Shown: piece after piece, positions 1 to 35,113 of the stretch
How positions within the stretch are numbered: position 1 is the stretch's first letter
Layout: each line of letters opens with the position of its first letter
Source of the DNA: Escherichia coli
Lineage (GTDB): Bacteria > Pseudomonadota > Gammaproteobacteria > Enterobacterales > Enterobacteriaceae
NCBI RefSeq assembly: GCF_003334335.1
Contig: NZ_QOWQ01000044.1
Length of the DNA stretch: 35,113 bases
Reading direction: 5' to 3' (one strand)
Program-made: the position numbers and the translations under genes
The notes under the pieces: generated by a model
Told to the model about the DNA's origin: nothing
Databases searched by the model: none
Seen by the model: the letters and a program-made list of their open reading frames with translations, nothing else

Positions 1-17273: not shown

Positions 17274-17589
17274 CCGCTGACACAGGTCTGCGGCTGGAAT
17301 TGCCTGATGCGCTACGCTTATCAGGCCTACGAGTTCAGTGCTCTACGTAGGCCGGATAAGGCGTTCACGCCGCATCCGGCATAAACTACAGCTGGCAGAC
17401 AGCCGCTGCGAAGGCATTTTTGCACATGGCGTTGGAGGAATGCGCGGTTGTTGGCGGGAATGAATCACGGTAGCCGCTGACACAGATCAGCGGCTGGAAT
17501 TGCCTGATGCGCTACGCTTATCAGGCCTACGAGTTCAGTGCTCTACGTAGGCCGGATAAGGCGTTCACGCCGCATCCGGCATAAACTAA
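17190..17589. repeat. 2 x 200-bp tandem direct repeat (cynR 3' end + hairpin + REP pair)
   Basis: Copies at 17190-17388 and 17390-17588 differ at about 6 positions; each carries the last 28 codons of cynR including TAG, a short hairpin and two inverted REPs. Confidence 0.92.
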
Positions 17590-17609
17590 GCTCGCTGTAA
17601 CCCAGTCGT

Positions 17610-18893
17610 TCAACGTTTGTAATCGATGGCTTCTGGCTGCTCCAGATATACGGTGGTTTGTGCCGGTTGTGTGCTGGCAATCACCTTGCCGCCACGTACC
17701 GAATAACGTACCGGAACCTGACGGCGCAGCGCATCAAACCCATTTTCAGCCGGCAGGATAATCAGGTTGGCGCTGTTTCCGGCGGCAATGCCGTAATCCT
17801 GCAAATTCAACGTCCTTGCGCTGTGGTGGGTGATTAAATTCAGGCCATCGTTAATCTGCCCGTAGCCCATCAACTGGCAAACATGCAGCCCCATATGCAG
17901 CACTTGCAGCATATTCGCCGTTCCCAGCGGATACCACGGATCGAAGACATCATCGTGACCAAAGCAGACGTTAATGCCGGACTCCAGCATCTCTTTAACG
18001 CGCGTGATGCCGCGACGTTTTGGATACGTATCGAAACGTCCTTGCAGATGAATATTGACCAGCGGGTTGGCGACAAAGTTAATACCGGACATTTTCAGCA
18101 AGCGGAACAGGCGTGAGGTATACGCCCCGTTATAGGAGTGCATTGCCGTGGTGTGGCTGGCGGTGACTCGCGCGCCCATGCCTTCATGGTGCGCCAGGGC
18201 AGCAACGGTTTCGACAAAGCGCGACTGCTCGTCATCGATCTCATCACAGTGAACGTCGATGAGACGGTCGTATTTTTGCGCCAGGGCGAAGGTTTTATGC
18301 AGCGACTCCACGCCGTATTCACGGGTAAATTCAAAATGCGGAATCGCCCCCACTACATCTGCCCCTAAGCGTAACGCCTCTTCCAGCAACGCTTCACCGT
18401 TGGGATACGACAAAATCCCTTCCTGAGGGAAGGCGACGATTTGCAGATCAATCCACGGCGCGACTTCCTGCTTCACTTCCAGCATTGCTTTCAGCGCAGT
18501 TAGCGTTGCATCCGAAACATCGACATGGGTACGCACATGCTGAATGCCGTTGGCAATCTGCCATTTCAGCGTTTGCCATGCGCGTTGTTTCACATCGTCA
18601 TGGGTTAATAACGCTTTGCGCTCGGCCCAGCGTTCAATGCCTTCAAACAGCGTGCCGGACTGATTCCAGTTCGGTTGTCCGGCGGTTTGCGTGGTGTCCA
18701 GGTGAATATGTGGCTCCACAAACGGCGGTATAACTAAACCTTGTTCGGCATCCAGGCTGTTTTCAGTTATGGGCATCACGCCGGATTGCGCATCAATGGC
18801 GCTGATTTTTCCGTCCTGCAGATGAATCTGCCACAGCCCCTCTTCGCCTGGTAACCGGGCGTTAATAATTGTTTGTAAAGCGTTATTCGACAC
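17610..18893 (-). CDS. codA: cytosine deaminase (amidohydrolase superfamily)
   Basis: ORF track gives 432 aa from 18908; GTG at 18893 gives the 427-aa [14 protein letters not shown]... product; HIHLD metal-binding motif; overlaps codB stop by 11 bp. Confidence 0.93.
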
Positions 18894-20142
18894 TGTTAGC
18901 CTCCACATGCGTCATTGCTGCTGTCGTTTTACGATTCAAAATCGGGTTAAGGATCAGATAGCTCAGCGCGCCACCTAATACCGCGTTGACCGGAACAATT
19001 CCCGGTAACCAGTGGCCTGCAGCAATCCCCAAGGCGACCGCCAGAATCGCCACCCAATTGACACTCATCATACGCGTGGTCGCAAAGTGCTCATAGCGGC
19101 GACGGTTCATCAGATAGTCGGCGATGATCACGCCACCCACTGGAGGAATAGCTGCCGAAAGGAAGGTCAACCAGCCGACAAAATTGTTATACAGCCATAA
19201 TGCGCAGACCGTACCGATAATACCGTTGATTACCGAAAGGGTTTTGCTCGACATCCCGGTAATGTTGGCGAAACCTAAACCCGACGCATAGAGTGCGTTA
19301 TCGTTGGTGGTCCAGATATTCAGCCCCAGCACCACAATCGCAGGCAGCAGCAGGCCCTGAGCAATCATCACATCAGAGATATCCGCCATGCCCAGTGCCG
19401 CAGCGCCCGCTGCACCGAAAATAAACATCAACGAGTTGCCGAGGAAAAAGGCCACCATCGCCACCAGCACCGCCAGTTTGGCATTGCGACCAAACCGGAC
19501 AAAGTCAGCGGTGAGCGTACCCGCACTGATAAATGACCCCACAACCAGCGCCAGCGCGACATTGAAATCTAACGGTTGTGCGGGAACGACCGCTTTTAAT
19601 GCGTCCAGGCCGCCCATGCCGTTAACAGCCAGCCACACGGAATAACCGCCCAGGCAGGCGATAGCCGGAACCGCAATCACCGAAAGAACCGTCAGCGCCG
19701 AAATGCCAAAAAAGACGGTGACGGTCATCAGTAAACCGGAAACGGCAATCAGCAAATTAATATCCAGCCCGGTTGCCTTACCCACCGGAATGGCAAACAT
19801 CGCCACACCGACGCCAAACCAGCCAACCTGAGTTCCGCCCAGTAGCAGTGAAGGCAGCCATGAGCCTTTAACACCAAACGAGAAGCGAGCAAGAAGATGA
19901 GTGGTCAGGCCGGTTTTTGCGCCAATGTAACCGAGAAATGAAGTGTAAATACCGAGGAGAAGATTACCGATGAGAACTGCGAGGAAGAAATCATGATAGC
20001 TAAGACCGGTTCCGAGAGTGCCGCCGGTCCACATACTGGCGGAAAAGAAGGTTAATCCCAGCATGACGAACGTCAATGCCAATACCCCTTTCCGCGCCGA
20101 CTGCGGGACTGGCCCCTGGCTAAAGTTGTTATCTTGCGACAC
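18883..20142 (-). CDS. codB: cytosine permease (NCS1 family)
   Basis: 419-aa polytopic membrane ORF recognised as CodB; translationally coupled to codA. Confidence 0.95.
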
Positions 20143-20294
20143 GAAATTCCCCCTTTTTGCTGTTTGAAACCCAAAAAATCCGCCGCATTCTATTCATCTG
20201 AAGATAAAAAGCAATCGTTTTCGTGGGGAAATATATTTTTTATATGAATGAGTGCAAAAAGGTGGGGGAAAAATTATCGGTGTAAAAACAGTGG

Positions 20295-20470
20295 GTAGGC
20301 CTGATAAGACGCGTCAGCGTCGCATCAGGCATCTGAGCATGGTGTCGGATGCGACGCGAGCGCCTTATCCGACCTACGGTTCAGGTCCGTAGGCATGATA
20401 AAACGCGTCAGCGTCGCATCAGGCATCGGCACACAGTGCCGGATGCACCGCGCGACGCATCCGACAATAA
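20295..20470. repeat. REP/BIME array between codB and prpE
   Basis: Four REP palindromes in alternating orientation (gtaggcctgataagacgcgtcagcgtcgcatcaggc...); the last abuts the prpE stop. Confidence 0.88.
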
Positions 20471-20471
20471 C

Positions 20472-22358
20472 CTACTCTTCCATCGCCTGGCGGATCTGAT
20501 CCAACGACGCAGGATCATCAATGGTCGTCAGATCTCCAGGATCGCGTCCTTCGCAAATCGCCTGGATCGTGCGGCGCAGCATTTTTCCGGATCGCGTTTT
20601 TGGCAATTGCGAGACAAACCAGACGTGCGCCGGGCGGCCAAAGTTGCCAATCTGGCTGTCCACCAGCGCCATAATCGCCTTCTCTTGCGAGTGCGCCACA
20701 TCACGATCTTCCAGACTGTCGCTCTCTTTCGGAATGACAAACGCCACCGCCACCTGCCCTTTCAGCGCATCTTTCACCCCAACCACCGCCACTTCGGCAA
20801 CGCCCGGATGGCTGGAGATACTCTCTTCAATCTCGCGCGTCCCCAGCCGATGCCCGGCAACGTTAATTACATCGTCAGTGCGCCCGAGAATAAAGTGATA
20901 ACCGTCAGCGTCACGGATGCCCCAGTCAAAGGTGGCGTACACCGGGCGGGAAAACAGCGACCAGTAAGTCTTCACAAAGCGGCCGTCGTCGCCCCAGATG
21001 GTCTGAATACACCCCGGCGGCAGCGGCCCTTCCACCACCAGCATCCCTTTCTCGTTGACGCCACACGGTTCGCCGGTGACTTCATTAAGCAACTGCACGT
21101 TATAGCCATACATCGGCACACCGGGGCTTCCCAGACGCGTCGGCCTGTCGTCCAGACCGCGAGCAATCGCCATAATCGGCCAGCCGGATTCGGTCTGCCA
21201 GTAGTTGTCGATGACCGGCACATCCAGCGTATTGCTCACCCAACTGGCGGTCGGCTCGTCCAGCGGTTCTCCAGCCAGATAGAGCACTTCCAGCGACGAG
21301 AGATCGTGTTTGCGAATTTCAGCGGTAGGGAATTTTTTCAGCACGCGAATGGCGGTCGGCGCTGAGAACATCCGGCTAACCTGATATTTCTCGACGATTT
21401 TCCACCACACGCCGCAGTCCGGCCAGGTCGGCAATCCTTCGTAAACGATAGTCGCCATCCCCGCCAGCAGCGGCGCGTAAACGATATACGAATGCCCCAC
21501 CACCCAGCCGATATCCGATGCGCAAAAGAACACGCTGCCCGCTTTGCCGCCAAAAATGGTGTCCATCGAGGTCGCCAGCGCCACCGCATATCCGCCGACG
21601 TCACGCTGCACGCCTTTAGGTTTGCCGGTCGTGCCGGAAGTGTAGAGAATGCAGGAGGTTTCGTTGGATTCCAGCCACGCCACCGGTACCCGCGCGCCGA
21701 TGTGTTGATGGCGCAACGACGCGAAATCGACATCCCGCCCGCTGACGCGCGCCATTTTCGCCAGCCCGCGATCCACCAGCAAAACATGGCGTGGCTGGTG
21801 CTGCGCCTGACTTATCGCATCGTCGAGCAATTTTTTATAGGGAATGATTTTGCCACCGCGCGCTCCGGCATCAGCCGAGACAATCAGCACCGGTTTAGCG
21901 TCATCAATTCGCGCCGCCACGCTGTGCGAGGCAAATCCACCAAACACCACCGAGTGAATAGCGCCAATGCGCGCGCAGGCCAGCAGAGTAATATGCGCTT
22001 CGGCAATCATCGGCATATACACCAGCACCCGATCGCCGCGCTGCACACCCAATGAACGCAACATTGAGGCCACCGCGTTCACTTCGTCATGCAGCTGACG
22101 AAAGGTAAAGGTGCGCTCTTCTTCTGTTTCCGAAGAGACGGCAATCAGCGCCAGCGCCTCTGGCTGTTTCTCCAGCCAGCGGTCGATGGCGTTGTGGCAC
22201 AAGTTGGTTCGGCCTTCACAAAACCAACGGGCAAACGGCGGATTGCTGTGATCGAGCGTTTGCGTAAAGGGCGTCTGCCAGTCAATACGCCGGGCCTGCT
22301 CGGCCCAGAACTGCTCCGGTTCGTTAATCGAACGCTGATAAAATTCGCTAAAAGACAT
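20472..22358 (-). CDS. prpE: propionyl-CoA synthetase
   Basis: 628-aa ORF with acyl-CoA synthetase AMP-binding motif (YTSGTTGKPKG); last gene of prpBCDE. Confidence 0.96.
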   Translation of the reverse strand: MSFSEFYQRSINEPEQFWAEQARRIDWQTPFTQTLDHSNPPFARWFCEGRTNLCHNAIDRWLEKQPEALALIAVSSETEEERTFTFRQLHDEVNAVASMLRSLGVQRGDRVLVYMPMIAEAHITLLACARIGAIHSVVFGGFASHSVAARIDDAKPVLIVSADAGARGGKIIPYKKLLDDAISQAQHQPRHVLLVDRGLAKMARVSGRDVDFASLRHQHIGARVPVAWLESNETSCILYTSGTTGKPKGVQRDVGGYAVALATSMDTIFGGKAGSVFFCASDIGWVVGHSYIVYAPLLAGMATIVYEGLPTWPDCGVWWKIVEKYQVSRMFSAPTAIRVLKKFPTAEIRKHDLSSLEVLYLAGEPLDEPTASWVSNTLDVPVIDNYWQTESGWPIMAIARGLDDRPTRLGSPGVPMYGYNVQLLNEVTGEPCGVNEKGMLVVEGPLPPGCIQTIWGDDGRFVKTYWSLFSRPVYATFDWGIRDADGYHFILGRTDDVINVAGHRLGTREIEESISSHPGVAEVAVVGVKDALKGQVAVAFVIPKESDSLEDRDVAHSQEKAIMALVDSQIGNFGRPAHVWFVSQLPKTRSGKMLRRTIQAICEGRDPGDLTTIDDPASLDQIRQAMEE

Positions 22359-22397
22359 AATGCTCTCCTGTTGAACTTACGCCTTACCGCCGTTTAC

Positions 22398-23849
22398 TTA
22401 AATGACGTACAGGTCGAGATACTCATTGACCGGCATCTGTTCCAGGCGAGCTCTGTCGAGAGAAACCTCCAGAATGCGCTGCTGTTGGCGAGTCGGGAAC
22501 TGGCGCGCGAGATTGATTTTGAATTTATCGACCAGTTTCGGAATACCATCCTGACGGCGGCGAGCATGACCAATGGGGTACTCCACCACCACTTCTTCAA
22601 ATCGTGTGCCGTCGGTGAACTCAAGGGTAATGGCATTGGCGATGGCGCGTTTTTCCGGGTCGTGGTAGTCAGCGGTAAATGCCGGATCTTCAAAGCAATT
22701 GATCTTCTCGCGCAGGGCGTCAATGCGTTTATCTTGCGCAACGTTGTCCTCGTAATCTGCCGCCGTTAAGCGCCCGAATAGCAGCGGGATCGCCACCATG
22801 TACTGAATGCAGTGATCGCGGTCTGCCGGGTTATTGAGCGGCCCTTTTTTGTCGATGATGCGAATACAGGCTTCGTGGGTGCGAATGGTCACTTTTTCGA
22901 TATCCGCCGCCGTTTTGCCTGCTGCCTGCATCTGTTCATAGAGCGTCATCGCGGCTTCAACTGCCGTCTGGGAGTGGAACTCCGCCGGGAAGGAGATTTT
23001 GAACAGCACATTTTCCATAACGTAGGAACCGTACGGGCGCTGGAAGCGGAACGATTCACCTTTAAAGGAGACGTCGTAGAAGCCCCACACCGGCGCAGTC
23101 AGGGCTGACGGGTAACCCATTTCGCCCGTTTTCGCCATCAGTGCCAGACGTACCGCGCGGGAAGTGGCATCGCCCGCCGCCCAGGATTTACGCGTGCCGG
23201 TGTTCGGCGCATGGCGATAGGTGCGCAGCGACTGACCGTCCACCCACGCCAGCGAAACGGCGTTGAGAATTTCCTCGCGGGTCAGGCCGAGCATTTCGGC
23301 GACCACGGCGGTGGAAGCCACTTTCACTAACAGAACGTGGTCGAGGCCGACGCGGTTAAAGGAGTTTTCCAGCGCGATGCAGCCCTGAATTTCATGGGCT
23401 TTGATCATTGCGGTCAGCACCTGTTTCATGGTCAACGGCGCTTTGCCGCTGGCGACCGCGTTGCGCGAAAGCCAGTCCGCCGTTGCCAGAATGCCGCCGA
23501 GGTTGTCGGAAGGATGGCCCCACTCCGCCGCCAGCCAGGTATCGTTGAAATCGAGCCAGCGGATCATCGCGCCGATGTTAAATGCCGCCTGGACGGGGTC
23601 GAGCTGGAACTGAGTTCCGGGGACGCGCACGCCGTTGGGTACGACGGTGCCGGGAACAATTGGCCCCAGCAGTTTTTTACAGGCCGGGTATTCGAGAGCT
23701 TCCAGACCGCAGCCGAGCGTGTCGAGCAGGCAGTAATGTGCGGTGTCGTAGGCCACTTTAGAGCTGATTTCGTAGTTCATGACGTAATCGACGATATCAA
23801 CGATTTCACGATCAAATTCCGGGCGGATGTTGTTGATTTGAGCTGACAT
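22398..23849 (-). CDS. prpD: 2-methylcitrate dehydratase
   Basis: 483-aa ORF recognised as PrpD (MmgE/PrpD family). Confidence 0.96.
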
Positions 23850-23882
23850 TGGGTACGTTTCCTTATTGTTATTCGTAGAGGT

Positions 23883-25052
23883 TTACTGGCGCTTATCCAG
23901 CGCGACAAACGGGCGGTCTTCCGGTCCAACATAATTGGCGGAAGGACGGATAATTTTGTTGTCCTGACGTTGTTCGATAATGTGCGCCGCCCAGCCGGTG
24001 ACGCGGGCGATAACAAACAGTGGTGTGAACATCTCGGTGGGAACGCCCATCATGTTGTAGGAAACAGCAGAGAACCAGTCGAGATTGGGGAACATCTTTT
24101 TGCTCTCCCACATCACCGTTTCCAGGCGATCGGCGATGTTGTACATCTTCAGCGAGCCGCCTTCCTGCGAGAGCTGCTTCGCCACACGTTTAATCACCTG
24201 GTGGCGCGGGTCAGCGATGGTGTAAACCGGATGACCAAAACCAATGACCACTTCTTTGTTTTCCACGCGCTTGCGGATATCTGCTTCGGCTTCGTCCGGC
24301 GTTTCGTAGCGTTGCTGGATCTCCAGCGACACTTCATTCGCCCCGCCGTGTTTTGGCCCGCGCAGTGCGCCAATCGCGCCAATAATCGCGGAATACATAT
24401 CAGAGCCGGTGCCCGCAATCACCCGACTGGTAAAGGTGGAGGCGTTAAACTCGTGTTCGGCGTACAGCACCAGCGAGATATGCATCGCCTTTTCCCAGCT
24501 TTGCGATGGCTTTTCGCCGTGCAGCAGATGCAGGAAGTGACCGCCGATGGAGTCGTCATCGGTTTCCGGTTGGATGCGTTCGCCGTTGTGGCTGTAGTGA
24601 TACCAATAAAGGAGAATCGAGCTAAGCGACGCCAGCAGTTTGTCGGCAATATCCCGCGCGCCAGAGACGGTATGCCCCTCTTTTTCTGGCAGCGTGCAGC
24701 CGAGCGCGGAAACACCGGTGCGCATAACATCCATCGGGTGCGACGCCGCCGGTAAGGCTTCCAGCACGGTACGCACGTTAGCCGGTAAACCGCGCAGGGC
24801 TTTCAGTTTCGTTTTGTAAGCGGCGAGTTCGTCACGGGTCGGCAGTTTGCCGTGGATCAGCAGATGCGCCACTTCTTCAAATTCGCAATGTTTCGCCAGA
24901 TCAAGAATATCGTAGCCGCGGTAATGCAGGTCATTGCCACTTTTACCCACGGTGCAGAGCGCCGTATTGCCCGCCGGAACGCCAGAAAGTGCCACAGATT
25001 TTTTCGGTTTAATGACATGGGTACTGTTTTGCAGGATCGTTGTGTCGCTCAT
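23883..25052 (-). CDS. prpC: 2-methylcitrate synthase
   Basis: 389-aa citrate-synthase-family ORF recognised as PrpC. Confidence 0.96.
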
Positions 25053-25091
25053 GTTGTCCTCGTCATTGTTATCATTTGTAGGGTCGAGATT

Positions 25092-25370
25092 GTTGTCGGA
25101 TGCGACGCTATGCGTCTTATCCGACCTACAGTTCAGTTCACCCCGTAGGCCTGATAAGTCGCGTCAGCGGCGCATCAGGCATCGGTTGTCGGATGCGACG
25201 CTATGCGTCTTATCCGACCTACAGTTCAGTGCACCCCGTAGGCCTGATAAGTCACGTCAGCGGCGCATCAGGCATCGGTTGTCGGATGCGACGCCATCCG
25301 TCTTATCCGACCTACAGTTCAGTGCACCTCGTAGGCCTGATAAGTCGCGTCAGCGACGCATCAGGCATCG
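25092..25370. repeat. 3 x 93-bp tandem BIME array in the prpB-prpC intercistronic region
   Basis: Unit starts at 25092, 25185 and 25278 (period 93 bp); each unit is a pair of inverted REPs; a degenerate partial fourth unit follows to about 25385. Confidence 0.92.
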
Positions 25371-25398
25371 GCTGTCGAATACAATCAACGGGCGTTTT

Positions 25399-26289
25399 TT
25401 ATTTCACCTGGCTACGGGCAAACAGGTTGTCGAGCTTCTCTTCGTACTGGTAGTAGTTGATGCTTTCGTACAGCTCGTTGCGGGTCTGCATGGTGTCGAT
25501 GACGCTTTTCTGCGTGCCTTCCTGGCGCAGGACGTTGTAGACATGTTCAGCGGCGCGGTTCATGGCGCGGAACGCTGAAAGTGGGTACAGCGCCATTGCG
25601 ACATGGGCGCTGCGTAATTCGTCGGTGGTAAACAGCGGCGTGGCACCAAATTCGGTGATGTTGGCGAGGATCGGCACCTGCACCGCATCGGCAAACTGGC
25701 GGTACATGGCGAGTTCGGTAATCGCCTCCGGGAACAACATCTCGGCACCCGCTTCAACATAGGCCTGCGCACGCTCGATCGCCGCATCCAGCCCCTCTAC
25801 CGCCAGAGCATCGGTGCGCGCCATGATCACAAAATCAGGATCGGTTTTCGCATCCACCGCCGCGCGGATCCGATCCACCATCTCTTCTTTCGAGACGATC
25901 GCTTTATTCGGACGATGACCGCAGCGTTTCGCACCAACCTGATCTTCAATATGCAATCCTGCCGCACCGGCTTTAATCATCGATTTCACGGTGCGCGCCA
26001 CGTTAAAGGCCGAAGAACCAAAACCGATATCCGCATCCACCAGCAGCGGCAGCGAACAAACGTCGGTGATACGGCGAATGTCGGTCAGCACATCATCAAG
26101 GGTAGAAATACCGAGATCGGGCAGCCCCAGCGAACCTGCCGCCACGCCACCGCCAGAAAGATAAATTGCCTGATATCCGGCACGCTGCGCCAACAGCGCA
26201 TGATTAGCGTTGATGGTGCCAACAATCTGCAATGGATTTTCTTTAGTCAGTGCAGCGCGAAACGCTTTACCTGGAGAGTGTAGAGACAT
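25399..26289 (-). CDS. prpB: 2-methylisocitrate lyase
   Basis: 296-aa ORF recognised as PrpB; AAGGAT Shine-Dalgarno 6-11 nt upstream of the ATG; sigma54 promoter upstream. Confidence 0.96.
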
Positions 26290-26334
26290 AGCCCATCCTT
26301 TGTTATCAACTTGTTATTTGCGTTGATAAAGACA

Positions 26335-26351
26335 AAGCAAGGGGTGTGCCA
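26335..26351 (-). promoter_or_regulatory. sigma54 (-24/-12) promoter of prpBCDE
   Basis: Minus strand reads TGGCAC-ACCCC-TTGCTT, a perfect match to TGGCAC-N5-TTGCW; lies about 45 bp upstream of the prpB ATG and next to the sigma54 activator gene prpR. Confidence 0.85.
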
Positions 26352-26426
26352 CAATTGCCTTAATAAAATTAAATGTTTAATTTCAATTTGTTAGAGATAA
26401 AGTCATGAACTAATCCGCAAATATGC

Positions 26427-26484
26427 GTTTCAGTTAACGTTTCAGGCAATGTTTCACCGCGTTTCATTGCAACAATTATGAAAC
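26427..26484. promoter_or_regulatory. phased GTTTCA repeats and GTTTCAT-N10-ATGAAAC dyad (candidate PrpR enhancer)
   Basis: GTTTCA at 26427, 26439, 26451 and 26461 (spacing 12, 12, 10 bp), with inverted ATGAAAC at 26478-26484; 75-150 bp upstream of the sigma54 promoter. Confidence 0.5.
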
Positions 26485-26527
26485 AAGACTAAACCCAATA
26501 TTCGGTTTCTTAACTTTGCGGTGCGCT

Positions 26528-28114
26528 ATGGCACATCCACCACGGCTTAATGACGACAAACCGGTTATCTGGACGGTATCTGTAACGCGCCTGTTCGAGC
26601 TGTTTCGCGATATCAGCCTCGAGTTTGATCACCTGGCGAACATTACCCCTATTCAGCTTGGCTTTGAAAAAGCAGTGACCTACATCCGCAAGAAACTGGC
26701 AAACGAACGCTGTGACGCCATCATCGCGGCTGGCTCTAACGGCGCGTACCTGAAAAGCCGCCTGTCAGTGCCAGTTATTTTGATTAAACCGAGCGGCTAC
26801 GATGTGTTACAGGCACTGGCAAAAGCCGGAAAACTCACCTCTTCTATCGGCGTTGTCACCTATCAGGAAACCATTCCAGCGCTGGTGGCGTTTCAAAAAA
26901 CCTTTAATTTGCGCCTCGACCAACGTAGCTACATTACCGAGGAAGACGCACGCGGGCAGATTAACGAGCTAAAAGCTAACGGCACCGAAGCGGTGGTCGG
27001 CGCAGGGCTGATTACCGATTTGGCAGAAGAAGCCGGAATGACCGGAATTTTTATCTATTCCGCCGCCACCGTGCGCCAGGCGTTCAGCGATGCGCTGGAT
27101 ATGACGCGCATGTCGTTACGCCATAACACTCACGATGCCACCCGCAACGCCCTGCGTACTCGTTACGTGCTGGGCGATATGCTCGGTCAATCACCACAGA
27201 TGGAACAAGTACGGCAGACTATTTTGCTGTATGCCCGCTCCAGTGCGGCGGTGTTGATTGAGGGGGAAACGGGGACGGGCAAAGAGCTGGCGGCCCAGGC
27301 GATTCATCGGGAATATTTTGCCCGCCACGATGCGCGACAGGGCAAAAAGTCGCATCCGTTTGTTGCCGTCAACTGCGGGGCGATTGCCGAATCGCTGCTG
27401 GAAGCAGAACTGTTTGGCTATGAGGAAGGGGCGTTTACCGGCTCGCGACGCGGAGGTCGCGCCGGGCTGTTCGAAATTGCCCACGGCGGTACGCTGTTTC
27501 TGGATGAGATTGGCGAAATGCCGCTACCTTTGCAGACCCGGCTGCTGCGGGTGCTGGAAGAAAAAGAGGTCACCCGCGTCGGCGGGCATCAGCCTGTTCC
27601 GGTAGATGTACGGGTCATTAGCGCCACTCACTGCAATCTGGAAGAAGATATGCAGCAAGGACGTTTTCGCCGTGATCTGTTTTATCGGCTGAGTATTTTG
27701 CGTCTGCAATTGCCACCACTGCGCGAGCGGGTGGCGGATATTCTTCCGCTGGCGGAAAGCTTTTTGAAAGTGTCTCTGGCGGCGCTCTCCGCCCCATTTT
27801 CTGCTGCATTACGCCAGGGGTTACAGGCAAGTGAAACTGTGCTGCTGCACTACGACTGGCCAGGCAATATTCGTGAACTGCGCAATATGATGGAACGACT
27901 GGCGCTGTTTTTAAGTGTGGAACCGACGCCGGATTTAACGCCGCAGTTTATGCAACTGCTACTGCCGGAACTGGCGCGCGAGTCGGCGAAAACTCCCGCT
28001 CCACGCTTACTGACACCACAACAGGCACTGGAGAAATTTAATGGCGATAAAACAGCAGCGGCGAATTATTTAGGCATCAGCCGGACGACGTTCTGGCGGC
28101 GGCTGAAAAGCTGA
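26528..28114 (+). CDS. prpR: sigma54-dependent transcriptional activator of prpBCDE
   Basis: ORF track starts at 26516; ATG at 26528 gives [10 protein letters not shown]... (528 aa); AAA+ Walker [14 protein letters not shown] motif, C-terminal HTH. Confidence 0.94.
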
Positions 28115-28211
28115 ACTGCCGAATGCAGCGCGAACGCTTTATCCGGCATAAATTTCAATAGATGATCACCGATAAACTTACGCATCGGAGATGTTTACAT
28201 AGGATTCAGAA

Positions 28212-28487
28212 TTACTTCTTCTTATAAATATTTGCCGTGCCGTGGATCTTATTGTCAGTTTGACCGGAGGTCAGTACCAACACATCAGCCCCTTTTTCAT
28301 CCGCTTTTTTGATCAAATCTTCTTTTGCATCTGCAGTCGACATTTCATTGCTGGTTGAAATATCACCTATTTTTTCATACTGCGATTCAACTTTTTCAAA
28401 TTCCGCTTTGGTCATCAATTCAGCGGCATAGACATTGGTAACGGCTAACGCTAACGCACCGACTAACATTTTAGAGATTATTTTCAT
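28212..28487 (-). CDS. yahO: small secreted DUF1471 (YhcN/BhsA-like) protein
   Basis: 91-aa ORF with N-terminal signal peptide ([21 protein letters not shown]) and a lysine-rich C-terminus typical of this family. Confidence 0.88.
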
Positions 28488-28633
28488 ATTACGGCTCCAG
28501 AGTTGTTATCACACTATCACCCACCCACATTATTGGGTTGATTAATAATTAGTTCAGTCAGGGCATAAACGCCAGTAACCGGAAATAAGACACTTTGTGA
28601 TCTCTCTCGTACCCGATTATTTTTGGTAGAAAT

Positions 28634-29305
28634 ATGATGCAGTTAGTTCACTTATTTATGGATGAAATCACTATGGATCCTTTGCATGCCGTTTACCTGA
28701 CCGTAGGACTGTTCGTGATTACTTTTTTTAATCCGGGAGCCAATCTCTTTGTGGTAGTACAAACCAGCCTGGCTTCCGGTCGACGCGCAGGGGTGCTGAC
28801 CGGGCTGGGCGTGGCGCTGGGCGATGCATTTTATTCCGGGTTGGGTTTGTTTGGTCTTGCAACGCTAATTACGCAGTGTGAGGAGATTTTTTCGCTTATC
28901 AGAATCGTCGGCGGCGCTTATCTCTTATGGTTTGCGTGGTGCAGCATGCGCCGCCAGTCAACACCGCAAATGAGCACACTACAACAACCGATTAGCGCCC
29001 CCTGGTATGTCTTTTTTCGCCGCGGATTAATTACCGATCTCTCTAACCCGCAAACCGTTTTATTTTTTATCAGTATTTTCTCAGTAACATTAAATGCCGA
29101 AACACCAACATGGGCACGTTTAATGGCCTGGGCGGGGATTGTGCTCGCATCAATTATCTGGCGAGTTTTTCTTAGTCAGGCGTTTTCTTTGCCCGCTGTG
29201 CGTCGTGCTTATGGGCGTATGCAACGCGTTGCCAGTCGGGTTATTGGTGCAATTATTGGTGTATTCGCGCTACGCCTGATTTACGAAGGGGTGACGCAGC
29301 GGTGA
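28634..29305 (+). CDS. yahN: LysE/RhtB-family amino-acid exporter
   Basis: 223-aa hydrophobic ORF; family call from recognition of the sequence and of the K-12 gene order. Confidence 0.82.
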   Translation: MMQLVHLFMDEITMDPLHAVYLTVGLFVITFFNPGANLFVVVQTSLASGRRAGVLTGLGVALGDAFYSGLGLFGLATLITQCEEIFSLIRIVGGAYLLWFAWCSMRRQSTPQMSTLQQPISAPWYVFFRRGLITDLSNPQTVLFFISIFSVTLNAETPTWARLMAWAGIVLASIIWRVFLSQAFSLPAVRRAYGRMQRVASRVIGAIIGVFALRLIYEGVTQR

Positions 29306-29321
29306 GCAGATAATTTACTCT

Positions 29322-29567
29322 CTACGTAATCAACCTGATTTGCCGAATCACGGCCATCGGCGATGATAGCCCCCGTAATGCGTGGTCCTTATTTCCGATA
29401 AGTTTACTTGAGTCTTTAGCTTCCCATTTCAGCCCACTCTCCCCTGTGTGGGCTTTTTTCATTGGTCTGCCCCATCCTGAATAGCCAAACAATGGCAATG
29501 TTCCACGTTGCAGGGATGATAATAAGGGGATCTGATTCAGAAGAGTTTTGAAAAGTTGGACCGCCAT
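29322..29567 (-). CDS. yahM: small protein of unknown function
   Basis: ORF track gives 91 aa from 29597; Met at 29567 gives 81 aa, matching the yahM length I recall; no recognisable domain, so coding status is the weakest in the window. Confidence 0.55.
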   Translation of the reverse strand: MAVQLFKTLLNQIPLLSSLQRGTLPLFGYSGWGRPMKKAHTGESGLKWEAKDSSKLIGNKDHALRGLSSPMAVIRQIRLIT

Positions 29568-29979
29568 CGAGGCCTCGAACCCCGTACCATACAACAATCC
29601 TGGTTGTCGTCTGCTCTTCCTGATGAGCTAATGGCGGTTTTTGATATGAGCCTTACAGCATATTTTCTGTCAGGCTTGAGTGCGATGCGTAAGATACAGA
29701 AAAGACCCCACACAAACATGATGGAATTATGATTTTTTTCATATGAATGTCAACCAACACATTCACAAAACATCTGCATGAGATCATTTTTTATACACCG
29801 CATGGCTGCGAAACCACTACTGGTGCTTTTTTAAGCGAAGTGTCGCCGATCACAACAAAATATCGGCGAAAAAAGAGATGGAATGCCAGTTGGCATACAG
29901 ATATACAGATGAAATGATTACCTGCATTGCGATTCACTCTCAGGTGGAATAACAACTTGCAGGTGGAACCCTTTCTGAA

Positions 29980-30795
29980 CTAAAGAGTGTAGCGGATTTT
30001 AACGTGCTTATTTACAGGATAATATCTGTCACCTAATTCCTGCACTCTATTAGATATCCATTCATTTAATCGCGCATCATCTCTGTATGTTTTTACGTCC
30101 AGAACAGAGAGCAATAACATCACCAGTGATTCAGGAAAAACAGGGTAGATATTTTTTAAGTGTAATAATAATCCATGCGCAAGCGCCTGCTTAATGGGCG
30201 CGTCTGTCTCCGGAATAGACGACATTTCGCGAAGCCATTTTTCCACATGCATACACTCTTTCCCTTTAGGGAAAATTCTCAGCAAAGGCATATGGTATTC
30301 AAGAAGAATACATTTGCAATCTGTTCGCACTGAATCGATAAACTGCACTAATTTCTTAAGCCCGGTAAAGCGTCCAGCCTGCACGTTTGCTTTAATATCA
30401 AGAAACGCATCATCCTGGTCATATACCCAAACTGTCCCTTTTTGATTTTCAAGTATGTGAAAAACAAACTTAACCGGGTGATCAGGGTAATCCATCCAGT
30501 CATAAAATCCAGGGAAATCATTAAACTGCACATTTATGGTGAGTGCGTTATCGTCTGACCACTCACAGTCTCGTACGGCAGCCATGAGATGAATGAGTTT
30601 GTCGTCATCGACTAAATCATCACGACAATCATAAGGATAATCATAATATTGTTTAATCAAAACCTTGAATATATCGACACAGGAAACCAGGGAGCTTTTG
30701 ATATCCTCTGGTAACTGATTGTTTTTAACCGTATTAAGTATGCTTTGTTGCGTATATGGCATCAAATTATTGTGCGGAGCTTTTAATGATATCAT
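29980..30795 (-). CDS. yahL: protein of unknown function
   Basis: 271-aa ORF in a visibly AT-rich stretch; no motif I recognise; acidic and Cys-containing N-terminal half. Confidence 0.8.
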   Translation of the reverse strand: MISLKAPHNNLMPYTQQSILNTVKNNQLPEDIKSSLVSCVDIFKVLIKQYYDYPYDCRDDLVDDDKLIHLMAAVRDCEWSDDNALTINVQFNDFPGFYDWMDYPDHPVKFVFHILENQKGTVWVYDQDDAFLDIKANVQAGRFTGLKKLVQFIDSVRTDCKCILLEYHMPLLRIFPKGKECMHVEKWLREMSSIPETDAPIKQALAHGLLLHLKNIYPVFPESLVMLLLSVLDVKTYRDDARLNEWISNRVQELGDRYYPVNKHVKIRYTL

Positions 30796-30962
30796 CGCGA
30801 TCTCTCTTAAATAAAAATAAACGTCGCAGATAATAAAGCTCTGATTAAACCAGGCACTATCAGAAATCGCTCATAACTAACGTGTGAAGTATTGTGTACT
30901 GGAGGGCGTTAATTTAACAATTTAAATTTACGTTATAGGTTTTACTGCTACTTTGATATTAT

Positions 30963-31000
30963 TTCGCTCTCCTTAACTAAAAAGTTAAGTGGAGAGCGAA
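30963..31000. other. 38-bp near-perfect palindrome between yahK and yahL
   Basis: ttcgctctcc ttaac taaaaa gttaa gt ggagagcgaa: 10-bp outer stem plus 5-bp inner stem; 38 bp beyond the yahK stop; no adjacent U-tract, so not a canonical intrinsic terminator. Confidence 0.7.
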
Positions 31001-31037
31001 GTTAATATGTTAAACCACAGGGTATTTATTAATTTTT

Positions 31038-32087
31038 TCAGTCTGTTAGTGTGCGATTATCGATAACAAAACGATATTTCACATCACCGCGCAGCATTCG
31101 CTCATAGGCTTCATTAATTTGATCGGCCCGAATCATCTCTATATCAGCCACGATGCCATGTTCGGCGCAAAAATCGAGCATCTCCTGAGTTTCTGGAATG
31201 CCGCCAATCATAGAACCGGCTATCGCACGGCGTTTCATGATCAGGTTGAAAACTTCCGGCGATTTATGCGGTGTCGCAGGCGCACCAACCAGCGTCATGG
31301 TGCCATCACGCTTCAGCAAGGTGGTAAAATCGTCGAGATTATGTGGCGCAGCTACTGTATTCAAAATGAAATCGAAACTCTTCAGATGAGCCGCCATCTC
31401 ATCGGCATTGCGTGAGTTAACAACTTCATCGGCCCCCAGGGCTTTTGCCGCTTCGCGTTTTGCCTCAGAAGTGGTAAATGCCACCACATGTGCCCCCATC
31501 GCGTGGGCCAGCTTAATCCCCATATGTCCCAGACCGCCGATGCCGACCACGCCCACTTTTTTACCCGGCCCGGCCTGCCAGTGACGTAGCGGCGAATACG
31601 TGGTGATCCCTGCACACAACAAAGGAGCCACCGCCGCCAGCTGCTCTTGCGGGTGACGAATACGCAGAACATATCGCTCATGAACGACGATCTGTTGTGA
31701 GTAGCCGCCCAGAGTATGGCCCGGTTCGTCCGGCGTCGGCGAGTTATAGGTGCCGGTCATGTGATCACAGTAGTTTTCCAACCCGTCTTCACACTCTTCG
31801 CAATGTTTACAACTGTCGACAATGCAGCCGACACCGACCAGATCGCCCGGCGCATATTTTTCTACCTGATCACCAACGGCTACCACACGCCCCACAATTT
31901 CATGACCCGGCACGCAGGGGTAAACCGTCCCCGCCCACTCGGAACGGACCTGGTGGAGATCGGAATGGCAAACGCCACAGTAAGCGATTTCGATTTTGAC
32001 ATCATTCGGTCCCGGTTCACGCCGGGTGATATCCATCGGTTCAAGTGGTTGTTTAGCGGAATATGCACCAACAGCTTTGATCTTCAT
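31038..32087 (-). CDS. yahK: NADPH-dependent aldehyde reductase (zinc-type alcohol dehydrogenase)
   Basis: 349-aa ORF with the zinc-ADH signature GHEIVGRV, structural-zinc cysteine cluster and GxGGLG cofactor loop. Confidence 0.94.
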   Translation of the reverse strand: MKIKAVGAYSAKQPLEPMDITRREPGPNDVKIEIAYCGVCHSDLHQVRSEWAGTVYPCVPGHEIVGRVVAVGDQVEKYAPGDLVGVGCIVDSCKHCEECEDGLENYCDHMTGTYNSPTPDEPGHTLGGYSQQIVVHERYVLRIRHPQEQLAAVAPLLCAGITTYSPLRHWQAGPGKKVGVVGIGGLGHMGIKLAHAMGAHVVAFTTSEAKREAAKALGADEVVNSRNADEMAAHLKSFDFILNTVAAPHNLDDFTTLLKRDGTMTLVGAPATPHKSPEVFNLIMKRRAIAGSMIGGIPETQEMLDFCAEHGIVADIEMIRADQINEAYERMLRGDVKYRFVIDNRTLTD

Positions 32088-32463
32088 TGTGTTTACTCCT
32101 GATTAGCTATGTGTATTTGGCAACGCCTGATATGTCATCGCGGCAAAACGCGTCCATTGAATATAGCCAATATTTAAACCACCCGATCCAGCCCCAACAT
32201 GCCGCGAGCCTGAATGAAACAGAGCAGCAACGTTCCCCATAAGGCGAGCGCCTGTAAGTGTGATATTTGCTATCTGTAAAAGACTAAAATCGGCAAAACT
32301 GATGATCTTTTCACGTAGACAAATAGTTATCTACACAACGTCAATAAGGGCATATTCCTCAAAGATAATGTCCATTTCTGCCGACACACTCATATTCAGA
32401 TTGCCCCACTCCCTGGGGCTTAAATCTCTTACTATTCACCGTTGCAGGCGTTTCAAATGCGCA

Positions 32464-33846
32464 TCAACCTGCCACACTCCCCCACACCAGTTGCCCTTTA
32501 TGGAACGTTGCGGTTCTCGGCGAGATACGCGCCACCGCCTCGGCGGAACAGGAGGCGTCCACCAGCACAAAGCTGGCGTCATCCTGCGCTTTTGGCCATA
32601 CACGCTCGCCTTTTTCATTCAGCGGCAATACATCGCCAGTGGCTAAAAACAGCGAGCGGGAGAGGTTCTGTTCGTTAGGACGAATATAGAGCTGCGCGTA
32701 CAGATTGGCTTTTTCCAGCATGTCGCCCAGACCATAAGGCGACCAGTGGTCGATAACGCTGTCAGTGCCAGTCATCACTTTTACGCCTTTGTCGTGCAAC
32801 TGTTTGAGCGGCATATGCAGCGTGCCAATCGGCACCGTCGAGGCGATAGAAATTTGTTGCACCACCATCCGGTTCGCCAGTTCATCTACCTGTTGCTCGT
32901 TGAGCGTTGCCAGCGCAAAGGCGTGACTGATGGTCAGCTTGCCCTTCAGCTGTGGCGTTTTCTCTACCGTTTCAACCATATAATTGATGGCTGCCACGCC
33001 TGCCGGAGTGGTTTCGTGCAGGTGAATATCGACGCCTTTGTCGTAGTCCAGCGCAATCTGGAACATGGTGTCGAGGGATTTTTCCATCGCGCCATCAACA
33101 CTGGTCGGGTCCAGGCCGCCGACGTAATGCGCCCCCGCCTGCATCGCTTCACGCATTAAAGGTTCAGATTTCGACAGCAGCAAACCGTGCTGCGGGAAGG
33201 CGACGATTTCACACTCAAAGCCCGCCTGACGTCGCGCCAGCACCGCCTGCAAATTTTGCAGATTTTTCAGGCCGGAAACCGGTTCGATATTGCAGTGGCT
33301 GCGGGCAATGGTGGTGCCTTTCGACTGCAATAAATCAATCAGTTTTTCTGCCCGCTCCTGAGTGTACGGTTGCAGTTCCGGCAGCATTTTCTGCTCGAGT
33401 TTGATCATGTCCTGGATGGTGGTGCCTGCCGGACGATTGAGCGAGCGCCACGGCCCGCCGTAAAAGGTTTTGTCGAGATGAATATGCATGTCGCGGGTGG
33501 TGGGCAGCATCAGCTTACCGCCAGCGTCATAGTGCGGCAGCGTGGCGTCCGGATGCAGCTTGTTCTCGCGCAGGGCGACAATTTTGCCGTCCTGAATCTC
33601 CACGGTCTGGCGCGCCGTGCGGGTCTGCACCGCCACGCCATTTTCGTAGTCAAAACCGGTTTCCAGCAGCACGTTATCGAGATAGTAATGCGGGTCAGTG
33701 ATTTTCATGGTGTTGTTCGCTTCGCAGTTTAGGGTGCCAGCTACCGCCGCATGGGCGAGCGGCACAGAGGTACCAAACAGCGCGGCGGCGGTGACCATCT
33801 TACCGCTCTGGCTCAGAAATTCACGGCGGCTATTGCTTTCTTTCAT
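32464..33846 (-). CDS. yahJ: amidohydrolase-superfamily deaminase with Tat-type signal peptide
   Basis: 460-aa ORF; N-terminus MKESNSRREFLSQSGKMVTAAALFGTSVPLAHA has a twin-arginine motif, hydrophobic core and AHA cleavage site; HIHLD metal motif shared with CodA. Confidence 0.9.
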   Translation of the reverse strand: MKESNSRREFLSQSGKMVTAAALFGTSVPLAHAAVAGTLNCEANNTMKITDPHYYLDNVLLETGFDYENGVAVQTRTARQTVEIQDGKIVALRENKLHPDATLPHYDAGGKLMLPTTRDMHIHLDKTFYGGPWRSLNRPAGTTIQDMIKLEQKMLPELQPYTQERAEKLIDLLQSKGTTIARSHCNIEPVSGLKNLQNLQAVLARRQAGFECEIVAFPQHGLLLSKSEPLMREAMQAGAHYVGGLDPTSVDGAMEKSLDTMFQIALDYDKGVDIHLHETTPAGVAAINYMVETVEKTPQLKGKLTISHAFALATLNEQQVDELANRMVVQQISIASTVPIGTLHMPLKQLHDKGVKVMTGTDSVIDHWSPYGLGDMLEKANLYAQLYIRPNEQNLSRSLFLATGDVLPLNEKGERVWPKAQDDASFVLVDASCSAEAVARISPRTATFHKGQLVWGSVAG

Positions 33847-33855
33847 CTTAAGTCC

Positions 33856-34806
33856 TTACGTTTTAATAATATGAGTGCCCGTTTCGCCGCGCAGCGCCGC
33901 AGGCAGGCATTCCGGCGTGGTGATAATCACTTCTTTGCCGCCTTGTTCTAAAAATGTCAGGCTGGCGATGATTTTTGGCAACATGCTGCCGGGCGGGAAA
34001 TGCCCTTCCTGCATATAGCGGGTCATGGTGGCAATATCCACCCGATCGAGCGCCTGCTGCTGCGGTTTGCCAAAGTGAATACACACTTTTTCGACGCCAG
34101 TGGTGATCACAAGAATGTCGGCGTGAATTTCACGGGCCAGCAGCGCGGTAGAGAGATCTTTGTCGATAACCGCGTCCACGCTTTGGTAATCTCCCGCGTC
34201 AGTACGCACTACCGGAATTCCACCGCCGCCCGCGCCAATTACGACAAAACCTTGTTGGATCAGCGCTTTAATGGCAGGTGCTTCGACAATACGTTTCGGT
34301 TCCGGCGAGGCGACCACGCGGCGATAGCCCCGCCCGGCATCTTCAACAAAACACCAGTCAGGGTTTGCCTTTTGTAATTCGTCACGCTGGCTGTCACTAA
34401 AGAATGCGCCGATGGGCTTGGTGGGATGGGCAAAACCTGGATCGTTTTTATCCACTTCCACCTGAGTCACCACGGTGACGGCTTTCTTCTCGCCGTGACG
34501 CGCCAGCCGGTTATTCAGCGCCTGTTGGATCAGATAGCCGATGCCGCCCTGCGTATCTGCCACACAGTTCGCCAGCGGCGTTAAGGGCAGCCCTTCGCGC
34601 TTGTGGGCAATCTCCGCACGGCGTAAATCCAGCCCGACCTGCGGCCCGTTGCCGTGGGTCAGCACAATGTCGTAATCGGAAGCCAGCATTTCCAGCACCG
34701 TATCGGCGACGGCTTTCACCGCCTCCGCCTGATGCTCAATCGACTGGCTGGCGTTATCTTTGATAATGCTGTTGCCACCAATGGCAACGACCACAAGCTC
34801 TTTCAT
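33856..34806 (-). CDS. yahI: carbamate kinase-like protein
   Basis: 316-aa ORF beginning MKELVVVAIGGNS... (amino-acid kinase fold); stop lies 9 bp upstream of the yahJ start, so the two are probably co-transcribed. Confidence 0.92.
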   Translation of the reverse strand: MKELVVVAIGGNSIIKDNASQSIEHQAEAVKAVADTVLEMLASDYDIVLTHGNGPQVGLDLRRAEIAHKREGLPLTPLANCVADTQGGIGYLIQQALNNRLARHGEKKAVTVVTQVEVDKNDPGFAHPTKPIGAFFSDSQRDELQKANPDWCFVEDAGRGYRRVVASPEPKRIVEAPAIKALIQQGFVVIGAGGGGIPVVRTDAGDYQSVDAVIDKDLSTALLAREIHADILVITTGVEKVCIHFGKPQQQALDRVDIATMTRYMQEGHFPPGSMLPKIIASLTFLEQGGKEVIITTPECLPAALRGETGTHIIKT

Positions 34807-34855
34807 GTTGTTATGTCCGCTACAGAGGGTGATGGGGTTATGACCAACGCCAGAC

Positions 34856-35113
34856 TGCCTGATGCGCTACGCTTATCAGGCCTACAATTCTCGCGCCACT
34901 CGTAGGCCGGATAAGGCGTTCACGCCGCATCCGGCAATGGTGACAAATGCCTGATGCGCTACGCTTATCAGGCCTACAGATTCTCGCGCCACTCGTAGGC
35001 CGGATAAGGCGTCCACGCCGCATCCGGCAGTGGTGGCAAATGCCTGATGCGCTACGCTTATCAGGCCTACAGATTCTTGCGCCATTCGTAGGCCGGATAA
35101 GGCGTTCACGCCG
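34856..35113. repeat. Tandem BIME array (92-93-bp period) upstream of yahI
   Basis: Unit starts at 34856, 34948 and 35041; array is truncated by the window end. Confidence 0.9.

Follow-up and report, generated by a model that had tools for sequence, protein, structure and literature searches.

Copy-number polymorphism of a BIME-2 array in the prpB-prpC spacer of Escherichia coli

A three-unit REP array occupies the prpB-prpC spacer

The window analysed here is a 35,113-nt stretch of E. coli DNA (contig NZ_QOWQ01000044.1 of RefSeq assembly GCF_003334335.1) in which prpB and prpC are separated by repeats (Table 1). The original prediction had placed three 93-bp units of paired inverted REPs in a spacer of 346 bp, and both statements hold. 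According to the ORF coordinates, prpB ends at 25399 and prpC begins at 25052 on the minus strand, leaving a 346-bp spacer at 25053-25398, and Tandem Repeats Finder (TRF) reported an array at 25092-25377 with a period of 93, 3.1 copies, 95% matches and a score of 523. A repeat search returned three copies spaced 93 bp apart, with identities of 98% and 93%. The fractional TRF count arises because the last 12 nt of the left flank, TTCGACAGCCGA, resemble the 3' arm of the y REP plus the 6-nt inter-unit linker; this partial copy is also the crossover partner in the ML35 and BUCT2930 alleles described below.

Read in the operon sense, each unit consists of a 37-nt z2 REP (inverted, ending in CTAC), a 15-nt linker, a 35-nt y REP (starting with GTAG) and a 6-nt linker, with the two REPs in opposite orientation. 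Six perfect copies of the REP head motif GTAGGYCKGATAAG lie in the array, on strictly alternating strands; the 35-kb window as a whole holds 22 such heads, against 0.03 expected from shuffles. All six REPs of the array are predicted to fold into hairpins (-14.4 to -21.4 kcal/mol, z -3.3 to -6.5), and the RNA of the whole spacer has a predicted folding energy of -150.9 kcal/mol (z -7.4).

Neither an intrinsic terminator (T-run) nor a sigma-70 promoter consensus was found in the prpB-prpC spacer, and the IHF consensus WATCAANNNNTTR does not occur in the array. An IHF consensus, TATCAACTTGTTA, lies at 26304-26316 in the prpR-prpB divergent control region, where it would fit an IHF-assisted sigma-54 promoter of prpBCDE. 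Three + strand ORFs crossing the array (24852-25148, 24934-25578 and 25100-25453) were rejected as mechanical, being antisense to prpB/prpC and spanning REPs. Some records annotate a 'hypothetical protein' on these ORFs.

Table 1. Features of the prpB-prpC region (window coordinates)
Feature	Position	Strand	Remarks
prpC (2-methylcitrate synthase), gene downstream of the array	23883..25052	-	389-aa ORF; position as in MG1655, GM4792 annotation
prpC leader, downstream of the array, with GAGGA ribosome-binding site	25053..25094	-	right flank AATCTCGACCCTACAAATGATAACAATGACGAGGACAAC identical in 2- to 7-unit alleles
y REP, unit 3 (MG1655 unit d)	25095..25129	-	GTAG head 25116-25129; predicted hairpin -19.2 kcal/mol, z -5.8
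15-nt z2-y linker GGGGTGAACTGAACT	25130..25144	-	d-specific A at 25138; mismatch there vs MG1655 out of register
115-nt interval holding the junction of the unit absent vs MG1655	25139..25253	.	bounded by b-marker 25254 and d-marker 25138
z2 REP, unit 3 (inverted REP in prp mRNA)	25145..25181	+	head 25145-25158; predicted hairpin -16.3 kcal/mol
y-linker-z2 dyad matching Rfam naRNA4 (RF02564)	25148..25219	-	63.1 bits vs gathering threshold 59.5
y REP, unit 2 (MG1655 unit b)	25188..25222	-	head 25209-25222; predicted hairpin -19.2 kcal/mol
z2 REP, unit 2	25238..25274	+	b-specific marker at 25254 (T, operon sense); head 25238-25251; predicted hairpin -14.4 kcal/mol
y REP, unit 1 (MG1655 unit a)	25281..25315	-	loop variant GGATGG; head 25302-25315; predicted hairpin -17.7 kcal/mol
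z2 REP, unit 1, first hairpin in the prp mRNA spacer	25331..25367	+	head 25331-25344; predicted hairpin -21.4 kcal/mol, z -6.5
Left flank 3' of the prpB stop codon, 31 nt	25368..25398	-	last 12 nt TTCGACAGCCGA resemble y 3' arm + 6-nt inter-unit linker
prpB (2-methylisocitrate lyase), gene upstream of the array	25399..26289	-	296-aa ORF; annotation of matching records

The array is an ordinary BIME-2 element

The prpB-prpC array is an ordinary E. coli BIME-2 element. Its REPs are imperfect palindromes of 30-40 nt that form hairpins, carry a GTAG 5' foot and lie repeated in extragenic DNA. Alternating z2 and y REPs with GTAG heads follow one another in an intergenic tandem with short linkers (15 and 6 nt) and no IHF linker, and the number of copies varies between strains; in none of these respects does the array differ essentially from BIME-2. 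The z2 and y classes were assigned partly by comparison with the class consensus sequences. The BIME-2 family was defined by Gilson, Bachellier and Hofnung, a definition restated by Ton-Hoang et al. in 2012 (PMC3333891). As described in the literature, BIME-2 elements are composed of z2 and y REPs in tandem, with a per-locus copy number that differs between strains (PMC3333891), and the passage of PMC1187871 that cites Bachellier 1997 gives a high length polymorphism by PCR of 51 isolates.

Within the window, the 37-nt CCTGAT-type REPs of the prp array contrast with the 30-nt z1 REPs of the array at yahH. The prp y REPs are the variant GTAGGTCGGATAAGACG...CGTCGCATCCGAC, whose stem differs from that of the yahH y REPs by two compensatory changes.

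When the window was searched with the Rfam covariance model of naRNA4 (RF02564), one y-linker-z2 dyad of the prp array passed the gathering threshold (Table 1), and the next dyad (25241-25312) scored just under it with 57.7 bits. The model also matches four other BIMEs in the window, so a match marks a BIME dyad rather than a specific gene. Like the prp array, REP325/naRNA4 (Qian et al. 2015, PMC4550694) is a BIME-2 array of Y-linker-Z2 elements between two co-oriented genes, with transcription coming from the upstream one; unlike it, REP325 comprises six 77-bp repeats with identical U spacers. HU binding by a discrete RNA, with condensation of the nucleoid, has been reported for REP325 only (PMC4550694).

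Other repeats are found in the same window. A second 93-bp array at 34856-35113, which runs off the window end, lies between yahI and yahG; it is an atypical BIME of z1 and y REPs with two naRNA4 matches (78 and 72 bits), the annotated 'yahH' ORF sits on it, and MG1655 has 3.9 of its units. At 17190-17592, a 200-bp tandem duplication (2.0 copies, 96% matches) comprises the last 84 bp of cynR and a REP pair. Several records label its second copy an incomplete 'hypothetical protein'; the duplication is present in MG1655 and reduced to a single copy in the OV2 assembly. A y/z2 dyad in the codB-prpE spacer (20295-20377, naRNA4 71.6 bits) is apparently absent from UMNF18, NT1F25 and 2018-05-5CC, whose spacer measures 235 vs 329 bp, and thus appears to be a presence/absence BIME polymorphism beside the prp operon. 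The best naRNA4 match, at 79.3 bits, is a BIME dyad at 3-80, downstream of mhpE; in strain YZ_2_2 this dyad shows clustered differences from the window at 10-31.

The window carries one unit fewer than MG1655

The MG1655 spacer lies between the end of prpB at 349572 and the start of prpC at 350012; it measures 439 bp and holds 4.1 repeat copies. Alignment of the two spacers left one clean 93-bp gap, with 386 of 386 aligned window bases identical, while outside the array the alignment is gap-free on both sides over the full window length. The expectation that K-12 has one unit more (346 vs 439 bp, a single 93-bp gap) is thereby borne out, as is that of an offset of exactly 93 bp with all other spacings as in K-12. 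The original prediction would have had to be dropped if the reference had held the same three units in a 346-bp spacer; MG1655 has four.

With the four units of MG1655 lettered a to d, a single base separates b from c (T vs C) and a single base separates c from d (C vs A); unit a bears five private markers. By these markers, the window array reads a-b-d, compared with a-b-c-d in MG1655. In a simulation, the window spacer was reproduced exactly when 93 bp were deleted from that of MG1655, whichever of 116 consecutive starts was chosen. This places the junction within 25139-25253, a perfectly homologous stretch of 115 nt.

Outside the array, the window differs from MG1655 by nine substitutions. 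At three of these positions (8720, 21400 and 28610) it carries the base of wild isolates (ML35, UMNF18 and FORC 064 among them), from which all K-12 records differ. The remaining six, at 1578, 9233, 11243, 22953, 29507 and 33851, are private with respect to K-12 and every wild relative examined. The possibility that the window derives from K-12 was rejected because of these wild-isolate bases and private substitutions. Since the window is not K-12, four units were never the expectation, and the comparison is one between strains. The private changes comprise mhpF A189E, lacZ W159R, lacZ D829N, yahM S21R, a synonymous change in prpD and one intergenic change; transversions make up five of the six, and all but one of the five coding changes are non-synonymous. 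Such a pattern looks more like sequencing error, mutagenesis or added noise than like natural divergence. Position 8720 is position -1 in the lac promoter/operator region, with A in the window, ML35, UMNF18 and YZ_2_2 and G in MG1655 and MG1655-pvir. Among RefSeq complete genomes, none was identical to the window across 25 kb.

Several distinct alleles differ from the four-unit array by single events

Comparison with other genomes revealed three three-unit alleles, a-b-d, a-c-d and b-c-d, along with shorter and longer arrays (Table 2). In simulations, each derived allele examined equalled the MG1655 spacer after one in-register event. The existence of three distinct three-unit alleles indicates that loss of a single unit is recurrent. 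Among the three-unit products, a-b-d has the longest homology (115 nt), which fits with a-b-d being the commonest three-unit form. At the other extreme, the junction of the seven-unit BUCT2930 array lies in a 5-nt microhomology, CGACA, shared by the left flank and the c-d linker and too short for RecA-type exchange.

Table 2. Alleles of the prpB-prpC array derived from the MG1655 spacer
Allele	Strains	Derivation	Crossover interval
a-b-d	window, UMNF18, GM4792, MG1655-pvir	MG1655 minus 93 bp, 116 equivalent starts	115 nt
a-c-d	ATCC 8739 (flank 98.9%)	MG1655 minus 93 bp, 41 starts	40 nt
b-c-d	ML35, YZ_2_2	MG1655 minus 93 bp, 16 starts	15 nt
two-unit	TOE17	MG1655 minus 186 bp	40 nt
two-unit	17MR471	MG1655 minus 186 bp	about 26-27 nt
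seven-unit	BUCT2930	MG1655 plus 279 bp, exact tandem duplication of a-b-c	5 nt

Unit number varies from zero to seven across E. coli

Of 5,426 complete E. coli genomes, 5,221 carry the locus. Because BLAST joins pieces of the repeat, its summary numbers are unusable for alleles; unit counts were therefore obtained with flank-only queries, the spacer length being read from the span, in an evenly spaced sample of 59 genomes (Table 3), and the resulting frequencies describe samples, not a census. Public E. coli genomes range from 0 to 7 units, the seven-unit arrays having been seen beyond this sample. About a third of E. coli genomes (~37% of the sample) have no unit at all, and the array is dispensable for the operon.

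Table 3. Unit number in an evenly spaced sample of complete E. coli genomes
Units	Spacer	Genomes	Examples
0	44 bp	22/59	B2 strain S88
1	159 or 155 bp	15/59	O157 EDL933
2	253 bp	1/59	
3	346 bp	4/59	
4	439 bp	14/59	MG1655 derivatives, BL21(DE3)
5	532 bp	3/59	

In the 60 genomes whose 8.2 kb of flanks are nearest to those of the window, four units predominate (54 genomes), with three, two and seven units in two genomes each. At least 33 complete genomes carry the exact a-b-d allele (951/951 identical); their sources are pigs, cattle, humans and the environment, and three K-12-labelled lab strains are included. The allele occurs on at least four flank haplotypes: that of K-12, a UMNF18-like one, that of strain 54 and USMARC-51408, and that of NT1F25 and 2018-05-5CC, whose flanks carry more than 60 substitutions on the prpR side. 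Conversely, five array alleles coexist on the window's own 8.5-kb flank haplotype (0-1 substitution). With many alleles on one haplotype and a-b-d on several, the array changes much faster than its flanks, and the locus behaves as a fast-mutating variable-number tandem repeat (VNTR). As in bacterial VNTRs that change by slipped-strand mispairing, changes are integer and in register, haplotypes carry many alleles, and alleles recur. The prp array differs from an ordinary VNTR in that its unit is a palindrome pair with a dedicated transposase family, so that a second, enzyme-driven route would be possible in principle. Length polymorphism of BIME-2 between E. coli strains has been known since the 1990s, and the exact allele of the window is in public genomes; a search on the prpB-prpC array specifically found no paper in the literature library used.

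The three-unit count most likely reflects a real polymorphism

The original prediction had left two readings side by side, a real copy-number variant or an assembly collapse. For the locus, the first is certain: neither b-c-d, which has lost the distinctive unit a, nor the seven-unit array can be produced by merging near-identical units, and real change in unit number is thus proven. For the window itself the question is narrowed in favour of a real variant, and its three units most likely represent the known BIME-2 copy-number polymorphism.

Collapse would mean that the source strain has four units and that the assembler merged b and c, which differ at one position in 93. Such a merger gives exactly a-b-d, and the 115-nt homology makes this allele the most probable outcome both of a real deletion and of short-read collapse. 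Two further assemblies with a-b-d are also short elsewhere: the yahH array of GM4792 is one unit short (329 vs 422 bp), and OV2 is missing two units of that array as well as a copy of the 200-bp cynR-codA repeat. These two 'complete' K-12-derived assemblies are probably collapsed at two or three REP arrays in the 35-kb region. In addition, the six private, mostly non-synonymous and transversion-rich substitutions of the window hint at imperfect sequence quality. Against this, the 200-bp duplication is intact in the window, and the window's yahH array equals that of MG1655 through the 2.8 units it contains. UMNF18 and MG1655-pvir are likewise short at prp only. Moreover, a-b-d has been recovered in its 33 or more complete genomes by many laboratories and on several haplotypes, and b-c-d and the seven-unit array lie beyond what collapse makes. 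We therefore consider collapse an unlikely origin of the window's count. GM4792 also carries a lacI-lacZ fusion that removes window positions 8621-8821.

Slippage-type loss of one unit is the favoured mechanism

We propose that the window array a-b-d is very probably the a-b-c-d array of MG1655, BL21 and most close relatives minus one unit, through a slippage-type loss with little effect on prp. An in-register misalignment of the near-identical units b and c, within their 115 nt of perfect homology, would have removed one unit, the likely cause being replication slippage or unequal sister-chromatid exchange. Consistent with such a polymorphism, alleles differ by whole units in register, and the same changes recur on different backgrounds.

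A change in the opposite sense, in which three units are ancestral, K-12 has duplicated one and the window keeps the older form, is highly improbable in our estimation. It would agree with the three units (a-c-d) of ATCC 8739, whose flank is more divergent (98.9%), and duplication of c followed by one C-to-T change would yield a-b-c-d. However, the middle unit of the window bears the derived b marker (T), which otherwise occurs only beside c in four-unit arrays, and simple duplication of a-b-d cannot yield a-b-c-d. Four units are also the state of most of the closest haplotypes (54 of 60) and of BL21, which is more distant.

Alternatively, the REP-associated tyrosine transposase (TnpA-REP/RAYT, yafM) might have excised the unit by cutting in iREPs or linkers. 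In vitro, this enzyme cuts single-stranded BIME DNA at TGCC/TGAT and GCC/TAC (the slash marking the cleavage position) and recombines it, and it has been proposed as a driver of BIME-2 copy-number variation and amplification (PMC3333891). The first site lies within the 15-nt crossover interval of ML35 and the second within the 27-nt interval of 17MR471, whereas the 115-nt interval of the window is uninformative and the seven-unit junction, CGACA, lacks the required C/T. Furthermore, slippage predicts that the longest homology should give the commonest product, which is the case here, and the literature examined contained no report of in vivo TnpA-REP activity on chromosomal BIMEs. Sequence alone cannot separate slippage or RecA-dependent exchange from TnpA-REP action; on balance, excision by the transposase appears quite improbable, and we retain slippage-type loss as the preferred explanation.

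Possible function of the array in the prp transcript

Stabilisation of mRNA and partial termination are textbook roles of REPs, and the original prediction had suggested that the array can exert one or the other on the prpB message. The REPs lie between co-oriented prpB and prpC, in a spacer free of promoter and terminator consensus, within the co-transcribed prpBCDE operon. The array would be transcribed within the prpBCDE mRNA as six stable hairpins, which could block 3'-to-5' exonucleases and favour the prpB segment, and may mildly attenuate read-through; by analogy with the general role of REPs and BIMEs, it may thus stabilise or partly terminate the prpB message. Newbury, Higgins and colleagues reportedly described in 1987 intercistronic REPs that stabilise mRNA at malE-malF and hisJ-hisQ, and Espeli et al. 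are said to have described BIME-associated transcription attenuation in 2001. Like these stabilisers and attenuators, the prp array places REP hairpins in a polycistronic transcript after its first gene and without a T-run.

An effect on translation is less readily envisaged. A REP within ~15 nt of a stop codon reportedly causes ribosome stalling and trans-translation (Liang, Rudd and Deutscher, 2015). The first z2 REP of the prp array starts 31 nt after the prpB TAA, compared with this threshold of ~15 nt, which puts the array outside the class reported to stall terminating ribosomes. At the other end, the last REP and the prpC ribosome-binding site are equally far apart in all alleles of 2 to 7 units, so unit number should not directly alter initiation of prpC translation.

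At the DNA level, the array is a BIME-2 site to which gyrase may bind. In a subset of BIME-2 elements, the y REPs are enriched for gyrase cleavage (PMC6379681), and the prp array is not among the entries of the gyrase Topo-Seq supplements examined.

One unit more or less probably changes effects on expression or supercoiling little. We regard as very unlikely a non-neutral role in which array length (0-7) acts as a fast-switching heritable tuner of prpB versus prpCDE or of supercoiling, with the short-homology junctions (ML35 and the seven-unit array) arising from ongoing TnpA-REP activity in natural populations.

Discussion

The shift of 93 bp relative to K-12 coordinates is due to a benign length variant of a BIME-2 array and entails no gene-level change, and beyond housekeeping its importance is small; the finding is correct and ordinary. 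For E. coli genomics, the prpB-prpC array is among the faster-changing sites in phylogroup A genomes, where it may be useful as a marker for typing and is a pitfall in assembly from short reads.

Follow-up and report, generated by a model that had tools for sequence, protein, structure and literature searches.

IHF-assisted sigma54 enhancers such as glnHp2, nifH and Pu share a common arrangement: an array of activator sites lies at about -100 to -160, an IHF bend is placed at about -60, and the promoter is of the -24/-12 type. For the prpBCDE operon of Salmonella, a paper of 2004 is said to describe two dyad-symmetric sites for the activator PrpR, the promoter-proximal one being of higher affinity. 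The Salmonella system is referenced here to Horswill & Escalante-Semerena 1997 and Palacios & Escalante-Semerena 2000, 2004. Papers citing the 2000 study state that transcription of Salmonella prpBCDE needs rpoN, and the reviews and engineering papers that cite it describe a genetic requirement for IHF, sigma54 and PrpR. The Salmonella orthologue of the E. coli prpB sigma54 element, TGGCATAGCCTTTGCTTT, was identified by sigma54 ChIP-chip, and Salmonella prpBCDE was 45-fold sigma54-dependent (PMC3844500). Table 1 of PMC4987338, a review of sigma54 activators in Salmonella, gives the Salmonella PrpR enhancer as CGTTTCATGAAACG, citing Palacios & Escalante-Semerena 2004; that 2004 study is also reported to have footprinted PrpR in Salmonella. 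The co-activator of PrpR is known from the literature to be 2-methylcitrate.

In E. coli, sigma54 ChIP-seq (Bonocora et al., PMC4591121) identified a peak, OS01, with the motif GTGGCACACCCCTTGCT, the downstream gene prpB and a distance of 36. A gSELEX peak of the RpoN holoenzyme has been assigned to the prpR/prpB spacer (PMC8743547); it is used here by that spacer assignment, its coordinate of 347,864 belonging to an older K-12 coordinate frame. The prpR and prpB promoters have been described as overlapping and divergent, with a CRP site overlapping the PrpR operator, and papers citing Lee et al. 2005 describe transcription of prpR as CRP-dependent. PprpB of Salmonella reportedly exceeds that of E. 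coli about threefold in strength. For Xanthomonas citri, gel shifts show PrpR bound to GTTGCAA-N2-TTGCAAC upstream of prpB, and a change of +/-2 bp between the halves is tolerated (PMC12153269).

The DNA analysed here, referred to as the window, is a stretch of 35,113 nucleotides from the Escherichia coli chromosome. Many complete E. coli genomes match the 601 bases that span the prpB/prpR junction (26100-26700) with 100% identity, and the junction is matched, with prpB and prpR annotated, in 5220 of 5426 complete genomes. The remaining 206 gave no match, and nine of the matches sit on plasmids. The minus-strand ATG of prpB at 26289 and the plus-strand ATG of prpR at 26528 make 26290-26527 the exact 238-bp divergent spacer; for prpR a mechanical ORF call begins at an in-frame TTG at 26516. 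The original prediction had named this interval the prpR-prpB control region, and both gene identities are right. PrpB scores 561 bits against the NCBIfam equivalog NF008455 (cutoff 353) and also exceeds the TIGR02317 cutoff, PrpR scores 1012 bits against NF011953 (cutoff 703) and also exceeds that of TIGR02329, and RefSeq names both genes as here. In K-12 nothing is annotated between the two genes, and prpBCDE lies downstream. The features of the region are collected in Table 1.

Table 1. Features of the divergent prpB-prpR region, in window coordinates
Feature	Position	Strand	Basis or remark
prpB CDS (2-methylisocitrate lyase)	25399..26289	-	ORF; RefSeq; first gene of prpBCDE
prpB start codon ATG	26289	-	ORF
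prpB Shine-Dalgarno AGGA	26299-26296	-	
sigma54 (-24/-12) promoter TGGCAC-ACCCC-TTGCTT	26335..26351	-	motif, conservation, ChIP-seq identity
AT-rich tract, promoter to PrpR sites	26352..26420	.	GC minimum 0.22 at 26350-26409
Best candidate IHF core TTTCAATTTGTTA	26381..26393	+	1 mismatch to WATCAANNNNTTR
Repeat 1 GTTTCA, PrpR-type half-site	26427..26432	+	
Repeat 2 GTTTCA, invariant half-site	26439..26444	+	alignment A2, 21/21 spacers
Repeat 3 GTTTCA	26451..26456	+	
Repeat 4 GTTTCA, left part of distal dyad	26461-66	+	
Distal dyad GTTTCAT-TGCAACAATT-ATGAAAC	26461..26484	+	putative promoter-distal PrpR site; overlaps likely prpR promoter
Internal half-site TGCAAC, inside distal dyad	26468-73	+	sixth half-site, absent from the original prediction
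Inverted copy TGAAAC	26479-84	+ (GTTTCA on -)	
Possible sigma70 promoter of prpR	26467..26495	+	weak match: -35 TTGCAA 26467-72, 17-bp spacer, -10 TAAACC 26490-95
prpR CDS (sigma54 enhancer-binding protein)	26528..28114	+	Pfam, NCBIfam, RefSeq

The product of prpR is, as had been proposed, a divergently encoded sigma54 activator: its translation contains the sensor domain PrpR_N (PF06506), a sigma54-activator AAA+ domain (PF00158) and a C-terminal helix-turn-helix (HTH_8, PF02954), with the Walker A motif GETGTGKE and a sigma54-contact loop of the GAFTGA type that reads GAFTGS. An AAA+ sigma54 activator is therefore encoded directly beside the promoter described below. Many clusters of E. coli PrpR proteins (P0076, P0080-P0120) are C-terminally shortened, at 423-457 aa compared with 528, and lack the helix-turn-helix PF02954; one of them, P0103, was found on 23 contigs. 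Some of these proteins may be cut at contig ends and others may be real loss-of-function alleles, in which case the control region of those strains would be without its activator. On the other side of the spacer, the gap between prpB and prpC is 346 bp here (25053-25398) and 439 bp in K-12 MG1655, a difference that probably reflects copy-number variation of repetitive extragenic elements.

Taken as a whole, the divergent spacer is very probably a classical IHF-assisted, enhancer-dependent sigma54 control region that serves the genes of propionate breakdown (the 2-methylcitrate cycle) in E. coli. The sigma54 promoter of prpB is experimentally established. The element that had been read from the sequence, TGGCAC-N5-TTGCTT on the minus strand upstream of prpB, is present to the base, and its description as perfect is true for the 11 specified core bases: TGGCACACCCCTTGCT, on the minus strand at 26351-26336, has no mismatch, and its GG and GC dinucleotides are 10 bp apart. 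That this promoter drives prpB is borne out by the identity of the minus strand at 26352-26336 with the published ChIP-seq motif for prpB, and occupancy by sigma54 is documented by that identity and by the assignment of the gSELEX peak to the spacer. In a scan of the 35-kb window with TGGCACNNNNNTTGCW, the prpB core was the sole match, even at one mismatch. At that stringency, 82 of 100 shuffles gave at least one hit; an isolated match is thus not improbable, and the significance of this one comes from its position, its conservation and the ChIP data. The motif TGGCAY-N5-TTGC is found in 37/37 orthologous spacers, with the -12 C 40-50 bp from the prpB ATG. Transcription of prpB is predicted to start at about 26325, which is 12 nt downstream of the -12 C (26337). 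The resulting leader would be about 36 nt long, in agreement with the distance recorded for OS01.

The leader itself contains several further elements. A perfect IHF consensus, TATCAACTTGTTA, lies at 26304-16 on the plus strand, and an 8-bp inverted repeat, TTATCAAC / GTTGATAA, spans 26303-26329 with 11 nt between its arms; together they stretch from roughly the predicted start almost up to the Shine-Dalgarno sequence. In Escherichia, Citrobacter and Kluyvera a block within the leader, TTGTTATCAACTTGTTA, shows strong conservation; it might act as a translation signal or, at the DNA level, as the site of another protein. As an RNA element the leader hairpin was rejected: the predicted fold (-6.1 kcal/mol, z = -0.48) is not distinguishable from shuffles, and the predicted start falls inside the left arm. 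A search of 26150-26650 against Rfam families returned no match at E <= 1. None of the small ORFs in the spacer (27-40 aa) was supported. The pattern of hexamer conservation is not codon-like.

Upstream of the promoter, the AT-rich tract is poorly conserved except for an IHF-like core. The tract had been proposed as the place of an IHF bend, and this expectation is in keeping both with the conserved candidate core found there and with the requirement for IHF in Salmonella. Three matches to WATCAANNNNTTR with one mismatch lie within the tract, the candidate listed in Table 1 and two at 26367-82; one-mismatch matches of this kind are common, with 32 in the window compared with 24.8 expected. The listed core, centred about 62 bp upstream of the predicted prpB start, is the site at which IHF would bind. 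Of 37 spacers, about 28 have a homologous core, oriented alike and with at most one mismatch, while the two Salmonella and a few Citrobacter spacers have no core of <=1 mismatch at that spot. The only perfect IHF consensus in the region, that of the prpB leader, was rejected as a functional looping site because it lies downstream of the promoter.

The position of the core relative to the elements on either side is also conserved, and varies in steps. From core to promoter the distance is 33, 43-45 or 54-55 bp. From core to the second GTTTCA repeat, Escherichia, Citrobacter and Kluyvera have 55 bp and the others 65-66 or 76 bp, and both distances change in steps of about 11 bp. The distances between the promoter and repeat 2 fall at 88, 98-99, 111, 119-121 and 131, with a best period of 10.75 bp (R = 0.90; nominal Rayleigh p ~3e-4, in which genera that are related are treated as independent); the two Salmonella spacers, at 113 bp, are about 3 bp off phase. 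This periodicity indicates that changes in spacer length have been accepted mostly in whole helical turns. Conserved position and helical phasing are thus both found for the candidate IHF site, and whole-turn spacing is what would be predicted of an IHF-bent loop that depends on the face of the helix.

The proposed PrpR sites lie beyond the AT-rich tract. Four direct GTTTCA repeats and a GTTTCAT-N10-ATGAAAC dyad had been reported here, and all of them are in place: the repeats follow one another at spacings of 12, 12 and 10, and the arms of the dyad (26461-67 and 26478-84) are 10 nt apart. Counted from the predicted start, the array covers about -102 to -159, so that dyad-symmetric half-sites (GTTTCAT-N10-ATGAAAC and GTTTCA-T-TGCAAC) are found some 100-160 bp upstream, as expected of an enhancer. 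The half-site common to CGTTTCATGAAACG and the E. coli repeats identifies GTTTCA as the published half-site, and the suggestion that the repeats are candidate PrpR binding sites gains from this correspondence with the Salmonella enhancer as listed in PMC4987338. Which of the E. coli hexamers PrpR contacts we infer from their sequence and conservation.

Conservation was assessed in one genome per species, searched with an alignment (A1) of the PrpR-specific N-terminal domain. This gave 36 loci from Escherichia, Citrobacter, Salmonella, Kluyvera, Pluralibacter, Pseudocitrobacter, Entomohabitans and Rouxiella, and at all 36 a divergent prpB adjoins prpR. A second alignment (A2) was made of 21 representative spacers from 9 genera, with a mean column identity of 55%. 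Its invariant columns are the TTGC and TGGCA of the promoter, repeat 2 (26439-44), TGAAACA (26479-85) and parts of TTGCAACA; repeat 2 and TGAAACA are thus conserved against a diverging background, as would be expected of a PrpR enhancer. Escherichia, Citrobacter, Salmonella, Kluyvera and Rouxiella all retain the complete distal dyad, GTTTCAT-TGCAACAWTT-ATGAAAC, with repeat 4 in it, and at 26468-73 two Citrobacter genomes (spacers L017 and L033) have a perfect TGAAAC. The other two repeats behave differently. Outside Escherichia, repeat 1 reads GTGTCA, GTGCCA or GCTTCA, with one or two mismatches, and most Citrobacter and Salmonella depart from the GTTTCA of repeat 3 at 2-6 positions. The reading of the repeats as PrpR sites therefore stands for repeat 2, repeat 4, TGCAAC and the inverted TGAAAC, which are conserved in most genera, but has to be modified for repeats 1 and 3, which are lineage-specific variants.

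The published palindrome is itself distributed unevenly. S. arizonae and many Citrobacter have exact CGTTTCATGAAACG at the site that corresponds to repeat 2 of E. coli, and the spacing of 22 bp from repeat 2 to repeat 4 is the same in E. coli and in the palindrome-bearing Salmonella and Citrobacter. In the E. coli spacer the exact palindrome was not found; the best matches have 3/14 mismatches (26426-39 and 26438-51), which for this pattern by itself does not exceed chance expectation. At repeat 2 E. coli reads CGTTTCAGGCAATG, with all three mismatches in the right half, and no copy of the palindrome with <=3 mismatches and a preserved right half was found in E. coli. The E. coli sequence at 26445-56 is GGCAATGTTTCA, whereas the Salmonella and Citrobacter version begins TGAAACG. 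Across 37 spacers, the right half TGAAAC (0-1 mismatch) and repeat 3 are nearly complementary in their occurrence: those without the right half, namely six Escherichia, Pseudocitrobacter, Entomohabitans, P. gergoviae and one Kluyvera, have GTTTCA 12 bp on (GTTCCA in the Kluyvera). Two species depart from this pattern: C. sedlakii, without either element, and K. ascorbata, where each of the two is found at one mismatch.

These patterns suggest a compact palindromic layout, GTTTCA/TGAAAC, in Citrobacter and Salmonella, and a layout of direct repeats one helical turn apart, GTTTCA-N6-GTTTCA, in Escherichia, Pseudocitrobacter, Entomohabitans and P. gergoviae. That the two are interchangeable enteric PrpR layouts between which lineages have switched by half-site turnover, with indels between promoter, IHF core and operator confined to whole helical turns, is put forward tentatively, as a proposal that falls somewhat short of even chances. 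The direct-repeat layout is common to the outgroups and for that reason may be the older one. Were such switching to have occurred, PrpR would read half-sites largely regardless of their orientation, and the E. coli layout might account for the approximately threefold lower strength of its PprpB.

Other readings of the array have to be weighed against that of a PrpR enhancer. If the hexamer cluster were due to chance, or were a neutral low-complexity repeat without regulatory role, the count in the whole window would give no cause for surprise: GTTTCA occurs 25 times compared with 19.7 expected, and is not over-represented. The clustering, however, is far beyond chance. Five GTTTCA hexamers lie within 60 bp, a number never seen in shuffles: the largest cluster in 2000 dinucleotide shuffles of the window was 3 (18/2000), and in 20000 shuffles of the spacer alone, with a mean of 0.25 hits, 0 reached 5. 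The hexamers are moreover conserved across 9 genera where their flanks diverge, and they match the published PrpR enhancer. A chance origin is effectively refuted by the shuffles and by the conservation in A2, and can be given next to no credence. A more serious alternative accepts PrpR binding but holds that genuine sites are limited to the two of dyad type, namely repeat 2 plus flanking sequence and the distal GTTTCAT...ATGAAAC, so that repeats 1 and 3 would be non-functional or auxiliary and the 'four phased direct repeats' partly a coincidence of the Escherichia lineage. Such a scheme accords with the poor conservation of repeats 1 and 3 as GTTTCA beyond a few lineages, with the palindromic form of the enhancer as listed in PMC4987338, and with the two sites of dyad symmetry that the Salmonella work reportedly described. 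It is harder to reconcile with the behaviour of these repeats within Escherichia, where both are invariant in 5/6 species while the gaps vary; the bases between repeats 2 and 3 read GGCAAT, GGAAAT, GATAAT or GACACT, and the constancy of the hexamers around such variable 6-bp gaps is a footprint of selection acting on the hexamers. Repeat 3 is also present in nearly every lineage that is without the palindromic right half, which again looks like selection, and the TCA of repeat 1 is nearly invariant. The restriction of PrpR to two dyads is on these grounds rather unlikely, if by no means negligible.

The distal part of the array (26461-26495) could instead serve mainly as promoter and operator of prpR, with a -35/-10 element, a CRP site and negative autoregulation, and not as an enhancer of prpB. 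A candidate promoter, TTGCAA-N17-TAAACC, does overlap the dyad, and TAMAMC is conserved at its -10 position in A2; it would fit the published description of overlapping divergent promoters with a CRP site over the PrpR operator, and the label 'dual regulator' that PrpR carries in the K-12 annotation. The best conserved CRP-like match, TGCAACAATTATGAAA at 26468-83, also falls in the distal array. The promoter match, however, is weak: a scan of 26200-26620 for sigma70 promoter and terminator consensus sequences found nothing, so that the assignment to prpR is made with low confidence. The CRP-like match has 4/10 core mismatches, and CRP consensus TGTGA-N6-TCACA had no match with <=3 mismatches in 26290-26519. 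TGAAACA, furthermore, is a conserved inverted copy of the proximal half-site, which points to the same protein on both. A role at prpR is in any case compatible with an enhancer role, and a distal array devoted mainly to prpR seems doubtful. With the distal dyad lying across the likely prpR promoter, PrpR could use this array to regulate its own gene as well, and such autoregulation is plausible.

The scans for CRP sites brought up three further sequences. In the spacer area the sole CRP-core match with <=3 mismatches is GGTGCGCTATGGCACA at 26520-26535; it was rejected as a CRP site, since with 3 mismatches, an overlap with the prpR ATG and no conservation in other genera it is probably due to chance. 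Elsewhere in the window the same kind of scan found the control region of the lac operon, with its CRP site TGTGAGTTAGCTCACT at 8652-67 and the lac operator GGATAACAATTTCACA at 8731-46.

The preferred reading of the spacer, that of an IHF-assisted sigma54 enhancer and promoter, leads to the following model. Sigma54 RNA polymerase would be held as a closed complex on TGGCAC-N5-TTGC, while the C-terminal helix-turn-helix of PrpR would bind the array of TG(A/C)AAC / GTTTCA half-sites at 26427-26484. Sensing of 2-methylcitrate by the N-terminal domain of PrpR would free the AAA+ domain from its control and allow formation of an active oligomer. IHF, bound near -62, would bend the AT-rich tract so that PrpR contacts the polymerase, and ATP hydrolysis would then open the promoter for transcription of prpBCDE. 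[quoted passage not shown]

The control region is well characterised through genetics and biochemistry carried out between 1997 and 2005, and its architecture is already known. What is mildly new here is the existence of two operator layouts, the phase-preserving indels, the missing palindrome in Escherichia and the internal TGCAAC; these comparative points are incremental and leave the understanding of the prp system unchanged. The invariant hexamers, the alternative layouts and the whole-turn spacing could nevertheless guide operator engineering. In the pPro propionate-inducible vectors, as in current biosensors for gut propionate, it is this region that does the work, a use which gives a precise map of its sites practical value; the E. 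coli PprpB/prpR DNA in those vectors and biosensors (Lee & Keasling 2005; Lee, Newman & Keasling 2005) is the same as that described here.

Compared with other systems, the region is closest to prpR-prpBCDE of Salmonella enterica, which has the same divergent gene order, a sigma54 promoter at an equal distance from prpB, a distal dyad GTTTCAT-TGCAACATTT-ATGAAAC and an AT-rich spacer as in E. coli; requirements for PrpR, sigma54, IHF and 2-methylcitrate also match, as far as the citing papers describe them. The two differ at the proximal site, where Salmonella and Citrobacter have the perfect palindrome CGTTTCATGAAACG and E. coli has CGTTTCAGGCAATG with an extra GTTTCA 12 bp on, as well as in the distance from promoter to repeat 2 (113 bp in Salmonella and 88 bp in E. 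coli) and in their leader sequences. The PrpR operator of Xanthomonas citri is a single palindrome and not an array, and is reported as a repressor site that is unresponsive to 2-methylcitrate in vitro (PMC12153269). Its half-site is nevertheless TG(A/C)AAC, and its TTGCAAC occurs verbatim in E. coli at 26467-73, which suggests that TG(A/C)AAC may be a family-wide PrpR recognition element. With the glnHp2, nifH and Pu class the prp region, with its candidate IHF site, shares its whole layout, including a spacing tied to the face of the helix; it differs from that class in an activator that is controlled by a ligand, 2-methylcitrate, and not by phosphorylation, and in a half-site array that mixes direct and inverted copies.

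Follow-up and report, generated by a model that had tools for sequence, protein, structure and literature searches.

The RNA known as tmRNA (SsrA) is one bacterial RNA that is both tRNA-shaped and translated. A second described RNA combines the two features in Escherichia coli. [quoted passage not shown] Presumably Muto et al. hold genetic evidence that the peptide, beyond the RNA alone, affects GcvB.

tRNA-shaped sequences are also carried by phages. The lambdoid and Stx phages have an ileZ-argN-argO cluster, and several phages use tRNAs to evade tRNA-cleaving defences (PMC10264068; PARIS, PMC11464382; P2 OLD, PMC12445682; retron Eco7, PMC11555353).

Here, we analysed an islet in a 35,113-nucleotide stretch of E. 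coli DNA (the window), which the original prediction had described as the orphan gene yahL next to a gene-free spacer. The islet is quite probably a mosaic of three parts, namely a minus-strand transcription unit, yahL and the yahM ORF (Table 1). Our comparisons concern the anatomy and homology of a tRNA-like element in the spacer, its conservation pattern and the decay of the ORFs around it; the leaderless mRNA, its peptide and the GcvB link come from the literature.

Results

Table 1. Features of the islet, in window coordinates, with the basis of each.
Feature	Position	Strand	Basis
yahM ORF, 81 aa, probably not a conserved protein gene	29322..29567	-	frame decay across lineages
Terminator-like hairpin and T-run of convergent yahN, inside the yahM ORF	29430..29461	+	read from sequence
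xtpA (b4845), 60-aa ORF of the leaderless mRNA	29537..29719	-	ORF list, MG1655 annotation, UniRef name XtpA
tRNA-like element, 81 nt, phage argN-slot ancestry, encoded CCA	29557..29637	-	ARAGORN, cloverleaf fold, homology
ATG-to-tRNA-like stretch, xtpA codons 2-27	29638..29716	-	moderately conserved; two hairpins predicted
AT-rich zone (distal spacer, yahL and yahL-yahK intergenic region)	29640..31037		300-bp-window GC
Sigma-70 promoter, TTGACA-N16-CATAAT	29726..29753	-	11/12 positions, best site in 29250-31100
Distal spacer, poorly conserved, without a conserved ORF	29756..29966		lineage alignments
yahL cassette, segment absent from ~1,150 E. coli genomes such as ST95	29967..30802		ST95-32 alignment, population counts
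yahL, 271-aa orphan protein gene	29980..30795	-	ORF list and dN/dS
yahL-yahK intergenic region, most AT-rich piece	30796..31037		GC 0.322

The islet had been called more AT-rich than its flanks, and windowed GC and GC3 bear this out. The GC content of 29568-31037 is 0.388 against 0.5365 for the whole window and essentially equals the minimum found over 1470 bp anywhere in it (0.382, starting at 29611; mean 0.535 and sd 0.04 for the sliding 1470-bp GC). In 300-bp windows, GC is 0.33-0.41 in the AT-rich zone and 0.53-0.60 in the flanks. GC3 is 0.39 for yahL against 0.49-0.68 for yahN, yahK, prpR and yahJ.

By segment, GC is 0.388 in yahL, 0.425 in the spacer and 0.322 in the yahL-yahK intergenic region, where the presumed yahL promoter region and a hairpin just downstream of yahK (30963-31000) are found. 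Because the tRNA-like element is not itself AT-rich, the low-GC zone starts only at about 29640. The position and length predicted for yahL and the position of the 412-bp spacer (29568-29979) proved right.

The foreign look of the islet is real in two respects, as its composition is foreign by GC and GC3 and its distribution is lineage-restricted. In Citrobacter, Salmonella and Edwardsiella, yahN is present and the adjoining yahM, tRNA-like element, yahL and yahK are all absent.

The gene yahL is a real protein gene under purifying selection. The divergent lineage L008 keeps an intact 271-aa ORF, to which the dN/dS is 0.17 at a dS of 0.66. As this dS equals those of the flanking yahN (0.70) and yahK (0.63), yahL has long been inherited vertically.

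Though real, yahL is dispensable. Many E. coli strains carry frameshifted or truncated alleles. In the alignment of ST95-32, the yahL ORF is lost together with 13 bp and 7 bp, and neither this alignment nor a repeat scan revealed direct or flanking repeats at the deletion junctions.

The YahL protein has no assignable family or fold. Searches of Pfam, PHROG and NCBIfam gave no family match, and no homologue outside Escherichia occurs among 1.84 billion representative proteins, so its description as an orphan without a recognised motif stands. The sole distant relative is a rare E. coli paralogue (P0040) with 24% identity. YahL resembles YdjO and YjfZ, the E. coli/Shigella-specific signature orphans (PMC11057252), in being likewise about 270 aa, restricted to E. 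coli/Shigella and of unknown function, although by BLASTP it shows no similarity to a DUF2686 protein of the YjfZ type.

Whether the yahL part is horizontally acquired AT-rich DNA silenced by H-NS, as the original prediction held, is a question that we find evenly balanced. The low GC and GC3 of yahL and its confinement to Escherichia fit such silencing. The YahL abundance in ribosome profiling (PMC5053530), below 1 ppm, agrees with silencing without proving it, and the genomic SELEX peaks inside yahL for the three minor-sigma holoenzymes of sigma-32, sigma-28 and sigma-24 (PMC5493296) are typical of AT-rich DNA.

Silencing of acquired DNA fits less well with the long vertical inheritance of yahL at the dS of its flanks, with the failure to identify any donor and with the fitness effect reported for transposon insertions in it, low expression notwithstanding. 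A scan for the high-affinity H-NS motif was non-discriminating (41 matches in the window versus 29 expected, 3 of them in the islet), and no report of H-NS occupancy at the islet was present in the literature searched. On the whole, yahL may be regarded as a genuine, weakly expressed, AT-rich and Escherichia-restricted gene whose vertical inheritance probably predates the split of E. coli from its nearest clades and that was repeatedly lost or frameshifted.

On the other side of the spacer, the yahM ORF is most likely not a functional protein gene, judging from its frame and substitutions. Its first codons, ATG GCG GTC CAA, double as the 3′ acceptor strand, discriminator and CCA end of the tRNA-like element. 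In lineages L007, L008 and L009 the frame stays open over just 11-31 codons, and an O157-type strain has a stop at codon 12. Within E. coli, synonymous and nonsynonymous changes number 0 and 7 in yahM versus 11 and 2 in yahN (Fisher p = 0.0005).

A convergent overlap of yahM and yahN has been reported (PMC12288877). The yahN hairpin inside the yahM ORF aligns to a hairpin-plus-U-run RNA model and is missed by a simple terminator scan. The yahM ORF takes its start codon from the 3′ end of the tRNA-like element and runs across the yahN terminator.

The spacer between yahM and yahL, thought to contain no convincing ORF, is far from empty. It holds the 60-aa xtpA ORF, the 81-nt tRNA-like element and the best promoter match of the region. 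The guess that a small RNA or protein was hidden there was correct, but the gene is not unannotated, since xtpA was published in 2022 and is included in the MG1655 RefSeq annotation and RegulonDB.

The spacer gene is the published leaderless xtpA mRNA. The MG1655 gene lies at 345252-345434, and its region is 100% identical to the window at 29512-29752 on the minus strand. Codons 28-54 of xtpA, 27 of its 60, are the tRNA-like element.

The spacer core was also expected to be silent AT-rich DNA, but it carries a sigma-70 promoter with an 11/12 match to the consensus, and promoter activity upstream of yahM was detected in a reporter study. The CATAAT -10 element ends at 29726 and is followed by 6 nt and the ATG at 29719, which places the predicted +1 on the A of the ATG. 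The promoter spacing in silico is thus that of a leaderless start, with the +1 on the AUG and no 5′ UTR.

Across the Escherichia lineages the promoter is 87-97% identical. In the reporter study the yahM promoter was active and repressed by IHF; the paper gives no coordinates, and we infer that this promoter is the site at 29753-29726. No IHF consensus match within 1 mismatch lies near it.

The rest of the spacer is less conserved. The stretch between the ATG and the tRNA-like element (29638-29716) retains 80-87% identity in the divergent lineages, and the distal spacer has 70% identity in L008 and could not be aligned in L007 or E. albertii. Of five spacer ORFs with 44-60 aa considered as small proteins, all five fail to be kept open across the lineages, and xtpA is among them outside E. 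coli proper. No Rfam family matches the spacer. The transcript 5′ end can pair with the yahN terminator region (repeat I1), but E. albertii does not retain this pairing, which was treated as chance.

The tRNA-like element is labelled tRNA-Ser(GGA) by ARAGORN and is the sole tRNA-like call in 28000-32000. Its minimum-free-energy fold is a cloverleaf, both for the element alone and within the transcript. Canonical parts are a 7-bp acceptor stem, a D arm with G18G19, a T arm with GTTCGA and the 3′ CCA.

The anticodon arm is aberrant with 4 extra nucleotides. It folds into either a 7-bp stem with a 6-nt loop of CCAGGA or an arm with a loop of CAGGAUU that has A33 and U37, so a canonical 5-bp stem with a 7-nt loop containing U33 and a purine at 37 is not formed, and the anticodon is at position 38 instead of about 34. 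Because of this arm, the element cannot be an ordinary decoder. The Rfam tRNA model RF00005 gave no match at E <= 1 over 3.5 kb or at E <= 10 over 201 nt, and PGAP annotates no tRNA feature here in BW25113 or MG1655.

Sequence comparison shows homology between the element and the tRNA in the argN slot of lambdoid and Stx phages. On plasmid pHX138.261ft_1, a 'tRNA-OTHER' gene flanked by tRNA-Ile and tRNA-Arg shares 80-86% identity with it. The same homology extends to the phiP27 gene between ileZ and argO, upstream of stx2e, and to a tRNA-OTHER gene of Yersinia phage YeP1, located after Q and ahead of tRNA-Met and tRNA-Gly. The acceptor and T-arm sequences are those of the canonical phage tRNA-Arg(UCG).

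No donor phage with an identical anticodon arm was present in IMG/VR, the closest copy being L110. A phage context, that is Q or a methyltransferase, other tRNAs and lysis or stx genes, does not surround the element. Phage origin was rejected for the promoter, the xtpA 5′ coding stretch, the yahM body and yahL, which have no similarity to phage DNA.

The tRNA-like element is the most constrained sequence of the locus. Its 81 nucleotides are all identical in ST95, L006, L007, L008 and E. albertii, a comparison with only three lineages outside E. coli proper, whereas the adjoining xtpA 5′ coding stretch and promoter diverge by 9-15% and the neutral dS to L008 is about 0.65. With the conserved neighbouring sequence taken as the rate, the probability of zero changes is 4e-4 to 1.5e-6 per lineage.

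Within E. coli, 4822 of the 5170 genomes have the identical element. Two genomes with a single mismatch were examined, and one of them, an O157-type strain, has U63C that turns a T-stem G.U into G-C. The element is nevertheless dispensable, since it is absent from about 5% of E. coli genomes and lineage L031 has deleted it together with the promoter.

Discussion

We consider it about an even call that the tRNA-shaped RNA, not XtpA, is what is ancestral and selected, and that a decoding-dead phage argN-type tRNA was domesticated in the Escherichia ancestor with XtpA opened later. As the block does not vary across Escherichia, including lineages with a broken XtpA frame, selection appears to act on the RNA fold itself. 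From these patterns we infer a function at the RNA level, possible processing and an order of events.

Mechanistically, the near-consensus sigma-70 promoter would direct transcription to start on the AUG on the minus strand, and the transcript would carry the 81-nt tRNA-shaped element, probably descended from the argN-slot tRNA of the lambdoid/Stx phage clusters. The E. coli version of this transcript is the leaderless xtpA mRNA, the peptide of which affects the GcvB sRNA according to the published title. The element is a putative tRNA mimic that may be recognised by the tRNA-handling machinery. Its candidate fates are the release as a stable tRNA-shaped RNA and governing what becomes of the transcript.

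Evolutionarily, an argN-type phage tRNA would have lost decoding and acquired a strong host promoter. At codon 4 of xtpA, E. albertii and L008 have the stop TAG, E. coli has TGG and L007 has AAG. These states suggest that the XtpA frame was opened later, as an overlay in the E. coli lineage, so XtpA would be a de novo gene running across the tRNA-like sequence and yahM a by-product ORF.

It is unlikely that the locus functions through the XtpA peptide alone and that the block invariance reflects coding constraint on a 60-aa regulator. The published title does say that the leaderless mRNA encodes a GcvB-regulating peptide, and the ORF is intact in K-12, ST95 and most members of the E. coli cluster. 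However, coding constraint hardly accounts for all the synonymous sites in 27 codons being invariant at a dS of about 0.65, or for the invariant block stopping at the tRNA boundaries rather than the ORF boundaries.

Moreover, L008 and E. albertii have TAG at codon 4 and yet retain all 81 nucleotides of the block. Amino-acid changes gather in the parts of XtpA that are not tRNA-encoded; the E. coli variants have them in residues 1-27 and 55-60, and no substitutions in residues 28-54. These observations favour the RNA fold as the object of selection over the peptide.

A DNA-level element, either an attachment site or a protein-binding site instead of an RNA, is a very improbable account of the invariant block. 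tRNA genes and tRNA-like sequences are classic integrase targets, and some genomes have IS insertions in the region. However, att cores are as a rule much shorter than 81 nt, and no integrase, phage or prophage gene or bounding repeat of the tRNA 3′ end is present, the only repeat being one of 10 nt at chance level (D9). The conserved boundaries are those of the tRNA, and the T-stem variant keeps the pairing.

Still less credible is that an ancient lambdoid prophage tRNA cluster left the element as a decaying relic with no function, the promoter and the ORFs around it being incidental. The phage ancestry with no other phage gene left nearby, the damaged anticodon arm and the losses in L031 and about 5% of E. 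coli genomes would suit a relic. Neutral decay would, however, have left about 8-30 substitutions per lineage where zero are observed, the promoter is conserved too and U63C, the one common polymorphism, improves a base pair, so the conservation analysis largely refutes it.

Hardly any weight is due to a genuine decoding tRNA-Ser(GGA) missed by annotation, since the ARAGORN call, the canonical acceptor stem, G18G19, GTTCGA and encoded CCA and the tRNA-level conservation are set against an anticodon arm 4 nt too long with a non-canonical loop, the absence of the long variable arm that SerRS recognition requires, the silence of RF00005 and PGAP, and the existing service of the GGA anticodon by E. 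coli serW and serX.

The core feature of the spacer is already known as the published xtpA. Compared with the xtpA paper by its title only, this analysis contributes the descent of the element from a phage argN-type tRNA, the lack of variation in the tRNA-like block throughout the genus, the interruption of the XtpA frame in E. albertii and L008 and the yahM decay. The main value is corrective in that the spacer does contain a gene and yahM has probably been mis-annotated, its start codon being the 3′ end of a tRNA. The puzzle has become sharper, with a phage-origin tRNA-like sequence being letter-perfect across the genus even where the overlapping peptide cannot be made.

Among the known systems, xtpA mRNA (b4845) and the window locus are the same bases, both starting at the AUG and encoding 60 aa with no sequence difference. 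The phage ileZ-argN-argO clusters share the acceptor, D and T arms, the discriminator and the CCA with the element, but the window copy stands alone on the chromosome with its own promoter and is neighboured by yahL, yahM and yahN. The defence-evading phage tRNAs likewise keep the scaffold with an altered anticodon stem-loop; they still decode, whereas the window element probably cannot, so this likeness offers a lead without placing the element among them.

In tmRNA, the two ends together make up the tRNA-like domain, which is charged with alanine, and the ORF lacks a start codon, whereas the window element is a cloverleaf inside a conventional leaderless ORF. The two are similar neither in sequence nor by Rfam. 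Should the fold of the RNA be what functions, the locus would count among the rare bacterial instances in which a phage tRNA mimic has been domesticated, and it would document the rise of a new protein frame over a structured RNA.

Composition of the islet

The window carries, in reverse, the yahJ-yahK-yahL-yahM-yahN-yahO-prpR segment of E. coli K-12, and the islet surroundings are 100% identical to MG1655. The original prediction had placed yahL, yahM and their spacer correctly, and its claim of an AT-rich islet is borne out. GC over 29568–31037 is 0.388 versus 0.5365 in the window, and no 1470-bp stretch of the 35 kb has an appreciably lower GC: the lowest one starts at 29611, with a GC of 0.382. 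The sliding-window GC has a mean of 0.535 and an sd of 0.04, GC falls furthest, to 0.322, between yahL and yahK, and the GC3 of yahL is 0.39 versus 0.49–0.68 in the neighbouring genes.

Features of the islet and its surroundings in window coordinates
Feature	Position	Strand	Remark
Second AT-rich patch	28050–28650		yahO GC 0.388, yahO-yahN intergenic region GC 0.397
naRNA4-matching stretch	28075–28148	-	between prpR and yahO
yahM	29322–29567	-
xtpA ORF	29537–29719	-	60 aa, runs straight through tRNA-like element
tRNA-like element	29557–29637	-	81 nt, xtpA codons 28–54
yahM-yahL spacer	29568–29979		412 bp
Sigma-70-type promoter match	29753–29726	-	TTGACA-N16-CATAAT, 11/12 positions, region's best match
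Direct repeat	29936–29968		ACTCTCAGGTGGAA / ACTTGCAGGTGGAA
Stretch missing in yahL-less genomes	29967–30802		yahL ORF + 13 bp + 7 bp
yahL	29980–30795	-	271 aa
Strong hairpin	30963–31000		TTCGCTCTCC...GGAGAGCGAA, inner TTAAC/GTTAA pairing
Permease gene relic	32177–32266	-	between yahK and yahJ, ~30 final codons

A tRNA-like element and xtpA in the spacer

The spacer had been described as gene-free with no convincing ORF, which fails because it holds a tRNA-like element, a promoter match and the xtpA ORF. The small gene suspected to hide there exists, but was already published in 2022 as xtpA, the ORF of a leaderless mRNA (Muto et al. 2022). In current MG1655 RefSeq this very ORF is xtpA (b4845), described as ‘putative transcriptional regulator XtpA’; the UniRef product name is also XtpA, and the RegulonDB v12 paper counts XtpA among its newly added small proteins (PMC10767902). 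The finding is real; its central surprise was already known.

The xtpA ATG (29719) comes six bases past the −10 hexamer, upstream of the tRNA-like element on the same strand, so the predicted +1 is the A of this ATG. A massively parallel reporter study independently found an active, IHF-repressed promoter upstream of yahM (bioRxiv 10.1101/2025.05.13.653802). It published no coordinates, and we infer that its promoter is the one listed here.

ARAGORN over 28000–32000 calls the element as the one tRNA-like gene; its label is Ser(GGA), and it puts the anticodon at position 38, where ~34 is usual. The element has a 7-bp acceptor stem, U8 and a GCUC/GAGC D stem with G18G19. The T stem, CGGGG/CCUCG, closes a UUCGAGG loop, the discriminator base is U, and CCA is encoded. 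The interval from D arm to T arm is 28 nt, against a usual ~23. Minimum-free-energy folding predicts a cloverleaf with an anticodon arm of a 7-bp stem and a 6-nt loop, and this predicted fold is retained within a 200-nt transcript context. The Rfam tRNA model gives no match to it even at E ≤ 10 on 201 nt, and annotation pipelines call no tRNA at this position.

Conservation of the 81 nt

As far as sequence comparison tells, the genus-wide conservation of these 81 nt is the main new result. The comparison was anchored on the conserved neighbour YahN and took the locus from 29 species-level genomes. The element is identical at 81/81 positions in K-12, ST95, E. albertii, a metagenome-assembled genome (L006), Escherichia sp. 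E1V33 (L007) and a divergent ‘E. coli’ species representative (L008). Across the Escherichia lineages, identity is 87–97% in the promoter, 80–87% in xtpA codons 2–27 and 45–90% in the yahM body, while the distal spacer is 39–70% identical or unalignable. At each predicted tRNA end identity falls off in the space of a few bases. The flanking-gene synonymous divergence between K-12 and L008 is 0.63–0.70; even with conserved neighbouring sequence as the rate, zero changes over the 81 nt have a probability of between 4e-4 and 1.5e-6 for each lineage.

The element is present in 5170 of 5426 complete E. coli genomes and identical in 4822. Two of the 348 single-mismatch genomes were inspected. U63C in an O157-type strain turns the T-stem G51.U63 wobble into G-C, and the first C of CCA is changed in strain MY504, whose record has other pseudogenes too. 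The xtpA/tRNA-like unit is dispensable, because Escherichia sp. MOD1-EC7003 (L031:6670–6900) has deleted the equivalent of 29515–29952 and with it the promoter of xtpA, the element and the larger part of the spacer. This genome keeps just the yahL 3′ end, followed by unrelated DNA.

Conservation does not extend to the peptide frame written across the element. Codon 4 of xtpA is TGG in E. coli, AAG in L007 and TAG in both L008 and E. albertii, and the L006 frame has a 1-nt deletion. E. coli XtpA variants change at residues 3, 9, 15, 16, 19, 21, 27 and the last six; none has a substitution in the tRNA-encoded residues 28–54, whose sole change is the loss of one residue in a single short contig of Shigella sonnei. 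Since the peptide frame breaks or varies while the 81 nt stay fixed, the cloverleaf as RNA or DNA, not the protein, explains the invariance. The XtpA peptide may also work in E. coli, as published.

The first four yahM codons, ATG GCG GTC CAA, are the 3′ acceptor strand, discriminator and CCA of the element. The yahM frame is open for only 11 codons in L008, 17 in L007 and 31 in E. albertii, and has a stop at codon 12 in the O157-type strain. Between K-12 and ST95, 7/7 yahM substitutions are nonsynonymous, whereas yahN has 11 synonymous changes and 2 nonsynonymous ones (Fisher p = 0.0005), and the yahN terminator hairpin falls within the yahM ORF. All of these disfavour a conserved protein gene, and yahM is probably a non-gene. 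The reported ‘yahM’ expression changes (PMC7649339, PMC12389024, PMC12288877) may be read-through from the xtpA promoter.

The orphan gene yahL

Judged by its substitution pattern, yahL is a real gene. Its dN/dS against L008 is 0.17 and its dS of 0.66 equals that of the flanking genes, so it has been vertically inherited since before the L008 split. About 1,150 genomes, ST95 among them, lack precisely the stretch listed in the table, with no junction repeats, and given the vertical history this absence is a secondary loss. The left edge of the missing stretch coincides exactly with the end of the direct repeat, and no sequence matching the repeat was found at the right edge. Many strains have frameshifted (148 aa) or truncated alleles.

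No motif had been recognised in YahL, and searches of Pfam, PHROG and NCBIfam gave no family for it. Nor was a specific fold match found for its structure, predicted from a 4-sequence alignment at a pLDDT of 67. The presence/absence pattern is restricted: Citrobacter, Salmonella and Edwardsiella have yahN and wholly lack the islet, and a search of 5.8 billion clusters plus 1.84 billion representatives turned up relatives from E. coli/Shigella only. This orphan distribution agrees with the use of yahL as an E. coli/Shigella signature gene (PMC11057252).

Just one of the relatives is distant, a rare E. coli paralogue, P0040 (275 aa, 24% identity; L155:6001–6828, GCA_009799345.1), located in another variable region. 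Its neighbours encode a DUF2686 (YjfZ-type) protein, a phage gp25-like protein and a large invasin or intimin-like protein.

YahL is below 1 ppm in ribosome profiling, yet transposon insertions gave a fitness effect (PMC5053530). Genomic SELEX placed peaks of the sigma-32, sigma-28 and sigma-24 holoenzymes (minor-sigma RNA polymerase) inside yahL (PMC5493296). With its foreign composition, restricted distribution and low expression, yahL resembles typical xenogeneic DNA, and it may be silenced by H-NS, as the original prediction proposed.

Surroundings of the islet

yahO and the intergenic region between it and yahN form a second AT-rich patch. A CRP ChIP-seq site of ETEC, TGTGATCTCTCTCGCA, is reported at yahN/yahO (PMC4287617), and the window has TGTGATCTCTCTCGTA at ~28597. 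One stretch matches Rfam naRNA4, which is a nucleoid-associated RNA derived from REP, below threshold (28.6 bits versus a gathering score of 59.5, E = 0.024), and is probably an ordinary REP element. The strong hairpin, ~40 nt past the yahK stop, is probably the yahK terminator, though no T-run follows it.

The permease relic derives from an ABC-transporter gene that is intact in other E. coli (L156), and ST95-32 (L003) has a permease gene next to yahK, so K-12 lost a sugar-type ABC transporter operon between yahK and yahJ. In ST95-32 (L003:1–812) and a frameshifted-yahL strain (L156:7683–9268), prpR is a pseudogene, either interrupted by an internal stop or broken into two pieces; some E. coli lineages are apparently losing propionate regulation.

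Phage relatives of the tRNA-like element

The remaining interest lies in yahL's role, in yahM as a probable non-gene and in a phage-derived tRNA-like fold that is invariant genus-wide and outlives the peptide frame written across it. In searches with a 1.7-kb query, phage DNA similarity is confined to the 81 nt, with none found for the promoter, the xtpA 5′ coding stretch, the yahM body or yahL.

An IMG/VR scan with the T-arm and acceptor sequence gave 120 matches (L035–L154). Its pattern fixed the T arm and 3′ acceptor strand and left the D arm and 5′ strand free, so sameness in the fixed parts is no evidence. The majority are canonical phage tRNA-Arg(UCG) on the same scaffold, and tRNA-Arg(UCU) also occurs. 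About a quarter have non-standard anticodon loops (e.g. L132, L131, L130, L048, L110), either of 6 nt (e.g. CAUUAA), with A33 (e.g. CAUUUAA) or of the phiP27 type, which escapes ARAGORN, and their anticodon stems still pair. These genes on the scaffold of argN, the middle tRNA position of the lambdoid/Stx phage ileZ-argN-argO cluster, may be functional tRNA variants or mimics, not dead genes. The window's own anticodon arm is carried by none of the phage matches, L110 being the nearest.

The element is 80–86% identical to three kinds of gene. Those of Yersinia phages are ‘tRNA-OTHER/Pseudo’ genes after the Q antiterminator gene. That of phage phiP27 (L004:3001–3082) is an unannotated stretch between ileZ and argO, directly upstream of stx2e. 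That of the E. coli plasmid pHX138.261ft_1 (L002:4001–4081) is a ‘tRNA-OTHER’ gene between tRNA-Ile and tRNA-Arg, with a DNA methyltransferase gene on one side and a sialate O-acetylesterase fragment on the other. The same methyltransferase-tRNA arrangement is also found in phiP27.

Follow-up and report, generated by a model that had tools for sequence, protein, structure and literature searches.

The 38-bp palindrome located downstream of yahK in Escherichia coli folds as a stable RNA hairpin which marks the published 3' end of the yahK mRNA. It occupies positions 30963 to 31000 of the window, i.e. the whole 35,113-nt stretch of contig NZ_QOWQ01000044.1 that was analysed, and is carried as a single copy per genome. 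Taken together, its structure, its mapped ends and the Rho-sensitive region reported just beyond make it probable that this stem-loop constitutes the exonuclease-blocking 3' end of a Rho-terminated mRNA, a class of elements described by Dar & Sorek 2018 (PMC6061677).

On the + strand, the palindrome reads TTCGCTCTCC-TTAACT-AAAA-AGTTAA-GT-GGAGAGCGAA. The outer arms (30963-30972 and 30991-31000) are 10 nt each and 100% complementary according to the repeat finder, which also reported an overlapping inner pair. As a whole, the sequence and the repeat finder agree with the original prediction of a 38-bp palindrome with a 10-bp outer stem; the inner stem, given there as 5 bp, is a minor error, the fold showing 6 bp (30973-30978 with 30983-30988). 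The loop corresponds to positions 30979-30982 (4 nt) and the bulge to positions 30989-30990 (2 nt). At the RNA level, the 3'-UTR stem-loop of yahK (- strand) is thus written UUCGCUCUCC-AC-UUAACU-UUUU-AGUUAA-GGAGAGCGAA, with 16 bp in total, a 2-nt bulge and a UUUU loop. A weak continuation of the dyad into the A/T-rich flanks (about 30955-30961 with 31002-31008) was seen both in a 111-nt fold and in the fold of the strain M70 sequence, and the 36-38-bp palindrome reaches about 54 bp when these weak A·T pairs are added.

The gene upstream, yahK (31038-32087, - strand), codes for an NADPH-dependent aldehyde reductase, as indicated by the list of open reading frames and the RefSeq annotation of identical DNA. 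Its TGA stop codon (31040-31038) is followed by a 37-nt 3'-UTR spacer (31001-31037, - strand), which places the start of the palindrome 38 bp past the stop, as anticipated. Concerning the downstream gene, yahL (29980-30795, - strand; same sources), it is AT-rich and has the same orientation as yahK, its start being about 170 bp from the palindrome. It lies outside the element and defines what read-through would enter. On the other side of yahK, between yahJ and yahK, RefSeq annotates a 75-bp hypothetical-protein fragment (about 32174-32248, - strand), incomplete and with its N-terminus missing.

The predicted free energy is -20.4 kcal/mol for the yahK-sense (-) strand (z = -5.9) and -20.0 kcal/mol for the + strand (z = -6.7), and none of 200 dinucleotide shuffles folded as well. 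The folding-energy calculation proposed along with the original prediction therefore gives a stable hairpin, at about -20 kcal/mol and a z-score of about -6. Four loci in the whole 35-kb window carry inverted repeats with perfectly complementary arms of 10 bp or more around a spacer of 3-20 nt, vs. a mean of 0.95 per simulated sequence in first-order Markov simulations. Because such repeats are rare in the window, and given the extra 6-bp inner helix, the yahK palindrome is clearly non-random. The three other inverted repeats of this kind map at positions 8714-8748, 8948-8975 and 14786-14811. The first of these contains the lac operator O1 (AATTGTGAGCGGATAACAATT), which indicates that the window spans the lac region.

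The presence of a lac operator among these repeats bears on a reading at the DNA level, in which the palindrome would be a protein-binding dyad (an operator or a nucleoid-protein site) regulating yahL or acting as a roadblock. Its dyad symmetry is near-perfect and, as the lac operator region belongs to the same set of perfect inverted repeats in the window, symmetry alone does not argue against protein binding. However, no binding reports were found in the literature, nearby genomic-SELEX peaks (RNA polymerase) map inside yahL only, and the palindrome lies about 170 bp upstream of the yahL start and is kept where yahL is missing (see below). Contiguous 16-bp arms with a 4-nt loop, as found here, are a usual feature of RNA hairpins, not of operators. 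Since the mapped RNA ends are also explained without any protein, a binding site appears extremely improbable. The original prediction had proposed a protein-binding dyad or an RNA-processing structure rather than an intrinsic terminator: its RNA-processing and non-intrinsic parts are supported, whereas no support was found for the dyad, the element lying in a 3' UTR and not at a promoter.

As for the sequence following the hairpin, the 8 nt past the stem are AUAAUAUC in the yahK-sense orientation, with 3 U and an A as first residue, and GUUAAUAU on the other strand. A terminator-pattern scan of positions 30600-31300 returned zero sites, and the U run of canonical terminators (at least 5 U in 8 nt, starting 0-2 nt after a G+C-rich stem) is missing from the yahK palindrome. 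The absence of a T-run on either strand, noticed from the start, is thereby confirmed.

Published RNA 3' ends were then placed on the hairpin. Window positions were converted to MG1655 coordinates through a K-12-like locus (L001, strain 3FA), which has the same local coordinates as MG1655, the sum of window position and genome position being 374971; the stem thus extends from 343971 to 344008 in MG1655. As a check of this conversion, the yahL start of strain 3FA (344176) agrees with the "-163 from yahL" entry given for position 344013. Two curated Term-seq 3' ends, both on the + strand of MG1655 and both classified as "orphan", are listed in Supplementary file 1 of Adams et al. 2021 (eLife 10:e62438, PMC7815308): 344013 in the LB OD 2.0 sheet (1132 reads) and 344011 in the M63 OD 0.4 sheet (745 reads). 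Neither of them appears in the LB OD 0.4 sheet. The former corresponds to window position 30958, 5 nt past the stem, the RNA ending in ...GGAGAGCGAA-AUAAU, and the latter to position 30960, 3 nt past the stem, with an RNA ending in ...GGAGAGCGAA-AUA. The printed Term-seq sequences span -50 to +10 around each end, and their register was checked on the thrL row. These steady-state ends (30958-30960, - strand) coincide with the hairpin, so that the 3'-end mapping suggested as a check does not refute the prediction. No opposite-strand 3' ends near the palindrome were found in the tables of Adams et al. 2021 (PMC7815308), and the TERMITe tables hold no entry for the locus. The Rho and intrinsic-terminator score columns of Supplementary file 1 concern the LB OD 0.4 sheet only, and 344011 and 344013 consequently fall outside them.

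Ends located just after a stable hairpin, itself shortly after a stop codon, are also what a canonical intrinsic terminator displays, and the hairpin might release or arrest RNA polymerase despite its poor U-tract, perhaps inefficiently and with Rho as backup. The tail AUAAUAU, with 3-4 U, can pair with the upstream AUAUUAA, and mixed or transitional cases with a reduced U content are explicitly allowed by Dar & Sorek 2018 (PMC6061677). Nevertheless, the yahK hairpin differs from canonical terminators by the lack of a 7-8 nt U-tract and of an A-tract/U-tract pair, and by a stem with just 7 G-C pairs out of 16. The U-poor tail starting with an A and the empty consensus scan also speak against this explanation. 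Release at intrinsic terminators typically occurs about 7-9 nt from the stem, whereas the yahK ends, at 3-5 nt, are nearer than is usual for release. Adding to this the bicyclomycin-sensitive region found immediately downstream, albeit in a coarse map with low counts, intrinsic termination at this hairpin is considered unlikely.

This bicyclomycin-sensitive region is a Rho termination region (+ strand of MG1655, "orphan") reported in Supplementary file 2 of Adams et al. 2021 (PMC7815308), with a best position at 344049, based on coarse 800-nt windows and low counts. Position 344049 corresponds to window position 30922, 41 nt downstream of the stem. The reads upstream and downstream of it were 32 and 24 without bicyclomycin vs. 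83 and 225 with bicyclomycin, giving a Rho score of 3.61 (p = 1.8e-5), again from low counts in 800-nt windows (PMC7815308). Underlying the Rho map is a DirectRNA-seq comparison of untreated and bicyclomycin-treated cells grown in LB to OD 0.5, and the Term-seq ends were recorded under other conditions, LB at OD 2.0 and M63. According to the authors themselves (PMC7815308), the positions of Rho regions are coarse, and true termination sites lie farther from them than processed ends do. In addition, the downstream rise induced by bicyclomycin could stem from a de-repressed yahL promoter and not from yahK read-through.

The first 78 nt past the stem (30885-30962, - strand), which contain position 344049, represent a candidate zone for Rho loading and termination, as suggested by their composition. 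They are 72% A/U, with 15 C vs. 7 G, and the C/G ratio falls to about 1 further on, which is weak evidence. At a larger scale, the GC content goes from 0.51-0.60 in yahK to 0.33-0.42 downstream. Such a drop is typical of foreign or acquired DNA silenced by Rho and H-NS.

Dar & Sorek 2018 (PMC6061677) showed that Rho-dependent transcripts of E. coli end immediately after stable stem-loops without U-rich tails, that C is mildly enriched over G downstream of these stem-loops, and that PNPase and RNase II account for most of the trimming of the loose tails. The yahK 3'-UTR stem-loop resembles this class in its stability, in the steady-state 3' end located immediately after it, in the absence of a U-rich tail, in the excess of C over G downstream and, going by the coarse Rho map, in a bicyclomycin-sensitive region just beyond. 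It differs from the class by an unusually long and nearly perfect stem (16 bp), the likeness itself resting on sequence and published maps. On these grounds, the palindrome would act as RNA, the 16-bp stem-loop folding 38 nt past the stop codon upon transcription of yahK. For lack of a U-tract, RNA polymerase would not be released at the hairpin and would continue into the A/T-rich, C-over-G spacer, where Rho would terminate transcription diffusely, some tens to hundreds of nucleotides further on. The loose tail would then be degraded by 3'-5' exonucleases, mainly PNPase and RNase II, until they are stopped by the stem-loop, leaving the yahK mRNA with a defined and protected end 3-5 nt beyond the stem. 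The mapped 3' ends would accordingly result from trimming rather than from release at the hairpin, and the hairpin itself would raise the stability of the yahK mRNA. The net effect would be a stable yahK message, separated from the horizontally acquired yahL/yahM DNA downstream. A less conventional proposal, in which the palindrome would do more than passively halt exonucleases, is given little credence: it might serve as a U-tract-free, hairpin-dependent terminator or pause site acting jointly with Rho at the foreign-DNA boundary, or else as a protein or cruciform site at the DNA level.

The distribution of the palindrome was analysed at several levels. No further copy was found in the window with 3 mismatches allowed. 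Of the 5426 complete E. coli genomes, 5089 were matched by a 54-nt query around the palindrome, the median number of places per genome being one. The second "place" found in some strains arises from the perfect-palindrome variant, which also matches itself on the complementary strand; this self-match was reproduced locally for strain M70 (48 bits, minus strand), and none was obtained for the K-12-like and SF-166 types. The repetition elsewhere in the genome that the original prediction had suggested searching for is therefore absent. Among the metagenome contigs with the core pattern, all the matches listed (at least 120) have the same flanks, i.e. they correspond to the same yahK locus. Plasmid matches are restricted to F-prime episomes or mislabelled chromosomal (chromosome-sized) records, and the phage collection gave zero matches. 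One viral-contig match was discarded as a chance occurrence, as only its inner arms correspond and its outer arms are not complementary.

REP/BIME sequences, which are also stabilisers of mRNA 3' ends, share with the yahK element the nature of an extragenic palindrome able to block 3' exonucleases downstream of a gene. In contrast to REPs, present in hundreds of copies, the yahK element is single-copy and of unrelated sequence. A REP/BIME or a dispersed MITE is thus ruled out by the single copy per genome and the absence of any Rfam or REP model match. A permissive Rfam search of positions 30500-31400 (E-value cut-off of 10) gave spurious miRNA-type matches far below the gathering scores. Over the whole window, the only matches above the Rfam gathering score are five to naRNA4 (RF02564), three on the + strand (3-80, 34905-34974 and 34998-35067) and two on the - strand (20298-20374 and 25148-25219). 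They are REP-type extragenic palindromes, unrelated to the yahK hairpin.

Three natural variants were distinguished, their counts being approximate since they were assigned by identity band among the 5089 matching E. coli genomes. The K-12 type (about 3952 genomes) has the right arm AGTTAAGTGGAGAGCGAA, a 2-nt bulge and a folding energy of -20.4 kcal/mol. The M70 type (about 411 genomes), with the right arm AGTTAAGGAGAGCGAA, has perfect 16-bp arms and reaches -25.8 kcal/mol, while the SF-166 type (about 726 genomes), with the right arm AGTTAAGTGGAGCGAA, contains a small internal loop and folds at -18.7 kcal/mol. What distinguishes the three variants is in each case a 2-nt indel where the two helices join, and one flank substitution was also seen in the M70 type, at window position 31001, which lengthens the helix. 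A 66-nt fold of the M70 type gives -30.2 kcal/mol (z = -10.7), and some B2-like strains have 36 nt of perfect palindrome. No compensatory double substitutions were seen among the E. coli variants, and in a sample of E. coli sequences constrained by the search pattern the palindrome is not clearly better conserved than its flanks.

The gene yahL lies within a clean 835-bp presence/absence segment (29967-30801), made of its coding sequence and a few bases. The B2-like strain M70 lacks exactly this segment, its flanks aligning at 96% and 91% identity, and yet it has kept the palindrome, which is about 160 bp from the segment edge (30801/30802). As the hairpin is kept with and without yahL, and as all three variants fold, the element belongs to the yahK 3' UTR and not to yahL. 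In the same strain, yahM is annotated as frameshifted.

In E. coli SCAID WND1-2022 (positions 1501-1560 of the locus recovered from this strain, about window position 30984), an IS1 is inserted exactly in the palindrome loop. IS1 and a truncated hyxB stand in place of the yahK side, pointing to a rearrangement mediated by IS1. A protein or cruciform site at the DNA level would fit an IS1 insertion in the loop. The palindrome could also be a relic or a target of mobile DNA (a MITE, an IS end, an insertion scar or a cruciform-prone hotspot) with no selected role, the exonuclease block being incidental; this single IS1 case and the position of the element in an AT-rich zone, next to a gene presence/absence polymorphism, would agree with such an origin. 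Against it, E. coli carries one copy only, the phage collection has none, the plasmid matches come down to F-prime or mislabelled chromosomal DNA, the metagenome matches listed all derive from the same locus, the boundary of the yahL indel does not fall at the palindrome, and neither flanking direct repeats nor an Rfam or REP family match was found. A mobile-DNA origin is consequently regarded as highly improbable.

Outside Escherichia, the YahK of Enterobacter sp. BIGb0383 is 88% identical and the E. coli palindrome is absent downstream of its gene. Instead, an unrelated hairpin AAGGCCAGCACC...GGTGATGGCCTT, followed by the T-rich TATTTATT, is present (positions 2592-2640 of locus L007; -21.8 kcal/mol for a 58-nt fold), which looks more like a canonical terminator. 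This unrelated T-tailed hairpin indicates that the formation of the yahK 3' end is handled differently between lineages. The E. coli palindrome would thus be lineage-specific as far as this comparison goes, the nearest non-Escherichia orthologue among the matches listed lacking the element. A scan of genome contigs with YahK gave, among the matches listed, one Enterobacter and many Beta- and Gammaproteobacteria, with no Escherichia. A survey of downstream hairpins in the 80 YahK loci listed was uninformative, as high-GC genomes fold everywhere and as it was biased towards long hairpins. With regard to the protein itself, relatives outside the Enterobacteriaceae with 78-84% identity occur, among the matches listed, in Betaproteobacteria and Pseudomonas (Candidimonas, Pollutimonas, Pseudomonas veronii and others), the sole enterobacterial locus listed being the 88% identical one. 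On these matches, the unusually flat identity profile of YahK may reflect horizontal spread.

Further downstream, between yahL and yahM, ARAGORN detects a tRNA-like structure (tRNA-Ser, anticodon GGA) at positions 29557-29637 (- strand; about 345334-345414 in MG1655), which overlaps the annotated yahM start. No tRNA was called at these positions by Rfam at the gathering score. A published Term-seq 3' end (345390, window position 29581) falls inside the T-arm-like GGTTCGAGG segment of this structure, and it is marked as lying within a significant Rho termination region in Supplementary file 3 of Adams et al. 2021 (PMC7815308). The tRNA-like structure may be a degenerate tRNA remnant, e.g. an old integration site of the yahL/yahM DNA.

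No paper discussing the yahK palindrome individually was found in the literature search, and concerning a role in sRNA or Hfq regulation, yahK is unmentioned in the supplements of a RIL-seq sRNA-prediction paper and of an Hfq CLASH paper. Public tables already list both the yahK 3' end and the Rho-sensitive region next to it, the element is of an ordinary, described class, and no open question hinges on it. The locus also offers a clean textbook example, in which a U-tract-free stem-loop can be set against a 3' end and a Rho-sensitive region that are both publicly available, at a point where a core gene meets AT-rich acquired DNA. The gene yahK is widely used in metabolic engineering, and knowledge of its stem-loop could help in transferring the gene or its terminator region. 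The value of the finding is mainly one of annotation: the 3' UTR of yahK is now delimited, at about 80 nt, and closes with an end that probably stabilises the mRNA.

Follow-up and report, generated by a model that had tools for sequence, protein, structure and literature searches.

YahJ of Escherichia coli, a putative Tat-exported amidohydrolase of the cytosine-deaminase/AtzC subgroup

The yahJ product of E. coli unites a signal peptide with an enzyme body. By all of its sequence features the signal is of the Tat type and is maintained by purifying selection; the body is predicted, from sequence and structural model, to be an amidohydrolase with a mononuclear metal site and a full catalytic set, belonging to the cytosine-deaminase/AtzC subgroup. 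In the model that we favour and consider likely, YahJ would be loaded with metal in the cytoplasm, exported by Tat and would deaminate an aminated N-heterocycle in the periplasm, the product being imported and degraded via carbamoyl phosphate. That YahJ carries a Tat signal on a CodA-like amidohydrolase is already known and is textbook-level annotation of the K-12 gene; added here are the conservation of the signal across 80 orthologues, the linkage to tatA-tatC in Bacillaceae, the signal-less relatives in Bacillales and a gene set that extends from Enterobacterales to Neobacillus. YahJ is one of a small number of Tat substrates in E. coli that still lack an assigned role. YahJ, YahE, YahG and YahI are still counted within the E. 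coli 'y-ome' (PMC11551758), and our literature search on yahJ and yahD/E/F/G/I returned no characterisation of the function, native location, metal or substrate of YahJ. If true, the model would show what one paralogue of AllFGH, a carbamoyltransferase solved recently, is for, and would place a deamination step of nitrogen-heterocycle scavenging in the periplasm.

The window, meaning the whole stretch of 35,113 nucleotides that was analysed, matches K-12 MG1655 at 100% identity, and the gene bears the name yahJ in the annotation of that strain. The gene and its immediate surroundings are as follows.

32464..33846, minus strand: yahJ, with ATG start, 460 sense codons and a stop (ORF list; annotated yahJ in K-12)
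33853..33857, minus strand: Shine-Dalgarno sequence AAGGA of yahJ, overlapping the yahI stop, with a 6-nt spacer to the ATG (read from the sequence)
33856..34806, minus strand: yahI, carbamate kinase family, 316 aa, without signal peptide (ORF list; RefSeq annotation)

The initial annotation had located yahJ correctly at 32464-33846 and left its strand unstated; it is the minus strand. The ORF translation of 460 residues begins with MKESNSRREFLSQSGKMVTAAALFGTSVPLAHAAVAG. Against the NCBIfam model NF005312/PRK06846 the protein scores 712.7 bits, above the curated cut-off of 447, and because the profile begins at residue 49 of YahJ the signal lies outside it. Orthologues of yahI score 519-574 bits on the NCBIfam carbamate kinase model PRK12352. 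The yahI stop (33858-33856) and the yahJ ATG (33846-33844) enclose a 9-nt gap in the same reading frame, in agreement with the 9 bp first given between yahJ and this carbamate-kinase-like gene. yahJ is the last gene of the yahDEFG(H)IJ operon and its translation is coupled to yahI. A promoter and terminator scan of 32050-35113 yielded nothing exceeding shuffled expectation.

The N-terminal part of YahJ divides into a signal peptide and a linker.

33748..33846, minus strand: Tat signal peptide spanning residues 1-33 (MKESNSRREFLSQSGKMVTAAALFGTSVPLAHA), with the predicted cleavage site behind A33 (rule check; TatP 1.0 in PMC7549933)
33814..33831, minus strand: Tat consensus S6-R7-R8-E9-F10-L11 (R7, R8 and F10 invariant in 80/80 orthologues)
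33691..33747, minus strand: variable linker, residues 34-52 (39% mean conservation; missing from signal-less homologues)

All three signal elements proposed from the sequence at the outset, a twin-arginine motif, a hydrophobic core and an Ala-x-Ala site, are present. The motif is SRREFL at residues 6-11, with S12 occupying the K position of S/T-R-R-x-F-L-K, and the n-region has a net charge of +2. The h-region MVTAAALFGTSVPL (residues 17-30) is uncharged and averages about 1.5 on the Kyte-Doolittle scale, in line with the moderately hydrophobic h-regions of Tat signals, rich in Gly, Ser, Thr and Ala, and the A-x-A site is A31-H32-A33. Neither Lys nor Arg occurs between the h-region and A33, so that YahJ lacks the basic 'Sec-avoidance' residue. 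Such a residue in the c-region is frequent in Tat signals and is not obligatory. A crude Tat rule was run on every Met from which an ORF of 100 aa or more begins in any frame of the window, 275 starts over six frames; it passes the yahJ start and two internal Mets in a transmembrane segment of yahN, and only these. Published prediction agrees: TatP 1.0 returns the identical 33-residue signal peptide (PMC7549933), and YahJ has stood on published Tat-substrate lists since 2003.

Conservation across 80 species-level orthologues follows the same elements. R7, R8 and F10 are kept in 100%, x-R-R-x-F-[LI] in 80/80, the -1 Ala (A33) in 90% and the -3 Ala in 78%, and mean conservation is 39% in the linker versus 83% in the mature core. 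Signal-less homologues begin directly at the 'YWLxNVRLE' core. In the AF2 model residues 1-45 have low pLDDT, which we take as a disordered N-terminus. A lipoprotein reading of Cys41 was considered and rejected, as T-L-N at -3 to -1 before C41 is no lipobox.

Reporter work bears on the route of export. According to PMC6788121, citing Tullman-Ercek 2007, the YahJ signal peptide carries reporters to the periplasm in E. coli, and the signal peptide (ssYahJ) is described as able to enter Sec as well as Tat; the c-region without Lys or Arg is consistent with this promiscuity. YahJ may thus be periplasmic and yet reach its location in vivo mainly through Sec, exported unfolded and acquiring its metal in the periplasm, with twin arginines that are tolerated and not required. 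The uncharged c-region would suit this route, as would the h-region of some orthologues, where hydrophobicity rises to 2.0-2.2. We nevertheless consider it unlikely, given that an RR pair and F10 kept in every orthologue are not a Sec requirement, that the h-region of E. coli YahJ itself is weak and that a dedicated tatA-tatC pair lies beside the Bacillaceae homologues (see below). The signal might also remain uncleaved, leaving YahJ as an N-terminally anchored Tat protein on the periplasmic side of the inner membrane. A long, variable and disordered linker after the signal is what tethered enzymes have, and the Bacillales signal-bearing forms carry a Lys-rich linker of 25-30 residues; the conserved Ala at -1 and -3, the TatP cleavage after AHA and the want of a lipobox at C41 all argue the other way. 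Likewise, for an ssYahJ fusion produced in Vibrio natriegens a smaller band is reported in the periplasmic fraction, which the authors interpret as signal cleavage. Anchoring is accordingly very unlikely, and Tat export followed by cleavage remains our preferred reading.

YahJ shares an S/T-R-R-x-F-L-type signal, a weak h-region and a common A-x-A site with SufI, AmiA, AmiC, CueO, MdoD and FhuD, E. coli Tat substrates without redox cofactors beside which it is tabulated in TatP- and TATFIND-based tables. Unlike these established Tat substrates, YahJ has been followed in export only as its signal peptide fused to reporters.

How far does the signal extend in the family? The initial annotation had called export unusual for this family, and this holds in part. 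An RR signal is present in about 7 of about 90 full-length representatives of clusters at 50% identity, so that most representatives are without one; the claim does not extend to the proteobacterial clade, which bears the signal throughout (gamma- and alphaproteobacteria), nor to one Bacillales clade. Other Bacillales relatives, 70-78% identical to signal-bearing forms, have no signal and start straight at the core. The prevalence of signal-less representatives and these close signal-less relatives would fit a motif that is coincidental or a relic, E. coli YahJ being cytoplasmic like CodA and most of the family. We hold this to be extremely improbable: the signal is kept across gamma- and alphaproteobacteria, the crude Tat rule passes hardly any other start of the window, reporter export is described in the literature, and homologues adjoin tatAC. 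The latter are found in Priestia (14 contigs) and Bacillus pseudomycoides, whose YahJ homologues are 50-51% identical, carry SRRRF or SRRKF signals and are followed directly downstream by tatA and then tatC; in Priestia a Xan_ur_permease gene is divergent from the yahJ homologue. In Bacillus subtilis, in phoD-tatAd-tatCd, the gene for a Tat cargo adjoins those of the translocase dedicated to it. The Priestia and B. pseudomycoides homologues resemble this arrangement, whereas E. coli yahJ does not, and in Bacillaceae the cargo may depend on the adjoining tatA-tatC pair.

The mature protein contains the following elements, the residue roles being predicted by alignment with CodA.

32464..33690, minus strand: catalytic amidohydrolase body (residues 53-460), a (beta/alpha)8 barrel together with a beta-sandwich from the N- and C-terminal parts (AF2, Foldseek, Pfam Amidohydro_3 and Amidohydro_1)
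33472..33486, minus strand: H121-I-H123-L-D125, predicted HxH metal ligands on strand 1, followed by K126 (H121/H123/D125 invariant in 70 family members; CodA H61/H63)
33013..33024, minus strand: H275-L-H277-E278, predicted metal ligand H275 and catalytic Glu (CodA H214, E217; H275 and H277 invariant)
32923..32925, minus strand: H308, strand 6 His (CodA H246; at least 90% conserved)
32761..32763, minus strand: D362, strand 8 Asp, predicted metal ligand and general base (CodA D313; invariant)
17610..18893, minus strand: codA, cytoplasmic paralogue used for comparison (ORF list; BLASTP 26% identity, E = 8e-22)

The AF2 model has a mean pLDDT of 91.5 over the whole 460-residue protein, with 10-residue block means of 87-99 from residue 51. 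The HIHLD metal-binding motif noticed at the outset lies at H121-D125. H121, H123, D125, Q219, H275, H277 and D362 are invariant among 70 YahJ family sequences; H121, H123, H275 and D362 are predicted to bind the metal, E278 and H308 to act as proton shuttles and Q219 to line the substrate pocket. Strand 4 reads VAFPQHG and is devoid of Lys, thus there is no carboxylated Lys, as in the mononuclear cytosine-deaminase-like subtype, whose other features, barrel plus beta-sandwich, HxH, H275, H308, D362 and HxxE, are all present in YahJ.

The description of YahJ as a distant paralogue of CodA with the same fold is borne out, and codA was rightly placed at 17610-18893, on the minus strand like yahJ. 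BLASTP aligns the two proteins over 323 residues at the identity listed above, and H61, H63, H214, D313, E217, H246 and Q156 of CodA (PDB 1K6W) correspond to H121, H123, H275, D362, E278, H308 and Q219 of YahJ. The two differ in that D314 of CodA is replaced by S363, and in that CodA is cytoplasmic and without signal peptide while YahJ has a Tat signal. On the CodA family models YahJ scores below the cut-offs (PRK09230, 80.8 vs 483 bits; PRK07572, 101.2 vs 438; PRK07583, 67.3 vs 403), marking it as a paralogue and not a CodA. Comparison with AtzC-like enzymes matches as well, and more closely. The solved relatives nearest to YahJ are AtzC-type enzymes rather than CodA: its best sequence and fold matches are AtzC, N-isopropylammelide isopropylaminohydrolase (PDB 2QT3, 4CQB), and an AtzC-annotated Burkholderia protein (6NBO). 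Target-normalised Foldseek TM-scores of the YahJ AF2 model are 0.88 for 6nbo, 0.85 for AtzC and 0.74-0.75 for CodA, with probability 1.00 against AtzC, CodA and 5-methylcytosine deaminase. PDB sequence matches rank alike (6nbo, 1.9e-43; AtzC, about 1e-30 to 4.4e-30; CodA, 1.9e-16). Identity to AtzC and 6NBO is only 22-28%, with 22% for AtzC, and the alignment starts near YahJ residue 104-107. YahJ and AtzC have in common a mononuclear site of HxHxDK, His, His and Asp; they differ at HLHE, which in YahJ ends in Glu as in CodA and in AtzC reads HIHD, with Asp.

The genes around yahJ provide a context for a substrate. The order yahD-yahE-yahF-yahG-X-yahI-yahJ is repeated across many Enterobacterales and Aeromonas, X being a gene for a membrane protein, a putative AzgA-like 'xanthine permease'. 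The gene set, namely the ankyrin protein YahD, YahEFG, X, the carbamate kinase YahI and YahJ, occurs in two phyla: Neobacillus niacini has it in another order, including an ankyrin-TPR protein and an X that is 69% identical to that of Serratia. NCBI and JGI annotate X as xanthine permease or AGZA-family permease, and it has one precomputed PF00860 match; our searches with X returned no Pfam match even at E <= 10, none in NCBIfam and none among PDB sequences, and BLASTP of X versus the Priestia Xan_ur_permease was not significant. Citrobacter, Serratia and Neobacillus retain X, K-12 and most E. coli strains are without it, and tblastn finds no trace of it in E. coli K-12. YahE, YahF, YahG and YahI belong to the AllH/DUF2877, FdrA, AllG/DUF1116 and carbamate kinase families, respectively. 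YahEFG and YahI are thereby paralogues, in the same families, of AllFGH and AllK of the anaerobic allantoin pathway, where AllFGH is oxamate carbamoyltransferase and AllK carbamate kinase (PMC11326118, PMC9843812). Unlike the yah locus, the all locus encodes no amidohydrolase with Tat export.

These related genomes suggest that a nucleobase-like compound may be the substrate of YahJ and that the reaction may take place outside the cytoplasm, the putative nucleobase link being drawn solely from the names and families of the neighbouring permeases. In the favoured model, YahJ would fold in the cytoplasm and acquire its metal there (Fe2+ or Zn2+, the metals of CodA and AtzC), and the folded enzyme would be moved through the inner membrane by TatABC and cleaved after A33. 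In the periplasm a metal-bound hydroxide would displace the amino or alkylamino group of an aminated N-heterocycle, probably a nucleobase-like ring resembling cytosine or ammelide, releasing ammonia or an amine. Where the locus is complete, the oxo-product would be imported by the AzgA-like permease encoded between yahG and yahI, a ureido or carbamoyl end-product would be split to carbamoyl phosphate by YahEFG, and YahI would convert the carbamoyl phosphate to ATP, CO2 and NH3. In E. coli without the permease, YahJ may use another transporter or may mainly free ammonia outside the cytoplasm. The yah operon encodes no ring-opening enzyme, and the route from deaminated heterocycle to carbamoyl compound is therefore incomplete.

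A question remains, is the ring a nucleobase at all? At the same location YahJ could act on a substrate of s-triazine or ureide type (an ammelide-like, ammeline-like, guanidino or creatinine-type ring), as an AtzC-like dealkylaminase feeding a carbamoyl pathway of the biuret/allophanate type. The AtzC-type nearest structures and the shared HxHxDK lend themselves to this, and in nitrifiers allFGHK is co-localised with triuret and biuret genes (PMC12625717). Against it stand the HLHE that YahJ has in common with CodA and not with AtzC, the nucleobase-type families of the neighbouring permeases and the examined loci, in which no cyanuric-acid or biuret hydrolase genes occur. We regard such a substrate as a serious contender that is rather improbable, and retain the nucleobase-like ring in the favoured model.

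The composition of the loci varies. In Cedecea, Erwinia and Pragia yahJ is accompanied only by LysR and yahD, with no yahEFGI, and in Xenorhabdus, Photorhabdus, Shewanella and alphaproteobacteria it stands with LysR alone or has no conserved neighbour. The LysR regulator is yahB in K-12. An IncFII plasmid carries yahD to yahI including X, with yahJ missing. Given that yahJ is often found without yahEFGI, the pathway link would be optional. The genes yahD and yahJ are neighbours in roughly 55 genomes; YahD is the sole partner retained beside YahJ where the locus is minimal, and may for this reason be a cytoplasmic chaperone or inhibitor acting before export. A broader and more tentative scheme, possible in our estimate though less than probable, would make YahJ the extracytoplasmic first step of an uncharacterised seven-gene catabolic module (LysR, YahD, YahEFG, AzgA-like permease, YahI, YahJ) conserved across phyla, in which a heterocycle is deaminated outside, its product imported and the carbamoyl moiety used for ATP, with YahD perhaps attending folded YahJ in the cytoplasm, and of which K-12 would hold a truncated form that has lost the permease.

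Of 5426 complete E. coli genomes, 5036 (93%) contain the yahJ region, and the dN/dS of yahJ, 0.045-0.05 versus E. albertii and Pseudocitrobacter, indicates purifying selection. That yahJ decayed to a pseudogene once E. coli had lost the permease was considered and, with dN/dS of about 0.05 and such prevalence, is rejected as a general account. Some E. coli strains have in-frame deletions within yahJ. In an ExPEC mouse model, deletion of yahJ has been reported to cause a small loss of fitness (competitive index 0.70, p = 0.02).

The Tat signal and amidohydrolase identity of YahJ were already known and belong to the accepted annotation of this gene in E. coli K-12. YahJ (b0324, 'putative deaminase') is among the Tat substrates compared between E. 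coli and Salmonella with TATFIND (PMC3027627, after Dilks 2003), and in an ExPEC strain TatP 1.0 gives the same 33-residue signal peptide that we find, while in mice the yahJ deletion mutant had a competitive index of 0.70 (p = 0.02; PMC7549933). The gene is still listed among the uncharacterised y-genes (PMC11551758), and the literature searched yielded no report on the localisation, metal or substrate of native YahJ. The remaining interest lies in the substrate and in the comparative picture assembled here. The features concerned are:

32464-33846, minus strand: yahJ, the single long ORF of the interval, 460 codons, ATG start
33858-33856, minus strand: stop codon of yahI
33846-33844, minus strand: ATG of yahJ
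YahJ residues 6-11: Tat motif SRREFL
YahJ residues A31-H32-A33: cleavage site

The translated ORF matches exactly the N-terminus given in the initial annotation. Its n-region has a net charge of +2, and the h-region, MVTAAALFGTSVPL, is uncharged with a mean Kyte-Doolittle value of about 1.5, a weak hydrophobicity like that of Tat signals in general. The c-region has no basic residue, and Cys41 lies outside any lipobox. To gauge how readily such a signal arises by chance, all 275 ORFs that start with Met and reach 100 aa or more, from the six frames of the window, were scanned with a simple Tat rule: RR-x-hydrophobic-hydrophobic within 35 residues, an uncharged hydrophobic 12-mer after it and A-x-A after that. 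The rule is passed only by the yahJ start and by two internal Mets within a yahN transmembrane segment. Across orthologues from 80 gamma- and alphaproteobacterial loci, one genome per species (59-98% identity), x-R-R-x-F-[L/I] followed by a hydrophobic stretch is kept in every one. R7, R8 and F10 are 100% conserved and A33 90%, whereas mean conservation is 39% over the 19 residues past the cleavage site and 83% over the mature core, as expected if a targeting signal is under selection and the stretch after it is a spacer. The AlphaFold2 model, built on a 70-sequence alignment, has an overall pLDDT of 91.5, residues 1-45 not being confident. The twin-arginine motif, hydrophobic core and Ala-x-Ala site first proposed from the sequence are thus borne out by signal anatomy, the motif and the hydrophobic stretch also by all orthologues. 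That YahJ stays uncleaved and tethered to the membrane is very unlikely, given the conserved A-x-A and the smaller band reported for a fusion to the YahJ signal peptide (ssYahJ) in V. natriegens, taken as signal cleavage by its authors.

Independent evidence comes from Bacillaceae. A Priestia aryabhattai homologue (L006 9001-11438; 51% identical, on 14 contigs) carries the signal FSRRRFIS and is directly followed by genes for a 60-aa TatA/E and a 248-aa TatC protein, with a divergent Xan_ur_permease gene. In Bacillus pseudomycoides (L012 586-3170) the homologue is likewise followed directly by tatA and tatC, and immediately upstream of it is another amidohydrolase gene, truncated where the contig ends. 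The arrangement is that of phoD-tatAd-tatCd in B. subtilis, a cargo gene beside its own Tat genes, and is hard to explain unless the amidohydrolase is a Tat cargo. No tatAC was found within the sequenced flanks of Neobacillus and Paenibacillus homologues. ssYahJ has been used as a tag that exports reporters and is reported to be promiscuous; this and a c-region devoid of any Sec-avoidance residue would fit export by Sec, an improbable route given that RR-x-F is invariant in orthologues and that tatAC adjoins the Bacillaceae homologues. A fortuitous RR in a cytoplasmic YahJ is hardly conceivable, as it is contradicted by all of the signal, conservation and tatAC evidence. The initial observation is confirmed and its interpretation supported.

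How common is such a signal? A search of 1.84 billion cluster representatives (E <= 1e-30) matched 167 proteins, and only about seven full-length representatives have an RR signal (P0122, P0123, P0126, P0134, P0146, P0214, and P0125 with SRKGFL), whereas the majority are of about 400 residues and open with the 'YWLxNVRLE' core. Forms with the export signal are thus outnumbered, yet make up whole clades; the signal was called unusual for this family, which holds for representatives but not for these clades. In Bacillales, long forms (466-478 residues, 'SRRKFLGN..KIGGASAVLGV' plus a Lys-rich linker) coexist with short forms of 406-426 residues that start 'MLLNVRLE' and are 70-78% identical to them; the N-terminus of the short form P0315 looks like a decayed signal. 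Signal-bearing and signal-less forms together indicate repeated gain or loss of the signal, with one chemistry evidently at work on either side of the membrane.

YahJ matches Pfam Amidohydro_3 and Amidohydro_1, and scores 712.7 bits on NCBIfam PRK06846 (cut-off 447), a profile that starts at residue 49, past the signal; it falls far under the cut-offs of three cytosine-deaminase NCBIfam models. Its best PDB sequence matches are 6nbo (AtzC-annotated, Burkholderia; 1.9e-43), AtzC (about 1e-30) and CodA (1.9e-16), and target-normalised TM-scores of the predicted fold are 0.88 for 6nbo, 0.85 for AtzC, 0.79 for 5-methylcytosine deaminase and 0.74-0.75 for CodA. BLASTP against the CodA of the window (17610-18893) gives 26% identity over 323 residues (E = 8e-22), with these residues aligned:

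YahJ H121 and H123: CodA H61 and H63
YahJ Q219: CodA Q156
YahJ H275: CodA H214
YahJ E278: CodA E217
YahJ H308: CodA H246
YahJ D362: CodA D313

H121, H123, D125, Q219, H275, H277 and D362 are invariant in 70 family members. The first motif of YahJ has the form HxHxDK, as in AtzC, but AtzC has Asp where YahJ, like CodA, has Glu in HLHE. The description of YahJ as a distant CodA paralogue is thus right, its catalytic residues matching those of CodA; its nearest characterised relatives, however, are AtzC-type enzymes, and it is an orthologue of neither.

E. coli K-12 MG1655 has the same sequence over this region (100% identity), with genes annotated yahJ, yahI and yahH, and at least 80% of the 2.8-kb stretch is found in 5036 of 5426 complete E. 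coli genomes. In K-12, yahJ is the last of a same-strand run yahD-yahE-yahF(fdrA-like)-yahG-yahH-yahI-yahJ, for which the name yahDEFGIJ operon is in use (PMC4765031). The stop and ATG positions uphold the 9-nt yahI-yahJ gap noted initially. The AAGGA Shine-Dalgarno of yahJ, 6 nt upstream of the ATG, overlaps the yahI stop, and both genes are in one reading frame, separated by the stop codon plus three codons (33844-33858); in this arrangement yahJ is translationally coupled to yahI. Despite missing the membrane protein X, E. coli keeps yahJ under strong purifying selection: dN/dS is 0.045-0.05 in comparisons with E. albertii and Pseudocitrobacter, both also devoid of X.

X is a 515-516-aa polytopic membrane protein encoded between yahG and yahI in many Enterobacterales and in Aeromonas (L009 5942-7492; L003 6300-7847). 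It has no Pfam, NCBIfam or PDB match; in NCBI, UniRef and JGI it goes under the names xanthine permease or AGZA-family xanthine/uracil permease, and the proteins of Proteobacteria and Firmicutes share 65-75% identity. X is wholly absent from E. coli K-12, where the REP-filled yahH occupies the yahG-yahI interval (window 34807-35113). Searching the 80 loci with K-12 Yah proteins (tblastn) reveals four architectures:

A: divergent LysR gene, yahD-yahE-yahF-yahG-X-yahI-yahJ; Citrobacter, Yokenella, Serratia, Buttiauxella, Atlantibacter, Providencia, Budvicia, Zophobihabitans, and, with YahE undetected, Enterobacter, Lelliottia, Leclercia
B: as A without X; Escherichia, Pseudocitrobacter, Kluyvera, Raoultella, Klebsiella, C. 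amalonaticus
C: LysR gene and yahD-yahJ only; Cedecea, Erwinia, Pluralibacter, Enterobacter sp. Ag1, Pragia
D: yahJ alone or with a LysR gene; Xenorhabdus, Photorhabdus, Shewanella, alphaproteobacteria (yahD-like gene downstream in Microvirga and one soil contig)

Neobacillus niacini has the set in another order, yahJ(RR)-AllH-AllF-AllG-like, an opposite-strand esterase, X (69% identical to that of Serratia), a 392-aa ankyrin-plus-TPR protein and carbamate kinase. The same genes, shuffled, in two phyla argue for a shared pathway. AllFGH is the oxamate carbamoyltransferase (oxalurate + phosphate -> oxamate + carbamoyl phosphate) and AllK the catabolic carbamate kinase (PMC11326118, PMC9843812); YahE, YahF, YahG and YahI are by family their paralogues. 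We propose that YahJ would take up its metal in the cytoplasm, be carried folded by Tat and be cleaved after A33. The metal is Fe2+ in CodA and Zn2+ in AtzC. In the periplasm YahJ may hydrolyse an aminated N-heterocycle, releasing its amino or alkylamino group; the product would be imported where X is present, YahEFG would phosphorolyse a downstream carbamoyl compound, and YahI would turn carbamoyl phosphate into ATP. The weak points are that the locus encodes no ring-opening enzyme, that YahJ often occurs without the YahEFGI genes, and that it is the family names of permeases that point to nucleobases. A less probable but serious alternative to a nucleobase is a triazine- or ureide-type substrate. 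The comparative picture offers better host organisms and concrete tests for YahJ function, and bears on that of YahEFG, the oxamate carbamoyltransferase paralogue.

YahD, a 201-aa ankyrin-repeat protein with no signal, may be a YahJ partner, e.g. a chaperone or inhibitor; yahD stays beside yahJ where yahEFGI are absent, in Pragia, Cedecea, Erwinia, Pluralibacter and the soil contig (L010 8010-10401; L002 1497-3611; L055, L059, L061-L063). Of 5426 complete E. coli genomes just 142 have the X gene, at 152 places in all, 106 of them on plasmids. One E. coli IncFII plasmid (L095, NZ_JBVWEU010000002.1, 2107-10540) carries it in a cassette ordered LysR / yahD-allH-like-fdrA-ylbE-like-X-carbamate kinase, with IS remnants at its flanks and no yahJ.

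Public proteins P0003-P0005 (779-780 aa) join a carbamate-kinase-type domain (Pfam PF00696) to the YahJ amidohydrolase domains; their lengths fit a stop-loss read-through fusion of yahI and yahJ, in which the Tat signal would be buried internally, but each is a singleton and may reflect sequencing error. Several E. coli yahJ alleles (P0009, P0011-P0014, P0032; 414-434 aa) have in-frame deletions of 29-46 residues in internal core segments between residues 139 and 310, some falling between short repeated peptides (GTTI...GTTI, QAG...QAG). P0009 and P0032 lose H308, P0032 also H275/E278, and P0012 and P0013 lose Q219; such alleles, carried by a minority of strains, are probably inactive. For the 2.8-kb query (32300-35113) the median number of matching places in an E. 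coli genome is 34, which fits the dispersed REP elements of the yahH region noted in PMC11551758. RefSeq places a 75-bp pseudogene fragment ('hypothetical protein, missing N-terminus') between yahJ and yahK (window 32174-32248; L001 8875-8949). In Pseudocitrobacter faecalis (L015, L016), YahF, YahG, YahI and YahJ are 95-98% identical to the E. coli proteins, whereas YahD and YahE are merely 56-71% identical and yahJ dS is 0.32, which suggests that part of the operon was recombined or transferred between the two genera.

Follow-up and report, generated by a model that had tools for sequence, protein, structure and literature searches.

The closest described relative of the yah locus is the allFGHK operon of Escherichia coli, in which AllFGH was identified in 2024 as an oxamic transcarbamylase (OXTCase) and AllK (YbcF) is a catabolic carbamate kinase (CK) of the allantoin pathway (PMC11326118, PMC9843812). 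OXTCase was assayed from carbamoyl phosphate and oxamate, YbcF was assayed for ATP formation from carbamoyl phosphate and ADP, and deletion of allK affected allantoin fermentation only slightly. Complementing an allFGH deletion with allFG or allGH left a residual 7-16% of oxamate. Deletion of allF or allG gave zero oxamate despite intact yahEFG; the yahEFG genes are therefore no replacement under those conditions. Two further points of comparison are ArcC of the arginine deiminase pathway (E. faecalis, PDB 1b7b), a CK encoded beside arcA and arcB (arginine deiminase and ornithine transcarbamylase), and the CK of P. furiosus (1e19). The two papers on the all operon leave the yah paralogues unmentioned, and a 2024 y-ome survey still lists the yah genes as uncharacterised.

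Our analysis started from yahI, close to one end of a 35,113-nt stretch of E. coli DNA (contig NZ_QOWQ01000044.1; hereafter the window):

33856..34806, minus strand: yahI, ATG start, 316 aa, CK family
YahI motifs: G10-G-N12; H51GNGPQVG58; PTK130PIG (128-133); G193GGGIPV (193-199)
YahI motifs, continued: IDKD 214-217 with K216-D217; GSMxPK 273-278 with K278

The protein is identical to YahI of K-12 MG1655. It has full-length PDB matches to P. furiosus CK (6e-83, residues 3-314), E. faecalis 1b7b (1e-72) and 3kzf (4e-66), shares the amino-acid-kinase fold of ArcC and P. furiosus CK, and on inspection retains every CK nucleotide and carbamoyl-phosphate motif, with catalytic roles that we take to be those assigned in published E. 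faecalis CK structures. These matches bear out the original prediction of a carbamate-kinase-like gene. Unlike ArcC, YahI is assigned to a separate NCBIfam subfamily (NF009007, 649 bits against a cut-off of 266) and falls just under the curated arcC equivalog cut-off (TIGR00746, 346.2 against 358.25 bits), and its gene context includes neither arcA nor arcB. Identity to AllK is 38%, and no signal peptide was found in YahI. We conclude that YahI is an intact CK homologue, most likely forming ATP from carbamoyl phosphate supplied by YahEFG. YahI-like CKs with 72-82% identity stand alone in Proteus and, in Serratia sp. DD3, are part of a cluster with an allantoin permease, so that this kinase is not exclusive to the yah module.

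Extension upstream recovered the further yah genes expected past the window, namely yahD, yahE, yahF (annotated fdrA), yahG and 'yahH', an annotated ORF built of REP sequence. The proposed likeness to the fdrA/ylbE/ylbF/arcC cluster (now allFGHK) was also borne out by comparison: yahE, yahF, yahG and yahI are paralogues that bring together the same four families (FdrA-like, DUF1116/AllG, DUF2877/AllH and CK), with identities of 25% for YahE/AllH, 38% for YahF/AllF and 45% for YahG/AllG. YahE matches Pfam AllH at 2.5e-28, and YahF the NCBIfam model NF004760 FdrA with 488 bits. An AllS-like LysR protein, YahB, adjoins the cluster and is a candidate for its regulator; its best model is AllS (267 bits, under the cut-off of 372), followed by PunR. 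Both systems are presumed to follow one logic, in which a ureide is split by phosphate and the carbamoyl phosphate so formed yields ATP. The two nevertheless differ in gene order (H-F-G-K in yah, F-G-H-K in all), share just 25-45% identity, and only yah has as additional conserved partners the ankyrin protein YahD, a 515-aa permease and YahJ with its Tat signal. The yah proteins form a separate orthologous group across phyla, and Brevibacillus proteins are 77.5% (YahG), 66% (YahF) and 58% (YahI) identical to those of E. coli, whereas identities to AllG, AllF and AllK are only 48%, 36% and 35%. The yah cluster is unlinked to the allantoin genes allB/C/D/E, and YahE/F/G/I did not prove to be orthologues of AllFGHK with the same substrate, oxalurate. 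The literature searched contained no functional study of yahI, yahJ, yahD-G, YahB, DUF1116 or DUF2877, no enzymology of YahI, YahEFG or YahJ and, as the original prediction had supposed, no established function for the operon.

Of 5426 complete E. coli genomes, 5036 contain the yahJ-yahI-REP stretch over 80% or more of its length, and the order yahB / yahD-E-F-G-(permease)-yahI-yahJ is kept in about 75 species-level loci. The cluster recurs in Enterobacterales, Aeromonas, Pasteurella, Janthinobacterium, Bosea, Brevibacillus and Paenibacillus, with a regulator, an ankyrin protein, AllH/F/G-like proteins, the 515-aa permease, a CK and a variable hydrolase; yahE is missing from several genera that retain yahF and yahG. 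It is accompanied by regulators of the PucR or AllS-like type, by transporters resembling NCS1 allantoin permeases and by hydrolases that vary.

The gene downstream of yahI encodes an enzyme of a different kind:

32464..33846, minus strand: yahJ, 460 aa, AtzC/CodA-like amidohydrolase, predicted to be Tat-exported
33748..33846, minus strand: yahJ codons 1-33, predicted twin-arginine signal peptide with SRREFL and, at its end, AHA followed by A

YahJ shares a mononuclear metal site and an HxxE motif with the amidohydrolase-superfamily branch of AtzC (N-isopropylammelide isopropylaminohydrolase) and CodA (cytosine deaminase). Its metal and catalytic motifs (H121xH123, H275xxE278, H308 and D362) are present, and by alignment we take them to correspond to CodA H61/H63/H214/E217/H246/D313. 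It matches NCBIfam NF005312 with 713 bits and, in the PDB, 6nbo (2e-43), AtzC (4e-30) and CodA (about 1e-16). Unlike AtzC and CodA it bears a twin-arginine signal peptide, and it stays under every curated deaminase cut-off (101, 81 and 67 bits against 438, 483 and 403 for the cytosine-deaminase models). The Tat motif, hydrophobic stretch and AxA cleavage site are all in place (SRREFLSQSGKMVTAAALFGTSVPLAHA, cleaved before A), and an RRxFL/I-type motif is kept in every YahJ orthologue examined, including those of Aeromonas and Pasteurella. YahJ has been listed among Tat substrates of unknown function (PMC7549933), and its site of action is probably the periplasm. Exported YahJ would be a periplasmic feeder enzyme particular to certain lineages: it would deaminate or de-amidate an amino-heterocycle or amide from outside the cell, the product of which would be imported and passed to YahEFG. 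For the step from a deaminated heterocycle to a linear ureide, no ring-opening enzyme is apparent.

The pairing of a CK with a deaminase, from which a shared pathway had been argued, proved a weak rationale because the conserved Tat signal makes YahJ probably periplasmic, whereas YahI has no signal peptide. It is also YahJ that varies within the cluster: P. rustigianii and Pantoea sp. A4 lack it, the E. coli plasmid copy carries a truncated form, and Brevibacillus, Paenibacillus and Photobacterium have other hydrolase families in its place. Where YahJ varies, the CK remains with AllF/G-like genes, except in Photobacterium. YahI most likely works with YahE/F/G and not with YahJ, and YahEFG is the likely supplier of carbamoyl phosphate.

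The intergenic features on either side of yahI bear on how the genes are expressed:

33847..33855, minus strand: yahI-yahJ spacer, 9 nt, TAAGGACTTAAGATG
34807..34855, minus strand: yahI leader, 49 unique nt; a weak ribosome-binding site (GGA) lies about 10 nt ahead of the start codon
34856..35113, no strand assigned: REP/BIME-2 array (REP23) of alternating Z2 and Y REPs, repeating every 93 bp and truncated at the end of the window
34856-34885, 34948-34977 and 35041-35070: Z2-type REPs
34902-34935, 34995-35028 and, cut by the window end, 35088-35113: Y-type REPs
32403..32419, minus strand: GC-rich hairpin GCCCCAGGGAGTGGGGC, lying 45 nt beyond the stop codon of yahJ, lacking a T-tract and unscored by the terminator scan

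Both spacing claims of the original prediction hold: yahI ends 9 bp before yahJ, in tight linkage, and a repeat array, here identified as REP/BIME, begins 50 nt upstream of yahI. The yahJ Shine-Dalgarno sequence AAGGA overlaps the yahI stop codon, and yahJ would be translated off the yahI mRNA through this site. In Enterobacteriaceae loci the spacer measures 6-31 nt, save for two outliers of 47 and 70 nt. Over the full locus (8900-9258 of the extended sequence) the array comprises four units of 93 bp, or eight REPs (four Y and four Z2), and overlaps 'yahH'. Its predicted folding is highly structured (-194.5 kcal/mol, z = -6.7; none of 100 shuffles equally good). Like BIME-2 arrays such as REP325, from which naRNA4 derives, it alternates Y and Z2 REPs with a regular period, and two of its units pass the Rfam naRNA4 gathering score (RF02564; 34905-34974 and 34998-35067, plus strand; 78 and 72 bits against 59.5), although here the strand with the better scores runs antisense to yah transcription. 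E. coli-type REPs occupy the locus in Escherichia and Pseudocitrobacter only, with a gene or short gap in other genera, and the Y/Z2 pairs number two to four among three Escherichia species examined.

REP/BIME arrays can attenuate downstream expression. A consensus scan from yahD to yahK detected no sigma-70-like promoter or terminator on the coding strand; as it finds fewer sites overall than shuffles, it neither supports nor excludes internal signals. The hairpin after yahJ is a possible end of the transcription unit. RNA-seq signal and ribosome-profiling footprints in EHEC extend across the REP ORF, and their authors proposed a yahDEFGIJ operon (PMC4765031). We infer that yahI is co-transcribed over the REPs, probably by read-through from the yahD promoter.

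The tight junction, the overlapping Shine-Dalgarno site and the adjacency of yahI and yahJ in most loci, together with the 421 nt of structured REP array that set yahI apart from yahG, would also be expected if the two genes were a self-contained pair acting on one carbamoyl or amide compound, insulated by the array from an unrelated yahDEFG. This arrangement is very unlikely. The Tat signal would place the two proteins in different compartments, YahJ is lost, truncated or swapped across lineages while the CK (Photobacterium excepted) stays with AllF/G-like genes, no promoter-like site precedes yahI in the scan just described, and the supposed insulator is specific to Escherichia and Pseudocitrobacter.

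The slot of the REP array in E. coli is occupied in most other genera by the gene for the 515-aa permease, between yahG and yahI; the E. coli cluster has no such gene. An AF2 model of the permease (pLDDT 80.7) has the 7+7 inverted-repeat UraA-type fold, and Foldseek matched it to SVCT1, UraA, UapA and AZG1/2 and equally to BicA, SLC26 and Bor1 (TM about 0.45-0.57). Sequence searches returned no Pfam match at E <= 10, no NCBIfam match and no PDB match at E <= 10, and thus did not place it among the NCS2/AzgA nucleobase permeases. Because the fold search places the protein in the UraA/SLC26 superfamily with nucleobase and anion carriers inseparable, the label 'xanthine permease' is unverified; it comes from the source annotation only and was not used to fix the substrate. 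In most genera, uptake would proceed through this UraA/SLC26-fold transporter, whose gene would have been lost in the Escherichia/Klebsiella/Kluyvera lineage, where a REP array or short gap lies in the slot; in Escherichia it is a BIME array. Direct displacement by the array was rejected, since in Klebsiella, Kluyvera and Raoultella without the permease the gaps are short and contain other palindromic elements, particular to them. Replacement of the permease by YahC was likewise rejected: the two are perfectly anti-correlated, yet in a tree of YahF+G+I all clusters without the permease fall into a single clade, which makes this one event, so that the anti-correlation lacks statistical weight.

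As the E. coli cluster lacks the usual permease, its pathway may be inactive or fed differently. The cluster could accordingly be a functionless relic of the permease loss in this clade, with yahI and yahJ now silent or deprived of substrate, and be kept by drift or because YahI serves as a spare CK for AllK and YqeA. The slight effect of the allK deletion is compatible with such back-up kinases, no phenotype or function was reported in the literature searched, and a copy that includes the permease has been regained on IS-flanked DNA, mostly plasmids, by 142 of the 5426 E. coli genomes. A relic is nonetheless unlikely given the low dN/dS within the permease-less clade (0.03-0.10 for yahI, 0.05-0.10 for yahJ and 0.03-0.08 for yahG, ranges that include permease-less lineages); yahI and yahJ are under purifying selection. 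A dN of 0.58 for yahF of E. albertii clashes with 97% protein identity and was treated as an alignment artefact. The ORFs are moreover intact in about 93% of complete genomes, ribosome footprints occur in EHEC, and a yahJ deletion mutant of ExPEC was mildly outcompeted during infection (CI 0.70, p = 0.02). The description of the pathway as cryptic is unproven in view of this selection, the EHEC signal over the REP region and the proposed operon.

From gene anatomy, homology, conserved motifs, synteny and purifying selection we derive the following account of the enzymatic activities, direction of flux, role of YahJ and class of substrate. YahE-YahF-YahG, a three-subunit paralogue of AllFGH, would use phosphate to split an N-carbamoyl or acyl-ureide compound that is not oxalurate. 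YahI, as a cytoplasmic catabolic CK, would complete the module by converting the resulting carbamoyl phosphate and ADP to ATP and carbamate, which gives NH3 and CO2. We consider this catabolic YahI/YahEFG/YahJ module, taken as a whole, the best explanation of the locus, with somewhat better than even confidence. Both reactions are reversible, and metabolic models hold the CK reaction (CBMKr) reversible. YahI might instead make carbamoyl phosphate from carbamate and ATP for YahEFG to carbamoylate an amide or amine to an N-carbamoyl product; the direction of the OXTCase assay and the closest solved relative of YahI, the P. furiosus CK proposed to make carbamoyl phosphate, would agree with this. 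We rate such synthesis the least probable reading. CK thermodynamics favour ATP formation, and the importers, hydrolases and PucR/AllS-type regulators of the cluster are typical of catabolism. The iJO1366 gap-filling paper, in addition, deems carbamoyl-phosphate synthesis by these kinases unrealistic in vivo.

Under the catabolic module, the yah cluster may represent a widespread, undescribed pathway that gains ATP from a ureide or a compound resembling a nucleobase, other than allantoin or oxalurate. In enterobacteria the first step would be periplasmic, through a Tat-signal AtzC/CodA-like enzyme; the Escherichia-Klebsiella-Kluyvera lineage would have lost the permease and gained the DUF1097 protein YahC, with a BIME array in the permease slot in Escherichia and Pseudocitrobacter. 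We hold this broader proposal tentatively, at slightly short of an even chance. Citrobacter and Enterobacter retain the permease and are therefore probably better phenotype hosts than K-12. Six adjacent genes of E. coli K-12 remain on the uncharacterised list, and the 2024 identification of AllFGH gives them a testable hypothesis, that of a second three-subunit transcarbamylase with its own CK. The very strong conservation of YahG between E. coli and Brevibacillus, the spread of the cluster on plasmids of clinical and poultry E. coli, and the mild competitive infection defect of the yahJ mutant make this module a good target for function finding.

The window corresponds to the lac-cyn-cod-prp-yah region of E. 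coli K-12 in reverse orientation, and includes two neighboring genes at its yah end:

33856-34806, minus strand: yahI, ORF of 316 aa, identical to MG1655 YahI
32464-33846, minus strand: yahJ, 460 aa, downstream of yahI

The genes are separated by 9 nt, and the Shine-Dalgarno of yahJ overlaps the yahI stop codon (TAAGGACTTAAGATG). On the upstream side, 49 nt of unique sequence lie between yahI and a repeat array, and yahG, yahF, yahE and yahD follow past the window end on the same strand, with yahC and yahB divergent from yahD-yahG. The sequence and the full locus therefore bore out the particulars of the original prediction, namely the tight yahI-yahJ adjacency, the array and the further yah genes upstream. 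The 376 nt yahJ-yahK spacer contains an annotated pseudogene remnant 25 codons long (32174-32248, minus strand) and a GC-rich hairpin without T-tract (32403-32419, minus strand), 45 nt past the yahJ stop. A consensus scan of the coding strand from yahD to yahK revealed no promoter-like or terminator-like site, and a transcriptome and ribosome profiling study of EHEC suggested an operon yahDEFGIJ (PMC4765031).

YahI aligned end-to-end with solved carbamate kinases (CKs) from P. furiosus (1e19, E-value 6e-83), E. faecalis (1b7b, 1e-72) and Giardia (3kzf), and all of their nucleotide and carbamoyl-phosphate motifs are kept (GGN, HGNGPQVG, PTKPIG, GGGGIPV, IDKD, GSMLPK). In NCBIfam, YahI has its own CK subfamily (NF009007, 649 bits) and falls 12 bits short of the arcC equivalog cut-off, hence its RefSeq name 'carbamate kinase family protein'. 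No enzyme assay of YahI was found in the searched literature, and a metabolic-model paper described the function of yahI, arcC (ybcF) and yqeA as 'not well characterized'.

Based on sequence, the true partners of YahI are most likely YahE, YahF and YahG, paralogs of the AllH, AllF and AllG subunits of oxamic transcarbamylase. Identities are 25% (YahE/AllH), 38% (YahF/AllF), 45% (YahG/AllG) and 38% (YahI/AllK), with E-values from 1.7e-10 to 5e-120; YahE carries the Pfam AllH domain, YahF matches the FdrA model, and the LysR regulator YahB, encoded divergently, scored best against AllS and next against PunR. AllF-AllG-AllH was shown in 2024 to convert oxalurate and Pi to carbamoyl phosphate and oxamate, and work from 2022 identified AllK (YbcF) as the catabolic CK acting after it (PMC11326118, PMC9843812); neither paper mentions the yah genes. 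Deletion of allF or allG left zero oxamate, and yahEFG therefore does not substitute under allantoin-fermenting conditions, while ybcF deletion had a slight effect only (PMC11326118, PMC9843812). In the allFGH deletion, allFG or allGH alone restored 7-16% of oxamate production (PMC11326118, Table 3), a residue left undiscussed by the authors that could reflect stand-in by a paralogous YahE or YahF subunit.

YahJ is an amidohydrolase. Among solved structures it is closest to N-isopropylammelide hydrolases of the AtzC type (6nbo, 2e-43; 2qt3, 4e-30), with cytosine deaminase next. The HxH, HxxE, H and D motifs typical of the AtzC/cytosine-deaminase branch are present, and YahJ scored below every curated deaminase cut-off in NCBIfam. 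The protein begins with a textbook twin-arginine signal (SRREFL, hydrophobic segment, AHA|A), and the Tat motif is kept in all orthologs examined, from Escherichia to Providencia, Aeromonas and Pasteurella; YahJ therefore most likely acts in the periplasm. YahI lacks a signal peptide, which weakens the earlier proposal that kinase and deaminase act jointly on one carbamoyl or amide compound. A published list of Tat substrates includes YahJ among those of unknown function, and an ExPEC yahJ deletion was mildly impaired in competitive infection (CI 0.70; PMC7549933).

A YahI-queried scan of one genome per species yielded 80 loci, and the tblastn table showed the layout yahB | yahD-E-F-G-X-yahI-yahJ, where X is a permease, in about 75 of them, including Citrobacter, Enterobacter, Leclercia, Lelliottia, Trabulsiella, Yokenella, Buttiauxella, Atlantibacter, Serratia, Pantoea and Providencia. 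Aeromonas has this layout too. Clusters in distant phyla were reached by searching with permease X.

Gene order of yah-type clusters in distant lineages (H, F, G: AllH, AllF, AllG)
Brevibacillus: PucR regulator, then Ank-AllH-AllF-AllG-NCS1 permease-CK-cytidine-deaminase-fold protein-permease
Janthinobacterium: Ank-H-F-G-permease-CK-LysR
Bosea: PucR regulator, then permease-Ank-H-F-G-CK; amidohydrolase without signal peptide
Pasteurella: Ank-H-F-G-CK-LysR-YahJ; Tat motif on YahJ
Paenibacillus: H-F-G-CK-permease, then M20 peptidase-type hydrolase
Photobacterium: permease, then F-G, AstE/AspA-type hydrolase, NCS1 permease; AllH on opposite strand

The Brevibacillus proteins share 77.5% (YahG), 66% (YahF), 58% (YahI) and 55% (YahD) identity with those of E. 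coli, compared with just 48%, 36% and 35% for YahG, YahF and YahI against AllG, AllF and AllK, implying that the yah-type cluster forms an orthologous group of its own, under strong conservation. Lineages share the core but differ in the hydrolase, the pattern expected if YahJ were a lineage-specific feeder and YahEFG with YahI the common pathway end.

Several loci depart from this layout. yahE is absent in Enterobacter, Leclercia, Lelliottia, Huaxiibacter and Silvania (L037-L062) and in one Aeromonas locus (L005), where yahD, F, G, the permease, I and J are present; elsewhere YahE evolves fastest of the cluster (37-64% identity, dN/dS 0.18-0.29), which would be odd if all three subunits were needed, as for AllFGH. 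In Pseudocitrobacter (L008/L009), yahF-yahJ proteins are 96-99% identical to those of E. coli (dS about 0.2), whereas yahB-yahE are only 56-92% identical (dS 1.2-1.5 for yahD and yahE), a contrast that indicates a recent recombination or transfer event whose breakpoint lies close to where yahE meets yahF. Serratia sp. DD3 encodes a CK with 82% identity to YahI beside an IclR-type regulator, a bona fide allantoin transporter and distant FdrA/DUF1116-like genes (42-46% identity), and five Proteus loci (L078, L080-L082, L092) have a solitary CK 72% identical to YahI; these contexts indicate that YahI-type kinases are reused in other modules.

Permease X, a polytopic membrane protein of 515-520 aa missing from the E. 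coli cluster, had no sequence match in Pfam, NCBIfam or PDB. Its AlphaFold model (pLDDT 80.7) predicts a 7+7 UraA/SLC26/SLC23 fold, which leaves nucleobase and anion subfamilies unseparated. The permease-less clusters (Escherichia, Pseudocitrobacter, Kluyvera, Raoultella, Klebsiella, C. amalonaticus) form one clade in the YahF+G+I tree, and exactly these clusters contain yahC, a DUF1097 membrane protein gene (3668-4165 of the full E. coli locus, L001, outside the window). Since this is a single clade, the exchange counts as one ancestral event and provides no independent evidence of functional replacement; YahC as a substitute for permease X is a conjecture. A second, permease-containing yah-type cluster occurs in 142 of 5426 complete E. 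coli genomes, with 106 of the 152 places of these copies on plasmids. One of them, on plasmid pSA186_2 (NZ_CP022731.1), is IS-flanked, shares about 89% nt identity with the cluster of Citrobacter portucalensis, and has a yahJ cut off directly past the Tat motif.

In the array upstream of yahI, Z2 and Y REP palindromes alternate, five of them complete and one cut by the window end; in the complete locus, yahG and yahI are 421 nt apart, and four 93-bp units take up 359 nt of this gap. In permease-less genera other than Escherichia and Pseudocitrobacter, the gap is 79-195 nt with genus-typical palindromes, and E. coli-type REPs (1-4 Y/Z2 pairs) are limited to Escherichia and Pseudocitrobacter, indicating that the junction had already lost its permease when the array was added. 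The first REP begins 13 nt past the yahG stop. By analogy with established findings on REPs, this placement could stabilize or down-tune the upstream message. The RNA fold of the array is predicted to be far stabler than shuffled sequence (z = -6.7), and two units score above the gathering threshold of Rfam naRNA4, a nucleoid-associated ncRNA family built on REP325 (34905-34974 and 34998-35067, plus strand, antisense to yahI; 78 and 72 bits versus 54 and 53 on the other strand). A 9/12 sigma-70-like site, a consensus match only, faces into the array from inside the yahI 5' end (34740-34767, plus strand). RefSeq 'protein YahH' (98 aa; 34882-35109 and beyond, minus strand; L001 8936-9232) consists of translated REP units throughout, a 31-aa peptide repeated three times, and should be regarded as a candidate protein; in EHEC, the transcript of this REP ORF (yahH/X002) was well covered by footprints (PMC4765031). 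Other Y/Z2-type copies lie at 101-134, 13148-13181, 13827-13856, 17301-17380, 17501-17580 and 20344-20377, including two pairs 200 bp apart at 17301-17580.

The cluster might be viewed as a decaying relic, but dN/dS is low for yahI (0.03-0.10), yahJ (0.05-0.10) and yahG (0.03-0.08), including comparisons within the permease-less clade, and yahI-yahJ are present in about 93% of complete E. coli genomes; both observations argue against decay and imply that the genes are kept by selection. YahEFG would release carbamoyl phosphate, by phosphorolysis of an N-carbamoyl or acyl-ureide compound, for YahI to convert to ATP, CO2 and NH3, while YahJ, outside the cytoplasm, would prepare the substrate or free ammonia from a precursor. 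We consider this overall explanation reasonably probable, with greater confidence in the CK activity alone and less in the role given to YahJ. It is limited by the missing yahE in Enterobacter and relatives, and by YahI-like kinases that stand alone in Proteus or by an allantoin permease in Serratia sp. DD3. The neighboring genes suggest a substrate class, cyclic ureides or nucleobase-like compounds, without singling out one compound: they encode NCS1 allantoin-permease-like transporters, regulators of the PucR or AllS/PunR-like type, and hydrolases that are AtzC/CodA-like or have the cytidine-deaminase fold. No ring-opening enzyme was evident.

The yah genes are already annotated and named, and the features themselves are not new; a 2024 survey of uncharacterized E. 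coli genes grouped yahC, E, G, H, I, J, L and M as a cluster 'associated with repeat sites'. The searched literature documents no function for them. The best reading of the sequences is that the yah cluster, paralogous to allFGHK, is a module of the same kind, coupling a transcarbamylase to a carbamate kinase for substrate-level phosphorylation. The surprise to specialists may be modest, yet what is now proposed is specific enough to be tested, and the comparative data indicate where to do so.
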